Of a DNA stretch of 64,000 nucleotides, positions 1 through 64,000 are shown piece after piece. Made by a program: the position numbers and the translations under genes. Origin of the DNA: an uncultured Phycisphaerales bacterium (lineage in GTDB: Bacteria > Planctomycetota > Phycisphaerae > Tepidisphaerales > Tepidisphaeraceae); contig CAVWVQ010000003.1 in the NCBI GenBank assembly GCA_963758525.1, positions 1,216,001-1,280,000 on the forward strand. Reading direction: 5' to 3'. The notes under the pieces are model-generated. The model searched no databases. It was not told the origin of the DNA and saw only the letters and a program-made list of their open reading frames with translations. Within the stretch, counting starts at the first letter, position 1; each line of letters opens with the position of its first letter.

Positions 1-898
1 TGCGATAGCGCATCTTGTATTCGACCTCGAACGGCTCGAAGTGAATGTCGGAGGCCTTGTCCTTGATGGCCTGCAACAGCACCAGATTGATGAGCTTGCG
101 CACCGGATTGGAGTCGGCGGCGGCCTTGATGCTCTCCAGATCCATCGACTCGCCGCGACCCTTGAGGTCTTTGAGCGTGTCGTCGGTCTGAAGCTCTCCG
201 AGGATTTCCGAGATGTTCTCCGCGGCGGCCTGGTAGTGCTTGGCGATGAGCCGATCAATTTCGGTGGCGTCGGCGAGCACCACCTCGACCTCATAGCCCA
301 TCAGCGCCCGCAGATCGTCCAGGGCGCGGAAGTTTTCATGGCTGGCCATCGCGACGGTCAGCTTCTTGGCCTCCTTGTTGTAGGAGATCGGCAGCACCTT
401 ATTGGTCGTGGCGATCTGTGGCGGCACCGCCGCGATCGCGTCCGCCTCGATCGTGCGCGATTCGAGGCTGACCAGTTCGTAGCCGCGCTGCGCGGCCAGG
501 CCGATGTTCAGATCCGTTTCCCTGACATAGCCCAGATCGATGAGAATCCGGCCGAGGACGCCTCCCTTGCTCTTTTGGAATTCCAGCGCCTCGGTGACCT
601 GCTCGCGGTTGATCTTTCCCATCTTCGTCAGCACACGGCCAATGGGACGCCCCTTGAGCTCGCTGATGGCCGGCATCTGACCCGGGGGGCGGCTGGCCCC
701 GCCGACGGATGGCTTCGACAGGGGAATCGGCGGCTTGCCGGCGCTGCTGGGACCGGGAATGCCCGGCGTTGGCGGGCGCAGCCCCGGCGTCGCAGGCTTC
801 TGGCCGGGAATGACAGGCCTTGCGGAGGGAAGGCGAGGCTTGCCGTCATCGGGTGTTCCCGAAGGCGGCGGAGCGGAAGGCGGGATCATTCGAGACAT
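1..898 (-). CDS. pilB: GspE/PilB-family secretion ATPase, 5' part (runs off the window)
   Basis: Manual translation from ATG 898 (GAGGGAG RBS upstream): Pro-rich N-terminus, then MshEN-like 'GRPIGRVLTKMG...GGVLGRILIDLG' and 'VRKLINLVLLQAIKDKASDIHFEPFE..YKMRYR'. It is missing from the ORF track because it has no stop inside the window. Confidence 0.9.
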   Translation of the reverse strand, partial: MSRMIPPSAPPPSGTPDDGKPRLPSARPVIPGQKPATPGLRPPTPGIPGPSSAGKPPIPLSKPSVGGASRPPGQMPAISELKGRPIGRVLTKMGKINREQVTEALEFQKSKGGVLGRILIDLGYVRETDLNIGLAAQRGYELVSLESRTIEADAIAAVPPQIATTNKVLPISYNKEAKKLTVAMASHENFRALDDLRALMGYEVEVVLADATEIDRLIAKHYQAAAENISEILGELQTDDTLKDLKGRGESMDLESIKAAADSNPVRKLINLVLLQAIKDKASDIHFEPFEVEYKMRYR

Positions 899-1103
899 TC
901 AGGCTCCCTCATCGAATTCGAACTCTTTGCTCAATCTTGCCACGCAGTTGCGTCCGCATCAATCAAAAACCGGAGTTTTCGCCACGGCGTTCCGGTAAGC
1001 TCGTTGTGGTGCGGGCTTCCAGCCTGCGATCGCAGCCGTGCAAACGCAGTTTGCTCCTGCTTTGCCGGAATTTTCTCCCGCGCCCGTCACGTCTTTTTGC
1101 CCA

Positions 1104-2375
1104 TCATGCGAGCGCGGTTGGCGGCAATCTGCGCCTGCCGCTCCGCTTCACTTTGTCCCGCGCCAGGAGGCGCTGCACCGGCGGACCCGCGGCAGGAGGC
1201 TTGGCCGCCCCGGCGGCGCCATCGCCGGAGGGTTTGGCGCTCGGAGGAGCGCCGCCGGCGCCGTCCGACGGGTCGGGCAGGGAGTCGTCGGGCTTTTCCA
1301 CGGCGAATCCCGCGCGATTCATCTTGTCGACCATGTTTCCGGGGTTGCGGCTCTTGTCGATCGCTTCCTCGGCGCTGATCCGCCCCGCCGCGAAATGGCC
1401 GAACAGATTGTCATCCAGCAACTGCATCCCGTAGCGCTTGCCGGTCTGAATCTCCGAATCGATGCGGAAGGCTTTGTTCTCTCGAATCAGATTCTGAATG
1501 CCGGGGGTGACGTACATAAATTCGTAGGCCGCCACCATTCCTTCGGTGTCGACGCGGGGGCACAGCGCCTGGCTCAGCACCGCCAGCAGGTTGCCGGCCA
1601 ACTGCACGCGGATCTGCTCCTGCTGATCGGTGGGAAAGGCGTCGATCAATCGGTTGATGGTGGATGCCGCGCCGGCGGTGTGCAACGTGCCAAAGACAAG
1701 GTGGCCGGTTTCGGCGGCCGTCACCGCTGCGGAGATCGTCGCCAGGTCGCGCATTTCGCCCACCAGCATGCAATCGGGATCCTGCCGCAACGCGCGGCGC
1801 AGCGCCTCGGCGAAGCTCGGAACGTCCACTCCGATCTCGCGCTGCACCACCACGCTCTTTTTGTGCTTGTGGTAGTACTCGACCGGGTCTTCCATCGTGA
1901 TGATGTGACGCTCGAAGTTGGTGTTGATGTAGTCGATCATCGACGCCAGCGTCGTGGTCTTCCCCGAACCGGTCGGCCCGGTCACCAGGAACAACCCGCG
2001 CGGACGCCGGCAGATCTGCTCGGCCATCTTCGGCAGCCCGATTTGCTCAAACGTCAGCAGCTTGCTGGGAATGCGGCGCAGCACCAGGCTCGCCATCCCC
2101 TTCTGCTTGAAGATCGACACGCGGAAGCGCGCCTCTTCCCCGAAGGCAAAGCCGAAGTCGCCCGAGCCGGTCTCTTCAAATTCCTGCTGAATGCGCTCGG
2201 GCGTGATCGACTTCATCAGCGCCGCGGTATCCTCGGCTTCGAGAACCTTGGTCTGCAACTCGCGCATCCCGCCATGCATGCGCAGCACCGGCGGCTTGCC
2301 GACGGCAAGGTGCAGGTCGCTGGCGCTCTTGCGGATCACCGTGTCCAGCAGACGATCGATTTGTACTGTTGCCAT
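1104..2375 (-). CDS. pilT: PilT/PilU twitching-motility retraction ATPase
   Basis: ASDLHL, Walker [36 protein letters not shown]. The tail may be frameshifted near 1180; another frame reads ...EAERQAQIAANRARMMGKKT* and ends at 1087. Confidence 0.95.
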   Translation of the reverse strand: MATVQIDRLLDTVIRKSASDLHLAVGKPPVLRMHGGMRELQTKVLEAEDTAALMKSITPERIQQEFEETGSGDFGFAFGEEARFRVSIFKQKGMASLVLRRIPSKLLTFEQIGLPKMAEQICRRPRGLFLVTGPTGSGKTTTLASMIDYINTNFERHIITMEDPVEYYHKHKKSVVVQREIGVDVPSFAEALRRALRQDPDCMLVGEMRDLATISAAVTAAETGHLVFGTLHTAGAASTINRLIDAFPTDQQEQIRVQLAGNLLAVLSQALCPRVDTEGMVAAYEFMYVTPGIQNLIRENKAFRIDSEIQTGKRYGMQLLDDNLFGHFAAGRISAEEAIDKSRNPGNMVDKMNRAGFAVEKPDDSLPDPSDGAGGAPPSAKPSGDGAAGAAKPPAAGPPVQRLLARDKVKRSGRRRLPPTALA

Positions 2376-2381
2376 AAAACC

Positions 2382-4161
2382 TCAGCCTGCGATTCCCTCC
2401 ACCTGCGCGACTTTCACGATTTCTTCGGGGGTGGTGATCCCGCGGAGCACTTTGAGCCGCCCGTCCTGCAGCAGCGACTTCATGCCGCTCGCGAGGGCGG
2501 CTTTGCGAATTTTGTTTCCGGCGGCCCGTTCGAACGCGAGGGTGCGGAGTTCGTGATTCATGACCATCAGCTCGAACACCCCGCGCCGGCCGCGGAATCC
2601 GATGCCGCCGCATTCGTCGCAGCCATGCGGCTTGCAGAGGTTCTGGCCGACCAGATCCGACGGCTTGATGCCGCAGAGTCTGAGCCATTTCGGATCGGGA
2701 TTGGGATCGGGCACCTTGCACTTGTTGCACAGAATCCGGACCAGCCGCTGCGCCAGCACCGCCTGAATCGAGCTGGCGACGAGGAACGGCTTCACCCCCA
2801 TGTCGATGAGTCGGGTGATCGCTCCGGGGGCGTCGTTGGTGTGAAGCGTGCTGAACACCAGATGGCCCGTCAGAGCCGCCTGGATCGCGACCTCGGCGAC
2901 TTCCAGATCGCGAATTTCGCCGACGAGAATGACATTGGGAGCCTGACGCAGCATCGCGCAGAATCTTGGAGAAGCTCAGTCCGATGACTTCGCGCACCTG
3001 GCATTGGTTGATGCCGGCGAAGTTATATTCGACCGGATCTTCGGCGGTGATGATCTTGCGATCGGGCCGGTTGAGCTCATTCAGCGCGGCGTAGAGCGTT
3101 GTGGTCTTGCCCGACCCGGTCGGACCCGTCACCAGAAAGATTCCGTTGGGCCGTTTGATGATCTTCTGAAACGCCTTGTTGTCTTCTTCCTCGAACCCCA
3201 GATTCACGATGCCGATGCGCACGGCATCGGGACGCAGGATACGCAGCACGACCGATTCACCGTGATATGCCGGCAGCGTGCTGGCGCGGAAGTCGATCTG
3301 CTGCTTGTCGACCACCAGCTTGATGCGGCCGTCCTGCGGAAGCCGCTTCTCCGCGATGTCGATGCCGGCCATGATTTTCAGCCGGCTGATCAGCGGGCCT
3401 TTCATGCGCAGGGGAATGCGGTCGCGCTCGACGCATTCGCCGTCGATTCGATATCGCACGCGAATGCGGTCCTTCATCGGCTCGATGTGAATATCCGATG
3501 CGCGGTTGCGGACGGCCTCGGCGATCATCGCCTGCACCAGCTTGATGATGGGCGCCTGCGTGGCGTCGGCCGGCCCGTCCCCTTCGCCGATGCCGGAGAT
3601 GTCGATCGACTTGTCGATGGAGCGGTCGACCGATTTATCGACGGTGCGATCGACGGTCTTGTCGAGCGTGCGATCCATCGTCTTGTCAAATGTCTTGTCC
3701 CGGGTCTTGTCGATCGTGTTGGCAGCCGTCGTTCCCAGAATCTGATCGAGCAGCGACTTGATTTTCGAGCGCGGCGCCAGCGACGTGCGGATTTCCTTGT
3801 GGAGCCGGAAGCGGAGAATATCGAGCATCTCCAGATCCAGCGGATCGTGAACGACGATCCGCAGCCGGCCGTTCTCCATGCCCAGCGGCAGGATGAGGTA
3901 CTTGCGCATCAAATCGTCTGGAATCAGATTGATCGCGTCGGTGGGGACCGAGGTCTTGTCCAGCTCGACATAATCCAGCCCGTGCTGGGCGGCCAGCGCC
4001 TTGAAGACATTTCCCTCGGTGCAGACCTTCAGATCGACCAGCGCTTCGCCAATGCGCATGCCCTGCTTTTTGCCGTGCTCCAGCGCCTTGGCGACGTCCT
4101 TGGGATTGGCAAAACCCCATTCAATCAGCAACTCACCGAGTTTTTTTTGTTGACGGGCCAT
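2382..4161 (-). CDS. pilB: GspE/PilB-family ATPase (frameshift at ~2955)
   Basis: [31 protein letters not shown] and [10 protein letters not shown] in one frame. [16 protein letters not shown], the [12 protein letters not shown] motif and the Cys4 zinc motif continue in the next frame (ORF 2382-2954). Confidence 0.92.
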
Positions 4162-4459
4162 AATAGTGGGCGGCAAAGAGCGGACTCGGGCTCAAGGTCA
4201 GGGCGGGAACAATCCTTTCGGTCGCAAATCGTCCAGGGGCCCGATTTCAACCCTCATTGCGCCGCGGCGGCGAATCATAGTGTACCGGCTTGCCGTCCGC
4301 CGCGACAAGCGCATTCTGCCAAACCCGCGGCTCAATTCCGAATCTGCCCGCTTCGATCAATTATAGCACCGTCGCGTGGCATAGGCGTCTCGCCCAAGCG
4401 GTATGCGGAGCGGAAGAAACCCTTCGATATCATGAGTTCGCATACCACGATATCGCCTT

Positions 4460-4491
4460 CATGGGCGGGACGCGCGGGACGCCCATGCCAC
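4460..4491. repeat. Palindromic repeat family B (core CACGGGCGGGACGCCCGTGCCAC / GTGGCATGGGCGTCCCGCCCATG)
   Basis: The reverse complement is identical to 19827-19858. Related copies are at 12808-12829/12893-12915, 15257-15280/15344-15366, 55981-56005 and 63218-63240. Confidence 0.85.
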
Positions 4492-4548
4492 GTTCATGCC
4501 ACGTTCATGTTACGGAGAGCAGTTCAAAACCGGTAAGTTTGCGCGCAT

Positions 4549-7158
4549 TTGCGGGGGGGATGCTATTTTCTGCGGGCGGTGGCGCAGCTCACTTCCTCGT
4601 CTCCCGCCGATGATCCAGCGCTCTCCGCTCGTCCGGCTCTTGCGGTTGCGGTCGCCGTGATCGTTGGCATCACCACGCATCGACTGCTGCCCGCTGCGCC
4701 GGGAGCGTGGCTCCTCCTTGGCGGGAGTCTCTGGTGCGCCGCCCTTCTCCTCTTCAACCGGCCGCGGGCATTTGCGACTTGCGCCATCGGCGCACTCATG
4801 CTCACCGGCGCCGCGGCGGGTCAGTTGTTCGCGTTTTATTTTCCGCGGCATCACATCGCACTCTTCGCGACCGACGAACCGCGGCTGGCGATCCTGGAAG
4901 CGCGCATTGACGAGCCGCCGCGGTTTCAGACGACGCCGCACGGGAAAAACGGGGCGCGCACCATGCAGTTCGGAGCGACCACGCTCCGGCTGCTCACCGT
5001 CTCGGGCTGGGAAGACACAACGGGGAAATTACAGATATCGATCGCCGGAGAGGTTGGCGGGCTTGCCGCGGGCGGCGCTATTCGCGTCGTCGGAACGCTT
5101 CAGCGCCCGCTGGCCGCCAGCAATCCCGGCCAGTTTGACTGGGCGGCATACGGCCGCACGCAGCGGCTTTGCGCCGAACTTTCCGTCCTGCATGCCAGCG
5201 GAGTCCAGGTGCTCCCCGACACCAATTGGGATCCGGTGTGGACGGCGCGGCAACGCGCTCGAGCCGCGCTCGACGCCGGCTTTTCGATCGCGGGCGGCGC
5301 CGGCCGCGAGCTGCTCGCGGCGCTGGTCTTCGGCGACCGCGGAAACGAGCTGACGAATGTGGAGGAAGCGTTCCGACGGACAGGCGATACGCATCTGCTG
5401 GCCAGCAACGGATTGCGCATCGCGATTCTCGCAAGCGGGCTTTATCTGCTCTGTTTTGCGCTACGCCTCGGTCCGCGCAGGTCCGTCTGGCTCGTCACCA
5501 TTGCGGTGGCGCTGTTCGCTTTTCTCACGCTTCCGGCGCCGCAGGCGCTGCGTCCGTCGTTGCTCTGCGCCGGAGTCGGGATCGCCATCGCGGCGCGACG
5601 GCGGGTCGATTCCGTGCAATTGCTGTCGCTTGCCGCGCTGCTGATTCTCTCGTTCAATCCGCTCGACTTGTATGCCGCGGGTTTCCAGCTCAGCTTCGTC
5701 GCTGTTTTCGGCCTGATGCTCTTTGCCGGGCCCGTGGCACGCTGGCTTCTTGAGCTGGAAGATCCTCATCGGCGTGCAGCCCGCGGCCTCTTCCAAGCTT
5801 CCGCCGGGCAGCGACTGCGCATCGTTCTCTGGGACCTGGGCCGGCCGGTGCTCGCCGCCGCGATGGTTGCCTGGCTGATCGCCACGCCGCTGGTCGCGTT
5901 TCAATTCGAGCAGTTCAATCCCTGGTCGATCCCCATCGGCGTGGTGCTCTCGCCGCTGGTTTTCATCGCGATGATCGCAGGCTTCGCGAAAATCTGCCTG
6001 ACGCTCGCCTTCCCCTGGTTCGCCAGCTCATGGGCGAACGTCGCCCGGATGCCCGCCGATACGCTCATCGCGGCCGTCTGCTGGCTCGCGAAAATTCCCG
6101 CCGACGATATTCCGATGTCATCCCCCCCTGCCGGGATCATCGCCGCGTATTACCTGCTCCTGTGCGCCCCAGCCCTGGGATCTTTGGCGGCATTCAACCG
6201 GTTATGGGATCGGATCAAACCCCGTTCGTTCGGCAAGCTTCTGCTATGGTCCGGCCGCATCGTTCCTCCCGGCCTTGCCCTGCTCCTGCTGTTTCTCCCG
6301 GTGAATCCGGGGGCCCGCGCTCCGCCGGGAACGCTGCAACTGACGCTCCTTTCCGTTGGCGCGGGACAGAGCGCCGTCGTCGAATTGCCTGACGGACGCG
6401 CGCTGATGATCGACTGCGGCTCATCAACGCTTTCGGATGATCTGCGGCAATGTCTGGCGCCATTTCTGCGGCACGAGGGCCGCAGCCACCTGAACGCAAT
6501 TTACCTTTCGCATGGCGATTACGATCACATCAGCGCCGCGGCGGGCGCTGTCGAGATGTACGACGTGCCCGACGTTTTCATCAGTCCTAATTTTCGAGTG
6601 CACGCGCGCGAAAGCGCCGCTGCCGAGGGACTGCTCGAATCACTCGAGGAGGCGAAGCGACCGCCGCAGACGCTCTGGGTCGGCCAGCATATTCCGCTCG
6701 GCGACGGCGCCATGCTCGAGGTCCTCTGGCCGCCCGAACACTCGGCGCTCAATTCCAACAACAGCGCCCTGGTGCTGAAGCTCAGTTATGCCGGCCGATC
6801 GATCTTGTTTCCCGCCGACATCCAGATCCCCGCCGAGCGCGGGCTGCTGCAAAATCCCGCGCTGCTGCGCAGCGACATACTCATCGCCCCCCACCACGGC
6901 AGCCGCGAAGACACCACCGCCGAATTCATCGCCGCGGTGCATCCCCTGTTTATCCTCAGTTCCAACGCCAATCGTCTCACGCAGAAACAGCGCGGCTTCG
7001 ATGCGCTGGCGATCGCGCATCCGCTGTACCGCACGAGCAACTGCGGCGCGTTGACCGTCGGGATCGATGCGAAGGGGCAAATCCAATTGCGCGGCTTTGT
7101 GCGATTGCGAGAAGAGGGAACTGGGGGAAAAGGGCAGAGAGGCATGGAAGGGAGGTAA
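4549..7158 (+). CDS. comEC: ComEC/Rec2 DNA-uptake competence protein
   Basis: Multi-TM protein with 'NPGQFD', 'GFQLSF' and a C-terminal metallo-beta-lactamase domain (VGAGQS, IDCG, SHGDYDH, APHHGS). The start may be GTG 4579. Confidence 0.92.
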   Translation: MRGGCYFLRAVAQLTSSSPADDPALSARPALAVAVAVIVGITTHRLLPAAPGAWLLLGGSLWCAALLLFNRPRAFATCAIGALMLTGAAAGQLFAFYFPRHHIALFATDEPRLAILEARIDEPPRFQTTPHGKNGARTMQFGATTLRLLTVSGWEDTTGKLQISIAGEVGGLAAGGAIRVVGTLQRPLAASNPGQFDWAAYGRTQRLCAELSVLHASGVQVLPDTNWDPVWTARQRARAALDAGFSIAGGAGRELLAALVFGDRGNELTNVEEAFRRTGDTHLLASNGLRIAILASGLYLLCFALRLGPRRSVWLVTIAVALFAFLTLPAPQALRPSLLCAGVGIAIAARRRVDSVQLLSLAALLILSFNPLDLYAAGFQLSFVAVFGLMLFAGPVARWLLELEDPHRRAARGLFQASAGQRLRIVLWDLGRPVLAAAMVAWLIATPLVAFQFEQFNPWSIPIGVVLSPLVFIAMIAGFAKICLTLAFPWFASSWANVARMPADTLIAAVCWLAKIPADDIPMSSPPAGIIAAYYLLLCAPALGSLAAFNRLWDRIKPRSFGKLLLWSGRIVPPGLALLLLFLPVNPGARAPPGTLQLTLLSVGAGQSAVVELPDGRALMIDCGSSTLSDDLRQCLAPFLRHEGRSHLNAIYLSHGDYDHISAAAGAVEMYDVPDVFISPNFRVHARESAAAEGLLESLEEAKRPPQTLWVGQHIPLGDGAMLEVLWPPEHSALNSNNSALVLKLSYAGRSILFPADIQIPAERGLLQNPALLRSDILIAPHHGSREDTTAEFIAAVHPLFILSSNANRLTQKQRGFDALAIAHPLYRTSNCGALTVGIDAKGQIQLRGFVRLREEGTGGKGQRGMEGR

Positions 7159-7159
7159 G

Positions 7160-7410
7160 GAAAGGGACGAAGGGATGGGGAAGGCACCAAGGCACGGAGG
7201 CACGAAGGGATGGGCACGAAGGGATGGGCACGGAGGCACGAAGGGAAGGAAGGGGATTTTTGTTGCTTCGCTCTGAACTTCAAGGTTCTTCTTCCTCACC
7301 CTCCGTGCCTTCGTGCCTTCGTGCCTTCGTGCCTTCGTGCCTTGGTGCCTTGGTGCCTTGGTGCCTTCCCTGGTGCCTTCCCCCCTTCCTCACCCTTCGT
7401 GCCTACGTGC
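7160..7410. repeat. Inverted pair of 8-mer tandem repeats (GCACGAAG/GCACGGAG facing CTTCGTGC/CTTGGTGC)
   Basis: Eight consecutive CT(T/C)(C/G)GTGC-type units at 7301-7364 with complementary units at ~7182-7245. Confidence 0.9.
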
Positions 7411-7462
7411 CTTTCCCTTCCCCCTTGTCTCCCACCCCCGACCCATTAAAATCCGCCAACTC

Positions 7463-8494
7463 ATGTCTGAAGTGAACAAAGACTCCGGCGGCGCTTCTCC
7501 ACTTCCAGTGGCCGTCATCGGTTGCGGCCGAATGGGCCGGCTGCATGCGCGGGTTTATTCAGAGATGCCCACGGTCCGACTCGTCGGCGTTGCCGACGCC
7601 GACGGCGATCGGGCGCGGGCGATTGCCGACGAATTCAACTGTGCGGTCCTGGAACCCATCGGGGAGCTGCCGGCGGAGGTGCGGGCGGTGTCCATTGCCG
7701 TCCCCACCAACAGCCATGCGGTGGTCGCCGAGCGCTGCCTGTCCCGCGGGATCGCCTGCCTGATCGAGAAACCGCTGGCCAAGGATGTCGCGGAAGCCCA
7801 GCAGATCGTCGATTGCGCCAAGCGCACCGGCGTTGCCGTCCAGGTCGGTCATATCGAGCGATTCAATCCAGCGGTTCGGGCGATGCATCGCCTGGAGATC
7901 AAGCCGAGGTTTATCGAGGTGTCGCGCATCAGCCCGATGACGTTCCGCAGCATCGACGTGGGCGTCGTGCTCGACATGATGATTCACGACATCGACATCG
8001 TCCTGCGCCTCGCTGGGTCGCGCGTCGCCAAGATCGACGCCATCGGCGTCAGCGTCATCGGCACGGTCGAGGACATCTGCAACGCCCGCATGATTTTTGA
8101 GAACGGCTGCGTCGCCAACATCACCGCCTCGCGCCTGTCGCTCAAGACTGAGCGGAAGCTTCGCGTCTTCAGCCCCGACGCATACGTCTCGCTCGATTAC
8201 CAGAAAAAATACGGCATCGTCGCCCGCCGATCGCACAACCTCGACGCGATCCGCGAAGCCGTCGATCGCATTCATCGCGGCGAAGTGACCGATCTTTCCG
8301 AGCTGAACTTTGCCGATCTGGTGCAGATCGAGGAATTGAAGATCGACGATATCGAGCCGCTCCGCGCCGAACTGGATTCGTTTGTGGAAGCCGTCACCAA
8401 CGGCACCGCGCCGTCGGTCAGCGCGGAGGAGGGCCTGGCCGCGGTGGAAACCGCCTCCCGGATCATCGCGGCGATCGCGTCGAACAAACTCTGA
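7463..8494 (+). CDS. Gfo/Idh/MocA oxidoreductase (GnnA-like)
   Basis: VIGCGRMG Rossmann motif, IEKP, VGHIERFNPA and DMMIHDID. The ORF-track upstream extension is translated repeat. Confidence 0.88.
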   Translation: MSEVNKDSGGASPLPVAVIGCGRMGRLHARVYSEMPTVRLVGVADADGDRARAIADEFNCAVLEPIGELPAEVRAVSIAVPTNSHAVVAERCLSRGIACLIEKPLAKDVAEAQQIVDCAKRTGVAVQVGHIERFNPAVRAMHRLEIKPRFIEVSRISPMTFRSIDVGVVLDMMIHDIDIVLRLAGSRVAKIDAIGVSVIGTVEDICNARMIFENGCVANITASRLSLKTERKLRVFSPDAYVSLDYQKKYGIVARRSHNLDAIREAVDRIHRGEVTDLSELNFADLVQIEELKIDDIEPLRAELDSFVEAVTNGTAPSVSAEEGLAAVETASRIIAAIASNKL

Positions 8495-8552
8495 TCTTTC
8501 GCGGACAGCAGAGCGTGGCTAGAATTGCGCACTTGGGACAGCTAAGCGGAAC

Positions 8553-8780
8553 ATGCAAATGAGCGTAATTTCAGCACCAGTTACATGGGTGGAGTCGGTC
8601 AGCGAACTGCGGCTGCCGGTTTCTGCTGATCGGCGCCTGCAGGATCTAATGGACAGGAATACCGAAGGAACGCTCAGTGCAGAAGAACGCGCCGAGCTGG
8701 AATCGCTCGTGGATATCAGCCAGCGCTTGTCTTTGGTTCGCGCGGAAGCCTTTCATCTTTTGGGGCGAAGTCCGTTGTGA
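8553..8780 (+). CDS. Small hypothetical protein, antitoxin-like
   Basis: 75 aa, 'RLQDLMDRNTEGTLSAEERAELESLV'. Resembles small proteins that usually precede HNH nucleases; no search was run. Confidence 0.65.
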   Translation: MQMSVISAPVTWVESVSELRLPVSADRRLQDLMDRNTEGTLSAEERAELESLVDISQRLSLVRAEAFHLLGRSPL

Positions 8781-8833
8781 GCGAACGGGTGGATCTGCGG
8801 CACGAAGTTGAGCGACGCGCACAAGTTGAATAA
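8777..8833 (+). pseudogene. Truncated partner gene (possible HNH nuclease N-terminus)
   Basis: GTG overlaps the upstream TGA and reads MSERVDLRHEVERRAQVE*. It stops where a CxxC motif would be expected, just before the convergent eamA end. Confidence 0.4.
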
Positions 8834-8840
8834 CGCCATA

Positions 8841-9719
8841 TCATTTCGCCAGTACGATCAGCACCGCTCCCGCCACCATCACCAGCGATCCAACGAGCCG
8901 TTCGAGGATGTTCTTCTCCTGGAAGACTTTGTATCCAAGGAACAGACTGAGCAGTGTGGATGTCTGAAACAGCGCCAGCGCATAGCCAACTTTGAAGCCG
9001 CCGAGAACGATGATGGTGCAGAGCTGCATCACTCCGGTGGAGACGGCCAACCAGAGGTAGGTGCGAATGCTTGCGACGGCGATCTGCCGTTGTTTTGAAA
9101 TCTTGCTCCCGTTGATCGCACCGACGGCCGCTGCGGAAACGCCGAACCCGAGAACGGCCCAGAGCGCGAAGGTGATCAGCGGCGAAGACGCCAGCAGCGC
9201 CTTCTTCAGGAATACCGCCTCCGTGGCTGAAATCGCCATGGCGGCGAAGCGATATTGAACTCCCCGCTCGGTGAAGAATCGCACGAAGACGTTCCGCTTC
9301 GGCTCCGTCACGTTCTTGTCCACGATGAAGTAACTTCCGCCGACGATCAGGCCCAGGCCTGCGATGCCAAGCGTGCCGGGCGACTCGCCGAGCAGAATCA
9401 TGCCGGGGATCAGGCTGATGATCGACTTGTATGCGTTCACCGGCCCCAGCACCGACAGATCCGACAGCTTCACCGCCTGCACCATCAGAGCGTTTCCCGA
9501 CACGGTGAGGATCACCACGACCGAAATGTTGAGCCAGAACACGTGCGAGAGATCCGGGCGAAGGATCAGAATCAGCGGCAGGCAGACGATGGAAAGCAAA
9601 GCATGGGTGAGCACGATCACGAAAAGCGGATCGGCCGATCGCTTCGTCAGGACCTTCTGGAAAACGTTGGAGAACGGATTCGCGACGATGCGGCAAAGGA
9701 CAATCAGCGACAACAGCAT
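8841..9719 (-). CDS. EamA/DMT family transporter
   Basis: About 10 hydrophobic segments in two repeats, with 'LLGESPG' and 'VFQEKN' motifs. Confidence 0.85.
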   Translation of the reverse strand: MLLSLIVLCRIVANPFSNVFQKVLTKRSADPLFVIVLTHALLSIVCLPLILILRPDLSHVFWLNISVVVILTVSGNALMVQAVKLSDLSVLGPVNAYKSIISLIPGMILLGESPGTLGIAGLGLIVGGSYFIVDKNVTEPKRNVFVRFFTERGVQYRFAAMAISATEAVFLKKALLASSPLITFALWAVLGFGVSAAAVGAINGSKISKQRQIAVASIRTYLWLAVSTGVMQLCTIIVLGGFKVGYALALFQTSTLLSLFLGYKVFQEKNILERLVGSLVMVAGAVLIVLAK

Positions 9720-9875
9720 GGAAGGTCGGCCGAGGATACAGGATTGTTGCCGCCGCCCCAATGTGGGTCGGGATTGATCCCGACGATCTCACGCCTTTGC
9801 CCCCTCTCCCCGATTAGCGGGAGAGGCGGTAAGAGTTCTTCCCGTACATTCTGTCCGCAGCCGTTTGCACAGTGC

Positions 9876-10313
9876 CTATGCCAACTTCCCGGCAACAGCG
9901 CCGCACTCAGGACAACGATCCGGCGTGGCTCGCAAATCGTAGCCACAATTCGCGCATCGCCCAGTGTGAATCGGCGCGGAATGCCGTCGTAGCCAGCCGG
10001 CGAACCAGATCAACGGCATCAACAATGACGCCCAGAGAATACTCAGATAAGGAATCTCCACCCCTCGCGCCGGCGGCAGGCCGAATCGCCCGGTCATCGA
10101 ATCGAACATCGCGTGCGCAATCGTGAGTGAACCGCCATGCGAAAAGACAATCATCGCCGGCTGTGCATTCGCCTTTGCTCCAACTGGGGAAAGCTTTTCG
10201 CTGACCGTGCTGAGATGATCCCAGTGACGATAGCTGCGGACCCATAACGGGAGCATCGCCACGCAAAGCGCCAAAGACGCGATCGCAATGAAGTCAAATG
10301 GAGGGTGTTTCAT
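9876..10313 (-). CDS. Membrane protein with C-terminal zinc ribbon
   Basis: 'LWVRSY' and a C-terminal CANCGYDLRATPDRCPECG. Confidence 0.8.
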   Translation of the reverse strand: MKHPPFDFIAIASLALCVAMLPLWVRSYRHWDHLSTVSEKLSPVGAKANAQPAMIVFSHGGSLTIAHAMFDSMTGRFGLPPARGVEIPYLSILWASLLMPLIWFAGWLRRHSAPIHTGRCANCGYDLRATPDRCPECGAVAGKLA

Positions 10314-10420
10314 CGATTCAAAGTCTATCAAGACGGCAGGATGTATTGTTCGAAAATTCCAGATGATGACGCGGAATTCGCACCGCGCTCGCCCTCCACA
10401 CGGGCCTGACGATAGACGAA

Positions 10421-10575
10421 GTAGGGTCCGCAGAAGAGCCGCAAACAGGCATCGGCAGCATAAGCCGCGCGTTCGGCTCTTCTGCGGACCTTCGGAGGGA
10501 TGTGGCGAGGTCCGCAGGAGGGCTCGACGTTTTCACGTAAGCTGATGGCTGCTTGCGCCCTCCTACGGACCCTAC
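10421..10575. repeat. GTAG-type REP doublet with extended hairpins
   Basis: GTAGGGTCCGCAGAAGAGCC...GGCTCTTCTGCGGACC followed by GGTCCGCAGGAGGGC...GCCCTCCTACGGACCCTAC. Confidence 0.8.
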
Positions 10576-10641
10576 TCGACTATCCATCCGGGAAATTCGA
10601 ACATGCCTGGCTTGTTTTTTCGCCGGGAGTTGCGGCCGGGC

Positions 10642-11973
10642 TCACAGTATAAACTTGCTCAAATCCTCGTCTTTTACGATCTCTTCTAACCGCTCGCGCA
10701 CGTAGTCAGCGGTAATCGTGACTTTCTTCGGGCCGCTATCGGGGGCGTCGAAGCTGATCGTTTCGAAAACCTTCTCCAAAATCGTGTAGAGACGGCGGGC
10801 GCCGATATTCTGGCTGCGCCGGTTCACGTCGTAGGCGATTTTCGCCATCGCATCGATCGCGTCATCGGCAAAATCCACGCGAACCCCGTCCGTTGCCAGC
10901 AAGGCGATCTGCTGCTTCGTCAGAGAGTTCTGCGGCTCGCGCAAAATCCGCACGAAATCCTCCTTGCTCAAATCAGCCAGCTCAACACGAATGGGAAACC
11001 GCCCCTGCAATTCCGGCATCAGATCGCTCGGCTTGCTGCCGTGAAACGCCCCGGCGGCAATGAACAAAATGTGATCCGTCTTCACCGGGCCATGCTTGGT
11101 AGCCACCGTCGTTCCCTCAACGATCGGCAGCAGGTCGCGCTGCACGCCCTGGCGGCTCACGTCGGGGCCGTGCTGGCTCTGCGGGCCGGCGACTTTGTCG
11201 ATCTCGTCGAGAAAGACGATGCCCGCCTGCTCGACGCGCTCGATCGCCGTACGTTGAATCTTGTCCTTGTCGATCAGCTTCTCCGCCTCCTGGCCAAACA
11301 GCAGCTTGCGGGCGTCATGCACGCTGAGCTTGCGCGTCTCGCGCTTCGTCGGCAGCATCTTCTCGAACATGTTCTGAAAATCGACATCCATCTCCATCCC
11401 CGCCTGACCGAGAACGCCGACGACGCTGGCGCGCTCTTCGACGCTGATCTCGATCATGCGCTCCTCGATCGCCCCCGACCGAAGCTGCTCGCGCAGCTTC
11501 TCCAGCGTGCGCGCGTGCCGGGCCTCGGCATCCGGATCCTCCGACGACGATCCGGGGGTTTGCGGCAGAAGATATTCCAGCAGCCGATCCTCAACGTGCG
11601 CCTCGGCCGGCTCCTTCACGGCGTCGGTCATTTCGCTCTTGACCATCGCGATGGCTGAGTCGAGCAGGTCGCGGATCATCGATTCGACATCGCGGCCGTG
11701 ATATCCCACTTCCGTGTACTTGGTCGCTTCCACCTTGATGAACGGCGCCCCCGTCAGACTGGCGAGCCGCCGGGCGATTTCGGTTTTCCCGACGCCGGTC
11801 GGCCCGATCATGATGATATTGCGCGGCGCGACGTCCTGCCGCATTTCCTCGGGAAGCTGCTGCCGCCGCCACCGCCCGCGGATCGCCACGGCCACGGCGC
11901 GCTTCGCATCACGCTGGCCGACAATGTAGCGATCGAGTTCGGCGACGATTTGTTTGGGAGTGAGGGGAGTCAT
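10642..11973 (-). CDS. hslU: ATP-dependent protease ATPase subunit HslU
   Basis: LTPKQIVAELDRYIVGQ, GPTGVGKTEIARR, DEIDK, GVQRDLLP, ELQGRFPIRVEL, IGARRL. Confidence 0.97.
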   Translation of the reverse strand: MTPLTPKQIVAELDRYIVGQRDAKRAVAVAIRGRWRRQQLPEEMRQDVAPRNIIMIGPTGVGKTEIARRLASLTGAPFIKVEATKYTEVGYHGRDVESMIRDLLDSAIAMVKSEMTDAVKEPAEAHVEDRLLEYLLPQTPGSSSEDPDAEARHARTLEKLREQLRSGAIEERMIEISVEERASVVGVLGQAGMEMDVDFQNMFEKMLPTKRETRKLSVHDARKLLFGQEAEKLIDKDKIQRTAIERVEQAGIVFLDEIDKVAGPQSQHGPDVSRQGVQRDLLPIVEGTTVATKHGPVKTDHILFIAAGAFHGSKPSDLMPELQGRFPIRVELADLSKEDFVRILREPQNSLTKQQIALLATDGVRVDFADDAIDAMAKIAYDVNRRSQNIGARRLYTILEKVFETISFDAPDSGPKKVTITADYVRERLEEIVKDEDLSKFIL

Positions 11974-11977
11974 ACTG

Positions 11978-12197
11978 GAAAATCCGAATGACGAAACCAG
12001 AAACCAGAACCAAGCCCGAATGACGAATGACCGAATGGAACGACGCCGGAATGCCTCGATGACACGGTTGATCGAATGCAAACACTGCGGCGCGTCCGCG
12101 GATGTTCGTGCGAGGAGCGGGCAGATCGGGATTTCTTCATTCGGTCATTCTTCATTCGGAATTGATTCTGGTTTCGGGTTTCGTCATTCGGGTTTTG
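11978..12197. repeat. Inverted repeat built of AATGACG/AAACCAG heptamers (family D)
   Basis: CCGAATGACGAAACCAGAAACCAGAA... pairs with ...TTCTGGTTTCGGGTTTCGTCATTCGG. Related copies are at 17111-17325 and ~23617-23663. Confidence 0.85.
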
Positions 12198-12210
12198 AAA
12201 GACTCGGATT

Positions 12211-12747
12211 TCACTCAAGTGTCTCCACGCGAATATTCCCATTCGTATAAATGCACACTTCCCCGGCGATCTTCAGCGACGCCTCGACAATTTCCTTCGC
12301 GCTGAGCGTCGAATGTGCGAGCAGCGCCTTCGCTGCCGAGAGGGCGTAAACGCCGCCGGAACCGATGCCGATGATTCCGTCGGTCGGCTCGATCACGTCT
12401 CCCGCGCCGCTGACGATCAGGCTGGTGGTCTTGTCGGCGACCGCGAGCATCGCTTCAAGGCGGCGCAGCACGCGGTCGGTGCGCCATTCTTTCGCGAGCT
12501 CAATAACGGCGCGGCGCGTGTTGTCGGGAAACTCCGCCAGCTTTTTCTCGAATCGTTCCAGCAGCGCAAATGCATCCGCCGCCGATCCGGCAAAACCCGT
12601 CAGCACGCGGCCTCCTGCCAGGCGGCGCACCTTGATGGCGTCGTGTTTCGCGACGACGTTTCCGAGCGTCACCTGCCCGTCGCCGCCCAGCGCGACTTGC
12701 CCGTCGCGCCGCACGGAAAGAATAGTTGTCGATTTCGCAGCCTGCAT
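12211..12747 (-). CDS. hslV: ATP-dependent protease subunit HslV
   Basis: [43 protein letters not shown]. Confidence 0.97.
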
Positions 12748-12962
12748 CTTGAACGATAGGATAGGCAAACCGTGAACGCTTGTCAGTCATCCGCGATGCT
12801 TCCCCCCTGGCATGGGCTTCCCGCCCATGTTGGCGACGCGGAGCTTCAGAGAACTTTTGATACCAGAGACTCTTCTTTTCCCGCGTCGCTCACACGGGCG
12901 GGACGCCCGTGCCACGGGGGAATCCGATCTGATTTCACGTCATCCGGTGGTCATCCAGGTTC

Positions 12963-15252
12963 ATGACGGCGATGTCCCTTCAATCTCCATGGATCGCCGT
13001 GGCGGGAGTATCGCTTTGCATTGCCGCGTTCTGGCTGGCACGGGTGCGGCGCATCAATCTTCCAAAGGTCACCGTTCGGCTCCTTTTTTTTGCAGCAGTA
13101 TGTCTCGCCCTGGCGGCGGGAGAGCCGCGCTGGAATCGGCCCCGCACCGGTGTCGTAGACGTGCTCGTCGATCTATCTCCCAGCACTCGGACGGCCGACT
13201 ATCGACAGCGCGATCGGCTGAACGCGCGCATCGCCGAACTGCTCGGCACGGTGAAATATCGTCTGAAATTCTTTGCCGACGGAATCGCGGAGCCAGATCT
13301 GGCGAATGCGACGCTTGCGGATGTGCCGTCGGAACAAACGGCGTTGCCGACGTCAGACGCGGATGCGGTGCTGCTCTTCAGCGATGCGCAATTCCCGCTC
13401 CCCCAGGCGGGGCCGCCGACATATGTCGCGATCGATCCGGCACTGGAACGGCCAGATGACGCCGCCGTGTCGCGACTGGAAATCCGCGGGAACGAGGTGG
13501 TCGCATCGCTGCAGAACAGGGGCGCGCCGCGCTCGCTGGCAATCATCGGCGCCAACGATGCGCGGCCGACGGTCGCGCCGACAGGTTCGTATGCAGTGGA
13601 ACAGACGCTTCGCACGGATGCCACGGTCGTGACCGCTCAACTCTCCGCCGCGGACGCGTGGCCGGAGAACGACGCGTTGGGGGCGATTCCGCTGCCGTCG
13701 GCGACGGCAGAGCGGTGGTGGGTCGGACCGAGCATCGCGGGCGGCAATTGGAAGTCATTTGGGGCGGACGCGCTGCCGACGGACGCCGGGGCATATTTAG
13801 CGCCCGCGGTGATCGTGCTGGAGAATATTTCCGCGTCGCAACTCGACGATGTTCGCCAGCAGCGTCTTCGGCAATACGCCGCCGAGCTTGGCGGGGGAAT
13901 CGTGATTGTCGGCGGCAACCACGCCTTTGGCGCGGGAGGATACATCGGCTCCGTGCTGGAAACCCTGTCGCCGCTGGCGAGCGCTCCGCCGCGACCGACG
14001 ATGCGCTGGTCATTGCTCGTCGATGGCAGCGGTTCGATGTCTGCGCAGAGCGGGCGCTTCGCGATGGACATCGGCTGTCGCCGCGATGGTCGACCTGCTG
14101 CCGCATCTTCCGCCTGATGATCTGGCGGACGTGGGAAGCTTCGCGCAATCGCTCAACTGGTGGTCCAGCGGCAAGACCGTCCGCCAGACCCGCCAGCAAC
14201 CGCTCCCGCCGCCGGATATTTACCCGCATGGCCCGACGAATCTCGAACCGGCTCTGCTTGCGATCGCGGCCGGGTCGGATGGAGCCATGCCGCGGCAGTT
14301 GCTGCTGATCAGCGACGGCGACGTGCGGATCGATCAGCCCGCCGAGCTGATCGAAAGATTGCGGCGCGCGCAAACCCATCTGTGTGTTCTGGCGATCGGC
14401 GACGGCAGCGGCCTGGCGATACTGCGCGAAATCGCCGCCGGCACGGGCGGCGACGTCGTCCAGCGGCTCGACTCCCGGCAATGGGCCAACGGCGCCGAAG
14501 CGTTGCTCAGCAGCGCGTTGCCCTCAAACCTGGAGTATTCCTCCGCCACGATTCAGTTCGAAAACGAGCTGGCCGATCTCGCGCCGTGCGCGATCTCCGC
14601 GTGGAACCGCGTCTGGCTGAAAAACGGCGCGCGCGAGCTGGCCGGCGCCAATGCCGGCGGTTTGCGCGTTCCGCTGGCCGGATTATGGAATGTCGGCGAA
14701 GGACGCGCCGCCGCGGCCGCATTTGACGCCAGCCGCGAAGAAATCGAGTCGCTGGCGAAGCTCGTCGCCCGGCCGCCCCGCGATCCCCGATTCACGGCCG
14801 CATGGAAGATCGGGGCAACGCTCGGCGTCACGCTCGACGCGATCGACGGCAGGACGTATCTCAACGACCAGGCCGTCACCCTTCGGCTGCGCTCCACTTC
14901 TCCCACCGCAGAGATGAGCGAGCACGCGGTTCCGCAGGTTGAGCCGGGCCGCTATGCGCTGGAGCTTCCTGCCCCGCGTTCGCCGGTCTTTGCGGAAGTT
15001 CGCGTGAACGGGCAGTTCGTCGATCGCATCGCTGTCGCCGCGCGATATGCGCCGGAGTTCGACGCGATCGGAAACGATCATGCCGCGATGCGGACGCTTG
15101 CCGATCGCACGGGAGGCGATGTGATTTCGCCCGGGATGAAGCGTCCGATCGACTTCAACTGGCCGCGACGCGAGGTTCGACTGTCGTCATGGCTCGCGGC
15201 GCTGGGAGCGCTGCTCGCAGCTCTGGGATTAGTCCGCTGGCGCCTGCGTTGA
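12963..15252 (+). CDS. Membrane-anchored vWA-domain protein (frameshift at ~14050)
   Basis: N-terminal TM, VDLSPST, GGGIVIVGG and VDGSGSM MIDAS motif. The next frame gives TNLEPAL, LISDG and a C-terminal TM. Confidence 0.75.
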
Positions 15253-15368
15253 TCTCGTGGCACGGGCGTCCCCGCCCGTGTTATCTGCGCACTAATAACT
15301 GAATATTTGCTATCAAGGGTTCGCCTCTTCACCGCGCGGCTAACACGGGCAGGATGCCCGTGCCACAG

Positions 15369-16574
15369 CTACGCTTGCGATCGCAGCGTGAGATGAATGA
15401 TCTCAGCGGGGGCGTTGATGCGGAGCGGGAACCAGCTTCCCACGCCGTTGGAAACCACCAGCGAGGACGCGGACTTTTGGTACAGCCCGGACCAATAGCG
15501 GAAGAAGGCGGGTCCGCCGCCGATGCGGTCGCTGAGCATGAGTTGCCCGCCGTGGGTATGGCCGGAGAGGGTAAGCGGGATGTTCGCGTCAGCGGCGGAG
15601 TCAAACGCGTGGGGGTGATGGGCGAGCAAAATGGGGAACGCGTCCGGATTGATCTGCGGGCGCAGCCACGCGAAATTTTGTTGGATCAGAGCGTCGCCCC
15701 CCTCCTGCCACTTGAGGCCGAGAAACTGAACGGGCGATCCGCGAAATTCGATCAGGCAGGATTGATCCACCAGGAGCGGAACGCCGGCGGCACGCGTGCG
15801 GTTTTCGAAGCGATGGCGGCTCTCAAACAGGTCGTGATTTCCTTCGCAGACGACGATTCCCTCGCGCGGATCGAGCCGGTTGATCATGTCGAGCGTGGCC
15901 GGCAAGTCGGACAGCGACATGTCGATCAGGTCGCCGGTGACCACCGTAAAATCCGCCCGCAGCGAATTGACCTGGTCTGCCAATGCGTTGAGACTTCCGG
16001 GCTCGGTGAATTTGCCGACGTGCGTGTCGGTGATATGCGCGATGGTCATGCCGTCCATGTGCGACGGAAGCTGCGCGAGCACCAGCTCCATGCGTCGGAC
16101 GCGCGGCGGCGCCTTGAGCTGCTTCATCGCCCGGCTGACCAGCGCGCCGGTTGCCAGCGGCGGCAGCGCCATGGCAAGGCCGCCCAGAAGTTGCCGGCGC
16201 GTGGGGCGGATGGCAGGAGAGAATGCTGGCGGCGCGATCGCCGGTGGTGGAGCGGGGCGCCGCAGCAATCGCGCGGTGCCGAAGAAGAGTTCAAAGAGGA
16301 TCAGTACGGGAATGACGAACAGGTGCCAGAGAAACACTGTTGCATGAACAACCACGGGGACCGGCGTGTCGACGCGACGAACCAGGGCCGGGAAAATGCA
16401 CATGAACGCGAGGTAGGCAGCCATCGCGCCGACCCAGGCGCCGAGCATGCCGCGCCACAGCCCCGCCCGGGGCAAGTGGCGCAGCCGGCGGTCGGCGCGG
16501 CGCCACCAGATGACGTCGCCGCAGATCATCAGCAGGCAGATCAGGCAGTAGGATATGATTCTCGATTGCGTCAT
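15369..16574 (-). CDS. Membrane metallophosphoesterase (YkuE-like)
   Basis: DTHVG, TGDLID, GNHD, LAHHP and SGHTHGGQ motifs, with N-terminal TMs. Confidence 0.92.
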   Translation of the reverse strand: MTQSRIISYCLICLLMICGDVIWWRRADRRLRHLPRAGLWRGMLGAWVGAMAAYLAFMCIFPALVRRVDTPVPVVVHATVFLWHLFVIPVLILFELFFGTARLLRRPAPPPAIAPPAFSPAIRPTRRQLLGGLAMALPPLATGALVSRAMKQLKAPPRVRRMELVLAQLPSHMDGMTIAHITDTHVGKFTEPGSLNALADQVNSLRADFTVVTGDLIDMSLSDLPATLDMINRLDPREGIVVCEGNHDLFESRHRFENRTRAAGVPLLVDQSCLIEFRGSPVQFLGLKWQEGGDALIQQNFAWLRPQINPDAFPILLAHHPHAFDSAADANIPLTLSGHTHGGQLMLSDRIGGGPAFFRYWSGLYQKSASSLVVSNGVGSWFPLRINAPAEIIHLTLRSQA

Positions 16575-16676
16575 CAGCAGTCTTGCTCATACGAGCGCCG
16601 CACCTTAGGGGATCGGACCATAGCGGTGCGACCTTGAAGAGTTATACTCCCCGCATCCACAAGGAAATGGAAGGCA

Positions 16677-17119
16677 ATGAAGCTGGCTTCATGGAGTCTT
16701 GGTCTGTTGTTAATCTGCACCGGTTGTGAGGTGCAGCGCAGCCTCACTGTGCAGAGCAACCCGCCTGTGCGCTGGTATTTCTCAATGATCAGGAATTGGG
16801 GCGCACGCCTGTCACGCGAAATTTCAAATGGTACGGCACCTACGACGTTGAGATCCGCGCCGAGGGGTACGAGTCGCTCCGTACGCAGGCGCAGGTCTGG
16901 GCGCCCTGGTGGCAATGGGTGCCGTTCGATCTGGTTGCCGCGTTCATCCCCGGCCTGGAAGATCACCACGAAGTGACGTTCAAGCTGCATCATGCCAGCC
17001 CGCAGTACCTAGAACCCGACCGGATGATCAGGCGCGCGGAGCAGTTGCGCGGCAAATTGGAATCGGGAGAGAAGACGCGGAAGCCGGCGACGCAGCCGGT
17101 GGCGCGGAAACCAGAATGA
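16677..17119 (+). CDS. PEGA-domain lipoprotein (frameshift at ~16767)
   Basis: Lipobox-like 'CTGC', then VQSNPP-[GA]LVFLNDQELGRTPV...WYGTYDV once one base is restored. Confidence 0.8.
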
Positions 17120-17325
17120 CGAAACCCGAAACCAGGATCAAAGAATCAAACCAGAATGACGAATGAATGAATGACGAATTGCACGCCCTTTGTCGCTCGC
17201 GCCCCCGGGTTCGCTGACGCTTAAAGACTCATCGGTAGACGACGGTGCTGGCTTTCCGTTTCTTCATTCGGGTCATTCGTCATTCTGGTTTGATTCTTTG
17301 ATTCTGGTTTCGTCATTCTGATTTC
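17111..17325. repeat. Family D heptamer inverted repeat between convergent genes
   Basis: CAGAATGACGAAACC...AATCAAACCAGAATGACGAATGA pairs with TCATTCGTCATTCTGGTTTGATT...GGTTTCGTCATTCTG. Confidence 0.85.
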
Positions 17326-17377
17326 GGCGCAACGGCGCACGGTTTTCCCCCAGGGCCTCGATTTTTCCACCCCCGCT

Positions 17378-18025
17378 TCAGACGGCCAGCGCCACGCCCA
17401 GGGCGGATTTATTGTTGCTCATGACGACCGTTTCCCAGAGGTCGATGCTTTCCAGCTTGAAGCGGTAGTCGACTTCGACGCCGGTCCGGCGAACCAGGTC
17501 CTGCAGGGCCAGGTCGCTGCGCCAGCCGAGCTTGGTGCAGAGGGGGCAGAGCCATTTCTCGACCAGTGCGATGAGCCGGTTGGTGGACTGGAAATGATTG
17601 ACGATCACGATCCGCGAGCCCGGCTTGGCGACGCGCTGGGCCTCGCGAACCAGGCGATACGGATCGCTGACGACGCTGATCACATGGCTGATAAAGATGT
17701 GATCGAAGCTGTTGTCGGCAAATGGAAGTTTCAAGGCGTCGGCCTGGAAGACGGTGGTGTTGGAGAGCCCCAGTTCCTCGATCTTCTTGCGGGCCTTGCC
17801 GAGCATCCCGCTGGAGAGATCGACGCCAATGATCCGGCCGCGATTGGGCTTGTAGAAGCTCAGCGAGCAGCCGGTTCCGACGCCCAGATCCAGAACGCGG
17901 TCGTCGGGGCCAATGTCCATGTGCGAGATCGCATTGGCAATGCGCTTGCGAACAAGCCGGCCGAACGTGGCGTCGTAAAAGAGAGAATGAACGTCGTAGA
18001 TTTTCTTCGTGCTCGATTCCTGCAT
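17378..18025 (-). CDS. Class I SAM methyltransferase (PmtA-like phospholipid N-methyltransferase)
   Basis: VLDLGVGTG, GVDLSSGML, VISVVSDP, RVAKPG and IVNHF. Confidence 0.8.
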   Translation of the reverse strand: MQESSTKKIYDVHSLFYDATFGRLVRKRIANAISHMDIGPDDRVLDLGVGTGCSLSFYKPNRGRIIGVDLSSGMLGKARKKIEELGLSNTTVFQADALKLPFADNSFDHIFISHVISVVSDPYRLVREAQRVAKPGSRIVIVNHFQSTNRLIALVEKWLCPLCTKLGWRSDLALQDLVRRTGVEVDYRFKLESIDLWETVVMSNNKSALGVALAV

Positions 18026-18119
18026 GGCGGTTCCGGCTTCCTGTCCCCTGAGGACGTTCCGGGAAATGTAGTGCATTGCTGAATTATTGCCAAGCAGGTT
18101 TATCGAAACACAGGGTTTA

Positions 18120-18262
18120 GGCGGTGGCGCTCGAAAGTGGCGATCGGCTCCGAGTAGGGCGGGATTCATCCCGCCGATTTGTTGGCCGGCTGAGAAAACG
18201 GCGGGATGAATCCCGCCCTACGATCGCAAAATCTGCAATCGCCACAAATAAAAGTTACACCC
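18120..18262. mobile_element. 143-bp MITE, copy 1
   Basis: Flanked by direct repeat AGGGTTTA (18112-18119 and 18263-18270). Near-identical reverse complement of 47366-47508. Internal REP doublet at 18154-18221. Confidence 0.88.
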
Positions 18263-18304
18263 AGGGTTTATCGAAACCGCCGGATCATGCGGTCTTAATA
18301 TTTC

Positions 18305-19809
18305 TCAAACCCAATTCAGCGATCGCTCGATCGCTTTGTGCCATTCTGTCAGCAGGCGGGCGCGGGTTTCGCCGGACATCTGCGGTTGCCACGACTTATC
18401 TTCGCGCCACGCCTGGCGGAGGTGGTCCAGGCCGTTCCAGAATCCGACGGCCAGGCCTGCGGCGTACGCCGCGCCAAGCGCCGTGGTTTCGGTCACGGCG
18501 GAACGAATGACGGGGATATCGAGCACGTCGGCCTGAAACTGCATCAGCAGATCATTGACCGCCATTCCGCCATCTACGCGGAGCGCTTTGGGAACGACCC
18601 CCGAATCATCCCGCATGGCGTCGAGCACGTCGCGCGTCTGAAACGCGGTTGCTTCGAGCACCGCCCGCGCGAGATGAGCCTTGGTGGCGTAGGCGGTGAG
18701 GCCGGCCACGATCCCGCGCGCGTCGGAACGCCAATAAGGAGCGTAGAGCCCGGAAAAAGCGGGTACGAAATACACGCCGCCATTGTCGGGGACGGAACGG
18801 GCGAGGGTTTCGATGTCGCTCGATTTGGAGATCAGGTTCAGATTGTCCCGGAGCCATTGGACCAGCGCGCCGGCGATGGCAACTGAACCTTCCAGCGCGT
18901 AGACGGCGGGCTGACCGGCGATTTGATATCCGACGGTCGTGAGCAATCCGCTGCGCGAGACGATGGGCGCTTCGCCGGTATTGAGCAGCATGAAGCAACC
19001 GGTGCCGTAGGTGTTTTTGGATTCGCCGGGGGAGAAGCAGGTTTGCCCGACGAGGGCGGCTTGCTGATCGCCAAGGCAGCCGCAAACGGGAATTGAATCG
19101 AGGAACGGACCGTCCGACCGCGTCCGGCCCCACGACGCTGGATCGACGGAACAGACAATCCGCGGCAGCGTCTGGCGCGGGATCCCCATCACATCGAGCA
19201 TCTCATCGTCCCAGGCGAGCGTCCTCAAATCCATGAGCATGGTTCGGCTGGCGTTGGTCACGTCGGTGACATGCGCGCCGCCGTCCGGGCCGCCCGTGAG
19301 ATTCCAGATGAGCCAGGAGTCAATGGTGCCAAAGAGGGCATCGCCGGACTCGGCGGCGGCGCGAGCACGGGAAGATGGTCGAGGAGCCAGCGCAACTTCG
19401 GGCCGGAAAAGTAAGTCGCCAGCGGCAGTCCGACTTTTGCTCGGAAACGGTCCTGCCCGCCCTGGGCGGCCAGCGCGTCGCACATTTCCTTGGTGCGGGT
19501 GTCCTGCCAGACGATCGCATTGCCCAGCGGACGGCCCGTATGGCGGTTCCACAGCACGGTCGTCTCGCGCTGATTGGTGATTCCCAGCGCCGCCACGTCG
19601 CCAGGGCGGGCTTGGGCACGCTTCAGCGCGCCGGCAATCACTTCCTGCGTGCGCCGCCAGATTTCCATCGGATCATGCTCGACCCAGCCCGGCTGCGGGA
19701 AATGCTGCTGATGTTCCTGTTGCGCCTGAGCCACCGGCCCGTTCTCGTCGAACAGAATGCAGCGCGAGCTGGTCGTTCCCTGATCGATAGCGGCGATGAA
19801 GCGTCCCAT
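18305..19809 (-). CDS. glpK: Glycerol kinase (frameshift at ~19368)
   Basis: [48 protein letters not shown] and ETTALGAA. Confidence 0.95.
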
Positions 19810-19958
19810 GGAACTGATTGTACCTCGTGGCATGGGCGTCCCGCGCGTCCCGCCCATGCCACGAGAGAGCATCTCGTACCGGGGAATTCGCGTTCGTGAT
19901 AGACTGCTTCGGAGGTCCGAATCGTGACGAACGTGGCCGCAAATGACGCAGGTTTCGA

Positions 19959-20711
19959 TTGAGCAGCAACAACGAGGCTTCCCCAGATCACGCCGATAAA
20001 CCGGCGGTTTTCCACGTCACGCACTGGAAAGCCGGTTCGCAATGGGTGCGCGCCGTGCTCAAGGCGGCCGATCCGAGCCGCATCGTGCCGGGGAAGGATT
20101 CCCCCTCCTGGTTCTTCAAGGATCCGATCGTGCCCGGCGGAATCTACACGCCGGTCTACGCGACCTATCAGCAGTTCCGCCAGATCATTCCACACGACTA
20201 CCATCAGCGCACATTCGCCCTGATTCGCGATCCGCGCGACGCGGCAGTCTCGTGGTATTTCAGCCTGCGATATTCCCATCCGGCCGAATACGAGACGGTC
20301 AGCCAGACGCGCCAAACGCTGGAAAAGGTGGACAAGAGGGAAGGAATGACACTCGTCTTCAAGGAATATGTTCGCGACCTGGTCGAGATTCAGCGAAGCT
20401 GGCTCGAGTCGGGCGTGAAAGTGTTCCGCTATGAAGATCTGCTGGCCGATCAGAATGGCGTCTTCAGGCAGATGTTGGCCCATTGCGAAATTGACGTGCC
20501 CGAGAAACAGCTCCGCAAAATTGTTCGGCGATTCAGTTTCCGCCGTCGCACGTGGTGGCGCTTCGGACGGGAAGACGTGAAGTCCCACTTCCGCAAAGGG
20601 GTCGCCGGCGATTGGAAAAACCATTTCGATTCGGAGCTGAAGCAGCGTTTCAAAACTTTGTACGCTGACTCCCTGATCCGTGCCGGGTATGAACAGAATC
20701 TTGAATGGTAG
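19959..20711 (+). CDS. PAPS-dependent sulfotransferase-domain protein
   Basis: THWKAGSQW (5'PSB-like), [12 protein letters not shown] (3'PB), RYEDL and [13 protein letters not shown]. Confidence 0.88.
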
Positions 20712-20781
20712 AAGTTCTCCTCCCAAGCGAGCCCGGCTGTTTCGGGCGCGGCTTGGAGGGAAGTTGCCGCAGGTTCGATTC

Positions 20782-21990
20782 ATGCCTCCCGCATCGAGCG
20801 AAAAAACCCAGCCCTCACGCAGAGAGCCGGACGCGAGGGAAAATCATCCGGATTCCCCAGATCGGCGCAGCGAGGATGGCCGTCGGAAAGATCCATCGCA
20901 GAAGTCGTCGGACGGAGAAAACGACAAAGACGAAGAGAAGGGCGAAGCGGAAGAAAATCCGCACGATAACAAGCCGCCGCCGTGGCATCGGCCGATCTTC
21001 TGGATCGTCACGGCGATCGTCCTGATAGTGGGATTGGCAATTGGAATACCCTGGTGGCTGCATGCCCGCTCGCACGAATCGACGGACGACGCGTTCATTG
21101 ACGGGCATACCACCAGCGTCAGTCCGCAGGTCGCCGGGCAGGTCATCAAGTTGCGGGTTGACGACAATCAGGATGTGAGCGAGGGGCAGCTTCTGGTGCA
21201 GATCGATCCGCGCGATTTCCAGGACACCCTGGCCGAGGCCCAGGCCGCGGAAATGGTGGCGGAGAATCAACTTGCACAATATCAGTCGATGGTGCTGGTG
21301 AATCGGGCCCAGGAAGCGTCGAGCCAGGCGGATGTCGTGTCCGCCCAGGCAAACGCTGATCAGGCTCATTCGGACGCGCAGCGATATCGCAGCGCCGAAG
21401 CCGGCGCGGTGTCGCAGCAACAACTTGATAATGCGACCAACAATGAAAGGAGCACCGCCGCGGCGCTGCAGGCGGCAAAGGCGAAGCTTGCCGCGGCATC
21501 GGCACAGGTGGCCAGTGCGCAAGTGCAGGTGAAGACCGCCGAGGCGCAGGTGCGCGAGCAGCAGACGCGCGTCGCGGATGCGAAGCTGCAGCTTTCCTAC
21601 ACCAATATCCACGCGCCGGCCGCGGGACGTGTCACGAATCGTCACGTGGAGGTCGGCTCCTACGTGCAGATCGGTGAGGCGCTGATGGCGCTGGTGCCGC
21701 GCGACGTCTGGGTCACCGCCAATTTCAAGGAGACGCAGTTGCGGTACATGCACCCGGGCCAGTCGGTCGAAATCAAGGTCGATGCGTATCCCGACAGAAC
21801 GTTCTGGGGCCACGTCGATTCGATCGCGGCCGGCAGCGGAGCGGCGTTCAGTCTGCTGCCGCCGGAGAACGCCACGGGCAACTACGTGAAGGTCGTTCAG
21901 CGCGTCCCGGTGAAAATCGTGTTCGATCAGACGCCGCAGGTGCTGATGGCGCCGGGGATGTCTGTGGTGCCGGAAGTGGCGCTCAAATGA
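20782..21990 (+). CDS. emrA: EmrA/HlyD membrane-fusion protein
   Basis: ESTDDAFIDG, ANFKETQL and FSLLPPENATGNYVKVVQRVPV. Confidence 0.93.
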   Translation: MPPASSEKTQPSRREPDARENHPDSPDRRSEDGRRKDPSQKSSDGENDKDEEKGEAEENPHDNKPPPWHRPIFWIVTAIVLIVGLAIGIPWWLHARSHESTDDAFIDGHTTSVSPQVAGQVIKLRVDDNQDVSEGQLLVQIDPRDFQDTLAEAQAAEMVAENQLAQYQSMVLVNRAQEASSQADVVSAQANADQAHSDAQRYRSAEAGAVSQQQLDNATNNERSTAAALQAAKAKLAAASAQVASAQVQVKTAEAQVREQQTRVADAKLQLSYTNIHAPAAGRVTNRHVEVGSYVQIGEALMALVPRDVWVTANFKETQLRYMHPGQSVEIKVDAYPDRTFWGHVDSIAAGSGAAFSLLPPENATGNYVKVVQRVPVKIVFDQTPQVLMAPGMSVVPEVALK

Positions 21991-23595
21991 CGGCGGCGGC
22001 CAGCGATCTGTCATCGCACGGGCGAACCGCGCGATCCGTTCCGGTCAGTCCCTGGCTCATCGCAATTGTCGTCTCGATGGCGACGTTCATGGAGGTGCTC
22101 GACACGAGCATCGCCAACGTCGCCCTGCCGCACATCGCCGGCGGACTCTCCGCCGGACAGGACGAATCCACCTGGGTGCTCACCAGTTACCTGGTTTCCA
22201 ATGCCATCGTGTTGCCCATCAGCGGCTGGCTCGCTTCCATCATCGGGCGCAAACGCTTCTACATGGGATGCGTCGCGCTTTTCACCGTCAGTTCGCTGCT
22301 CTGCGGCTTCGCGCCCAGCCTGGGAGCGTTGATCTTCTTTCGCGTCCTCCAGGGAATGGGAGGAGGCGGGCTCGCCCCCAGCGAGCAGGCAATCCTCAAT
22401 GACACCTTCGACGAAAGGCAGCGAGGAATGGCCTTTGCGCTCTATGGCGTCGCGATCGTCGTCGCGCCGGCCGTCGGTCCGACGCTGGGCGGATGGATCA
22501 CCGACAACTATTCCTGGCGATGGATTTTCTTCATCAACGTTCCCGTTGGACTCTTGTCCCTGTTTCTCTCCCATCTGCTGGTTCACGATCCGCCGGATCT
22601 GGTAAGGGCGCGGGAGAAGAGGGCGAAGCAGCCGTTGAACATCGACTTCGTCGGCTTTGCGCTGATCGCGCTCGGTCTTGGCAGCCTGCAGGTCGTTCTG
22701 GACAAAGGGCAGCGGGACGATTGGTTTGGCTCTCACTTCATCGTCTTTTTCTGCATCACCGGCGCCTTTGGAATCATCGTCGGCATCTTCTGGGAGCTCT
22801 ACCGGAAAGATCCGATCGTCGATCTGCCGCTCATGAAAGATCGGACATTTTTCGTCAGCAATCTCATCATGTTTATCGTGGGATTCGTTCTGTTCGGCAG
22901 CACCGTCCTCATTCCCCAGCTTGCCCAGGAACTGCTCGGATATACCGCAAAAGACGCAGGCCTGCTGATCACGCCGGGAGGGATCGCGGTGATGGCGCTG
23001 ATGCCGCTCGTAGGCTTCCTCACGTCGCGCGTCGCCGCCCGCTGGCTGATTCTGCTCGGGCTGGTGATCTCGGCGCTGTCACTCTATCACCTCAGCAAAC
23101 TCACCCTCGACGTGGACTACTGGACGCTCGCCCGCGCCCGCATCTACCAGGCGTCGGGCATCGCGTTTCTCTTCGTTCCGATCAACACCGCGGCTTATGC
23201 CGGCCTGGCGCAACAAGAGCAACAACGCTTCGGCCATTCTCAATCTCTTTCGCAACCTTGGTGGCAGCGTTGGCATTTCGGTCGTGACGACAACCCTCGC
23301 CCGGCGCGAGCAGGCGCATGATGTGTTTTTGGGAAGCCATCTCAATCCGTTCAATCCGCGCTTTGTTTCGGCGATGGCGAGCACCGTGCGGACGCTGGAG
23401 CAGCAGGGCATTCTCGCCGCGCAGGCGACACATCAGGCGCAAGGCGTGATCGTGCGATCGATGTATCGCCAGGCCGCGATGCTCTCGTACCTCGACGCGT
23501 TTCAACTGCTGGCGATCAGTGCCGTCTGCATGATTCCGTTTGTGTTCCTCTTGAAGAAAAACAAGCCGGGGAAGGGCGGGGGAGCGGCGCACTGA
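21987..23595 (+). CDS. emrB: EmrB/QacA DHA2 MFS efflux permease (frameshift at ~23210)
   Basis: MEVLDTSIANVALP, WVLTSYL and WRWIFFINVP. The next frame continues with NLFRNLGGS. Confidence 0.93.
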
Positions 23596-23779
23596 GCCGG
23601 ATGCGCGGAAGCCCGTGACGAAATCAGGAATCAGAATCAAATCGAAATTCAAATGACGAATGAGCGAGATGGCCGCAGCCGAGACGGCTGTGCTACATGA
23701 TTGCTTCACTCGTGTGCTGAGATGATCAAGTAGTGAATGCGCGAAAGTTCGGTTTCGATGCTCAATTCTCGCCCGGCCC

Positions 23780-24652
23780 CTACGTCTTGGCGATTGAACA
23801 TGCATCGGTTTCGACCGCGATCCGCTCCCGCAGCGCCTCGTGCAGTGACCGCGTGACTTCCCCGCATTGCCCCCCCGCCACTTTCAGGCCGTTCCAGGTT
23901 CCGACCCAGCTTACTTCACGCGTCGTGCTGGTGATGAATAATTCGTCGGCGGCGATTGCCTCTTTCTCTGGGAGTGGTCTTTCTTCAACTGGTATGCCGA
24001 GCGTTCGCGCGCAATCGAGCAGCACGGCACGTGTTATTCCCGGCAGGACGCGCGCTCCGACGGGATGGGTGACCAGCCGGTCTTCGATCACAGCGAAGAG
24101 ATTGCTCGCGGCACATTCGCTTACGATGCCGCGGTCGACGAAGACCGCTTCATCAGCGCCGGCCGCAATCGCGGCATTTTTTGCCAGCACATTGGGAAGC
24201 AGCGCGATCGATTTAATCCAGCAGCGATGCCATCGCTCGTCTGCGACGGCAAGCAGTCGCACGCCCTCACCCGTGCCAGGGGCGGGGACGGGCGGCAAGG
24301 GACGGGCGTAGAACAGGAGCGTGTGCTGAACGGCATCGGGGAAGACGTGATTCCGCGGCGCCTCGCCGCGGGTGAGCTGGAGATAGACCATACCATCGCT
24401 GACGGCGCTGGCGGCGATCAGCTTCTCAATTTCGCCGGCGAGCGCAGCCGGCGCGATCGGCAGTCCGAGCTGAATTCCCGCGGCAGACCGCTCCAGCCGA
24501 TTGAGGTGATCCATCTGTCCAAAGGCTTTGCCGTTATAGAGACGCAGGACTTCGTAGACGCCGTCGGCAAACTGGAAGCCGCGATCCTCGACGCCGAGGC
24601 GGGCTTCGGACATCGGGATGATTTCGCCATTGAGCCAGATGCAGTCGTTCAC
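23780..24652 (-). CDS. Class IV PLP aminotransferase (D-amino-acid aminotransferase-like)
   Basis: DRGFQFADGVYE, YLQLTRG, IKSIALL, LPGITR and ELFITST. Confidence 0.9.
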   Translation of the reverse strand: MNDCIWLNGEIIPMSEARLGVEDRGFQFADGVYEVLRLYNGKAFGQMDHLNRLERSAAGIQLGLPIAPAALAGEIEKLIAASAVSDGMVYLQLTRGEAPRNHVFPDAVQHTLLFYARPLPPVPAPGTGEGVRLLAVADERWHRCWIKSIALLPNVLAKNAAIAAGADEAVFVDRGIVSECAASNLFAVIEDRLVTHPVGARVLPGITRAVLLDCARTLGIPVEERPLPEKEAIAADELFITSTTREVSWVGTWNGLKVAGGQCGEVTRSLHEALRERIAVETDACSIAKT

Positions 24653-24793
24653 GGTATCTCCTGCGTATGATTCCCTTATAATCGGCCGAGCGAGATGAAT
24701 TCCACTGAAACAATTTCAAAGTCGCACGGTGGGAACCGTCGAGCTGCTTGTTCTCACCTCCCGTGGCAAAATACACGGCATCAGGAAAGCAAG

Positions 24794-24837
24794 CCCCTAC
24801 CCCAGCCCTCCCCCGGAGTACCAGGGGAGGGGGAAAG
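24794..24837. repeat. Palindromic repeat family C (CCCTCCCCCGGAGTACCAGGGGAGGGG)
   Basis: Near-identical copy at 25316-25358. Relatives are at 9800-9826, 25222-25250, 27462-27580 and 47117-47147. Confidence 0.85.
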
Positions 24838-24846
24838 CGGTGCCTG

Positions 24847-26094
24847 ATGTCGCAGGTGCCCGCGTGGGACGACTCATTGCTTCGCGATCCGCATGCCGTT
24901 GCCGACAAGCGCGGCCGGGTGCAGCGGATGTTCGCGGCCATCGCGCCAAGCTATGACCTCAACAATCGGCTGCACAGCCTGGGCATCGACCAACTCTGGC
25001 GGCGCAAAGCGGTGAAGCTGGCGCAAATCCGCCCCGGCAACGTGATTGTCGACGTCGCCTGCGGCACAGGGGATCTCACGCTTGCCTTCGAGGCAGCCCG
25101 GCAGCGCGTGGGCGGCACGGGCCGAGTATTCGGCATCGACTTCACCTTTGAAATGCTTCCGCCAGCGCGGCGGAAGGCGATTCGCGCGGGCGGCGGCGAT
25201 GGCAAGCCTGGCGAATCTTCCATCCCCTCGCCTGGTACTCGGGGGGACGGGAAGGCAGGAGCACTGGCTGCCGAAGGTCGCTCGAGCGCGATAGATGGCC
25301 TGCAAACCGCGCCGCCCCCACCCCGGCCCTCCCCCGGAGTACCAGGGGAGGGGGAAAGATACACTTCGGAAGTTGCGGCGAGCGCCGATGGTAATCGAGG
25401 GGAAGGCCGGGAAGTCCTTGGGCAAAGCTCTGGCTCTGCTCCGGCGCGCGGGCGATAAGCGAGATCTCGATTCTTTTGATCTTCGGACCACGCAAGCTTC
25501 TGCTCCGGCCCGCGCGGGCGATAAGCGAGATCTCAATTCTTTTGGTCTTCGGCCCAGACAAGCTTCAGCTCCGGCGGCGCGGACGATAAGCGAGGGGAGG
25601 TCAGAGAGGCCCGGGAAAGCGACGGCCCAAAAACTCTGGCGAACATGTCGCAGACTTCCGCCGCAGGCTCGCCCGCATTTGCCGTGGGGGACGCGCAGTC
25701 GCTGCCGCTGCCGGATGCGTGCGCGGATGTGGTATCCATCGCATTTGGCATTCGCAATGTCGCCGATATCGCGGCCGCGATGGCGGAGTTTCGCCGCGTG
25801 CTGCGACCGGGGGGGCGGCTGATTGTTCTTGAGTTTTCGCTGCCGACAAATCCAGTGCTGCGCGGCCTGTACAATTTTTATTTCCGCAAGATTCTTCCCT
25901 GCACGGCGACGCTGATCAGCGGCGACAAGACCGGCGCGTACAAGTATCTGCCGGAATCAGTCAACACGTTCATCGGGCGGGAGCAGATGATCACGATGAT
26001 GCAAGCCGCTGGTTTTGAGAGAGCCGAGCAGTTCGCCATGACGTTCGGCGTTTGCATTTGCTACCGAGGCGTCGTGGGCGGGGGCGACGTTTGA
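24847..26094 (+). CDS. ubiE: MenG/UbiE C-methyltransferase with a large repeat-derived insertion
   Basis: VQRMFAAIAPSYDLNNRLHSLG, DVACGTGDL and GIDFTFEML precede the insert (~25185-25665). GDAQSLP, IAFGIRNV, RVLRPGG and AYKYLPESV follow it in the same frame. Confidence 0.85.
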
Positions 26095-26096
26095 TC

Positions 26097-26172
26097 GGTC
26101 TGATTTGAAATTTGAAATTTGAAATTTGAAATTTTCAGATTTCAGATTTCAGACCTCCTCAGATTTAAAATT
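26097..26172. repeat. Heptamer hairpin (ATTTGAA)x4 / (TTTCAGA)x3 between convergent genes; possible bidirectional terminator
   Basis: Repeats read directly from the sequence; GGTCTGA pairs with TCAGACC at the stem ends. Confidence 0.75.
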
Positions 26173-27413
26173 CAGTCTCCGGAATCCTCCCATCGGCCGA
26201 CCAGCGTCTGCGAGCCATCTTCTGCCTGATACTCACCGGCAATTTTCAGATGAGGGCTAGCGTAGATGTCCTGCGCCATTGCCGCAAAGGTGGATCGTGC
26301 CGGGTCCGGCGGATGCCGATCCGGCTCGGCCTCGATTGCCGCGCTAACAAAGGCAATGGCCAATCGCGGCTCCAGATGAAATCGGAATGCAATCGGCTGA
26401 TCGTCACCGGTGCAGACGAGCCGCATCCGTGTCTGCGCGAGTTGCGAATGGGTGAAAAAGATCGGATGCACCAGGCCGCTTGCCGAAAACGTCGTGTCGA
26501 GCGCGACTGGCGAAGAGAGCCAGGTCCACTGGTCTTGCTGCGTAAGGGAAGAGGAATTGATGACCACTCGAGCGGCCAGCGTGCTGAGCGGCGTCTGCCG
26601 GCTTTGCCAGAGGAGCCAGAGCATTGATGCGACGACCGCCACCGCGCCGACGCCAAGCAGGCCGCCACGCGATCGCAGCAGGGACGCGCCAACCATCAAC
26701 GCCGCGACGATCAGGCCTGCAAACAGTGCCCGTCGGCGAACGGCAAATGGCAGGCCGCGCTCCCAGCCATAGGTCGGGCCATACGCGGCGGGCGCGATCA
26801 GCGCTTCGGGACCGATGCGATCGTGCGCGACAACCCAATACTCTCCGGCGCGCTTCCAAGGCCACGCTCCGCCGGGACGGCGCTGCGAGCGGATCGCCAC
26901 GATCGTTCCCCCAGCGAGAAGCGTCCGCAGTTGCCGCTCATTCACCCGCGCGGCGGCGTTCTCGTCGAGCAGCACGCCGTCGAGCGCTTCCCAGGCGCAG
27001 GGCGGCCCCGGCAGCGGATTGGCCGCATCCAAATGCACCGCCACAATGTCCAATCCCGGGAAAAAAGCATTCGCGTCCCCCACGTCAACGCCTGCCAGTG
27101 CCACCAGGCGTTGCGTGTCGCCAAGCGGCTCAAGATGAACGGGAAGCAGATGGACGCCGGCATCGGTCCAGCCGACGTTCTGCAATCGCCCGGAGATCGC
27201 CAGCCAGGGAACCGTGGCGTCGATGCCGCCGGAGTTTGTCGAGATGGCCGTGGGCAATGCGCCATCGCCGGTGATCGCGACCTCTCGGGAAGTGATCCCG
27301 CTGCCGACCACGTGAACCGGGATGTAGCGTCCCGGACGATAGTGATCTTCCAGCGGAAAGGTGACTGCGACATCCCCGGACGCCCAAGAGGGAATGAGCA
27401 GGCCGAGCAGCAT
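26172..27413 (-). CDS. Hypothetical secreted/membrane protein
   Basis: Signal-like N-terminus, 'YRPGRYIPV', 'WEALDGVLLD' and two TMs. The start is uncertain because the upstream frame runs through repeats. Confidence 0.7.
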   Translation of the reverse strand: MLLGLLIPSWASGDVAVTFPLEDHYRPGRYIPVHVVGSGITSREVAITGDGALPTAISTNSGGIDATVPWLAISGRLQNVGWTDAGVHLLPVHLEPLGDTQRLVALAGVDVGDANAFFPGLDIVAVHLDAANPLPGPPCAWEALDGVLLDENAAARVNERQLRTLLAGGTIVAIRSQRRPGGAWPWKRAGEYWVVAHDRIGPEALIAPAAYGPTYGWERGLPFAVRRRALFAGLIVAALMVGASLLRSRGGLLGVGAVAVVASMLWLLWQSRQTPLSTLAARVVINSSSLTQQDQWTWLSSPVALDTTFSASGLVHPIFFTHSQLAQTRMRLVCTGDDQPIAFRFHLEPRLAIAFVSAAIEAEPDRHPPDPARSTFAAMAQDIYASPHLKIAGEYQAEDGSQTLVGRWEDSGD

Positions 27414-27559
27414 GCAGAGCGCAGCCGTTGTCGAAAGTGCGCCCGATGCCGACGCCCGCTTGCCCCCTCTCCCGGTACTCCGGAAGAGGGTCGGGGTGAG
27501 GGTGCTTTGGAGCACCAACAGCCTACGACGCTCCAAATCACCCTCACCCCAACCCTCTC

Positions 27560-28207
27560 CCGGGGTGCCGGGAGAGGGGGTCGCGCGCCCGCGTCGCGGT
27601 AGGGCGGGATTCATCCCGCCACGGCTTTCGGCACCGCGAAACATCGGCGGGATGAATCCCGCCCTACATTCTGACCACTGCGGACCGGCTTGTCCGTTCA
27701 CGTCTTCACGTCTCACGTTTCAGTATCTTCCCGTCACGTTCCAATCACCCATTTTCTCTCACATCGCGATCTCCGGGGTATCGGGAGAGGGCGTCGCGCC
27801 CCGCGTCGCGGTAGGGCGGGATTCATCCCGCCACGGTTTGCGGCACCGCGAAACATCGGCGGGATGAATCCCGCCCTACATTCTCAGCGCCGCGGACCGG
27901 CTTGTCCGTTCTCGTCTTCACGTCTCACGTTTCAGTATCTTCCCGTCACGTTCCAATCACCCGTTCCCTCTCACATCACGATCTCCGGGGATGCCGCGAG
28001 AGCGAGTTGCACCCTGCCGCTCTGTAGGGCGGGATTCATCCCGCCGCGGCTTTCGGCACCGCGAAACATCGGCGGGATGAATCCCGCCCTACATTCTGAC
28101 CACTGCGCACCGGCCTGTCCGTTCACGTCTTCACGTTTCACGTTTTCAGCATCTTCCCGTCACGTTCCAATCACCAATCACCCGTCCCCCTCTCACATCC
28201 CGATCTG
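27560..28207. repeat. Three tandem ~212-bp units, each with a GTAG REP doublet
   Basis: GTAGGGCGGGATTCATCCCGCC...GGCGGGATGAATCCCGCCCTAC at 27599-27667, 27811-27879 and 28024-28092. Each is followed by a TCACGT-rich tract. Confidence 0.93.
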
Positions 28208-30130
28208 CACTGCAATCCGCAGCACCTCGGCGACGCTCCACGCTTGCGCGGGGCACCCTTTGGGCAGGTGCGGCGGGTTTCCTTCGCAGATTTCGGGAAT
28301 CTGTCCGATGCTGAACTGCTGCATTTGATCGAGCAACGGCCGAAGCCATTGCTTGGCCTGCTCGACGGCGCTGCCGGAGCTTTTATTGACGCGAAGATAC
28401 GCCGAGAGAAACGGCCCGATGAGCCAGGGCCAGACGGTGCCGTTGTGATATGCCGAGTCGCGGTCCCACATTGAGCCGCCGTACCAGCCACGGAAGCCGG
28501 GATCGCTGGCGGCAAGCGTTCGCAACCCCATCGGCGTCAGCAATTCGCGCCGAACCACCTCGACGACAGCGGATTGCTGCTCATCGGTCAACGGGCTGTT
28601 GGGAAGACTGGCGGCGAAGATCTGGTTGGGCCGAATTGCGGCGTCACGACGATCGCCATCCACCACGTCGTATAAGCCGCGGACCTGACTGATATAGAAC
28701 GCCTTGCGGAAGCTGTCGCGGACACGATCGGCCAGCTCCTTTTGCTGCATCAGCATCAGCGCGTGATACCACAAGGCGTTGATCTCGACGGCTTTTCCCT
28801 GCCGCGGCGTGAACGCCGTGCCGTCGCACTTGGCGTCCATCCAGGTGAGCTGCGTCTGCTGATCCCCCTGAGTGATCAGCCCGTCGGCCGGGTCCATCGC
28901 GATGTGGTAGCGCGTTCCCTTTCGATACCCGTCGAGAATCGCCTGGCAGGCGGGACGCAGTTTCTGGTCGAACGTCGCGGCATCTTTTGTGAGGCGAAGG
29001 TATTCAAATGCCGCGTGAATAAACCAGAGGCTCGCGTCAACCGTGTTGTAGCTCGGCTCGTTGGTGTAGTCGTCGAAGCGATTGGGGATCATCCCCTCGC
29101 TGACGTACTCGGCGAAAACCGTGAGCACCTGCCGGGCCTGATCAAACCGTCCGGTCGTCAGCAGAAGTCCCGGCAGCGAAATCATCGTGTCGCGCCCCCA
29201 GTCCGCAAACCACGGATAGCCGGCCTCGATGGTCGTTCCGTCTGATCCATTGGGAGCTTTTCGATAGACGATGAAATCGTTTGCTGCGCGGGATAAGCGA
29301 CGCTGATCGATCGATCCCTCCGGCGCCTTTCCCGCGGCTGCGATCGCCGTCCGGCGCCGCTTCAGTTCCCCGTCCCAATTCAGCGGCTCCATTGCTTCCA
29401 TCGACAGCCACAGCGTGATCGAGAACGGCCCATCTCCCTCGACGACAAAGCGGCCGGGCGTGAACAAATCTTCAAAGGGTTCCAGCCCGCGATCGGCTTC
29501 CACCTGGTAGAAGTGGCCATACCACCAGTCGCCGGCCTGCTCGAATGTTCCGCTGTCGGCGGTGATGTGGGCGCTGTTCGGATTACCGGGATTTCGGACG
29601 ACCGCCGCGCGCTGGCTGCTCTCGATGTTGAACTGCGTGCCGTTGGCCTTGCGCTCGGAGTGAAAGTCGCGCAGGCTCACGAACGGCTGGAGCGCGAGCT
29701 TGACGTGCCGCTTGGCGCCGGGATCGACGCGGTAACGCACGCCGGCAATGTTTTTCATCCAGACCAGCTGCAGCTCTTTGACGATGCGGACGCCTTGCAC
29801 CTCGTATTCCCAGGATGCGACGTCATCCAGCCCGAAGCGGCGCAGCAATTGGTCGCCGCGCGGGTGAAACAGATCGCGGAATTGGACGACCGACAGTTCG
29901 TTCATCCGCGTCTGGTCACCGTCGAGATAGACAAGTTCGCCGATGCGGTTGACGACCATGATGCGTCCCACGGGCGGCGTCGTCGCCGCGCAGAGCAGGC
30001 CGTGATATCGGCGCGAGTTGCATCCGACGACGCTCGAGGCCGCAAATGCGCCAAGCCCGTTGGTCAGCAGCCATTCCTGCGAGCGATAGGGATCGAGCAG
30101 GCCGTGGGTATCGATGGAGAAAAGCGGCAT
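28193..30130 (-). CDS. Glycogen debranching enzyme (amylo-alpha-1,6-glucosidase)
   Basis: EWLLTNGLG, RRYHGLL, AGYPWFADWGRDTMISLPG, LTWMDAK, YHNGTVWPW and AQAWSVAE. Confidence 0.95.
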   Translation of the reverse strand: MPLFSIDTHGLLDPYRSQEWLLTNGLGAFAASSVVGCNSRRYHGLLCAATTPPVGRIMVVNRIGELVYLDGDQTRMNELSVVQFRDLFHPRGDQLLRRFGLDDVASWEYEVQGVRIVKELQLVWMKNIAGVRYRVDPGAKRHVKLALQPFVSLRDFHSERKANGTQFNIESSQRAAVVRNPGNPNSAHITADSGTFEQAGDWWYGHFYQVEADRGLEPFEDLFTPGRFVVEGDGPFSITLWLSMEAMEPLNWDGELKRRRTAIAAAGKAPEGSIDQRRLSRAANDFIVYRKAPNGSDGTTIEAGYPWFADWGRDTMISLPGLLLTTGRFDQARQVLTVFAEYVSEGMIPNRFDDYTNEPSYNTVDASLWFIHAAFEYLRLTKDAATFDQKLRPACQAILDGYRKGTRYHIAMDPADGLITQGDQQTQLTWMDAKCDGTAFTPRQGKAVEINALWYHALMLMQQKELADRVRDSFRKAFYISQVRGLYDVVDGDRRDAAIRPNQIFAASLPNSPLTDEQQSAVVEVVRRELLTPMGLRTLAASDPGFRGWYGGSMWDRDSAYHNGTVWPWLIGPFLSAYLRVNKSSGSAVEQAKQWLRPLLDQMQQFSIGQIPEICEGNPPHLPKGCPAQAWSVAEVLRIAVQIGM

Positions 30131-30413
30131 GGGAGGAAGTGTAGTCGCTCCGCGGGCAAGCATCACCTGTTGCGCCGATTCTGGTGGCGGATCTGACCCG
30201 ATGCCTCCCCCACGATGCGCGACGATACGAAGCGGCCACCGGTGGCCCACGGCGAAAAAAGGGCGGATTGTTCGGAAACGAGGATCGTGAGCAAATGCGA
30301 GAGGCGGTGCCACCGCTCGCCGCCTGCCGCGCCAACCCTCTGCTGCGCCACCCTCTGCCTGACAGCGCGCCGCTGAAGCCGTAAGATTGGACTGGTTGCG
30401 GTACGGAGTTCGG

Positions 30414-30704
30414 ATGCGTCAAGTGCAAATCGACGATCAGGTGTTCGAAGCAGCCCAACGCCGCGCGGCGGATGGGGGATATGCCAGCGTCGAGGCGTAC
30501 ATCAACGATGTTGTGGTTCACGATCTCACGGATGACAACCAGGGAACTCCAAACCTCAATCATCTCTTCACGCCAGAGGTAATTGCCGAGCTCGAACTTG
30601 TTTCCGCCAAGGCGAAGGCCGGTGGCAAAACGTATACTTCTGAGGAAATTCGTGAACACTTCCGTGGGAAATCAGAAGCCTGGCGCCGAAATCACTCAGG
30701 ATGA
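30414..30704 (+). CDS. Putative antitoxin
   Basis: 96 aa with an RHH-like N-terminus; ATGA overlap with the following RelE/ParE-like gene. Confidence 0.7.
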   Translation: MRQVQIDDQVFEAAQRRAADGGYASVEAYINDVVVHDLTDDNQGTPNLNHLFTPEVIAELELVSAKAKAGGKTYTSEEIREHFRGKSEAWRRNHSG

Positions 30705-31008
30705 TCGTCGACTACACCCCTGAGGCATTGGTCGATCTCGATGTGATCTGGGGATGGAATACGGCAACATTCACGCAGACGCTTACGTGGAATTTCTGCG
30801 AAGAGAAACCGATCGCTTGGATGCCGAACACGCTCGCGGAAGGACGCTGCCTGCGGGATCGTTTCAGTATCGGATGATTCGAAGGAAAAAGAACGGGCAC
30901 GGCCATGTCGTAATTTATGAAGTGGACGGAGTTGTAATCCGAATCCTTCGCTATTTTCATACCGCGCAGGATTGGCGGAGCAAACTCGCCGCTGAACCAA
31001 ATGGCTGA
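30701..31008 (+). pseudogene. RelE/ParE toxin, frame-disrupted at ~30757
   Basis: MIVDYTPEALVDLDVIWGWN, then another frame gives EYGNIHADAY...HVVIYEV..VIRILRYFHTAQD. Confidence 0.7.
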
Positions 31009-31056
31009 GTAAAAAATCTCGTCTTGCCCTTTGCCTTGACGGTTGATTGACCGGCT

Positions 31057-31446
31057 TCATCGTCCCCAGAAATCGATCACCATCACATCCGCCATCACCG
31101 GGCCAAGAACTCCGCCGAATGCTTTGTGCGCGGGATGCACGAGATAGGCGTCCCTGTCGTTTTCGCTGCCGAAGGTCAGCACGAAACACTGCGAGAAGCC
31201 GTTGGAATGCTTTTCCGGGCTCACATTATCGCCCCAGGTCAGCGAGAGAACGCCGGGAATCTTTTCCTTCAGGGCGGCAAAGGCGGTATCGACCGCCGCG
31301 ATTTGCTCCTTCGTCGCGGAGTCTTTGAACTTGAGAGTGACGACGTGATACAGCGTCCCTTTATTTGCCGCCGGTTGATCGTCGGCTGCGAGCGCCATGG
31401 AGCTGAACAGCGCGAGGCCGATCGCGAGCGTGGTTGCGTGTGTCAT
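31057..31446 (-). CDS. Dabb (stress-responsive A/B barrel) protein with signal peptide
   Basis: HVVTLKFK, WGDNVSPE, YLVHPAH and VIDFW. Confidence 0.9.
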   Translation of the reverse strand: MTHATTLAIGLALFSSMALAADDQPAANKGTLYHVVTLKFKDSATKEQIAAVDTAFAALKEKIPGVLSLTWGDNVSPEKHSNGFSQCFVLTFGSENDRDAYLVHPAHKAFGGVLGPVMADVMVIDFWGR

Positions 31447-32001
31447 GGGAGGTTCCCTTCAGTAGTTGCGGCAATTGTAGTGCAAGGGCATTGAGATACG
31501 AAGACGTGTTGCGGCGGGGAGAGGCATTTGCGCGGCGATGCTGATCGGGAGCTTCTGCGAGTCTTTAAGAAATGTGTTCCGCGACAACGCGAAGCGGCTC
31601 CCACGGTCCGTCGGCGAGGCGGCGCGATTCGCGCGAGGGGCGTAATCCCTGTTGCCATCGAATGATGACACACCGCGTCCGCCGGGGACTTTGGTCGCCG
31701 CTCCGCGTCGTCGCGGACCGTGGACAGCCGGTTGCCCTTCGTGCGCCAAACCCGTCGCATGTTGACCACGCATACGAATAAAGCGGGCGTTCTCCAAGGA
31801 ATGCAATCCGTTGGCGTTCTGAATGTGACAGCCCGTGCAGGCCGTATTCTTGCGCCACCTTCCCTCATAATCCGGTGGGACGCGGTGCGGATCGCAAAAA
31901 AAGAGGATGAAACTCCGCGGGCGCGGTAAACTTGCGACCCTGTACCGAGCCGGGCGGGCTCGGTGAAGAGTGTCGGCGGACCTGTCGGAGGAATTAAATC
32001 C

Positions 32002-33063
32002 ATGACCATTAAGACTGGCTTGATGATCGTCTCGTTGCTCCTGAGCATCGCCATTGGCGCAATGCTTGCGCACGGGAATCGGGCGGCGGTGCAAAGCTCC
32101 GGCGGCGACGCGCAGCCGGTGATCGGGATGTCGCTGGACACGCTGGCCCAGGCACGCTGGCAGGCTGACAGCGCCGGCTTTAAAAAGCGCGCCGAAGAGC
32201 TGGGGGGCAAGGTGCTCATCCAGGCCGCCAACGGCGACGACACGCAGCAGATCAGAGACGTGCAGTCGCTGCTCTCCGATCATCTCGACGTGCTGGTCAT
32301 CGTCGCCCACGACGGCGCGGCAATGGCCAAAGGCGTCCGGCTCGCGCATGATGCAGGCGTTCCCGTCATTGCCTACGACCGCATGATCCTCAACTGCGAT
32401 CTCGATCTTTACATGAGCTTCGACAACGTGAAGGTCGGGCGGCTGCAGGCACAGTGGGTTCTCGATCATCTTCCCCAGCCGGGCCATGGGAGGATCGTCC
32501 GCGTCAGCGGTTCGAAGACGGACAACAACGCATTTCTATTCAAGCAGGGTCAGGACGAGGTGCTCAAACCCTACATCGATCGCGGCGATGTGCAGATTGT
32601 CTGGGACGACTGGGCCGACGATTGGAAGCCGGATAACGCGAAGCGCATCACCAATGCCGCCATCACCAAGCTGGGGCGCAACGGTTTCGACGCGGTGCTT
32701 GCCGCGGCTGACTGCGTCACGGGGGGCGTGGTGCAGGCGCTCACCGAAGAGGGGATCGCCGGAAAAGTGCTGGTGACCGGACAGGATGCGGATCTGGTGG
32801 CGTGCCAGCGAATCGTGTCGGGCGGCACGCAGTCGATGACGATCTACAAGCCGCTGAAGAAGCTGGCGAGCAGCGCGGCGGAGGTCGCCGTCAAGCTCGC
32901 GCATCACAAGCCGATCATCGCCACGCAGGCCGTCAATAACGGGCAGATCAACGTGCCCTCGATCCTCGGCGACATCTACGCGATCGACAAGGACAACATG
33001 ATGCAGCTCGTCGTGGGCGATGGTTTTCACACCAAAGAAGAGATCTATGGCGCCGGAAAGTGA
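32002..33063 (+). CDS. xylF: Sugar (D-xylose-type) ABC transporter substrate-binding protein
   Basis: RWQAD, PVIAYDRMI, SFDNVKVG, TDNNA, TGQDAD and QSMTIYKP. Confidence 0.85.
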   Translation: MTIKTGLMIVSLLLSIAIGAMLAHGNRAAVQSSGGDAQPVIGMSLDTLAQARWQADSAGFKKRAEELGGKVLIQAANGDDTQQIRDVQSLLSDHLDVLVIVAHDGAAMAKGVRLAHDAGVPVIAYDRMILNCDLDLYMSFDNVKVGRLQAQWVLDHLPQPGHGRIVRVSGSKTDNNAFLFKQGQDEVLKPYIDRGDVQIVWDDWADDWKPDNAKRITNAAITKLGRNGFDAVLAAADCVTGGVVQALTEEGIAGKVLVTGQDADLVACQRIVSGGTQSMTIYKPLKKLASSAAEVAVKLAHHKPIIATQAVNNGQINVPSILGDIYAIDKDNMMQLVVGDGFHTKEEIYGAGK

Positions 33064-34615
33064 GCCTGTCCGTCCCATCCTGACGGCGGAAAATCTCGTC
33101 AAGCGATTTCCGGGCGTGATCGCGCTCAAGGGCGTCAGCTTCGATTTGCGCCCCGGCGAAATTCACGCGCTGTGCGGCGAGAACGGCGCGGGAAAATCCA
33201 CGCTCATCAAAACGCTCGGCGGAATCCACGCGGCCGGAAGCTACGAGGGAACGATCCGGGTCAACGGAGAGATCGCCTCCTTCACCGGCCCCAAAGACGC
33301 GGAAAAAGCGGGTGTTGCCGTCATCTATCAGGAGCTGGCGCTGGTGCCGGAGATGACGGTCGCGGAAAACGTCTTCCTCGGCTCCGAGCCGCGCCGATTG
33401 GGCGGGCTGGCGATCGACTGGCAAAGCGTCTACCGGGAATCGCGCAAGCTGCTCGACCGCTTCGGCCTTCACATCGACCCGACGGCAAAGGTCGAGACGC
33501 TCGGCGTGGGCCATCGCCAGCTCGTCGAAATCGCCAAGGCACTCTCGAAGGACACGCGCGTTTTGATTCTCGACGAGCCGACCGCCGCGCTGACCGAGCA
33601 GGAAGTCGATGTGCTGCTGGAGATCCTGCGCGACCTGCGCCGGCGGGGAATCGCTCTGATTTACATCAGCCACAAGCTAGACGAAGTATTCGCGATCGCC
33701 GACCGCATCACCGTGCTGCGCGACGGGAGCAGCATCATCACGCTCGGCGCATCGGCCGCGACGAAGCACGACGTCATTCGCCACATGGTCGGCCGTGAAA
33801 TCACGGATTTGTTTCCCCGCCGGGCTTCATCGCCGGGCCCGGTGAAACTGTCGGTGCGCGATCTGTCGGTCGCGCTGCACCGGATGGGCGAAGACATTCT
33901 TTCCGACATCAGCTTCGACGTCCGCGCCGGCGAAGTGCTGGGGATCGGCGGGCTGATGGGAGCCGGGCGCAGCGAATTGCTGATGCACATTTTCGGCGCG
34001 CTGGGCCGCCGCACGCGGGGCGAAGTTCTGCTGGACGGCCAGACGATCGGGCCGGGCAACACGCCCACCGACAGCATCGCCCGCGGGCTGGTGCTTGTCA
34101 GCGAAGACCGCAAGCGCTATGGCCTGGTTTTGGAGCAATCGATCGGATTCAACCTCTCCCTCTCGTCCCTCGATCGCGTCGCCGGCGTGGGATTGATCAA
34201 CAAGACAAGGGAAGGGCAGCGAAACCAGGAACTATTCGACTCGCTCCGCGTGAAAGCGAACTCGCTGGCCACCGTGGTCCGGACTCTGTCCGGCGGAAAC
34301 CAGCAGAAAGTCGTGCTGGGCAAGGCGCTGCTGACGCACCCGCAGGTGGTGTTCCTCGACGAGCCGACGCGCGGAATCGACATCGGGGCAAAGCTCGAGT
34401 TTTACGAATTGATCAATCGGCTGACCGAATCCGGACAGGCGGTTGTGCTCGTCAGCAGCGAGCTTCCGGAACTGATGGGGATGAGCGACCGCATCATCAT
34501 TCTTGCCGAAGGACGCATCGGCGGAACATTCACGCGCGCCGAGGCAACGCAGGAAAAACTTCTGGCCGCCGCGATGAAACGATCTGAATCGTCCCATGAG
34601 AGGGTTCTGGCATGA
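33047..34615 (+). CDS. xylG: Sugar ABC transporter ATP-binding protein (two NBDs)
   Basis: GENGAGKSTL, LDEPTA, LSGGNQQKV and DEPTRGID. Confidence 0.88.
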   Translation: MAPESEPVRPILTAENLVKRFPGVIALKGVSFDLRPGEIHALCGENGAGKSTLIKTLGGIHAAGSYEGTIRVNGEIASFTGPKDAEKAGVAVIYQELALVPEMTVAENVFLGSEPRRLGGLAIDWQSVYRESRKLLDRFGLHIDPTAKVETLGVGHRQLVEIAKALSKDTRVLILDEPTAALTEQEVDVLLEILRDLRRRGIALIYISHKLDEVFAIADRITVLRDGSSIITLGASAATKHDVIRHMVGREITDLFPRRASSPGPVKLSVRDLSVALHRMGEDILSDISFDVRAGEVLGIGGLMGAGRSELLMHIFGALGRRTRGEVLLDGQTIGPGNTPTDSIARGLVLVSEDRKRYGLVLEQSIGFNLSLSSLDRVAGVGLINKTREGQRNQELFDSLRVKANSLATVVRTLSGGNQQKVVLGKALLTHPQVVFLDEPTRGIDIGAKLEFYELINRLTESGQAVVLVSSELPELMGMSDRIIILAEGRIGGTFTRAEATQEKLLAAAMKRSESSHERVLA

Positions 34616-35847
34616 CCACCACCGCGCACGATCCGCTTCCTCCGCAGAATCCGCTGGGCGGCGCCGCCCCGCAAACAGTTCAGGGTGAAATCGCATACGC
34701 GCCGCCCGAACTGAGGAAACCGGCGTCAAAGGGAATTGCCATCCGCGACGTGACCATGCCGCTGGCGCTGCTGGTGGTCTTTGGATATTTCGGGGCGATG
34801 TCCCCCACCTTTCTTTCGCCGCGCAATCTTTCGATGCTGGCGACGGAGGTTTCGATTACCGCGGTGCTGGCGCTGGGAATGTTCCTGGTGATCCTCCCGG
34901 GACACATCGATCTCTCGGCCGGCAGCGGCGTGGGACTGATCGGCGGAATCGCCGCGGTCATGATCATTCAGCACGGCTGGCCGGCGCCGCTGGCGCTGCT
35001 GGCGGCTACGCTCGCGGCGCTGATCATCTGGTTTGTCATGGGCTCGATGATCGTCAAGGAACGCGTGCCGGCTTTCATTATCACGCTCAGCGGGCTGCTG
35101 ATCTTCCGCGGACTGCACTGGCTGGTGATTCAGAGCAACACCGTGCAGGTGGTGACCGGCGGCGGCTCCAACATCTTCTCCCTGCTGACCACCTACTACG
35201 TCCCCCCCGCCGCGGGGCTGATCGCCGCGGGCATCATCATCGCCGCGATGGGCGTCGGGGCATGGCGGGGGCATCGCCAGAACGCGGACATCGGCGCCGC
35301 CGGCGACGGGGAGATGACGTTCATGCGCGTCTTCGTCACCGGCCAGTTGCTGCTGCTGTTTGTGCTGGTCTGCAATCAATATCGCGGCGTCCCGTTTCCA
35401 GCGGTCATTCTCGGCGTGACCGCGACGGCGGTCTTCGTGCTCACCCGCCACATGCCGTTCGGTCGCTACCTCTACGCGATCGGCGGCAACGAAGAAGCGG
35501 CGCTGGTCAGCGGCGTGCCAGTCGACCGCGTGACGATCTGCGCGTTTCTGATCATGGGTCTGATCGTGGCGATCACTGGATTTCTGCAGACCGCGTATCA
35601 GGGCTCCACGTCGACAACGGTCGGCACTTTGATGGAGCTGGACGCGGTGGCCGCGTGCGTCATCGGCGGAACGAGCCTCAAGGGCGGCCGCGGAACGGTG
35701 GCGGGCGTGCTGATGGGCGCGCTGATCATGGCCGCGCTGCTCAATGGGATGGCCCTAATGGCGGTGAGGCCGGAGTACAAGTACATCGCCCGCGGCGTTG
35801 TCCTGGGCCTGGCGGTCTGGGCGGACGTGCGGCTGGGAAAGAAATGA
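34612..35847 (+). CDS. xylH: Sugar ABC transporter permease
   Basis: HIDLSAGS, GRYLYAIGGNEEAA and ELDAVAACVIGGTS. Confidence 0.88.
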   Translation: MTTTAHDPLPPQNPLGGAAPQTVQGEIAYAPPELRKPASKGIAIRDVTMPLALLVVFGYFGAMSPTFLSPRNLSMLATEVSITAVLALGMFLVILPGHIDLSAGSGVGLIGGIAAVMIIQHGWPAPLALLAATLAALIIWFVMGSMIVKERVPAFIITLSGLLIFRGLHWLVIQSNTVQVVTGGGSNIFSLLTTYYVPPAAGLIAAGIIIAAMGVGAWRGHRQNADIGAAGDGEMTFMRVFVTGQLLLLFVLVCNQYRGVPFPAVILGVTATAVFVLTRHMPFGRYLYAIGGNEEAALVSGVPVDRVTICAFLIMGLIVAITGFLQTAYQGSTSTTVGTLMELDAVAACVIGGTSLKGGRGTVAGVLMGALIMAALLNGMALMAVRPEYKYIARGVVLGLAVWADVRLGKK

Positions 35848-35849
35848 CC

Positions 35850-36380
35850 TTACATCTCCTCTAGATGCCTGGCATGCTGGCTGCCGTCGCTGAGCGTCGA
35901 AAAATCCGGCGGCTCGACCGGGTCGGTGAGCAGCGGCCGTTTCAACTCGGCGGTAAGCGCCTTCACACGACCGATCAACCACCACGCGATCATCAACGCG
36001 ACGACCGCAGCGACGGCAAATCCGATCGGTAGCAGATGCCACCCCCAGGCGCGCACGCTCTGCACCGTCATCAAAACGAGCTTCATCGCCCCGACGAGCA
36101 GAACGACTGCCCCGATGACGCAGTGCGACCGCTCTCGATAAGCCCCCCGCCGCAGCGCCGCGATATGGCGGATGCGCAATGCGCTGAGCTCATCGTCCTC
36201 CTCCTCGGCTGGGTTTTCCCCTTCCGCGATCACTTGCGGTTCTGCGTCCGCAGGCGCGAGGAGATCCGCGCCGCAGTGCGGACATTGTGTCTGAGACCCG
36301 CCTGCAGGTTCGATCGTTCCGCCGCACTGCGGGCAAACAATCGGCTCCGAATCGCCGGACTGAAGAGACGGCACCTCCAT
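35850..36380 (-). CDS. Hypothetical zinc-ribbon membrane protein
   Basis: CPQC...CPHC followed by two TMs. Confidence 0.7.
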   Translation of the reverse strand: MEVPSLQSGDSEPIVCPQCGGTIEPAGGSQTQCPHCGADLLAPADAEPQVIAEGENPAEEEDDELSALRIRHIAALRRGAYRERSHCVIGAVVLLVGAMKLVLMTVQSVRAWGWHLLPIGFAVAAVVALMIAWWLIGRVKALTAELKRPLLTDPVEPPDFSTLSDGSQHARHLEEM

Positions 36381-36392
36381 TTTCAGCCTCGC

Positions 36393-37655
36393 TCATTTTT
36401 TTGCGAATGCGCAGACCTTCTCCGAGGTGCGGACGAAGACTTTTCCGTCAGCGACCGCGATCGTCGCCCGGCACGGCGCTCCCCCAAGAGAGGTCTGCGA
36501 CAGGATCTTGAAATGATCGGCGGCGAGGAGCCACACGTCGCCCCGCTCATTCATGCAGAAGATTTTCCCATCAGCGCCGGTGGGCGATGCGCGAAACACG
36601 CTGCCCCCTCCCAGGTCGCCGCTCCATTTTTCCTTGCCGCTGACGGGATCAAGGCAGATCAGGCGTTTGCGATCTCCTTCGAGCACGTACAGATTCCCCT
36701 CAAATGCCAGGGGAACGCAGACGTCGCTGGTGAGGTGGCTGGTGCGCCATGCGACGTTTGTCTCCGTCACGTCTCCCGAGCCGCCGTCCTTGATCGCGGT
36801 GATCGGGCCGCTCTTGGGCGCGCAGGCGATGATGAGCCCGTCGATCGGCACGACCGAAGTGATCGTCCGCCAGTGGTTGATCTTTCGCGGATTGTATCCG
36901 CCGCAGCGCCACAGCTCCTTGCCGGTTGCTGCATCGTGTGCGGTGACGGTATCCCCGCCAACGAGAAGCACCTCGGATTTGTCAGCCGCGGCGAGCGGAA
37001 TCGGCGTCGCGTACGATTCCTTGGATTCCCCAATCGCGTCGTTGGGGCGCGCCTGTTTCCACAATTCCTTGCCGGTCATCGGGTCCAGCGCCAGCAGGTA
37101 GGAATCCTCGCTGCGGTGCAGCACCTGCACGAACAGTCTGCCGTCGAAGAGCAACGGGCTGGATGCATAGAGCCATTGCACGTGAAACTCGCCGTAGTCT
37201 TTCTGAATGTTGCGCGACCAGATCGGCTTGCCGTCGATATCGAAAGCCGCCAGATCCCCGCTCCCGAAGTAGAACCAGACGGTTTTCCCATCCGTGACGG
37301 GCGACGGCGAGGCCAGGTTGTTGCGCTCGTTGGCGTCAAAACCATTTCCGATCTGCTTCTGCCAGAGGATCTTTCCGGAGTTTTCGTCGAGGCAGAGGCC
37401 GATCAACTTGCGGTTGGAGTCGATGGTGCTGACGAAAACCTTCCCCCCCGCCACGACCGGGGACGCCGCCGACGCGCCTGAAACCGGCGTGGACCAGACG
37501 AGCGTCTTCTGCGGATCAAGCGTGTCGGGCAAGCCGGTTTCCGAGGACGAGCCGTTGAGATTCGGCCCCCGCCACTGCGGCCAGTCCGCGGCACGCACGG
37601 AGGCGGAACACAGAATCATCAGCAAAGGCAGCGCCCATGAATATTGGAATCGCAT
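36393..37655 (-). CDS. Secreted PQQ-like beta-propeller protein
   Basis: Signal peptide, DWPQWRGP, and repeated D..TGK.LW and SSP motifs. Confidence 0.9.
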   Translation of the reverse strand: MRFQYSWALPLLMILCSASVRAADWPQWRGPNLNGSSSETGLPDTLDPQKTLVWSTPVSGASAASPVVAGGKVFVSTIDSNRKLIGLCLDENSGKILWQKQIGNGFDANERNNLASPSPVTDGKTVWFYFGSGDLAAFDIDGKPIWSRNIQKDYGEFHVQWLYASSPLLFDGRLFVQVLHRSEDSYLLALDPMTGKELWKQARPNDAIGESKESYATPIPLAAADKSEVLLVGGDTVTAHDAATGKELWRCGGYNPRKINHWRTITSVVPIDGLIIACAPKSGPITAIKDGGSGDVTETNVAWRTSHLTSDVCVPLAFEGNLYVLEGDRKRLICLDPVSGKEKWSGDLGGGSVFRASPTGADGKIFCMNERGDVWLLAADHFKILSQTSLGGAPCRATIAVADGKVFVRTSEKVCAFAKK

Positions 37656-37689
37656 ACGCAACCCTCCGCCTGGAAACCCTAATGACTTT

Positions 37690-40600
37690 TCACGACAGCA
37701 ACAACTGCAACTCATCCTTCCCGATCGTCGAGATAATGCTGTTGTCCGCATTGAGAATGGCATCGGCCAGCTCGCGTTTGGTGGCCTGGAGCTGAACGAC
37801 TTTTTCCTCGACCGTGTCCTTTGCAATCAGACGGTAGGCGAAAACCTGGCGCGATTGGCCGATGCGGTGCGCGCGGTCGATGGCCTGCGCCTCCACGGCG
37901 GGATTCCACCAGGGATCGAGCAGGAACACGTATTCCGCGGCCGTCAGGTTCAGGCCCAGGCCGCCGGCCTTGAGGCTGATGAGAAACAATTTGCAATTCT
38001 CGTCGGTCTGGAAACGTTTGACCCGCTCGGCCCGATCGCGGGTTTTGCCGTCGAGATATTCGTAGACGATTTTCTCCTCGTCGAGGCGCTCGCGGACGAT
38101 CGACAGCAGGCTGGTGAACTGCGAGAAGACCAGCGCCTTGTGATTGCCGTCGATCACCTCGGCAAGCTGCGGGAGCAGCGCGTCGAGCTTGGCGCTGCCG
38201 AGGTGGCGATGGCTCTTGTCGATCAGCCCGGGGTGACATGCCGCCTGGCGGAGCCGCAGGAGCGCTTCGAGGATCTGGATCTTGGCCTTGTTGATCCCTT
38301 CCTTCTCAATGCGGTTCATCAGCGACACACGATAGTGATCGCGCAACTCGTCGTAGAGCTTGCGCTGACCGGCGTCCAGCTCGCAGTGAATCGTCTGCTC
38401 GATGCGGGCCGGCAGATCGCGGGCGACCTGCCCCTTGGTGCGCCGCAGGATGAACGGCCGCAGCGCTTTGGCGAGCACCTCGCGCGTTTCCTGCTCGACC
38501 ACGCGCGCACCGGGGCCGGCGGCTTCAAAGGCGCGGGCGCTGCCGAGCATTCCGGGATTGAGAAATTCAAAAAGACTCCACAGCTCGCCCAGATGATTCT
38601 GCACCGGCGTCCCGCTCAGCGCCAGGCGATGATCCCCCTGCAACAGCCGAACGGCCTTGGCCGATCCGCTGGCGGCGTTCTTGATCGCCTGCGCCTCGTC
38701 AAGAATGACGTAGTCGAAGTGGATGTCGCGCATCAGTTCAATGTCGTTCCGCAGCGTGCCATAGGTGGTCAGCACCAGGTCATGCTCGGCAAATGCCTCG
38801 GGGGATTTTCCGCGGAGGGTCCCGGTGTGATCCAGCACCCGCAGCTTTGGCGCAAATCGCAGCGCCTCTTCCATCCAGTTGAAGATGAGCGATCGCGGCG
38901 CGATCACCAGCGAAAGCCCCTTGTTCAACACCGGTTGACCCCCCGCCGCATCCGCGGAGCGCGCGGCCCGGCGCTCTTCGAGCAGGGCCAGAACCTGGAC
39001 GGTCTTTCCCAGCCCCATGTCGTCGGCGAGGCACCCGCCAAAGCGGAAATCGCGGAGGAAGCTCATCCATCCGAGCCCGTCGCGCTGATAGGGGCGAAGG
39101 GTTCCGACAAACCCGGCCGGTGCGTCCATCGGCGCGATGCCGCCGAATTGCAGGAGTTGCTCGCGCGCCTGTTCGAAGAGCTCGTCGCAGCTTGCTTCCG
39201 GCTGCGCCGCCACCAGGGCGTCGAGAAGCCCGATCTGCGTGCGGGCAAACTTGAGATGGTCTCCCTCCTCGACGCCCATGCTCGCCAGCGCGCCGTATTG
39301 CTTGAGCCATTGCTCGGGGAGGACGCCAAGCGATCCATCGCCCAGGAGAATGGTCTTCTCCCCTTTCCGCAGCGCGGCAAGCAGCTCGGGGAGCTTGACG
39401 GTCTGGCCGTCGAAATCCGCTTCGCCGTGCAGTTCAAACCAGTCGATTCCACTGGAGACGTCTATTTTGACTTTGCCCGACTGGCGGTAGAGCTTGCCCT
39501 CGGCTTCCACGTGCCACTTCTGGTCGGTGAGCCGGCGCACGGCGGGCGGAAGGCGCGCGGGCGTCAGAGAAAACTCCTGCCTCTCGTCCAGGGCGCTGTA
39601 TTCGAGCTTAAAGCCCAACGACACGAGAAATGCGACGGCAACGGCCTCGGCGTCGGCATCGCGCAACACCAGCCGCCGTTGCTCGGGGCGATAGACGCCG
39701 GCGCCGGCGTGGCTCATGGGGATGATCGTCCCCTCATAGTCGAAGGAGAGATGACCGACCAGACGCTGCGGGCCGTACACGTCGCGGCGCGGTTGCTCGA
39801 TGCGCAGGCGTGGCTGCGGCTTGGGGGAAACCTGCTCCGGTCGCAGCGATTCGGGCATTTCGAGCGGCGGAAGCTGCGGCAAATCCATCAGCCTTTTGAG
39901 CAGGTCGTCGGCATGGGCCGCCGGAACCGCCAGGGACTTATGGCGTCGCAGGAATTTGATCCACTCGAAGGAATGATGGTCGTCAAAACGGGCGATGTGC
40001 GTGCGCGAGAAGAGAAATCCGCTTTGCGTCAGCAGCAGCGCGTCGTCCAGGCCCATGCGCTGCGCCTCGCGGCGCAACTCGCCGGTGACGATGTAGCGTT
40101 CCGCATCTTGATCGTGCTCGAAGCTCAAGTGGAAGCCCCACGCCGCACCGTCGTCCCATTGCATGGGAAGTTCGGGTTCTTCCGGATCGGTGCGGAGAAA
40201 GCATCTGCCGGTCTGGCAAGCGGTGACCAGCAACGACGCCGCCTGCGCCGGGCGCAGGTAGAAGCGGTGCTCGGACCGGCCCGCGCCGGCGTAGTCGGAA
40301 TAGGCGGTTTTGGCGCCGTGCAATCTGGTGAGAATGTCGCGATCGGCCGGATCGGGCAGCAGATCGACCAGGTTGGCGTCGACATTCCAAGCCCGCTGCG
40401 GCCCCCACGTGCCGTCTTTCTTCAGTTCGCGGCTGGCCAGATCCAGCACGACGCCGTTGCTGCCAAGGGTTTCCCGGGCATCGACGACGTACACGAGCTG
40501 TCGATCCTGCATCGGAAGAGCGACAGACCGCACATTCGATCGCAACATGCTCTCGCGCAGCTCGGCAAGGTGGGACTTCCAGTCGGCCTTGCGCGTGAGC

Positions 40601-41007
40601 GGCTTGGATTGCGTGGCGATACGCCGTTCATTGATCGGGCCGCCCGGCTCGGCTTCGCCGTCGGGGGCTTCCGCTTCGAACGTGGTGTCGTCGGGCATCA
40701 GATGATGGCTGGCGAGTAGCACCCAATCCACCAGCAGCTCGGCGCTGTCCGCCTCCCGGACCACCGCCCAGATATGCCGGCAGATCGCTCCATCGCTTTG
40801 GAAGGTTTCGCAGGTGCATCGGCACGACACGCCACGCCGCACCCGGCGCAGATCCACCCTGTATTCCTCCCCATTTTCAAGAACGCGACCGATAACCTCC
40901 GAGTCCTCCGAGTCCACGGACGTCACGGCGCCCGTTTGAAAGTCCTTTTCGCCATCCAGGAACTCCTGCTTCGCCACGTCCTCTGCAAAATTTCTCGGCA
41001 ACGCCAC
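37690..41007 (-). CDS. SWIM zinc-finger SNF2-family helicase
   Basis: CTC...CRH SWIM finger, LADDMGLGKT, DEAQ, LSGTP, FSQF, GGLGLNL and DRAHRIGQ. Confidence 0.95.
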   Translation of the reverse strand: MALPRNFAEDVAKQEFLDGEKDFQTGAVTSVDSEDSEVIGRVLENGEEYRVDLRRVRRGVSCRCTCETFQSDGAICRHIWAVVREADSAELLVDWVLLASHHLMPDDTTFEAEAPDGEAEPGGPINERRIATQSKPLTRKADWKSHLAELRESMLRSNVRSVALPMQDRQLVYVVDARETLGSNGVVLDLASRELKKDGTWGPQRAWNVDANLVDLLPDPADRDILTRLHGAKTAYSDYAGAGRSEHRFYLRPAQAASLLVTACQTGRCFLRTDPEEPELPMQWDDGAAWGFHLSFEHDQDAERYIVTGELRREAQRMGLDDALLLTQSGFLFSRTHIARFDDHHSFEWIKFLRRHKSLAVPAAHADDLLKRLMDLPQLPPLEMPESLRPEQVSPKPQPRLRIEQPRRDVYGPQRLVGHLSFDYEGTIIPMSHAGAGVYRPEQRRLVLRDADAEAVAVAFLVSLGFKLEYSALDERQEFSLTPARLPPAVRRLTDQKWHVEAEGKLYRQSGKVKIDVSSGIDWFELHGEADFDGQTVKLPELLAALRKGEKTILLGDGSLGVLPEQWLKQYGALASMGVEEGDHLKFARTQIGLLDALVAAQPEASCDELFEQAREQLLQFGGIAPMDAPAGFVGTLRPYQRDGLGWMSFLRDFRFGGCLADDMGLGKTVQVLALLEERRAARSADAAGGQPVLNKGLSLVIAPRSLIFNWMEEALRFAPKLRVLDHTGTLRGKSPEAFAEHDLVLTTYGTLRNDIELMRDIHFDYVILDEAQAIKNAASGSAKAVRLLQGDHRLALSGTPVQNHLGELWSLFEFLNPGMLGSARAFEAAGPGARVVEQETREVLAKALRPFILRRTKGQVARDLPARIEQTIHCELDAGQRKLYDELRDHYRVSLMNRIEKEGINKAKIQILEALLRLRQAACHPGLIDKSHRHLGSAKLDALLPQLAEVIDGNHKALVFSQFTSLLSIVRERLDEEKIVYEYLDGKTRDRAERVKRFQTDENCKLFLISLKAGGLGLNLTAAEYVFLLDPWWNPAVEAQAIDRAHRIGQSRQVFAYRLIAKDTVEEKVVQLQATKRELADAILNADNSIISTIGKDELQLLLS

Positions 41008-41201
41008 GGTCGATTCCTCGCTCTGCTGGGGGCCAAAAAAGTCGAATCGACCATTCTAAGCGACTGGGGCGAAATGCCAAAGGTGACGACAATCGTATCG
41101 ACGCGATTTTTTGTCTTGGCTACCCGAGATCAAGGGGTGTATGATGCCGGTAGCAAAACACGTACCTTGGCGGTCTTTTTTGCCGTAACAGTTGTTCTCT
41201 T

Positions 41202-42716
41202 ATGCAATTAACGCAATCAACCTCGATGCGGATGGATCAGCGGCAACTGCTGACGCCGCGCATGATTCAGAGCATGGAGATTCTTCAGATGCCGCTGATG
41301 GCGCTGGAAGAACGCATCGAGCAGGAGCTGCAAAGCAACCCGGCACTGGAGTTTGCGGAGGGCGAAACCGAAGCCGAGGTGATTCAAGACGCGCCGGACG
41401 CGGCGCAGGAGCGCTCGGAGGGGGAGCAGTCGCTGGTAGTGAAGGAAAATTCGGATCAGGCGGAGGACTTCGAGCGGCTCGCGAAGATCGGCGAATACTT
41501 CGAGAACGAAGAGTTTGCCACCAACGGCGGGAACTTCCGCCAGGCGTCCAGCTACGACGGCGAGCGCGACAAAAAGCTCGACGCCATGAACAACACCGCC
41601 GCCCGAGGGATCACCCTCGTGGATCATCTGCTGGGCCAATGGGCGTTTGTCGAATGCCCTCCCGCCGTGCGCAAAGCCGGCGAAGCGATTATCAATAACA
41701 TTGATCCCGAGGGCTATTTCCGTGCGGATTTTGAGGCGGTCCGAAAAGATTCGAAGGTCCCGCTGGCGCAGGAGGATCTGGAACAGGCCCTCAAGCTCGT
41801 GCAAGGGCTGGAGCCAGCGGGCGTCGGCGCGCGAAATCTGCGGGAATGCCTTCTGCTGCAACTGACCGCAATCGAGCAGGATCAGGACGACGAACGCGCT
41901 CACAAGCACGATTTCGAGCTCGAGCGGTCCCTGATCACCGACCATCTCAAAGATCTGGAGATGAACCGCTATCCGCAGATGAGCCGCAAGCTCGGCCGGA
42001 CCATCGAAGACATCCAGGCGGCGGTGGAGCGGCTGAGCCGCCTGCACCCGTATCCAGGCAAGCAGGTGGGCGGCGACGACGCCCCGCCGATCACGCCTGA
42101 CGCGATTATTTATTACGACGAAGAGACGGATAAGTACGAGATCGAGATGTCCAACGATCCGGCGCCCAACCTCTTCATCAGCGGCCTGTACCGCAAATGG
42201 ATCAAGGACAAATCACAGGATAAGAAAACCCGCGAATTTCTCGCCAACAACGTGCGCAACGCGCGCTGGCTGCTGGAGAGCATTCAGCAGCGCAAGAGCA
42301 CGATCATGCGCGTCATCCGCGCGGTGGTCGATGCGCAGCGGGAGTTCTTCGATAAAGGTCCGGAGTTTCTCCGGCCCCTGCCAATGATCCTGGTCGCCGA
42401 TCAACTCGGCATTCACGTCGCCACCGTCTCCCGCGCCGTCAGCGAAAAATGGATTCAAACCCCCCGTGGCGTCTTTCCGCTGCGCCGCTTCTTCTCCGGC
42501 GGCACGACCAACGCCGAAGGCGAAGACATGAGCTGGGACGCGGTGAAGGAAAAGCTCAAAGTCATCATCGACAACGAAGACCGCTTCAACCCGCTCAACG
42601 ACGACGAGATCGTCGTCAAGCTCAAGGAGCAGGGAATCGATCTCGCACGCCGGACCGTCGCCAAATATCGCAAGATCCTGAACATCGCGACTGCGCGGCA
42701 GCGCAAGCAGTTTTAG
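41202..42716 (+). CDS. rpoN: RNA polymerase sigma-54 factor
   Basis: Gln-rich N-terminus, PAGVGAR, TVSRA and the RpoN box ARRTVAKYR. Confidence 0.97.
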   Translation: MQLTQSTSMRMDQRQLLTPRMIQSMEILQMPLMALEERIEQELQSNPALEFAEGETEAEVIQDAPDAAQERSEGEQSLVVKENSDQAEDFERLAKIGEYFENEEFATNGGNFRQASSYDGERDKKLDAMNNTAARGITLVDHLLGQWAFVECPPAVRKAGEAIINNIDPEGYFRADFEAVRKDSKVPLAQEDLEQALKLVQGLEPAGVGARNLRECLLLQLTAIEQDQDDERAHKHDFELERSLITDHLKDLEMNRYPQMSRKLGRTIEDIQAAVERLSRLHPYPGKQVGGDDAPPITPDAIIYYDEETDKYEIEMSNDPAPNLFISGLYRKWIKDKSQDKKTREFLANNVRNARWLLESIQQRKSTIMRVIRAVVDAQREFFDKGPEFLRPLPMILVADQLGIHVATVSRAVSEKWIQTPRGVFPLRRFFSGGTTNAEGEDMSWDAVKEKLKVIIDNEDRFNPLNDDEIVVKLKEQGIDLARRTVAKYRKILNIATARQRKQF

Positions 42717-42738
42717 AACCTTCTGCAGGGTTTAGGAG

Positions 42739-42828
42739 ACCGAGGGTGCAAGCACCGCTCGGCGTTGGGGATGTTTGTCGGGCTCGGTGGTGTTAGATTG
42801 AACGCCGAGCGGTGCTTGCACCCTCGGT
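42739..42828. repeat. Perfect 28-bp inverted repeat just downstream of rpoN
   Basis: ACCGAGGGTGCAAGCACCGCTCGGCGTT ... AACGCCGAGCGGTGCTTGCACCCTCGGT. Confidence 0.85.
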
Positions 42829-43053
42829 TTCCCCGCCCTCCCGATGCTCCAATCACCCAACTTTGCAACTCTCGTCCGGGTCTTCTCCGACTTCCTGACG
42901 CCCGGGCAGCAGCATCTTGACGGTTTCTGCGCACGGTTTCCCAAATATTGCACGCTTTGAACGCCGGCTCGGTATTTGCGTCTAGCCAAGAGATGCGGGT
43001 CGGCGGTGCGTCGACCCCTATCCATTATCAGAGCGTCTTCAGAGAAATTTATC

Positions 43054-43365
43054 ATGAAAACAGCGATTCTGCTTTGTTGCTCTGCCGTCATTGGTTTCGG
43101 GTCGATCGGCTGCTCCAACGCGCAGTACGGCAGCGGATCGACGACGAATGATGGCTCGTACGGTACGCCCAGCACTGCCGGCAGTACGATTCCAGGCAGC
43201 GAGAACACAAACTCGAATGCATCCGCGGCGACGCCGCGAGATCCAAACCAGGCTGGGGCGCCGCAGGGGATCAATCCAAGCGCGGGCACCAGCAATGGAC
43301 CCACCGGCTATACGGGTCAGAGCACCAACAACAACCAAAACAATGCGATATCGCCGACCAAGTGA
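43054..43365 (+). CDS. Small low-complexity lipoprotein
   Basis: MKTAILL...SIGC lipobox-like signal and an S/T/N/G-rich body. Confidence 0.7.
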   Translation: MKTAILLCCSAVIGFGSIGCSNAQYGSGSTTNDGSYGTPSTAGSTIPGSENTNSNASAATPRDPNQAGAPQGINPSAGTSNGPTGYTGQSTNNNQNNAISPTK

Positions 43366-43392
43366 AGGGGCGTGCCGCAAGGTGGAATCGAT

Positions 43393-43611
43393 ATGAAACT
43401 TCGATCGCTTACCACGGGCTTTGCATACGCCACCGCGATGCTATTGCTCGGCTGCGCCCATGAGCGGGTGGCGCCGTCTGACGGGCCCGGAGCCAGCGGA
43501 CCCGGCCCCACGCAGAACGCCTACGACCAGCCAGGCGCACTCCCCGCCAGCAGTGGGGGGACGGACGCCGGGCGCATCGGGCCGGACGCGCGCAATCAGC
43601 CTGTGCGATAG
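43393..43611 (+). CDS. Small lipoprotein
   Basis: MKLR...LLLGC lipobox and a G/P-rich body. Confidence 0.6.
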   Translation: MKLRSLTTGFAYATAMLLLGCAHERVAPSDGPGASGPGPTQNAYDQPGALPASSGGTDAGRIGPDARNQPVR

Positions 43612-43692
43612 GTTCGCGCGGTGCAACTTCAAGCGCGCGTGTCAGGTTGCCCCACTGCACACCGCCACGCCGAGCCTCTGTGACGCAACTGC

Positions 43693-43747
43693 GTAGCACG
43701 GCCGTCTCGGCTGTGGCCCAAAATCACAGCCGAGACGGCTGTGCTAC
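43693..43747. repeat. GTAG REP-like doublet that overlaps the GNAT stop codon
   Basis: GTAGCACGGCCGTCTCGGCTGTG...CACAGCCGAGACGGCTGTGCTAC. A half-copy is at ~23675-23696. Confidence 0.8.
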
Positions 43748-44265
43748 AAGGGAATCCGCTGCAACCGCTTCACCATCTGATAGTGCGGCCCCGCGGTGGG
43801 GATTTCGAATTGCTCTGAGACGATCTGCCAGCCGAGCCGCTGATAGAACTTGGCGGCTGGCACGCGTGCATTGCACCACAGGAGATGCACGGAGTGACTG
43901 TTGAACACATCCGATTCAACAAACGCCAGGATAGCACGTCCCACTCCGCTACCGCGGAAATCCGGTGCGGTGGCCATGCCCCGCAACTGCCAGGCTGGCT
44001 CGTCGAGCCAATGGTTCAAGTGAAGCGTTGCGCAGCCGACGTTGCGGTTGTCAGCAAAGGCGCCGTAGTGACGGGAGGTCGGCTCGTAGTCCCCGTCAAA
44101 GACCGCCGCCTCCGGCGGAAGGCCGGCGCGAAGCACGTCGTAGCGCAATTGCAGAATCTCATCGAATCTTGCGGCGCGGATTGCGGGCGCGGTCTGAGCG
44201 ACGGGACGAGAGACCGAAGTATTGCCGATTCCCGCAACGCCCTGGTCGGTCTGGTCGGTCATCAT
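43744..44265 (-). CDS. GNAT N-acetyltransferase
   Basis: QLRGMAT..FRGSGVG, WCNAR and FYQRLG. Confidence 0.9.
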   Translation of the reverse strand: MMTDQTDQGVAGIGNTSVSRPVAQTAPAIRAARFDEILQLRYDVLRAGLPPEAAVFDGDYEPTSRHYGAFADNRNVGCATLHLNHWLDEPAWQLRGMATAPDFRGSGVGRAILAFVESDVFNSHSVHLLWCNARVPAAKFYQRLGWQIVSEQFEIPTAGPHYQMVKRLQRIPL

Positions 44266-45200
44266 TTCCCGCCTTGGGCTGCGGGAACTTCGGCGGGGGC
44301 CGTTGTCGGGCCAGTCGTGGCGGGCGCCTTCATATCCCAGGCGACCCGCCAGGTTGTTTTGCCCGTCGGCTTGAAGCCCATCGTCTCCAGGCGTTCCGAC
44401 ATGTCGGCCAGATGAGCCGCGCCGTAGAAAATTCCGATGTTCTTTTTCCCCGCGTCGATCGTGTCCTGAAGAACAGACAGCGCCTTCTTATTGCGCTCGG
44501 TGATGATCACCGAGCCATCGGGACCGGTGAGTCCCGACATCTGATCTTCAATATCACCGAATTGCTGCGCGATCATCAGCTTCATCTGCCGTGCTCGATC
44601 CGGCGCTTGCAGCATGATGACGAGGTCGATCAGGCCGAAGTCTTTCCCCTTGTTCGCGGCCGCGCTCTGCTGGGCCATGCTATGCAGCATGGACTGGAGC
44701 ATGATCGTGAGCATCGACTCGCCGCGCTGCGTCTGCAGAGAAGTGAAAGTCTCCCAGTCCAGATCGGCATGAACGAAATTGGCGGCGGTGTAGTCGACGT
44801 CGTCCAGTTGATAGTCGAGTTTGAGAACATCTTTCATCCAATGCTGGAACATGCCGATCGCGCTGACCGAAGTCTCGCCGGGATGGGGAACCCCGGCGCC
44901 ACGCGGCTTGACCATTTCATAGAGCAGCGCGTCAAGATGCTTAAAGTCGTCATTCAGCTCGTGATAATAAGCCGGCTCGGCTACGTGCACCGCCCCGATC
45001 AGGTGCACGGTCACCCCAGCATCATTCCGGTATTCCACTTCAGCGGTTTGGAGCGTGCCGCCTCCCTTTCCATCGTCCACAAAGCGAAGAAATTCCCCCG
45101 TCCGGTTCGCCGGCGCCGTCGTCGGCACATCTGCCCGAACCGGGCAGCAAACACATGCCACCAACATGGCCCAGCACGCGAGAAAAGGCGTTCGGTTCAT
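44262..45200 (-). CDS. Conserved exported hypothetical protein (TraB/GumN-like fold possible)
   Basis: Signal peptide, LIGAVHVAEPAYY, LLYEMV, ERN and IFYGAAHL. Confidence 0.75.
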   Translation of the reverse strand: MNRTPFLACWAMLVACVCCPVRADVPTTAPANRTGEFLRFVDDGKGGGTLQTAEVEYRNDAGVTVHLIGAVHVAEPAYYHELNDDFKHLDALLYEMVKPRGAGVPHPGETSVSAIGMFQHWMKDVLKLDYQLDDVDYTAANFVHADLDWETFTSLQTQRGESMLTIMLQSMLHSMAQQSAAANKGKDFGLIDLVIMLQAPDRARQMKLMIAQQFGDIEDQMSGLTGPDGSVIITERNKKALSVLQDTIDAGKKNIGIFYGAAHLADMSERLETMGFKPTGKTTWRVAWDMKAPATTGPTTAPAEVPAAQGGK

Positions 45201-45512
45201 AAAATGCAACCTGTCGTTAAGAAACGAGCGATGTTCATTTTCCCGTCGATACGCCACGCGTCAAGCGGAGCGGCGGGACCAAAGGAGTTGCAGTGTTCAT
45301 ATCGAAAGTTTTCTAAGACGACCGAGCCGCCCGACAATTTGCTCGTCACGATGCGGCATGTTCGGCGAAGAGCGATTGCCCTCGTCTGAATAATAGAATT
45401 CGATCGTCCCGTTATCGCCTCACGAGCACCGAGCCACGGCGCCTCAAAGTCCGCAGCATTCACCCATCGGACACTGTGATTGGGCCTCTGATGGCCGCGT
45501 CTAGTCCCTGGC

Positions 45513-45665
45513 TTATGGCGGCGGATAGACTGCAAACCCCAGCCGAAGAGCCGCCTCGCGAAGCCGCTTGTCAGTGGCGACAATGTCCGACTCGCGAGCA
45601 ACCAACGCAGTGGCAAGATGAATCGCATCCAAAGTGCGCAAGCAGGAAGTGTCCCAGTACGCCAT
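45513..45665 (-). pseudogene. vapC: VapC/PIN toxin with a large in-frame internal deletion
   Basis: Manual translation: MAYWDTSC|LRTLDAIHLATALVARESDIVATDKRLREAALRLGFAVYPPP* (50 aa). TAATG coupling to the upstream gene. Confidence 0.8.
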
Positions 45666-45892
45666 TACTCTTCCCGCAACTCGTCGAGAATCTGCTCACC
45701 GCTGACGCCGGGCGTTCCCGACCCGATCGAAGCGCGAAGCTCATCGAGTCGACTCATCCAGGCGTCCCGCAATCCCGAGCCCCCCGCGGTGCGCCGGCGG
45801 CGGAGGCTTTGCTCCAGATGGCGCAGTAATTCTTCCTGCTCCGCCAATGGCAGGCGATCGACAACCGTCTCCAATTCGGAAAGGGTGTGCAT
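45665..45892 (-). CDS. Putative antitoxin (VapB-like)
   Basis: 75 aa ending SGEQILDELREE, translationally coupled to the PIN remnant. Confidence 0.72.
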   Translation of the reverse strand: MHTLSELETVVDRLPLAEQEELLRHLEQSLRRRRTAGGSGLRDAWMSRLDELRASIGSGTPGVSGEQILDELREE

Positions 45893-46044
45893 GAGAGAAC
45901 GATATCGCCCGGACGCCAGGGCGGCAAATTCCAAGCGGAATAGTGCGGCGGAAGCGCGACGGATTCTCGGTTTACAGTAGCCGCGCGAGCTGGCTCTTGG
46001 GGCTGCGTGCCGTCTGCAAGACCGCGAGCAAGCTCGGACCAGCT

Positions 46045-46911
46045 CTATGAAACGGACGTCTGCTTCCACTTATAGGCGTGCGGCTCGAAACGCTTGAAGC
46101 TCTTGCGGCCGGCGAATTGTTCGCCGATCGTCGAAATGGTCCGACTCGCGGCTTCGTACTCGGGTGAGTGAATGTGCTGGTATCCGGTGGTCGTAATCAC
46201 GCTGCACCAGCTTGGATCGCTGGCCCAGTCCTTCGGCCCTTTTTCGACGGTGCATGACACACCCGATTTGACCAGGAAATCGCGCGCCTCGGCAGCCAGC
46301 TTCTCGTTGGGATAACTCTGAACGAGAATGTAGTTCAACCCGATGCTGCGAGCCGGGTTGGTATCGATGCCGTTGCTCGACGCGGGAACAGCCATCGCTT
46401 CGCTCGACCGCCGTGGCACGGTCTGAGCCGGGGGACGCTCTGCCGTCGTTCCGCTCTCGGTGCTTCTTGGGGCCACGTCCAACGCCCCGGGCGTTGGCGG
46501 CATCTGCCGGAGGTCCTCGGTCGACGCCGCGGCATACGTCGGCAATGGTCCGCCGGCAATGTGGCGGCCCACGGCGTAGGCGAGCGCCAGCGCCACCAGC
46601 AGCGTAAAGGCGCAGAGGATGGCCGTGGCATAGCGAAGGCGAAGCGTGATCTCCTGGCGATCGCGGTCGATGCTGAACTGCACCGCCGCGGGTCCGACCG
46701 GCCGATCGCTGTGTGAGACGGCGCTGGCTGCGGCAACTACAGGAATCGCAGAAGGAGTGACCGCGGCGGCGGCTGCCGGGAATGCCGATGGCGTTGCGCG
46801 AAACTTGCTCTTAAACCACCACATCGGCGTGCGCAGCGCGCCGCTGGAGCCCGAGCGTTGGCCGCTGTGAATCACTTCGAATAACGCGGTGGAAGGTTTG
46901 CGAGTGGCCAT
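46045..46911 (-). CDS. Bitopic membrane hypothetical protein (SPOR-like C-terminus possible)
   Basis: N-terminal ALFEVI, one TM and C-terminal 'GLNYILVQSY'. Confidence 0.7.
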   Translation of the reverse strand: MATRKPSTALFEVIHSGQRSGSSGALRTPMWWFKSKFRATPSAFPAAAAAVTPSAIPVVAAASAVSHSDRPVGPAAVQFSIDRDRQEITLRLRYATAILCAFTLLVALALAYAVGRHIAGGPLPTYAAASTEDLRQMPPTPGALDVAPRSTESGTTAERPPAQTVPRRSSEAMAVPASSNGIDTNPARSIGLNYILVQSYPNEKLAAEARDFLVKSGVSCTVEKGPKDWASDPSWCSVITTTGYQHIHSPEYEAASRTISTIGEQFAGRKSFKRFEPHAYKWKQTSVS

Positions 46912-47183
46912 CCTTGACCTCAAATTTCCGTCTCACGGCGACATCTTGATGCCGTTACGACAAAAGACACCCTGATGACGACTCTCCGAGCCGCATCGCG
47001 GAGTGTGACCAAGTTAAAATAGGGGTTGCGCCGCGTGCGGTCAAGTTTGACGCCAACAGTTCACGCCAACGCGGTTCGACCGTTGGGTGCGTGACACCTT
47101 CCGCGGGGCTGATCTTTCCCTGCCCCTGGTACTGCCAGGGGAGGGAAGAGAGGTGCCCGTCCCGCGGTTCCGAAATCCCCAAT

Positions 47184-47331
47184 GCGTGCGCAGCACCCCA
47201 AACCTTTAGCCGCCTCGCTCGCGAGGTGTGTCCAGTTGCGCGGTTGTCGCAAACCGCGCCAAGCTGAGCTTCCGCGCCCCTGGACGCGCCTCGCAAGCGA
47301 GGCGGCTAAAGGTTTGGAGTGCTGCGCACGC
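47184..47331. repeat. Long inverted repeat, TTAGCCGC/GCGGCTAA family
   Basis: Near-complementary arms of about 50 bp. A related element is at 58356-58464. Confidence 0.85.
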
Positions 47332-47365
47332 GGGAAGGACCGGACGTTGGTCCCCTCGCGGAATT

Positions 47366-49050
<1,685 letters not shown>

Positions 49051-49198
49051 ATCGCGTCGCTGGCTGGATGTGCCTGGGGTAAGGCAGAGGCAATCATCGT
49101 ACGCTTGAGTGATGAATCTGAACCGCCTATGGAATTGAACTGCTGAACGCAAACGGAAAGTGTGGCGAAGCAACCTGCCCGCAGGTAGAATTCGCCCA

Positions 49199-49468
49199 AT
49201 GACCTACCGGGATCTGATCAACAAGCTGCACGATCAGCCCTTCCAGCCATTCCGGGTCCGGCTGTCCAATTCGTCCGCTATCGACATACTTGATCCGAAC
49301 GCCGTCGTAGTGGGTCCCAGCAGCGCGATCATGCCACTCGAATCGTCGTGGGATGATCAGGGGTATTATATCGTGACACGATGGAAGACGGTGGCGCTCT
49401 CGCACATCGTGGAGTTCATCGACATCGATCCGCCAAAGTCTTCTTCCAAGCGGAAGCGCGCGTCGTAG
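49199..49468 (+). CDS. Small hypothetical protein
   Basis: MTYRDLINKLHDQPFQPFRVRL; resembles small PF.PF proteins of planctomycetes (no search was run). Confidence 0.7.
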   Translation: MTYRDLINKLHDQPFQPFRVRLSNSSAIDILDPNAVVVGPSSAIMPLESSWDDQGYYIVTRWKTVALSHIVEFIDIDPPKSSSKRKRAS

Positions 49469-49555
49469 CTCGGTATGCAGGGCGGGATTCAACCTATTCA
49501 TCTTGGCGGAGTTCGCGGTGATGCGAAAAGGTCGACGGAATAAATCCCGCCCTGC

Positions 49556-50839
49556 TCAATCTCTTCCAAACAGAATACCAACGACGGACATCCCGGCACC
49601 AAGGGCGCAACTGAGCATCGGTGCGGTCAACTTCCCAAATCCCGGAATCCATCGACTTCCCACGACCATCACCGCGGCGCCGGAGGCCGGCCCGTCAGCA
49701 GGTCGTAGAGCGTGCAGCCGAGCGAATAAATGTCGGCGCGTCCATCCACATGAGCCGCGTCGCGCGCCTGTTCCGGCGCCATGTAGGCCGGTGTGCCCAT
49801 CGACATGTCAAAGCCGGTGCTGTTGATGGACTGCGCCTGTTCGAGCTTGCTGGTCCCTTTGGCACCGGCGGCGAGATTGCCGCCGGGGATTTCGCTGAGC
49901 CCTCGTTTTTTCACCAGGCCCAGATCGGCGACTTTCACGATTCCCTGCGTGTTGAGCAGGAGGTTTTCGGGCTTCACGTCGCGGTGAATCAGGCCCTGGT
50001 CGTGGGCGAATTTCAGTCCGCGGGCAGCCTGCAGCGTGTATCCCACCGCCGCCTCGGGATCGAGCTTCCCGTCTTTGGCGACGAGCCCTGAGAGAGTTTG
50101 TCCCTCGACAAATTCCATCGAATAGAAATGGCGTCCCGCGTCCTCGCCGATATCATAAACCTGCACCACGTTGTGATGCGCCAATTGAGCGGCGGCATAC
50201 GCCTCGCGGGTGAACCGGGCGACGAACCCCGCATCTTCCGCAAGCGCGGGGCTCAGCACTTTCACCGCGACATTGCGATCGAGCGACATCTGCCGCGCGA
50301 GATAAACTGACCCCATGCCTCCCTGGCCGAGCTTCCGCAGAATGTGATACCCTCCCAGCGCGGACGGCATGGCGCCGTCGTCGGCCGGCGCGGCGCGGCC
50401 TCAGGAGCTTCTTCGGCGGGTTGCGAGCGGGCCGGCCGCGCTGACGGAGATTTGGGCGGCGCGATCGGAGGCGCCGTTGCCAGCGGGACGCTGGCCGACG
50501 GCGGCGCTGCCGAGCCAGCGGCGCGAGCCGGCCGGGGAATATCCGCATTGGGCCGTGCAACGTTTGGCGGCGCGGTGACTTCCGCCACTTTTGAAGCGGA
50601 GGCGTCGGCAGCCCTTGGGGCAATGGGCGCCACTGTCGCGGCGGGCGTCGGCGGAGCTGTTGCTCCTGCCGGGGCCGCAACTGCTTTCTTCATCATTTGA
50701 CAATGGGCGCTGCACCTTCGCCCTCGGGCACAATGAGAACGAACTTCTCCTGACACTTGGGGCATTTTGGCGCAAACTGGCCCGCCCGAGCCCCTTTCAA
50801 GACGATGGTGAACGTGCAGTTCGGACAACGAATCTCCAC
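49556..50839 (-). pseudogene. Zinc-ribbon Ser/Thr protein kinase, frameshifted and internally deleted
   Basis: AAGGAG + GTG 50839 gives MEIRCPNC...KCPKC and an Ala/Pro linker. Kinase motifs are LGQGGMG, HRDVKPEN, DLG, APE and DIYSLG. The kinase frame stops right after TGRPP. Confidence 0.8.
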
Positions 50840-50971
50840 AGCAACTCCTTGCCGCCGAAACCGCACCCCCTGCTTTGATGAGCCGACGTTAGCGAACTCA
50901 TCAATTACACCCGCGTTGATAGGGCAACGTCAATGTTTTTCCCATGCACCGTCACGGGTTATCCTGTGGCG

Positions 50972-52615
50972 ATGGCGAACGCAGAGCCCAAGGCGTGGCT
51001 GGTCCCGTTGTCGGGGCCGGTGCTCGCGCCGATCGAAGTTGCCGCCAATCCCGGCGGCGCGGTGCTGGGCCGGGGGGACGGTTGCCTGCTTCGGCTCCCG
51101 CCGGAAGCCGACAAAGTCTCGCGGCAACACGCTCGATTTTCTCACTCGAGTGCCGGCTGGCGGCTTGCGGATCTGGGAAGCCGCTGGGGCACGTTTCTCA
51201 ATGGCGTGAGGCTCGCGCCGCAGCGCGAAGTCCCGCTGGGTGAGGGGGACCTGCTGCGCGTCGCGCCGTGGACGTTTCACTTTTCAACCCACGGCTTGCC
51301 GCGGCGCGGGATGCTGGCCGAGGATGATGCGAGCACCTATGGCACCATGGTTCGGTCCTACGCGCCATCGGACGAAGTTGCCTCCAAGCCGCTCGCCGAA
51401 GACTTGCTGACATTGCTGTTGGAATCCGCGGCGGCGCTCCACGCCGCCGAGACGGAGCGGCGCTGGCCGAGACGCTGATCGATGTCGCGCGGCGCGGGAC
51501 GGGGCTTCCCAACGCCGCCGTCCTGCGGCCGCTGGACGCCGCGGGCCGGCTGGAGGTGATCGCGGCGCGTCAGGGGATGTCAGGGTCGGACGCCGCGCCG
51601 GGTTTCAGCAGATCGCTGATTGCCGCGGCGAGCCAGGGGTCGGTGGCGGAGCTGTCGGGCGGGTCGGGGTTCGACATTTCGCAAAGCATCGTGCAGATGG
51701 GAATCAGCTCCGCCATCTGTGTTCCGCTGATGCTGGGCGGCGCGGTGGCGGCATATCTCTATCTCGACAGCCGTCGCGGCTCTGCCGCTGCGCCCGCCGC
51801 GGGCTGAATCCGCGGCGTTTTGCCTGGCAATGGGGAGGATGGCGGGCCTTGCGCTGGCGAATCTGAAGCGCGTCGAGATTGAGAAGCGCCAGGCCGAGAT
51901 CGAGTACGATCTCTCCGCGGCCGCCAAAGCGCAGAAGTGGATTTTCCCGCAGCGCGTGACCCGGTCCGGCGCGATCACCTGCACAGGCGAGAGCCGGGCG
52001 GGCGCGTACGTGGGCGGCGATTTCTTTGACGTGATTCCGCTGGAAGAAGCGCGCGTGGCCGTGGCGCTGGGCGATGTGTCGGGCCACGGGGTGGCCGCGT
52101 CCGTGCTGATGACCGCCGCCCAGGGCTTTCTGCACGCGGTGTTGCGCAACAACCCGGACATCGCGGCGGCCGTCACCGACCTCAATCGTTTCGTCTGCCC
52201 GCGACGCGTCCCGTCCAGCTTTCTGACCTTGTGGGTCGGCGTATTCGATTTGGCGCGGAAACAACTGACGTACGTGAACGCCGGTCACGGCTACGCGATG
52301 CTCGCAGGCGCAGGCGGGAGTTTCACCATGCTGGATGGCGGTGAGGATTTCCCGATCGGGTTTGACGAAGACGCCCAATATCATTCGATCGCCGAACCGA
52401 TTCCCGCTGCCGGGCGGGCGCTGGTGATCAGCGACGGAATTGTCGAGCAAGTCGGGGCGGCGGCCGGCGAGCAATTTGGTCTGGAGCGGGTGAAGGGCGC
52501 GGTCGTTGCGGCAGGACAGGGTGATGTCATTGCAGCGATTTTCAACGCAGTCGAGAAGCACGCGCAATCCGGCAGGTTTCAGGATGACGCGACCGCGGTG
52601 ATGGTCACCTGGTGA
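50972..52615 (+). CDS. FHA-GAF-PP2C/SpoIIE phosphatase (frameshifts at ~51457 and ~51782)
   Basis: FHA: GR, VSRQHA, DLGSRWGTFLNG. GAF: SAICVPL, YLYLDS. PP2C: VGGDFFD, GDVSGHG, NAGH, SDG, DDAT. Confidence 0.88.
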
Positions 52616-52816
52616 TTCCGTGCCCGCCACGCGCCTTTCGGGGACATCCGCAAATTTCCGGACAATACTTTGTGGTCCGGGCTTCCCCTTCGGGTCTGGG
52701 CCTCAGGGTCGAAGACAGCCTGCAATTGCAGCCGTGCAAACGCATTTTGCTCCTTCTTGCTCGGGGGTTTCGCGTACACCTCGCGACCTTCCGCGCCGAG
52801 CGTGTCGAACGAACCG

Positions 52817-53908
52817 TCACTGCACGATCTTGACCGTCGACTGCTGATGGACCGTCGTGCTGAAGGAGCCGATGTTGTTGTTCCATTGGTAGGAGTCCAT
52901 CGTCGCGAGATAAAGTCGCGTGGCGCCGGCAGGCACGACAAAGTTCTGCACGGTGCCGGCGTCGTCGCGTCCGTCCCCGATAAAGAAGATCTGCTGCAAC
53001 TGCGGCTTGAGCGTTGTGAAATTGCGTTCGGCGTCAGTGCTGAAATCCAGCGCGGGAGGCGTGGTGTTGGCCGTCGGAACGCTGTCGCTGAGGAACACAC
53101 CGATCAGGCAGTTGATCGGCGCATACACGTCGGAAATATGATTTTCCGAGCCATTGGTGTTGTTGCAGATCCATCCGGTATTGCCGTCGGCGGTGTAGCG
53201 ATTGGGGTCGGTGAAGTCGTTGGTAGCGCCGCCGTTGATCCCGTCGAAGGTCATCGTCGCCCCGGGAGCGATGGTGATTCCCGTTGCCTGCAAGGGAGAT
53301 TCCTGGGGAGCATAGTCGGGGCTGTTGTGCGGATTGTTCTGACTCGCGACGCTGCCGCTGGGCATTCCTGCCAGGAAAGGATTGTCTGTCGCCTGCACCG
53401 TATAACTGGCGGAAGCTCCGCCGGTCACCGTGGCGATCGCGGTCACGTTGATGTCGCAGGTGCTTTGACCGATCAACTGTGCGAAGACCAACGGGACGCC
53501 CGTGCCGCGCGCGGCCGTGCGGCACGCGGTCACCTTCACCGCATTGCAAACCGTCGGGTCGCTGTTGGCGGTGAACGTATGGGTGACGGTGCTCCAAATG
53601 CCAGTCTGCACGTCGCTGCTGGTCAGAACCAGCGGCGACCCGTCCACGAGATTCTGCCCTGCCACTGCGATCGCGTTGCTGCTGGCCGCCGAGGTCCCGT
53701 AGATAATGTTGCTCAGGCCCAATGCACCGAATCGCGCGGCAGCATCCGCGGCGGCATGCAGCTCGGTCTTTGCCGCCTGCACCCGGCCCAGATCGACTGC
53801 GACCGAGCAGAAACCCATCATCAGGGCCATCGTGACGGTCACCCAAATAATCACTGCGCCGCGCGATCTGCGGTGCGAACGCAAGGTTTTTCCAGGACGG
53901 GCGAACAT
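52817..53908 (-). CDS. TadG-like Flp-pilus-associated protein
   Basis: RGAVIIWV prepilin-like start, AVDLGR and ELHAAADAAA, then a T/N/S-rich extracellular part. Confidence 0.85.
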   Translation of the reverse strand: MFARPGKTLRSHRRSRGAVIIWVTVTMALMMGFCSVAVDLGRVQAAKTELHAAADAAARFGALGLSNIIYGTSAASSNAIAVAGQNLVDGSPLVLTSSDVQTGIWSTVTHTFTANSDPTVCNAVKVTACRTAARGTGVPLVFAQLIGQSTCDINVTAIATVTGGASASYTVQATDNPFLAGMPSGSVASQNNPHNSPDYAPQESPLQATGITIAPGATMTFDGINGGATNDFTDPNRYTADGNTGWICNNTNGSENHISDVYAPINCLIGVFLSDSVPTANTTPPALDFSTDAERNFTTLKPQLQQIFFIGDGRDDAGTVQNFVVPAGATRLYLATMDSYQWNNNIGSFSTTVHQQSTVKIVQ

Positions 53909-54054
53909 GAATTTCTCCAAAGAAGCCGCGTGAGCAGCGGCCAGACTCGTCGCCTCTCGCCGCCGATTCAACATCACATTCGCGCGGCAGCGAGGCAAGT
54001 TCCGATAATGCGCAAGCGTCTGGCCCGGCAATCCGGTTTGGCTAAAATCCTCTC

Positions 54055-56960
54055 ATGATCTATCGGATAGAGGTGCGCGGAGAGTCAGTTGCCCAAGGCA
54101 GAAATTCCACCTCTGACCCGCTCGGGGAGACCATTCGCCGGCAAATCGCCGAATTCAGCGATGATCCCGGACCGATTCAGACGCGACGTGTTTTTCTGAT
54201 CGACAGCGACGCCGACGTCAGCGGGATGCGGCGCGTGGCCAATGAACTTCTCGCTGATCCGATCGCTGAGTCAGGCGTGCTCGTCACGACAGCCGCGGCC
54301 CCATCCGCCGGCTCCAGAATAGAAATTCATCTCAAGCCGGGCGTCATGGACCCCGTCGCGGCCTCCACGGAGATGGCCATCCGCGACATGGGGATTCACG
54401 TGACGCAGGTGCGAACGGGGCGCTGCTGCCTCTTTGAGAAACCGATCGATCGGGATCGGCTGGCGCATATCGCCGCCCGCGTTCTGGCCAATGGAGTCAT
54501 CGAATCGGTCCATTTTGAAATGTATCTTCCCGCCGATTTTGCAGGCGGGCATCTCAGTCGATTCCAGTTGCAACACGTTTCGGTCCGCGACCTGACCGAC
54601 GAGCAACTCACTAAACTCAGCCGCGAAGGCCATCTTTTCCTCTCTCTGGCCGAGATGAAGGCAATTCAGTCGTACTACCGCGAACAGAGTCGCGAGCCGA
54701 CGGATGTTGAGTTGGAGACGCTGGCACAAACCTGGAGCGAGCATTGCGTGCATAAGACGCTCAAAAGCGCAGTCGAAGTGGAGGTTCGCAATGCCTCGGG
54801 CAAAGTGGTGGAAACGCGCCGGTATGGAAACCTGATCAAGGAAACGATTTTTGCGAGCACGAAGAAGTTAATGCAGGAGAGGCACGAAGGGGCGGAGGCA
54901 CGGAGGCACGCGGAAGAGAGGCACGAAGGCACGGAGGCACGGAGGCACGAAGGGGCGGAAGAGGGGGAGTTTTGTCTTTCGGTCTTTTCGGATAATGCGG
55001 GGGTGATCGCGTTCGACGAGACGGATGCGGTTTGCTTTAAGGTCGAGACGCATAATCATCCCAGCGCGATCGAGCCGTATGGGGGGAGCGCGACCGGGAT
55101 TGGCGGGGTGATTCGCGATATTCTTGGCACGGGACTTGGCGCTAAGCCGATTGCGAACACCGACGTCTTTTGTGTCGCATCGCACGATTTTGCAAAGCGT
55201 TTGCCGCGTGGCGTGATTCATCCAAAGCGCGTTCTCCAGCAGATCGTCGCGGGGGTGCGCGATTACGGCAATCGAATGGGAATCCCCACCGTCAACGGAG
55301 CGGTTTATTTCGACGACCGCTATCTTGGAAATCCCCTGGTCTTCTGCGGCTGTGTCGGCCTGATCCCGCGCGACAAGATTCACAAGCAGTCCCGGCCGGG
55401 CGATGCCGTGGTTCTGATCGGCGGACGCACCGGGCGGGACGGGATTCATGGCGCCACGTTTTCCAGCGCTGAGTTGACCGACACCCACGCCGATGAGTTT
55501 TCACATGCCGTTCAGATCGGAAACGCGGTCACCGAGAAGAAAGTGGGTGACGTCATTCTCGCAGCGCGCGATCGCGGACTTTTTACCGCGATCACCGACT
55601 GCGGGGCGGGCGGGCTCTCCAGCGCCGTCGGGGAAATGGGGGAAAAGATCGGCGCCAGATTGCGCTGGAGAAGGTCCCGCTGAAATATGCCGGGCTGCGG
55701 CACGATGAAATCTGGATCAGCGAGGCACAGGAGCGCATGGTGCTCTCGGCGCCGAAGGACAAGCTGGAAGAACTGCTGGCGCTGGCGGCGGAGGAAGACG
55801 TTGAGGCGACGGTCATTGGGCATTTCGGAACGGAGAACCGGGAGTTGGTCCTGAACTACCACGATGCTGAGGTTGCCCGCCTCTCCATGGACTTTTTGCA
55901 CAACGGCATTCCGATGCCGACGCGGAAGGCGGTTGTGGAAATGCAGGAACAGGGGGCGGGGGCGGATGTCCCTCGGTCCGGGCACGGGTTGGAAACCCGT
56001 GGTACGGACAGGCTTCTCAAGACGCTGGCGCATCCGAACATTGCCAGCAAGCATTGGGTGATCCGGCAATACGATCACGAGGTGCAGGGTGGCTCGGTGA
56101 TCAAGCCGCTGACGGGGCCGCTGCAAATCGGGCCGTCAGATGCGGCGGTGGTTCGCCCCAAGCTCTCCAGCTATCGCGGCGTGGTAATCGGCTGCGGACT
56201 GTGCCCGCAGATTGCCGACCCCTATGAGATGACACTCGCCGCGATCGACGAAGCGGTGCGAAATATCGTTGCCGTCGGGGCGGACCTGTCGCGCGTCGCG
56301 ATCCTCGACAACTTTTGCTGGCCCAGCGTAGATGACGAAAGAACGATGGGCACGCTGGTGCGTTCCTGCGAAGCCTGCCGCGATGCCGCGCTCGCCTACG
56401 GAATTCCTTTCATCAGCGGCAAGGATTCCCTGCACAATCAATTCACCAATCAGGAAACCGGAGAGGTCATCCGCATCCCGCGCACGCTCCTGATCAGCGC
56501 CATCGGCGTGATCGAAGATGTCCGCCGGTGCATCACGATGGATTTGAAGCAACCCGGCAACCGGATCGCGACCGTCTCGGCCGCGGACGACATGCATGGC
56601 CGCGTCGCGATGCACCGCGCGTTGTCCGCTGCAATTCGCAACGGCCTGATCGTCAGTTGTCACGACAGCAGCGACGGCGGCATTCTCACAGCCGCCGCCG
56701 AGATGTGCATCGCGTCGGGGCTTGGCCTCGATATCAGCTTCGACGACGAAGACGCCGCATTTCGCGAATCAACGGCGACGTATGTCATCGAATACGACCT
56801 GTCACGTCACGATGAACTGGCCGCGTTTCTAGGCGATAAGCTCAAGGATCGTGGAGTCGTCACGGCCGAAGCACGCCTGCAAATGACGTGTGCGGGGCTG
56901 ATTACGGAAATTCCCGTCGCTGATCTGACAGGCGCGTGGCGCGGCACGCTGGATTGGTAA
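54055..56960 (+). CDS. purL: Phosphoribosylformylglycinamidine synthase PurL with PurS-like N-terminus (frameshift at ~55657)
   Basis: [31 protein letters not shown] and DCGAGG. The next frame has SEAQERM, QYDHEV, GKDSL and HDSSDGG. Confidence 0.95.
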
Positions 56961-57103
56961 AGCCGAGGTCCGCGATCCTCTGCTTCGGAGTGATAGGGGC
57001 TGCCCCGATCGGCAAAGCGACTCGGGATGCTAACGAATTTTCGCGGCGCTTGCTCGCTGTATCCTCCTCCATTCTAATGCCCGCTTTGAGCAAGGAGGCT
57101 GCG

Positions 57104-58210
57104 TTGCCGGGCAAGATTCCCCTTTTGCGCGTCTATCAATCCGAAACCATCGAACGCCGCATCATCGAGGTCGTGCGCGGCGGCAACTATATTCTCGGGC
57201 CGGAATCCAAGGCATTTGAAAAGGAACTGGCGGCCTACTTTGGCGTCAAGCATGTCGTCCTCTCCAGCTCCTGGACCGCGGCGGTTCATCTGCTTCATCT
57301 GGCGCAGGGACTCAAGCCGGGTGACGAAATTCTCGTTCCGTCACTAACGGCGTTTCCCAGCATCGAGCCGATGATTCACGCCGGCGGAAAGCCGGTCTTC
57401 TGCGACATTGACGACACGTACACGATCTGCCCCGAGGATGCGAAAAAGAAGATCACCAATCGCACGGTCGGCATCCTCCCGGTGCATCTGTATGGTCGCC
57501 CGGCCAATATCGACGCATTTCAAAAGCTTGCGGCCGACCATGGGTTGTGGGTCATCGAAGATTGCGCCCAATCCCACGGCGCCAAATGGAAAGGCAAGCG
57601 GGCCGGGAGCTACGGGCAGCACGCGGCCTTTTCCTTTTACCCGTCGAAAAATCTGACAGTGTACGGCGATGGCGGCGCGATCGCGACCGGTGATGATGAA
57701 ATCGCCCGCAAGGTCACCATGCTCCGCAACCATGGGCGCAAGGATAAGTACCTTCACGAAAAAGTTGGGTTCAATCTGCGGTTCAATGAAATTCAGGCCG
57801 CGGTGGGCCGCGAGCAGCTCAAGGTGCTGGATGATCTCAACGCCGGCCGGCGCCGGGCGGCGGACTGGTATCGCCGCGAGCTTGCGGGAGTGAAGGGGAT
57901 TGCGCTGCCGCCGGCAGACACAGATGGAACGACCGAGTCGGTTTATCACATGTTCGTGATTCGCCTTGACAGCAATGGCGTTCGCGAAGGACTCGCAAAG
58001 GCGCTGCGGGAACAGGGAATCGAAACCGGCGTTCATTACCCGGTTCCGAATCATCTTCAGCCGGCCATGACCGATTTGTACGGAGCTCTGCCGTCGCTGC
58101 CGAAGACGGAAGATTACGTGAAGAGAATCCTGAGCCTGCCGATGTTCCCGTCGCTGATGGAAGCGGAAGTGAAGACGGTAGCCAGCGCAATCAAAGCGTA
58201 CGTTCAATGA
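57104..58210 (+). CDS. DegT/DnrJ/EryC1/StrS sugar aminotransferase
   Basis: AAGGAGG + TTG 57104; PVHLYG, EDCAQSHG, FSFYPSKN, GDGG and LSLPM. Confidence 0.93.
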   Translation: MPGKIPLLRVYQSETIERRIIEVVRGGNYILGPESKAFEKELAAYFGVKHVVLSSSWTAAVHLLHLAQGLKPGDEILVPSLTAFPSIEPMIHAGGKPVFCDIDDTYTICPEDAKKKITNRTVGILPVHLYGRPANIDAFQKLAADHGLWVIEDCAQSHGAKWKGKRAGSYGQHAAFSFYPSKNLTVYGDGGAIATGDDEIARKVTMLRNHGRKDKYLHEKVGFNLRFNEIQAAVGREQLKVLDDLNAGRRRAADWYRRELAGVKGIALPPADTDGTTESVYHMFVIRLDSNGVREGLAKALREQGIETGVHYPVPNHLQPAMTDLYGALPSLPKTEDYVKRILSLPMFPSLMEAEVKTVASAIKAYVQ

Positions 58211-58237
58211 CAAATGCTTCGTCCATCATGACTGCAA

Positions 58238-58306
58238 GTAGGGCGGGATTCATCCCGCGGTGTTTTGACGGAATGCCGAAGGACGGCGGGATGAATCCCG
58301 CCCTAC
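58238..58306. repeat. GTAG REP doublet (family A)
   Basis: Same arms as the MITE core and the 27.6-28.1 kb array. A variant is at 49477-49555. Confidence 0.9.
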
Positions 58307-58527
58307 TCCCGGCTGAAGTGACAGGTATCATTTTGAGCATCAGAGAGTCTGGAAGCTGTTTAGCCGCGACGCGCAGCGGAGCGCGTCAGAAACCGTTGAA
58401 GCCAACCGGCCGCAGCGACGAATACGCGCTTGGACGCGCTCCCCTTCGGGTCGCGGCTAAACAGTGTGGATGCTGTTAGAAGTTCAGGCCGGTACTGAGC
58501 ATTCGAGGTCCGCATGGAGCGAAAGTA

Positions 58528-59589
58528 ATGTCCAGGCAATGGAAATGTGCGGTCGTCGGCGCGGCAACGGTCGGAAAGACGCACGTGCGCGTCATTCCGC
58601 ATCTCCCAAATGCCACGCTCGCGGCCGTCTGCGACATCGTGCCGGAACGCGCCAAGGCGGCGCTAGAGGCCGCCACTCAGCCCAATGTCCCGATCTATAC
58701 GGACATGGCCGAGATGCTGGCACGCGAGCAGATCGACGTTGTGCATCTCGCGACGCCCAGCGGACTGCATTACGAGGGATGCAAGCTGGCCATGGATCGC
58801 GGCAAGCACGTGATCTGCGAAAAGCCGCTGGAGATCCGCCTCGAGCTGATCGACGAGATGATTGCGATGTCGGCCAAAACCGGACTGCAACTGGCGACGA
58901 TTTTCCAGAATCGTTATTCCGACGCCAACCGCGCCATCAAATGCGCCGCCGACGAGGGACGATTCGGCCGGCTCGCATGGGCGGGCTGCTTCACGCCCTG
59001 GTATCGGCCCGACAAGTATTACACCGACGGCGGATGGCGCGGAACCTGGAAGCTCGACGGTGGCGGCGCGATCATGAACCAATCGATCCACAGCATCGAT
59101 CTGCTTCAATGGATTGCGGGGCCGGTGAAGAGCGTCAGCGCGTACGCTTCGAGCCGGATTCACCCGACGATCGAGACGGAGGATACCGCTTCGTGTTCGC
59201 TTGAATTTGAGAGCGGGGCTTTTGGAACCATCATGGGTACGACGGCGATGTTTCCCGGCCTGCCCGCGCGCCTGGAGATCGGCGGAGAGAACGGCACCGC
59301 AATCCAGGAGAACGGGTTGAAGTTCTTCAAGTTCCGCGACGAGCGCCCCGGCGACGCCGAGCTGCTGGCGCGCTTGGGGCCCACCCCGCCGGCCGGTCCG
59401 AACGTCGCCTCGAATCCTGCCGCAATGGGCAACGATCTGCACGCACGCAATATCTCGGCGATTTTCTCCGCGTGGGACGAAGGGCGCCCAGCCGAAACCG
59501 ACGGGCCCCAGAGCCGCAAGGCGGTGGCGATCATTCATGCGATCTATGAATCCGTCCGCGCTGGAGGCGCTGCGATCAAAGTCAGCTAA
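58528..59589 (+). CDS. Gfo/Idh/MocA oxidoreductase
   Basis: CEKP, WRGTWKLDGGG and NQSIHSID. Confidence 0.9.
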   Translation: MSRQWKCAVVGAATVGKTHVRVIPHLPNATLAAVCDIVPERAKAALEAATQPNVPIYTDMAEMLAREQIDVVHLATPSGLHYEGCKLAMDRGKHVICEKPLEIRLELIDEMIAMSAKTGLQLATIFQNRYSDANRAIKCAADEGRFGRLAWAGCFTPWYRPDKYYTDGGWRGTWKLDGGGAIMNQSIHSIDLLQWIAGPVKSVSAYASSRIHPTIETEDTASCSLEFESGAFGTIMGTTAMFPGLPARLEIGGENGTAIQENGLKFFKFRDERPGDAELLARLGPTPPAGPNVASNPAAMGNDLHARNISAIFSAWDEGRPAETDGPQSRKAVAIIHAIYESVRAGGAAIKVS

Positions 59590-59621
59590 AAACTTTCCCC
59601 CTTGCAACAATACGAGACACG

Positions 59622-60014
59622 ATGGCCGAGCTGTTAGTGATCTACACCGTAATTGCCGTCTTCCGGATGCCTCTCCAGGAGCATTATTATTTCTGGAAGG
59701 TCATCGGCTTTGCCGGCCTCGGCGTGTTCCAGGCGCGCTGGATCGTGCAATGGCTCTACTCCGAGAAGCATCGGGAATCCAAGGTGCCCCCCATTTTCTG
59801 GTGGCTGTCGATTTTCGGCGCGCTGCTGGAAACATGCTACTTTCTGCGTCAGCAGGATTCGGTCGGTATCGCCGGATACTGTGTTTCCGCCGTCCCCTAT
59901 ACGCGAAATCTTATGCTGATTTACGGCAAGAAGTCGCGGGACAAGGCGGGAGGTTTGGAAACGTCCGCCGCCGAAATCGTTCTTCCTCCGGGGCCGACCG
60001 ATACTGCACCCTGA
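59622..60014 (+). CDS. Lipid-A-disaccharide-synthase N-terminal-domain (LAB_N) membrane protein
   Basis: RWIVQWLYSEK..S.VP..FWWLS..G, QQDSV and YTRNL. Confidence 0.85.
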   Translation: MAELLVIYTVIAVFRMPLQEHYYFWKVIGFAGLGVFQARWIVQWLYSEKHRESKVPPIFWWLSIFGALLETCYFLRQQDSVGIAGYCVSAVPYTRNLMLIYGKKSRDKAGGLETSAAEIVLPPGPTDTAP

Positions 60015-60024
60015 ACCACACCCC

Positions 60025-60774
60025 ATGCAACCGATCCTAAGCATCTGCGTGCCCGTCTATGACGAAGAGGAGAACATTCCCCTGCTTCACGAAGCGATCT
60101 GCAAGGCATGCGATCCCCGTCAGATTCCGTTCGAACTCCTGCTTGTCGACGACGGCAGCAAGGACGGCTCCTGGGCGCAGATCGAGAAAGTCGTCGCGCG
60201 CGACCCGCGCGTTCGCGGCCTGAAGTTCAAATTCAACTGCGGCGAAACCGCCGCCAGCGACGCGGGATTGCGTGCCGCCCGCGGCAAATACGTCATGACG
60301 ATGGACGCGGATCTGCAGAACAATCCGGCCGACATTCCCGCATTCATCGAAGCGCTGGAAACGGGCGTCGATTGCGTCTGCGGCACGCGCGTCGCCACGC
60401 GCGGCCAGGGTGACAGCTTCGTCAAGGTCGCCTCCAGTCGCATCGCCAACTGGGTGCGCAACAAACTCAGCGACGAGCAAATCTCCGATGCCGGCTGCAC
60501 CTACCGCGCGTTCAAACGCGAATGCGTCGGGAAGCTCAAGCTCTATCGCGGCCTGCACCGTTTCATCCCCACCCTGCTAAAAATGGAAGGCTTCACCGTC
60601 ACCGAAATCCCCGTGACCAACAATCCCAGACTGCACGGCGAAAGCAAATACGGCGTGTGGAACCGCCTCTTCAAAAGCTTTCGCGATCTCTTGGCCATCC
60701 GCTGGATGAAGAGCCGGCTGCTGGGATATCAGGTGGGGACGGAGTTGGATCGGACAGGGGAAGTTTACATGTGA
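60025..60774 (+). CDS. GT2 polyprenyl-phosphate glycosyltransferase (ArnC/DPM-like)
   Basis: PVYDEEEN, VDDGSKD, MDADLQN, HRFIP and GESKYG. Confidence 0.92.
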   Translation: MQPILSICVPVYDEEENIPLLHEAICKACDPRQIPFELLLVDDGSKDGSWAQIEKVVARDPRVRGLKFKFNCGETAASDAGLRAARGKYVMTMDADLQNNPADIPAFIEALETGVDCVCGTRVATRGQGDSFVKVASSRIANWVRNKLSDEQISDAGCTYRAFKRECVGKLKLYRGLHRFIPTLLKMEGFTVTEIPVTNNPRLHGESKYGVWNRLFKSFRDLLAIRWMKSRLLGYQVGTELDRTGEVYM

Positions 60775-60882
60775 AATAAATGGATTTGGATCGGGCGCGG
60801 GAGAAGCACGAACCGAGCGGTTGCATCTGATGATCGAGCATCATACCATCTCTTTCCCTGTAAATTCAATGTTGAGGAACCC

Positions 60883-61179
60883 GTGATTGATCTCGCAAAC
60901 ATCCGTTCGTTGAGCGATTTTCAGCGAAACACCAAAGAACATCTGAAGCGTCTCAAAAAAACCGGGGAGGCGGAGGTACTCACGGTTAACGGGCAGGCTG
61001 AATTGGTTGTCCAAAGCGCAGAGGCTTATCAAAAGCTGCTGGACGTGGCTGATCTTGCAGATTCGGTGGCGATCTTGAGGAAACGAATCGCCGCGGCGGA
61101 CACCGGCGAGAAAGGAATTGCTGCTGAGACGGTCCTGAAGCAGATCAGGCAACAGCTGCGCCTCGGAGGACTGGGGTGA
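60883..61179 (+). CDS. Phd/YefM antitoxin
   Basis: IRSLSDFQRN and VLTVNGQAELVVQSAEAYQ. Confidence 0.88.
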   Translation: MIDLANIRSLSDFQRNTKEHLKRLKKTGEAEVLTVNGQAELVVQSAEAYQKLLDVADLADSVAILRKRIAAADTGEKGIAAETVLKQIRQQLRLGGLG

Positions 61180-61504
61180 AAACCTATGCGGTAGTGTTCG
61201 ATCCTCGCACCAGGAAGAGGCACTTGAGGCAGCCGAGAATATCGCACGCTCATCTCCATCGGACGCGAAGAAATGGTTCTCCGGATTAGAGCAAATCATC
61301 GAATCACTCCGCACAATGCCTCGGCGATGCAGCCAAGCGCGGGAAAGCAAAACGCTTGGGTTGGACCTCCGGCATTACATCTATCACTCCCATCGGATCA
61401 TCTTTCGCATTGAGGAAGAAGCTCGAATTGTTCGGGTGCTTCATGTACGCCATGCCGCACGGCAGACAGTCGGTGAATCAAAAGCGCAGAGCGCAGACTC
61501 GTGA
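61176..61504 (+). pseudogene. RelE/ParE toxin with a frameshift at ~61208 (may be an assembly error)
   Basis: GTG overlapping the antitoxin stop gives MKTYAVVFDPR. The next frame reads QEEALEAA...SLRTMPRRC...HRIIFRI...VRVLHVRHAAR. Confidence 0.75.
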
Positions 61505-61555
61505 AATAAATTGGGCATTTGATTCGAGAGAGAAACGTTTCGGGAGGATCTGCAT

Positions 61556-64000
61556 CTAAGCGATCTTCTGCTCCGCGGCGGCCGCAGGCACAAGGTGCGC
61601 CTTGAGATACTGCCCCGTATAGCTCTCGGCAACCTGCACGATCCGCTCGGGGGGGCCTTCCGCAACGACTTGCCCGCCGCCGTGGCCGCCCTCCGGGCCC
61701 ATGTCGATGATCCAGTCGGCACATTTGATCACATCCAGATTATGCTCGATCACCAGGATCGTGTTGCCCAGATCGGCGAGGCGATTCAGCACGTTCAGCA
61801 GATTGTGAATGTCGGCAAAGTGCAGCCCCGTGGTGGGTTCGTCCAAAACATAGAGCGTGTGGCCGGTCGGATTTTTCCCCAGCTCGCTGGCCAGCTTCAC
61901 GCGCTGGGCTTCGCCGCCGGAGAGCTGCGTGCTGGGCTGACCCAGTTCGACGTACGAAAGGCCGACGTCGTTGACGGCTTTGAGCATCCGATGAATCTGC
62001 GGGAAGTTTTCGAAGAAGGCCAGCGCCTCCTCCACCGTCATCTTCAACACGTCGGCGACGCTTTTGCCGCGATAGTGAATCTCCAATGTCTCGGCGTTGT
62101 AGCGGGCGCCGTGACACACTTCACACTTCACATAGACGTCGGGCAAAAAGTGCATCTCGATGCACTTGGTGCCCTGGCCCTGACAGGCTTCGCAGCGGCC
62201 GCCTTTCACGTTGAAGCTGAAGCGCCCGGCTTCGTAGCCGCGAATCTTCGCCTCGCGCGTCTTGGCGAAAACCCGCCGGATTTCGTCGAAAACGCCGGTG
62301 TATGTCGCCGGATTGCTTCGCGGCGTGCGGCCGATCGGGCTCTGGTCGATCTCGATCACCTTGTCGATCTTTGCCAGTCCGTTGAGCTGCTTGTGCAGGC
62401 CGGCTTTGACTTTCGAGCCATACAGCTTGCGGCGGATGGCGGGAATCAATGTCTGATTGACCAGCGTGGATTTTCCCGACCCGCTCACGCCCGTGACGCA
62501 GATCAGACCGCCCAGCGGGAACCGCACGTCCACATTCTTGAGGTTGTTCTCACGGCACCCTTTGATCTCCAGCGCGAGCTTGTCCGGATCAACAGGGCGG
62601 CGCGTCGCCGGCGTGACGATGGCGTATTCGCCGGTGAGATATTTGATCGTGATGCTCTGGCGGTTGTTGAATACATCGGGAACCGGGCCGGCGCAGACGA
62701 GCGTCCCGCCATGGGCGCCGGCGCCGGGGCCGATGTCGATCAGATAGTCCGCGGCGCGGATGCAGTCCTCGTCGTGCTCGACCATCAAAACGGTGTTGCC
62801 GATCGACTGCAGGCGCTTGAGTGTCCGGATGAGCCGGGCGTTGTCGCGCTGATGCAGCCCGATCGTGGGCTCGTCGAGCACATAGCAGACACCGACCAGG
62901 CCGCTGCCGACCTGCGTTGCCAGGCGGATGCGCTGCGCCTCTCCGCCGCTGAGCGAGCCGGTTTTGCGGTCGAGGGTCAGGTAGCCGAGTCCGACGTCGA
63001 ACATGAATCCGAGGCGGGCGCCGATCTCGCGGACGATCGGCTCGGCGATCTTGGTGCGCTCTTCGCTGAGCCGGAGGTCCTCGAAGAATTTCCGAGCCTG
63101 TTCGACGGTCATGGTCGAGACATCGTGAATGCTGTAGCCGGGCAGGATCGCTGTCGCTCCGGTGGCAGCAGGAGCGATTTCAGCGACGCCGGAGCTCTGG
63201 TCCTCCGGCGTCGCCAGCACGGGCGGGACGCCCGTGCCACGGGGATCCAAGCGCACGGCGAGCGCCTCCTTTTTCAATCGCGTGCCGCCGCAGACCAGGC
63301 AGGGCTGCTCCGACATGTATTGGTGCATGCGCGCTTTGACGAACTCGCTCTCCGTATTCTCGAATCTCCGCTGCACGTTGGGAACGACGCCTTCGAATTC
63401 CGCGCCGGTTCCCTGATCGCCCTTTGCATCGGTGCCGTACATGAGAACTTGCTGCACCTTGCGCGGAATGTCCTTGTAGGGCATGGCGTAGTCGATGCCA
63501 AAGTCCCGGCAGAACTGGCGCAGCACCCGGCTGTACCAGATATTCATCCGCTTGCCGTTCTTGCGCCAGGCTTCGATCGCGCCGTTCTCGATCGACAGGC
63601 TTTCGTCCGGAACGATCAACTCCGCGTCAAACTTGAAAGTCGTTCCCAGGCCGTGGCATGCAGGACACGCCCCGTGCGGCGAGTTGAAGCTGAAGAGCCG
63701 CGGCTCCAATTCCGGAAGCGAAACGTGCGGATGCAGCGGACATGCGAATTTTTCACTGAAAACCTGATCGCTCCATGAGCCGTCCGGCTGCCCCACCGCC
63801 ACGATCACCAATCCCTGCGCCAGCTTCAGAGCGGTCTCAATCGAGTCGGCCAGCCGGGAGCGAATTTCCGGCTTGAGCACGATGCGATCGACAATCGCCT
63901 CGATGTTGTGAGCGAACGTCTTTTTGAGCTGCGGAGCCGCGGCCGGGGTCGGAAGCTCGGCGATTACGCCATCGACCCTGGCCCGCACGAATCCCTGCTT
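61556..64000 (-). CDS. uvrA: Excinuclease ABC subunit A, 3' part (5' end outside the window)
   Basis: FSFNSPHGAC, LSGGEAQRIRLA, GVSGSGKS, IGRTPRSNPATY and LDEPTTGLH. Confidence 0.98.
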   Translation of the reverse strand, partial: KQGFVRARVDGVIAELPTPAAAPQLKKTFAHNIEAIVDRIVLKPEIRSRLADSIETALKLAQGLVIVAVGQPDGSWSDQVFSEKFACPLHPHVSLPELEPRLFSFNSPHGACPACHGLGTTFKFDAELIVPDESLSIENGAIEAWRKNGKRMNIWYSRVLRQFCRDFGIDYAMPYKDIPRKVQQVLMYGTDAKGDQGTGAEFEGVVPNVQRRFENTESEFVKARMHQYMSEQPCLVCGGTRLKKEALAVRLDPRGTGVPPVLATPEDQSSGVAEIAPAATGATAILPGYSIHDVSTMTVEQARKFFEDLRLSEERTKIAEPIVREIGARLGFMFDVGLGYLTLDRKTGSLSGGEAQRIRLATQVGSGLVGVCYVLDEPTIGLHQRDNARLIRTLKRLQSIGNTVLMVEHDEDCIRAADYLIDIGPGAGAHGGTLVCAGPVPDVFNNRQSITIKYLTGEYAIVTPATRRPVDPDKLALEIKGCRENNLKNVDVRFPLGGLICVTGVSGSGKSTLVNQTLIPAIRRKLYGSKVKAGLHKQLNGLAKIDKVIEIDQSPIGRTPRSNPATYTGVFDEIRRVFAKTREAKIRGYEAGRFSFNVKGGRCEACQGQGTKCIEMHFLPDVYVKCEVCHGARYNAETLEIHYRGKSVADVLKMTVEEALAFFENFPQIHRMLKAVNDVGLSYVELGQPSTQLSGGEAQRVKLASELGKNPTGHTLYVLDEPTTGLHFADIHNLLNVLNRLADLGNTILVIEHNLDVIKCADWIIDMGPEGGHGGGQVVAEGPPERIVQVAESYTGQYLKAHLVPAAAAEQKIA

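Follow-up and report, generated by a model that had tools for sequence, protein, structure and literature searches.

A miniature element beside predicted promoters with a GTAG REP doublet in a Tepidisphaeraceae genome and its candidate ISKra4-type mobiliser

The two window copies and their neighbours

The window analysed here is a stretch of 64,000 nucleotides of contig CAVWVQ010000003.1 (assembly GCA_963758525.1, an uncultured Phycisphaerales bacterium) and contains two copies of a 143-bp element. Copy 1 (18120..18262, + strand, 143 bp) lies between a methyltransferase gene starting at 18025 and, on the opposite side, the end of glpK at 18305. It is flanked by an 8-bp target duplication (AGGGTTTA, + strand) at 18112..18119 on the left and 18263..18270 on the right. 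The left terminal repeat (18120..18144, +), whose tip is mutated to GGCGGT, matches IR-left of an insertion sequence (IS) clade found in related genomes, the partner clade described below, and the right terminal repeat (18238..18262, -) is 21-23/25 identical to the IR-right of that clade. Between them is a GTAG REP doublet (18154..18221), which consists of one REP at 18154-18175 (+), a 24-bp spacer and a second REP at 18200-18221 (-). Outside the left end, consensus matching predicted a sigma70 promoter on the - strand (18065..18093; -35 TTGGCA at 18093-18088, -10 TACATT at 18070-18065), with the methyltransferase gene downstream of it.

Copy 2 (47366..47508, - strand, 143 bp) showed the same arrangement. 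Its 8-bp duplication (GCGGAATT, + strand) occupies 47358..47365 and, on the promoter side, 47509..47516, and its GTAG REP doublet spans 47407..47474. The consensus-matched sigma70 promoter outside its left end (47535..47562, +; -35 TTGCCT at 47535-47540, -10 TACAAT at 47557-47562) is followed by atpD (ATG at 47630). The two copies differ at three of the 143 positions (3, 4 and 117), and the ends form an imperfect inverted repeat, GGGTGT-N11-GTGGCGAT, that is identical at 16/25 positions. A sequence-only reading of the window had described a reverse-complement pair of 143-bp copies with about three differences, each with its own 8-bp direct repeat and with this imperfect terminal repeat, in a window free of transposases. 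All of this was borne out; the family scan of the 46 window proteins matched no transposase family.

The REP 22-mer had 12 matches in the window and none in 100 shuffles. Eight out of the 12 form four doublets that lack the element's ends, as the same reading had placed them (27599, 27811, 28024 and 58238). Three of these make up a tandem array of ~212 bp units with a different spacer (27599..28092), and the fourth lies between two genes of the same direction (58238..58306). Each ~212-bp unit of the array (window 27540-28190) pairs a REP doublet with a decaying GGGAGAGG-type hairpin. A different palindrome doublet adjoins copy 2 on its right-end side (47190-47330). Within the target of copy 1 we observed a tandem duplication of ~17 bp (18096-18279), and other copies in the genome have comparable short repeats in tandem on the side that faces the promoter (e.g. 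C3:1700664, C3:2908324 and C3:4900047); these are possibly footprints of earlier insertions. The genes for a type II/IV secretion ATPase (1104-2954) and purL (54055-56960) are each split over two frames, and atpD (47630-48817) matches 346/462 model positions, likely owing to assembly indels.

Copies, promoter spacing and the REP core across the genome

We searched the whole genome (G000; 6.47 Mb in 6 contigs, 90.9% complete) by BLAST and obtained 82 full-length matches of the element. The 69 matches of >97% identity were used for the duplication and promoter counts and the 13 below 97% were excluded. Among the 69 copies, 40 showed an exact 8-bp duplication, 13 an exact 9-bp duplication, 10 a duplication with one mismatch, and six showed none. 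Distinct duplications were therefore present in 63/69 copies, compared with 2/2000 random pairings of flanks. No target sequence preference was evident within the duplication at 40 sites. Empty paralogous sites with a single target were present within the genome for three copies that lie inside other repeats (C1:270746, with 89-94% identity across the junction, C2:368627 and C3:1479404). The sequence-only reading thus withstood the checks it had set itself on duplications, sharp boundaries and single-target empty sites, the last of these on paralogous sites of this one genome. The element has the properties of a MITE, being short and non-coding with terminal inverted repeats, copy-specific target duplications and single-target empty paralogues; no autonomous element with the same ends was found in the same genome, where only distant ISKra4 elements are resident.

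The copies are very similar to each other. At length 143, 45/68 were identical to the consensus, mean divergence was 0.26%, and only one variant was common to two copies, which points to one recent burst from one master. All copies are intergenic according to the gene calls, which come from a codon-score caller in which some starts overrun. The 68 copies scored for context comprised 27 in divergent, 38 in tandem and three in convergent settings (p = 0.0012 against intergenic space). The whole element folds with a z-score of -7.9. One derivative of 101 bp (C3:3379074-3379174) retains both ends, a single hairpin and its own 8-bp duplication. Three Rfam matches to microRNA hairpins were far under their gathering scores and were treated as chance.

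The full element was found in none of 40 related genomes, and three of these gave matches to the ends or the core only. In sequencing reads from three runs of one study the shares were 0.11, 0.05 and 0.00, and the holders listed included no RNA data set. Read cover was sparse: neither copy 2 nor any of the three L165 copies was spanned by a contig, and one contig each in X1 and X2 carried all 143 bases with one difference and with unmatched flanks. Exact left and right ends occurred 0 and 0 times in metagenome contigs, and two candidate loci were listed in viral contigs.

To one side of the element, the flanks are strongly structured. The profile outward from the left end showed T at nt 28 in 46/69 copies and an AT-rich box at nt 50-56, whereas the right flank was flat. 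With promoters taken as consensus calls and the window chosen after inspection of this profile, -35 and -10 boxes were called jointly, with the start at nt 26-29, in 32/69 left flanks, 0/69 right flanks and 14/1380 control windows. TAnnnT at nt 49-52 was found on the left in 43 copies and on the right in one, and either signal in 56 against six; 13/69 copies showed no promoter signal. The spacing follows the length of the duplication. TTG began at nt 27 rather than nt 28 in 15 versus three copies with 8-bp duplications and in 0 versus eight with 9-bp duplications (p = 1e-4), such that the -35 box starts 18 nt past the duplication in both classes. The 9-bp duplications gain their extra base on the side opposite the promoter, which predicts that the cut nearer the promoter is the one at a fixed position.

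The same polarity and spacing were observed in the partner clade, where the promoter call was on IR-left in 6/17 full elements and on IR-right in 0/17. These 17 exclude seven loci without one end and L264, which was dropped as a false pairing; of the extra IS copies in G057, two out of five were scored. Short shells with the same ends in other genomes gave a weaker signal (14 versus 4 of 33 rows). Doublets without the ends had a promoter call in at most 7/130 flanks in any window, and their divergent/convergent gene context (8/16) differed from that of the MITE (27/3; p = 3e-5). Insertion at a fixed distance upstream of sigma70-like promoters is a trait of the ISKra4 group, although side and distance here differ from those given by Guerillot et al. 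(2014; PMC3942029). As promoter-upstream insertion is known for that family (PMC3942029), its occurrence lends independent support to movement by a DDE transposase.

A second family with flanking promoter calls was noticed during this survey. An IS1202-family element (NF033594, 381 bits) has TGT ends and duplications of 16-18 bp, the range reported for ISTde1 (bioRxiv 2022.12.17.520857). Three copies are in G000 (C3:2149724-2151251, C3:3356228-3357755 and C3:4237641-4239168), with further loci in L283-L307. The -35/-10 call lies 1 nt past the duplication in 3/3 G000 copies and 1-4 nt past it in 12/14 duplication-bearing elements among the 25 loci examined. By this consensus-based measure, the IS1202-family element likewise homes to predicted promoters. 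Two of the three G000 copies share their promoter with a MITE copy, and in G125 one such element is 27 nt from a partner-clade IS.

The 68-bp core consists of two inverted GTAG-tagged palindromes that form a long hairpin, as in GTAG REPs and REPINs. Allowing three or fewer mismatches, the REP 22-mer matched the genome 372 times, and 162 of the matches were within the 82 full-length copies. Out of 158 doublets, 80 had both arms and the MITE spacer (the full shell), 11 had one or both arms, 66 had neither arm nor spacer, and one had the spacer alone. A second filter gave 65 shell-free doublets, which had 60 different spacers and in 65/65 cases no flanking repeat of 5-11 bp. The usual REP setting, mainly behind genes and without target duplication, applies to these 65 and does not apply to the MITE-borne doublets.

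Among the 140 other genomes of the family the REP was present in four, with 96 hits in G096, 16 in G108 and six in G083, and none of 12 loci inspected in these three genomes had it inside the MITE's ends. In G108 (C62), the exact 22-mer occurs twice upstream of a RAYT gene (127 bits, cut-off 80), and near variants of the REP adjoin RAYTs in L176, L185 and L190. The search for a RAYT that the sequence-only reading had proposed thus succeeded in a relative, but in G000 the REPs beside the only RAYT to exceed the cut-off belong to another family. No cognate RAYT could be assigned in G000, since none of the 23 Y1 matches had the REP within 1.5 kb except via one MITE copy. Judged by these sequence contexts, the core of the MITE is a true REP that exists independently of the shell.

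The same doublet also lies in two other shells, which account for 17 of the 65 shell-free doublets. One has TAGTAC..CCCCAT ends and five copies (C1:81644, C3:567220, C3:2399188, C3:4944837 and C4:114241). The other has CTAGTGG..CATTCC ends, which recall the CTAGTG tips of resident IS630 elements, and 12 copies (e.g. C4:5818, C4:120964 and C3:4582342). A Y1 (HUH) gene family with ~12-14 copies in G000 (e.g. C3:303765-304539 and C1:315999-316775) has long inverted repeats containing GAAGCTGTTAAGGTGACATCC, and these bracketed genes resemble the TIRtrons of PMC3733652.

Partner elements, exchanged cores and the candidate mobiliser

We scanned 185,579 species genomes with the pattern of the MITE ends and obtained at least 77 loci, 50 of those listed being in Phycisphaerae (Tepidisphaeraceae and relatives). 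One of them, L126, is a 1432-bp IS in a related genome whose ends match the left and right ends of the MITE in order (20/25 and 23/25). Its coding region is split between a short first frame and, past an A7G4 -1 frameshift site, a second frame that encodes D154, D233, DxxH and E347; D154, D233, D256xxH259 and E347 were invariant in 4/4 aligned proteins. Its best family was NF033572 (E 1e-54), at 186 bits against a cut-off of 205 with only the post-frameshift frame scored, and its named matches were ISCasp3 and ISCasp2 at 28-32%. L126 itself showed no target duplication. The ends and the partner elements have the features of the ISKra4 family, namely inverted repeats of 18-39 bp ending in C, 8-9-bp duplications and a DDE triad with C/DxxH. 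In the seven elements whose protein is >=70% identical to that of L126, 21-23/25 positions agreed with the MITE right end, in comparison with 16-17/25 for the ISKra4 elements resident in G000.

This partner clade (~1.43 kb, frameshifted) was present in 26/141 family genomes. In the G000 assembly (90.9% complete), the best tblastn matches were 23-31% identical and none reached E <= 1e-30. After G000, shell ends were most numerous in G125 and G146 (34 and 15 matches), and these two genomes also have the partner transposase, at 79% and 70%; G096 has shells and no partner among the matches listed. The autonomous IS with GGGTGT ends that the sequence-only reading called for was found as a close partner in related genomes, and in this assembly as distant ISKra4 elements only. 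IS256, which it had offered as a possible mobiliser family, was rejected: PF00872 had no match in the genome (the control was positive in 6/14 genomes), and the ends match ISKra4-family elements instead.

The end pattern was present in 17/140 other family genomes, which as kin are not independent of each other. We recovered 33 rows of short shells (94-299 bp) from 11 genomes; L123 was entered twice, giving 32 sites. A duplication was present in 29 rows and a palindromic core in 33/33. Besides the GTAG REP, the cores were of five kinds (GGGAGAGG-type, GTGGGGCAGAC, CGTC-type, GTGGCACAGCCG and GTGACACGGG). Because the search pattern derives from these very ends, it may have passed over shells whose ends have drifted, whether empty or with other contents. 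Folding z-scores ranged from -0.8 to -15.3, with single hairpins the weakest. For the three kinds counted, the host genomes have far more cargo palindromes than ends (157 against 15 in G146, 541 against 7 in G096 and 11 against 2 in G005). Position 12 of the left end was a pyrimidine in 14/14 shell representatives and a purine in 10/10 listed IS left ends.

Nested insertions were seen in the shells at L092, L163 and L056, with palindromes within palindromes, and one 1194-bp shell among the nested cases has a 9-bp duplication and an insert of ~1 kb. G000 itself retains decayed left ends of this type at C1:251285, C3:4147842 and C3:4336050; at the first two of these loci, the relic ends surround a palindrome of the GGGAGAGG type, not the GTAG REP.

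From the match of ends, duplications and promoter side, we consider that a transposase of the partner clade, since lost from the genome or unassembled, probably copied the shell to promoter-upstream sites with the doublet as its passenger. The weakest point of this assignment is the absence of the clade from the present assembly. The mobiliser would be a Mutator-like DDE transposase supplied in trans that recognised the ISKra4-type ends of the 69 copies and inserted the element, always the same way round, ahead of predicted sigma70 promoters. Excision may have passed through a circle, with guidance by the RNA polymerase initiation complex, according to the model put forward for related elements (PMC3942029). 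The REP doublet would have entered the shell once, likely by its own HUH (RAYT) route or by repair, and would have been a passenger since. The proposal of the sequence-only reading that a REP doublet hitch-hikes in a DDE-type miniature element is supported by the sharp ends, the duplications in 63/69 copies, the empty paralogous sites and the REP that occurs independently of the shell. Oriented insertion upstream of predicted promoters, and the same ends around other repeats in relatives, go beyond it.

The main rival reading is that the same DDE mechanism was driven by a resident ISKra4 element acting on related ends. Such elements are present in G000; a repeat survey of this genome found them with GGGTGT tips, 8/9-bp duplications and NF033572 as best family. 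The pair of 1498 bp (C3:3320260-3321757 and C5:72113-73610), one base apart, retains all of D, D, DxxH and E, and a promoter was called beside it at nt 27-28. We nevertheless regard a resident mobiliser as unlikely, as the resident ends match those of the MITE at just 13-15/25 positions on the left and 16-17/25 on the right, and the promoter side is IR-right, in contrast to the left end in both the MITE and the partner clade. In eight elements of the resident type, the promoter call was on IR-right in five (one at nt 31) and on IR-left in none. In the resident 1466-bp copy (C3:1464719-1466184), moreover, a gap of three residues follows the second aspartate. All resident ISKra4 genes are interrupted at the same TTTT(T)CCCCC run, past which the reading frame is +1 to the first, versus the -1 shift in L126. 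Movement of the whole 143 bp by the REP/RAYT (HUH) system, with the outer arms as passive flanks, appears very improbable. It would account for a core that is a RAYT-associated REP in a genome that has numerous Y1 genes and one RAYT exceeding the cut-off, and for ten doublets that keep the left arm only, several of them ending at the GTAG tag. However, 65/65 shell-free doublets have neither a 5-11-bp flanking repeat nor the promoter spacing, the REP that borders the resident RAYT is not this one, and the same ends, with target duplications, elsewhere enclose unrelated cargo and a transposase gene.

Those ten left-arm-only partial copies could also be taken as steps in the truncation of MITEs to free REP doublets, with nothing captured, which is how the short QMITE2 copies of Coxiella are read in PMC5896051. 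Against this, 60 different spacers occur among the 65 shell-free doublets, and just one armless doublet has the MITE spacer. The REP is moreover present in G096, G108 and G083, beside a RAYT in G108, and outside these ends at the 12 inspected loci. On these sequence comparisons the view of the REPs as MITE debris appears already largely refuted, and we give it very little credence. Selection could by itself yield the intergenic position of all surviving copies if insertion were random and only promoter-upstream copies were retained. A one-base register, a single orientation and a shift that tracks duplication length are not readily produced by selection, and this explanation is scarcely credible.

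Returning to a partner-clade transposase as the probable mobiliser, a bolder reading of the shells can be put forward tentatively. The ISKra4-type shell might be a long-lived carrier for which a REP-type hairpin is required or beneficial, and whose core is swapped for the common palindrome of its host, with HUH enzymes loading it and a promoter-guided DDE transposase amplifying it. The palindromic cores in 33/33 rows, the six core families that share ends, the relic ends in G000 and the split at position 12 are the basis for this possibility, which we hold to be doubtful but worth stating. If it is true, protein-binding hairpins would be delivered to dozens of promoters at once.

A borrowed transposase has likely made about half of the REP pairs of this genome, placing them before, not behind, genes. 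This would be a second route for the multiplication of REP doublets besides RAYT. Because 80/158 doublets are in the full shell, REP counts and divergence are not readable as RAYT activity alone. REP hairpins, which are usually behind genes, are here put 18 nt plus the duplication upstream of predicted promoters such as that of atpD. The 69 oriented sites offer a ready data set and substrate for studying promoter recognition by bacterial transposases of the Mutator-like type. From the way in which distance varies with duplication length, one can also predict which of the two cuts is set relative to the promoter.

Relation to known systems

The ISKra4 family corresponds to the p-MULT 4 Mutator-like IS of Guerillot et al. 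(2014; PMC3942029). The MITE and its partner resemble this family in their GGG-tipped inverted repeats and 8/9-bp duplications and, for the partner, in the DxxH DDE transposase (PMC3942029). Part of the family (e.g. ISCasp2 and ISCasp3) inserts upstream of sigma70/sigmaA promoters, as observed here, but the 143-bp element is non-coding, unlike ISKra4-family IS. The planctomycete members include ISSiac5 and ISGob7, for both of which Table S1 gives 0 promoter junctions; the ends of ISSiac5 (1429 bp) begin GGGTGTAACTC in that table, likewise the IR-right of L126 (PMC3942029). The promoter-targeting p-MULT 4 elements, 13 of them in the ISKra4 group, are described with near-perfect repeats and insertion both ways round, and for p-MULT 3 (ISLre2/TnGBS) IR-right is 15-17 bases from the -35 box (PMC3942029). 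In contrast, the ends of the MITE are alike at 16/25 positions, IR-left is toward the promoter, and the gap is 18 nt past the duplication (26-27 from the end). According to the model in the same source, the RNA polymerase initiation complex is contacted and the intermediate is circular. Within its groups ISAzba1, ISMich2 and ISKra4, the -1 frameshift is a trait of ISMich2 and promoter targeting a trait of the ISKra4 group (PMC3942029).

A MITE with an internal GTAG REP is known from Coxiella burnetii, namely QMITE2 (Wachter et al. 2018, PMC5896051; reviewed in PMC10969869). QMITE2 (150-190 bp) shares with the present element the terminal repeats, direct repeats (7-11 bp in QMITE2) and the internal GTAG REP, and its short versions are plain REPs (PMC5896051). 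It lies mainly in 3' regions and is described as fixed before strain divergence, whereas the MITE described here appears to be a recent burst upstream of predicted promoters. The passages on QMITE2 in PMC5896051 name neither a partner transposase nor a RAYT, and for this MITE an IS clade was identified by its ends. REPINs are described as slow duplicators, at ~1e-8 per generation versus 1e-5 for MITEs, and as mostly downstream of genes (among PMC3733652, PMC3337134 and bioRxiv 2021.07.10.451892); the MITE-borne doublets differ in being nearly identical, target-duplicated and upstream of predicted promoters. REPs and MITEs are handled as separate classes in the relevant parts of PMC3733652, PMC3184786, PMC3337134, PMC11602168 and bioRxiv 2021.07.10.451892. 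A full-text search of the literature, with most subscription papers and ISfinder outside its scope, did not bring up an ISKra4-derived MITE that carries REPs, a promoter polarity tied to the left end, or a family of ends whose palindromic cores change. Both halves of the system have precedents, in QMITE2 and in the promoter-targeting ISKra4 elements, and the aspects for which this search gave no precedent are the named partner, the left-end polarity and the repeated change of cargo.

Follow-up and report, generated by a model that had tools for sequence, protein, structure and literature searches.

The menG gene of an uncultured Phycisphaerales bacterium is probably a continuous, working gene, the product of which carries a predicted disordered loop of ~153 residues between helix B and strand 3 of its methyltransferase fold. 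The gene lies in a 64,000-nt stretch of DNA (the window, G000:C3:1216001-1280000) of the source genome G000, which is assembled as 6.47 Mb in 6 contigs; plain positions below are those of the window. An earlier note, made without database searches, had offered two readings, either a quinone methyltransferase enlarged by a very long loop of repeat origin, or a split gene or pseudogene; the first of these is favoured by the GCGC signature of the two frame breaks, by the undecayed state of both halves of the gene and by there being no paralogue.

Table 1. Features of the menG locus and of related hairpin repeat loci.
Feature	Position	Strand	Remarks
TATAAT, likely -10 box	24677..24682	+	12 nt before ancestral start
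Ancestral menG start (MNSTETI), 50-codon leader ORF	24695..24847	+	TGA 24845-24847 overlaps ATG 24847
Hairpin copy in ancestral 5' end	24793..24837	+	50.4 bits vs the genome's own repeat profile
MenG/UbiE N half	24847..25185	+	SAM-binding motif I, strands 1-2, helix B
Loop region holding the insertion	25186..25671	+	predicted disordered, pLDDT mostly <50
Inverted doublet of 45-bp hairpin repeat	25219..25358		left arm 25219-25263 degenerate; right arm 25314-25358 near-consensus
66-bp unit, 2.4 tandem copies	25435..25594	+	locus-specific
First frame break	25444..25449	+	copy 1 is 2 nt short; overlapping GCGC sites; likely assembly deletion
Second frame break	25573..25580	+	copy 3 is 1 nt short; likely assembly deletion
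MenG/UbiE C half	25672..26094	+	strands 3-7; TIGR01934 positions 91-221
IleRS-type ORF	L206:3-2732		single in-frame hairpin copy
HsdM ORF	L205:1125-2858		single in-frame hairpin copy
Metallo-beta-lactamase-fold ORF	L203:685-2001		single in-frame hairpin copy
DUF4011/helicase ORF, 1215 codons	L204:4323-7967 (G000:C3:3988578-3988913)		unbroken
Hairpin-bracketed DUF559 gene	G000:C3:1103306-1103629		
Hairpin-bracketed DUF559 gene	C3:1210856-1211138 (L207)		

The two halves of menG lie in one frame, as had been claimed, with inner boundaries at ~25185 and ~25672. The N half corresponds to TIGR01934 positions 1-82 and its ORF extends to a TAA at 25456-25458; an in-frame ATG at 25645 precedes the C half, 27 nt before strand 3. 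As assembled, the menG frame contains three stops (TAA 25456, TGA 25477 and TAA 25522). The motif-to-motif distance is 693 nt, compared with 237 nt in L137 and 219 nt in L138, its closest relatives (83-84% identical), giving an insert of 456-474 nt beyond these relatives. The in-frame position given in the earlier note stands, whereas its size of ~160 codons is refined to 152 codons with respect to L137 and 158 with respect to L138. The insert is composed of a hairpin-repeat doublet and 2.4 copies of a 66-bp unit. A 7-nt direct repeat (25352-25358 and 25613-25619), on either side of a 261-nt part of the insert (87 codons), is possibly a target duplication, and is indistinguishable from chance.

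The description of the 66-bp unit in the earlier note proved accurate, both in the number of copies, i.e. copy 1 (25435-25498, 64 nt), copy 2 (25499-25564, 66 nt) and a partial copy 3 (25565-25594), and in that, compared with copy 2, copies 1 and 3 lack 2 nt and 1 nt, respectively, at the same spot; the peptide quoted there, APARAGDKRDL(D/N)SF(D/G)LR..QAS, is encoded in frame +1. The further claim that restoring 3 nt gives a continuous ORF holds in that switching frame at both breaks yields 161 stop-free codons, which was seen in 45 of 5000 shuffles; however, all four switching paths tried are stop-free, so stop-freeness does not single out the register proposed in the note. An alternative register, with 1 nt lost from copy 1 and 2 nt from copy 3, is also stop-free and has a codon score of -0.107, versus -0.18 for the proposed one; it is possible, although less parsimonious, since it needs extra real indels. 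The low codon score of the insert (-0.18; median of real genes 0.20, off-frames lower than the insert) counts against a continuous gene, as does the observation that no difference between copies 1 and 2 is synonymous in the note's frame. With respect to the origin of the unit, a 31-nt pattern derived from it had no exact match in the metagenome and genome contigs, and 49 of the 140 family genomes gave matches, all of them short (18-47 nt; best E 4e-4). A match of 29-31 nt at C3:2829989 lies inside an unrelated ORF and was treated as chance.

The errors of the assembly were surveyed using 806 ORFs from 1.2 Mb of the same-genus genome G001 (5.4 Mb), the sequence of which is assumed to be correct. 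Among the 359 genes with a clear G001 orthologue, 58 are frameshifted in G000 (~16%), with 60 sites in 342 kb that are mostly losses of 1-2 nt (27 of 1 nt, 16 of 2 nt). After 14 unplaceable sites had been dropped, 37 of the remaining 46 breaks (80%) lay within 3 nt of a GCGC, compared with 8.8% of random windows. The frameshifted genes include those for EF-G, AspRS and PNPase (recognised by sequence), which we presume to be essential; this argues for errors rather than biology. Further GCGC breaks are present in an mqnC/mqnE-type gene (C3:2336400) and in a DUF559 gene, and a 2-nt break in the same CCGGCGCGCGG context as in menG occurs at C3:4065942. Both repeat-defined menG breaks are at GCGC, and the GCGC at 25577, the only one between 25525 and 25670, is the sole such site allowing a return of frame. 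Given this coincidence with the deletion signature of the assembly, we read both frame breaks as errors, i.e. as likely assembly deletions, a judgement based on the orthologue-derived signature. Elsewhere in the window, an MFS (DHA2-like) transporter gene (21987-23595) has a frameshift near 23205, at GCGC, that is likely of the same type. More generally, GCGC deletions make about a sixth of the genes of this assembly (the ~16% above) look broken, and its apparent 'pseudogenes' and 'split genes' need care.

With GCGC sites miscalled at a rate of only ~1% (about 48 of 4222 sites), a pair of errors that compensate each other inside 135 nt is a rare event a priori, with a probability per gene of about 0.2% by our own estimate; we accept it because the alternatives call for rarer events. 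With respect to local context, shifts were found at 0 of 9 coding GGCGCGCGCGG sites and at 0 of 9 sites with the context of copy 3, and on first count at 3 of 7 sites with the context of copy 1, of which inspection left one clear, one ambiguous and one at a neighbouring GCGC. A general tendency for (GC)4 runs to be miscalled was unsupported, such runs not being depleted genome-wide. When contigs of three DNA runs were compared with 24700-26200, the only full match was that of X1 at 24830-25017, an independent contig that confirms 188 of 188 letters, and 25018-25916 was unmatched from this organism; as no read or contig of the organism crosses the latter segment, we infer the menG errors. X2 contig rows at 24893-24896 were set aside, because the X1 contig disagrees with them and the X2 contig is not among the long clean pieces. 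Methylation of GCGC may be the cause of the errors. The only cytosine C5 methyltransferase locus (L209:335-3575; G000:C3:1631729-1634969) is itself apparently frameshifted and is neighboured by a divergent ORF that by eye resembles N4/N6 methyltransferases and by a downstream ORF of 318 aa; it was not linked to GCGC.

Several lines of evidence are consistent with menG being intact. Read through, with X at the stops, it scores 214 bits with TIGR01934, compared with a curated cut-off of 158.35; the halves scored separately (78.2 and 139.9 bits) fall below the cut-off. Of the 103 columns in which at least 90% of 96 relatives agree, the SAM-binding motif included, the halves keep all 103, as do 28 of these 96 relatives; the comparison set includes one protein from the unpublished genome G004, of which the result is independent. 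By our own estimate, neutral drift over the age of the 66-bp copies would be expected to have changed ~10 of the 103 columns. The divergence between these copies, which apparently arose in place, is 9%, implying that selection acted on the core as the insert grew older. Compared with L137, dN/dS is 0.086/1.006 (about 0.09), and for the intact pair L137-L138 it is 0.086/1.076. A second menG/ubiE, an intact copy of which would in the terms of the earlier note have made this an ordinary pseudogene, was searched for and none was found in the genome, menG being single copy. Genes of the futalosine pathway are present in G000 and menG exceeds the TIGR01934 cut-off in 125 of 141 family genomes; by its family and by the presence of these pathway genes, the product would methylate demethylmenaquinone.

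In an AlphaFold model of the frame-0 read-through, 235 residues have a pLDDT of at least 90 and the insert is mostly below 50, a low-confidence loop being placed between the helix at 101-115 and the strand at 277-280. The frame-0 input differs from the proposed protein at ~43 loop residues, and the deep alignment folds the core regardless; as a prediction, the model informs on loop position, not on enzyme activity. Its top fold match is yeast Coq5 (PDB 4obw). Removal of the insert at the RNA level, which had been raised in the earlier note, found no support: an Rfam search of 24600-26300 gave six weak matches, all under and none near the gathering scores and none within the insert, and folding of the insert was not in excess of that of shuffles (z -0.70).

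The 5' end of menG has also been reorganised. The proteins of L137-L139 begin MNS[TS]ET just 3' of a conserved TATAAT, and TA[TACG]AAT lies at the same upstream distance in 7 of 8 relatives compared; a two-hexamer promoter scan gave 0 sites. Approximately 134 nt, including the hairpin copy, now part the ancestral start from the rest of menG, out of frame. While the earlier note was correct in finding the segment 24793-24837 nearly identical to the right arm of the doublet (96% over 45 nt), this segment is not intergenic in origin, falling within what was ancestrally the 5' end of menG. Because the 5' stretch is without GCGC, we read it as a real insertion that was rescued by a new, likely coupled start; that the ATG at 24847 is this new start is likely, and a third assembly error, upstream of 24830, is possible instead. 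That the start region recurs ahead of the C half (25613-25653) was considered and rejected, 323 of 2000 shuffles scoring as high.

If the assembly is instead correct throughout, the enzyme may have been domesticated around repeats twice, via the coupled leader and via a repeat linker enabling either a gene split or a 138-nt hop, a combination that we consider unlikely; in this reading, menG would be a case of repeat-driven gene fission caught under full purifying selection. As a split gene, menG would have divided after growth of the linker, and its two products, an N piece of 203 residues that stops at TAA 25456 and a C piece of 149 residues that starts at ATG 25645, would reassemble into an active enzyme. 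Purifying selection on both halves and the in-frame ATG before strand 3 are consistent with such a split, as is the 5' end, which seems to show that a new start was gained after a real out-of-frame insertion, but the ATG at 25645 has neither a Shine-Dalgarno-like motif nor an overlapping stop, and the resemblance of its surroundings to the 5' start region is not significant. In the sheet order of class I methyltransferases, 3-2-1-4-5-7-6, strands 1-2 would moreover be flanked by strands 3 and 4, which belong to the other piece. Since the split also needs two real indels, both at GCGC and with a sum of 3, leaving the old path still stop-free, we regard it as quite unlikely.

The three stops in the assembled sequence could alternatively reflect a recent pseudogene, in which an in-frame loop was followed by real slippage deletions that inactivated menG and left the cell with demethylmenaquinone. 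CG runs can slip and some bacteria live on demethylmenaquinone; however, if another deletion followed the inactivating one, the gene was drifting, whereas 0 of the 103 conserved residues have changed, and the lack of a paralogue, the retention of the gene across the family and the fit of the breaks to the assembly error signature make inactivation very unlikely. The frame shared by both halves, together with the matching CGA codons before the TAA at 25456 and in frame at 25591, with a stop directly after the first, could suggest that the segment is skipped in a correctly assembled gene, by a ribosomal hop over 138 nt, by stop read-through or by excision. The matching codons are, however, a by-product of the repeat, and the gap is far longer than the bypass in T4 gene 60, which is of 50 nt; read-through would have to pass three stops of two kinds, and with respect to excision there is no intron-like Rfam match or excess folding. 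We consider skipping the least probable of these readings, and extremely so.

The hairpin repeat, copies of which are present in both altered regions of menG, is abundant in the genome, a profile search giving 347 hits that include 91 inverted doublets, of which 31 are of 126 bp. The earlier assignment of the insert doublet to a repeat family holds, 25223-25358 matching three other genome loci over 135-138 nt at 73-78%. This doublet folds into one long stem, and the changes in its left arm fall on third (5), second (5) and first (0) codon positions. By a strict test, 6 of 245 hairpin elements lie in a continuous coding-like ORF; four of these six are in frame in named G000 ORFs (IleRS-type, HsdM, metallo-beta-lactamase-fold and DUF4011), the insert in the DUF4011/helicase ORF consisting of a doublet and two more tandem hairpin units in frame (336 nt). 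The consensus of 228 copies has GTAC in the loop and no GTAG or CGTC tag at its ends, and no obvious target-site duplication was found in 14 doublet flanks. Two of five DUF559 loci (a small sample) lie between two inverted hairpins in doublet orientation, while only 1 of 23 Y1-transposase matches (PF01797) has a hairpin within 400 nt, compared with 4% of random sites. The hairpin-bracketed DUF559 gene is a candidate spreader of the repeat, of whose cassette the doublets may be miniature versions. Literature searches on in-frame palindromes in Planctomycetes, on DUF559 with repeats and on Tepidisphaer* with menaquinone and repeats, covering mostly non-subscription journals, listed no article on the element. 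Repeats of several more families, a hairpin doublet at 27460-27580 among them, occupy 27300-28170 of the window, upstream of and overlapping the apparent start of a minus-strand ORF (26172-27716); the ORF has no Pfam or NCBIfam match, and its true start is probably near codon 90-95.

The menG loops of relatives show that the site is tolerant, independent in-frame repeat inserts having hit the same two loops. We examined 132 menG loci, partly picked for long loops; both motifs were found in 112, of which 110 are in frame. The spacing reaches 432 nt; the 52 longest loci are free of stops, and the two frame-shifted loci are from genomes of at most 10 contigs. The extra length is always in the two loops flanking strand 2. 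The same hairpin doublet is present in frame within the menG loop of L117 (G149), and the loops of others hold inverted repeats (L043, L129) or heptamer runs (L032, L122). The loop index is ~180 here, compared with 62-72 for the largest in relatives, a ~3-fold difference that counts against the continuous reading, and a weak search for longer homologues gave six proteins of 358-544 aa, mostly with terminal extensions and none with a comparable loop. Heptamer runs that face each other (ATTTGAA / TTTCAGA type) are also present at 26100-26170, directly downstream of menG; runs similar to these are translated in the MenG loops of L032 and L122. The genome search reported one internal stop each for the menG matches of L025 (G022; TAG) and G123:C12:855211 (TGA).

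If menG is continuous, as we favour, a hairpin doublet of the DUF559-associated family would have inserted in frame into the loop, further DNA would have accreted there and the 66-bp unit would have been amplified in place, with selection preserving the enzyme core and keeping the total length divisible by three. Translation from the ATG at 24847 would be coupled (TGATG) to that of the 50-codon leader from the old ATG, and the product would be a demethylmenaquinone methyltransferase of ~416 residues acting at the last step of futalosine-pathway menaquinone synthesis. The loop itself is likely tolerated rather than functional, and a continuous menG would be an extreme example of a working gene that tolerates internal repeats.

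With respect to known systems, the enzyme resembles MenG/UbiE/Coq5 (TIGR01934; yeast Coq5, 4obw) in sequence family, fold, conserved residues and single copy, and shares with the menG of its relatives synteny with a divergent D-amino-acid transaminase gene; it differs in the ~153 extra residues in the loop between helix B and strand 3, the displaced start and the two assembly breaks. In the portion of the published account available to us, Rickettsia palindromic elements (RPE) are described as palindromes of ~130-150 bp that lie in frame within housekeeping genes unrelated to one another, where they seem compatible with the fold (PMC10969869). The present repeat is likewise a multi-copy palindromic element in frame in unrelated conserved genes, a likeness in manner of working; as far as that account goes, it differs from RPE in lineage, in that most copies are outside coding frames and in that the menG insert is composite and ~3 times the size of one RPE. 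The same two loops, hit independently within one family, provide a natural length series, which bears on the question posed by RPE of whether such inserts are merely tolerated or are raw material for new protein parts.

Intragenic REP hairpins, according to the sections available of a second account, include many inverted dimers with spacers of 20-100 bp, some inside ORFs, and dimers or clusters of the GTAG and CGTC families encode 20-30 and up to 43-82 residues (PMC3733652). The present elements are similar in being short hairpins that form inverted dimers and clusters, partly inside ORFs. Within the limits of those sections, they are unlike GTAG/CGTC REPs in that the ends of their consensus lack either tag, although the REP set may include related families, and unlike REPs in that it is DUF559 genes, and not Y1 (RAYT) transposases, that their hairpin pairs enclose. 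With respect to MITEs, inverted arms of fixed spacing were observed, and no obvious target duplication in the flanks inspected. If continuous, menG would encode a ~260-residue enzyme with a wholly repeat-built loop, beyond the 43-82 residues described for REPs in the sections available, of which longer examples may exist. The menG insert is thus a variant, in size and layering, of known in-frame repeat insertion.

Follow-up and report, generated by a model that had tools for sequence, protein, structure and literature searches.

We propose that the UvrA encoded here contains a decayed REPIN, read in frame within a turn that is predicted to be disordered, that a REP-associated tyrosine transposase (RAYT) likely inserted this element, and that the element likely persists since the turn tolerates extra residues. 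We hold this reading, taken as a whole, with good but not complete confidence. A REPIN is an inverted pair of REPs. The window, by which we mean the whole stretch of DNA analysed, comprises 64,000 nucleotides (G000:C3:1216001-1280000, where G000 is the genome of the window), and its features are collected in Table 1. The insertion route would be single-strand transposition by a RAYT, as we infer from the REP anatomy given in the accessible part of PMC6006769. Insertion would take place genome-wide, purifying selection would purge the copies that break genes, and the surviving REPs would gather between genes and in tolerant loops, such as those of uvrA, purL, carB and a DinG-type helicase. The uvrA REPIN would later have had about 25 bp of spacer deleted and its second REP eroded, and the same turn would have received independent, repeated insertions in Tepidisphaerales-like planctomycetes and in Verrucomicrobiota.

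Table 1. Positions of the uvrA gene, its loop and the repeat features in the window
Feature	Position	Strand	Description
uvrA, class I excinuclease ABC subunit A	61556..64000	-	986 aa; start about 516 bases past the window end (G000:C3:1280516)
UvrA loop D424-P459	63140..63247	-	36 residues (1 in solved UvrAs); shortly after the CxxCxGxRL zinc motif
Loop end without repeat (GATAILP)	63140..63161	-	closing LP common to 29/36 family loops
Decayed REPIN, 83 bp	63162..63244	-	CCCC + GTGG foot, perfect REP, left arm, shortened spacer, right arm, eroded second REP, second GTGG foot
Perfect REP	63218..63240	-	GTGG foot (63237-63240) + 19-nt hairpin; read R-G-T-G-V-P-P-V
Two REPIN inner arms	63180..63217	.	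profile scores 12.0 and 9.6 bits; joined as a 12-bp stem with an 8-nt loop
Second-REP foot remnant	63158..63167	+	GTGG at 63162-63165; 11.1 bits; hairpin behind it eroded
Third stem, 7 bp	63154..63177	.	63154-63160 with 63171-63177; unique in the genome, not beyond chance; one arm falls outside the REPIN
Full-length intergenic REPIN, same family	12807..12915	.	two inverted REPs, 63-bp spacer; origin of the exact 23-mer match

The repeat element in uvrA and the loop that it encodes

Judged from its sequence, the stretch at 63162-63244 is a single REPIN whose spacer would be short by about 25 bp and whose second hairpin has eroded. The REPIN profile of this genome, built from 84 element halves, runs from CCCC through the GTGG foot and a 19-nt hairpin to an inner arm of 16 nt, the spacer being most often 63 bp long, and the left half of the uvrA element is full when set against it (foot 11.7 bits, arm 12.0 bits). 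The second hairpin is lost; the element still has one REP and both arms as well as the second foot, and the arm and second-foot scores stand far above background. Over the whole genome, arm scores of at least 12 and at least 8 bits have background rates of 3.5e-5 and 7.9e-4, and foot scores of at least 9 bits a rate of 1.35e-4. The spacer loss would have brought the two arms together as a 12-bp stem, in which 63183-63194 pairs with 63203-63214.

The preliminary description of this DNA had divided the insert into three hairpins, and the structures to which it pointed are there: the 23-mer at 63218-63240 is identical to intergenic 12893-12915, the 12-bp stem at 63183-63214 is perfect, and the TCGCTCC/GGAGCGA stem of 7 bp is present. 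Three independent hairpin units were nevertheless dropped in favour of one decayed REPIN because the arms and the second foot fit the REPIN profile, while the third hairpin is unrepeated and lies half outside the element. Among 1,500 random 108-nt pieces of the genome, perfect stems of at least 12, 9 and 7 bp occurred in 0.13, 1.1 and 9.3%, respectively, and the chance of a perfect stem of at least 7 bp in 45 nt is 3.3%; since 7-bp stems are this frequent in random pieces, the third hairpin taken by itself could be due to chance. No copy of it was found elsewhere in the genome (best BLAST match 16 bp, all tested 16-mers single-copy), which rules out a second repeat family as its source. As a whole, the insert region folds more stably than its shuffled versions, with z-scores of -5.35 as DNA and -4.02 as RNA, none of the 200 shuffles doing as well in either case.

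The family to which the element belongs is abundant in this 6.47-Mb genome. The 23-mer REP has 20 exact copies and 180 within four mismatches, most of them in inverted pairs 60-80 bp apart, and a wider definition yields 255 copies in 155 elements, 72 of which are inverted pairs. By a home-made coding score that uses no annotation, only 7 of the 155 elements lie in ORFs that are coding-like on both sides. A 20-40-bp palindrome that has at one end an unpaired GT[AG]G foot, here GTGG as the consensus foot of the 84 halves, together with a high and mainly non-coding copy number, places the repeats in the GTAG superfamily of REPs as defined in the accessible parts of PMC3733652 and PMC6006769, and the inverted pairs at a characteristic spacing (modal 63 bp) make the genome family one of REPINs. 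One element of the genome is a cluster of 19 family REP copies, all on the same strand.

The host protein is a class I UvrA, with UvrB-interaction and DNA-binding insertion domains (PF17760 and PF17755 both above the Pfam cut-off), two ABC ATPase modules and zinc cysteines. Its motif set (Walker A, signature and zinc-cysteine motifs) is complete, GKS and LSGGEAQR each occurring twice and C284, C287, C406 and C409 being invariant in the family alignment. An AlphaFold2 model from 33 aligned sequences (mean pLDDT 82.3, pTM 0.74) finds solved UvrAs as its best structural matches (TM about 0.77-0.79 of the query). The protein resembles the class I UvrAs 2R6F, 3ZQJ and 9GXK in domain order, zinc cysteines, both Walker A and signature motifs and fold, and differs from them by 35 additional residues, placed early in what would be the second segment of signature domain I. 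This placement, for which the domain layout was taken from the accessible part of PMC12796330, follows the C. thermocellum range 423-506 on the assumption of a 20-residue tag offset; that part of the article makes no mention of the turn that is enlarged here.

The peptide first described between ALAVRL and YSIHDV is confirmed and lies within the open uvrA frame. The loop sits in a two-strand turn, with a short strand (421-423) before it and residue 461 after it, and its 36 residues compare with one in 2R6F and 9GXK, a net insert of 35. In the AlphaFold2 model it has no secondary structure and its pLDDT falls below 50 at residues 428-430 and 432-454, by which it is predicted to be a disordered surface turn. 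The UvrA that bears it is predicted to function normally, the loop being under weak selection only. A conserved basic DNA-binding loop is unsupported for this UvrA, as the loop has a net charge of -3 and no basic patch. The suggestion that the loop is repeat-derived, in frame and part of a repair ATPase holds for about 83 of its 108 bases; the last seven loop residues are, as far as could be seen, not repeat-derived. Public reads speak neither for nor against the insert: in three runs, none of them RNA and with a best share of 0.11, no piece among those listed spans it and depth is 0 at 63092-63173. An assembly artefact is unlikely because relatives in many genomes have in-frame repeats at the same turn, though this assembly has a probable frameshift in purL.

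The turn in related genomes and in other phyla

Among 61 genomes searched, the turn was read in 36 of the 37 family genomes and in 13 of the 24 others, 11 of the latter falling outside the sample; the uvrA of G034, which carries a frameshift, is left out of all loop counts, and G004 (flagged as unpublished) contributes one REP-free row among the 36 loops and to the alignment and tree, with no claim resting on it alone. The turn has 7-89 residues in all 36 family genes, compared with a single residue in 10 of the 13 outgroup genes and 25-38 residues in the other three. The loop is not private to this genome, and most family loops have no recognisable REP. The preliminary description would have given up a repeat origin if the insert were conserved at the protein level in distant planctomycetes without the palindrome; this is not what is seen, as what is kept is the presence of a loop and not its sequence. 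UvrA loops that end in LPG.SI belong to records titled Tepidisphaerales, Tepidisphaeraceae or Phycisphaerae.

Under a strict hairpin rule, there are 11 REPs in 4,287 loop bases (in 7 of the 36 genes, including this one) versus 2 in 96,261 other bases, and three further family loops hold other or decayed repeats as judged by eye. When these ten repeat-bearing loops are mapped onto a tree of loop-free columns, 10 changes are needed (shuffle mean 9.2) and at least four are forced by well-supported branches, the tree being the product of a quick method, poorly resolved with many open forks, and its L039 and L040 rows partly mistranslated. The variants in the loop are specific to their genomes. In the same-genus genome G002 the loop holds a full REPIN whose variant occurs 50 times in G002 and is absent from G000, and that of G007 holds another repeat family, with 71 copies there and 0 in each of four other genomes. 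For the variant in the G029 loop, no exact match to the pattern tested was found in G029, and the UvrA loops of four REP-rich family genomes (G005, G010, G015 and G016) contain no REP. The UvrA of G007 (L018) has a second insert of 64 residues, repeat-like by eye, in the linker between the ATPase halves near reference residue 617. Short tandem-repeat peptides and other hairpin families are also found in the UvrA turn (L012, L008, L079, L104, L114 and many of P0003-P0122), and several repeat classes therefore end up there.

A wider scan of 185,579 genomes asked for a REP at a distance of 8-38 bases from the conserved valine that follows CxxCxGxRL, a pattern that is conditioned on the UvrA turn, concerns the UvrA site only and is blind to variants with T at the fourth position. 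There were 47 matches, 36 in uvrA and 11 elsewhere, and of the former 30 are REP-type loops and six are short or chance matches. The 30 comprise 12 from Planctomycetota (one being a family locus already counted), 17 from Verrucomicrobiota and one labelled Methylomirabilota, with some close kin among them that have one insertion in common. The UvrA and loop of the last of these (L072) are nearly the same as those of the verrucomicrobial L075 and L115, a case of mis-binning or transfer. Junction sequences and the distance from the conserved valine vary between loops, some verrucomicrobial genes have their inserts in another frame and without the LP end, and some verrucomicrobial loops (L092 and L097) are scarcely more than the repeat. 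Among the best 120 matches to the Opitutaceae UvrA region, the loop ranges from 1 to 107 residues, six having a single residue and seven fitting the peptide rules of the REP family.

The in-frame REPs show a strong bias of reading frame, seen in the uvrA, purL, carB and helicase inserts and in L071-L117. In the 27 scan loops that pass the strict rule, the first REP is read in the GTGVPPV-type frame in 24, in the ARASRP-type frame in 3 and in the third frame in 0. This third frame is the one most often free of stops in 62 intergenic elements (83 of 124, versus 55 and 35).

Tolerance of the turn and rival readings

The linker of PurL, which is variable in length and is not part of a repair protein, served as a control. 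It was read in the best 30 of 40 matching genomes, 24 of the 30 loci having the anchor motif and 6 being dropped, and strict REPs occur in 5 of the 24. With G000 set aside, the rate is 4 of 23 for the PurL linker and 6 of 35 for the UvrA turn, and because a non-repair gene is matched at a similar rate, the comparison, which involves one control gene, favours tolerant loops over repair function as the better fit to the pattern. As to selection on the loop, dN/dS pooled over four close pairs is about 0.39 in the loop and 0.05 in the flanking core, and synonymous divergence is 0.28 versus 0.40, with the reservation that the pairs were picked for equal loop length and REP retention, a selection that lowers both loop figures. 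On these sequence comparisons the loop is far freer than the core, relaxed but not neutral, and some constraint is possible.

Several observations count against pure tolerance, namely the dN/dS value with its low synonymous divergence, the presence of a loop in every family gene read (36 of 36) and a basic patch in 20 of the 36 family loops, compared with 15 of 58 open-frame translations of genome REPINs. The reading-frame bias, the missing exact G029 copy and the fact that a single Y1 match is flanked by family REPs, of a sister variant, weigh against the main reading as well. The loop-based observations, together with the strong folding of the mRNA strand and the reading-frame bias, would suit a loop that has been co-opted, either as a disordered and often basic appendage on signature domain I that tunes DNA binding or partner contacts, or through mRNA hairpins that pace translation between domains, the repeats being the raw material and selection keeping the loop; such a reading would take in the speculation of Di Nocera and co-workers that REP inserts in repair genes alter their activity (mutator). 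We regard co-option as unlikely, however, in that the family loops have nothing in common in sequence except the closing LP and span lengths of 7-89 residues and net charges from -4 to +4, the loop studied here has no basic patch, the turn is 1 residue long in 6 of 120 Opitutaceae-like UvrAs, and a gene of purine synthesis is matched as often. Also improbable is that the turn acts as a cross-phylum landing pad, where short repeats of unrelated kinds arise, come to be translated and are domesticated in part. Once opened, the loop would then come under selection, either as a disordered appendage or as a pause site of structured mRNA, and tune nucleotide excision repair; if this were true, more than 100 independent insertions would constitute a natural series for the origin of new protein sequence from selfish DNA.

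Two further readings would replace repeated, tolerated insertion by ancestry or by targeting. A single ancestral REPIN might have founded the family loop and then decayed, with its REP ends occasionally renewed from genome copies, through gene conversion or an exchange driven by RAYT, as the loop in every family gene and the LP end in 29 of 36 would suggest; the many open forks in the tree leave room for it, and all six family loops in which the rule finds a first REP have it in the same frame. The inserts in purL, carB and the DinG-type gene are read in this frame too, however, so a shared frame is no proof of shared ancestry, and perfect hairpins persist even though the UvrAs are only 72-84% identical. 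Different repeat families occupy the loop, spacers and junction positions differ, and verrucomicrobial inserts occur in another frame and without the LP end, all of which makes a single founding element quite improbable in our view. Targeting, by which the transposase would prefer the turn itself (through a target tetranucleotide in conserved codons or exposure of single-stranded DNA in uvrA) and the hotspot would reflect preference and not survival, is to us very improbable. It would account for one turn being struck in two phyla, a codon-phased target would yield the frame bias, and the L092 and L097 loops barely exceed the repeat. It fits poorly with the variable junction sequences and distances from the conserved valine, with the equal match in PurL, and with the 1-residue turn retained by the REP-rich G053 (71 copies), the sole such outgroup read.

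The seven elements of G000 in coding-like ORFs include those in uvrA, in a DinG-type helicase gene named by Pfam and, as judged from their motifs, in purL and the carbamoyl-phosphate synthase large subunit gene (carB). In purL, a family REP is read in frame (55983-56001, plus strand) in the variable PurL linker, and a short in-frame tandem repeat of RHEG type lies near 54870-54950. The window purL (54055-56960, plus strand) is split into two frames near 55683, by an assembly indel or a real frameshift, and in relatives it is mostly one frame of about 910-1100 codons. A full in-frame REPIN lies in the carbamoyl-phosphate synthase large subunit gene (G000:C3:2158733-2158824), and two more are in membrane-protein-like ORFs (C3:257502 and C3:2489857).

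Relation to known repeat systems

The single insert is ordinary, since REP-encoded loops in UvrA have been known since 2013, including one at this very turn (PMC3733652; Di Nocera, De Gregorio and Rocco 2013). The accessible part of that paper lists intragenic REPs, many in repair genes, among them both uvrA genes of Opitutus terrae and one of Thioalkalivibrio, and gives the Oter_3168 insert as a GTAG-19 dimer at residues 440-462 of 999. In this 999-aa protein the GTGVPPV peptide is in the same turn as here, and the peptides encoded here match the GTAG-19 rows of supplement 3, which at the level of peptides is support for, and not proof of, GTAG-19 identity. The known and present cases share the gene and an in-frame REP dimer that supplies 20-30 residues, and for O. 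terrae also the first peptide, GTGVPPV, and the turn after the zinc motif; they differ in that the genome here is planctomycete-like and the dimer is decayed. According to the same part of the paper, inserts within one functional category are at differing sites, with Xanthomonas recB excepted, whereas here insertions recur at one turn in two phyla and are as frequent in a gene unrelated to repair. What our sequence comparisons appear to add is that members of two phyla share this recurrent site, along with an initial control that speaks against an effect specific to repair genes; a literature search, with most subscription journals outside its coverage, found no report of a recurrent insertion site in UvrA. 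PMC3733652 offers two readings of such inserts, neutrality in flexible loops or the mutator speculation, and the comparison makes its question testable, namely whether repair genes are tagged for altered repair or for tolerant loops. The UvrA turn naturally accepts from 1 to more than 100 residues and is likely a safe site for internal tags, and its inserts form a natural series on how mobile repeats turn into protein sequence.

The genome family also resembles the REPIN/REPtron systems with TnpA(REP) (RAYT) HUH-Y1 enzymes, as treated in the accessible part of Quentin et al. (2018; PMC6006769), in its GT[AG]G 5' foot hairpin, its copy number in the hundreds with most copies outside coding sequence, its inverted pairs at fixed spacing and a Y1 gene that encodes an NHVH motif and lies between REPs. 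It is unlike them in that the sole REP-flanked Y1 found here lies in the reading frame of a DinG-type helicase, between REPs of a sister variant whose foot is GTAC and which is not the uvrA variant. This REPtron-like, REP-bracketed unit (L070, G000:C3:1311202-1313916, minus strand) lies about 31 kb past the window in a helicase frame of 905 codons, with a full REPIN right after the stop. The genome, which is 91% complete, has 23 Y1 transposase matches, and no free-standing cognate RAYT was found among them, the other 22 having no family REPs within 1.5 kb.

Rickettsia palindromic elements (RPEs), reportedly first described in the papers of Ogata, are another case of palindromic repeats that are read in frame and add a peptide to housekeeping proteins. 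The likeness to the element here, as far as RPEs are covered in the accessible part of PMC3733652, ends with the foot: intragenic RPE-4 and RPE-6 of R. conorii are placed there in the CGTC superfamily, without a dedicated transposase, and RPE-1 is longer. The uvrA element is of REPIN type with a GTGG foot in place of a CGTC tag or an RPE sequence family, and it is set apart from RPEs by this foot and by the descriptions.

Two small genes converge on the end of uvrA at about 60880-61505 (plus strand) of the window, and from their motifs they presumably resemble a Phd-type antitoxin and a ParE/RelE-type toxin.
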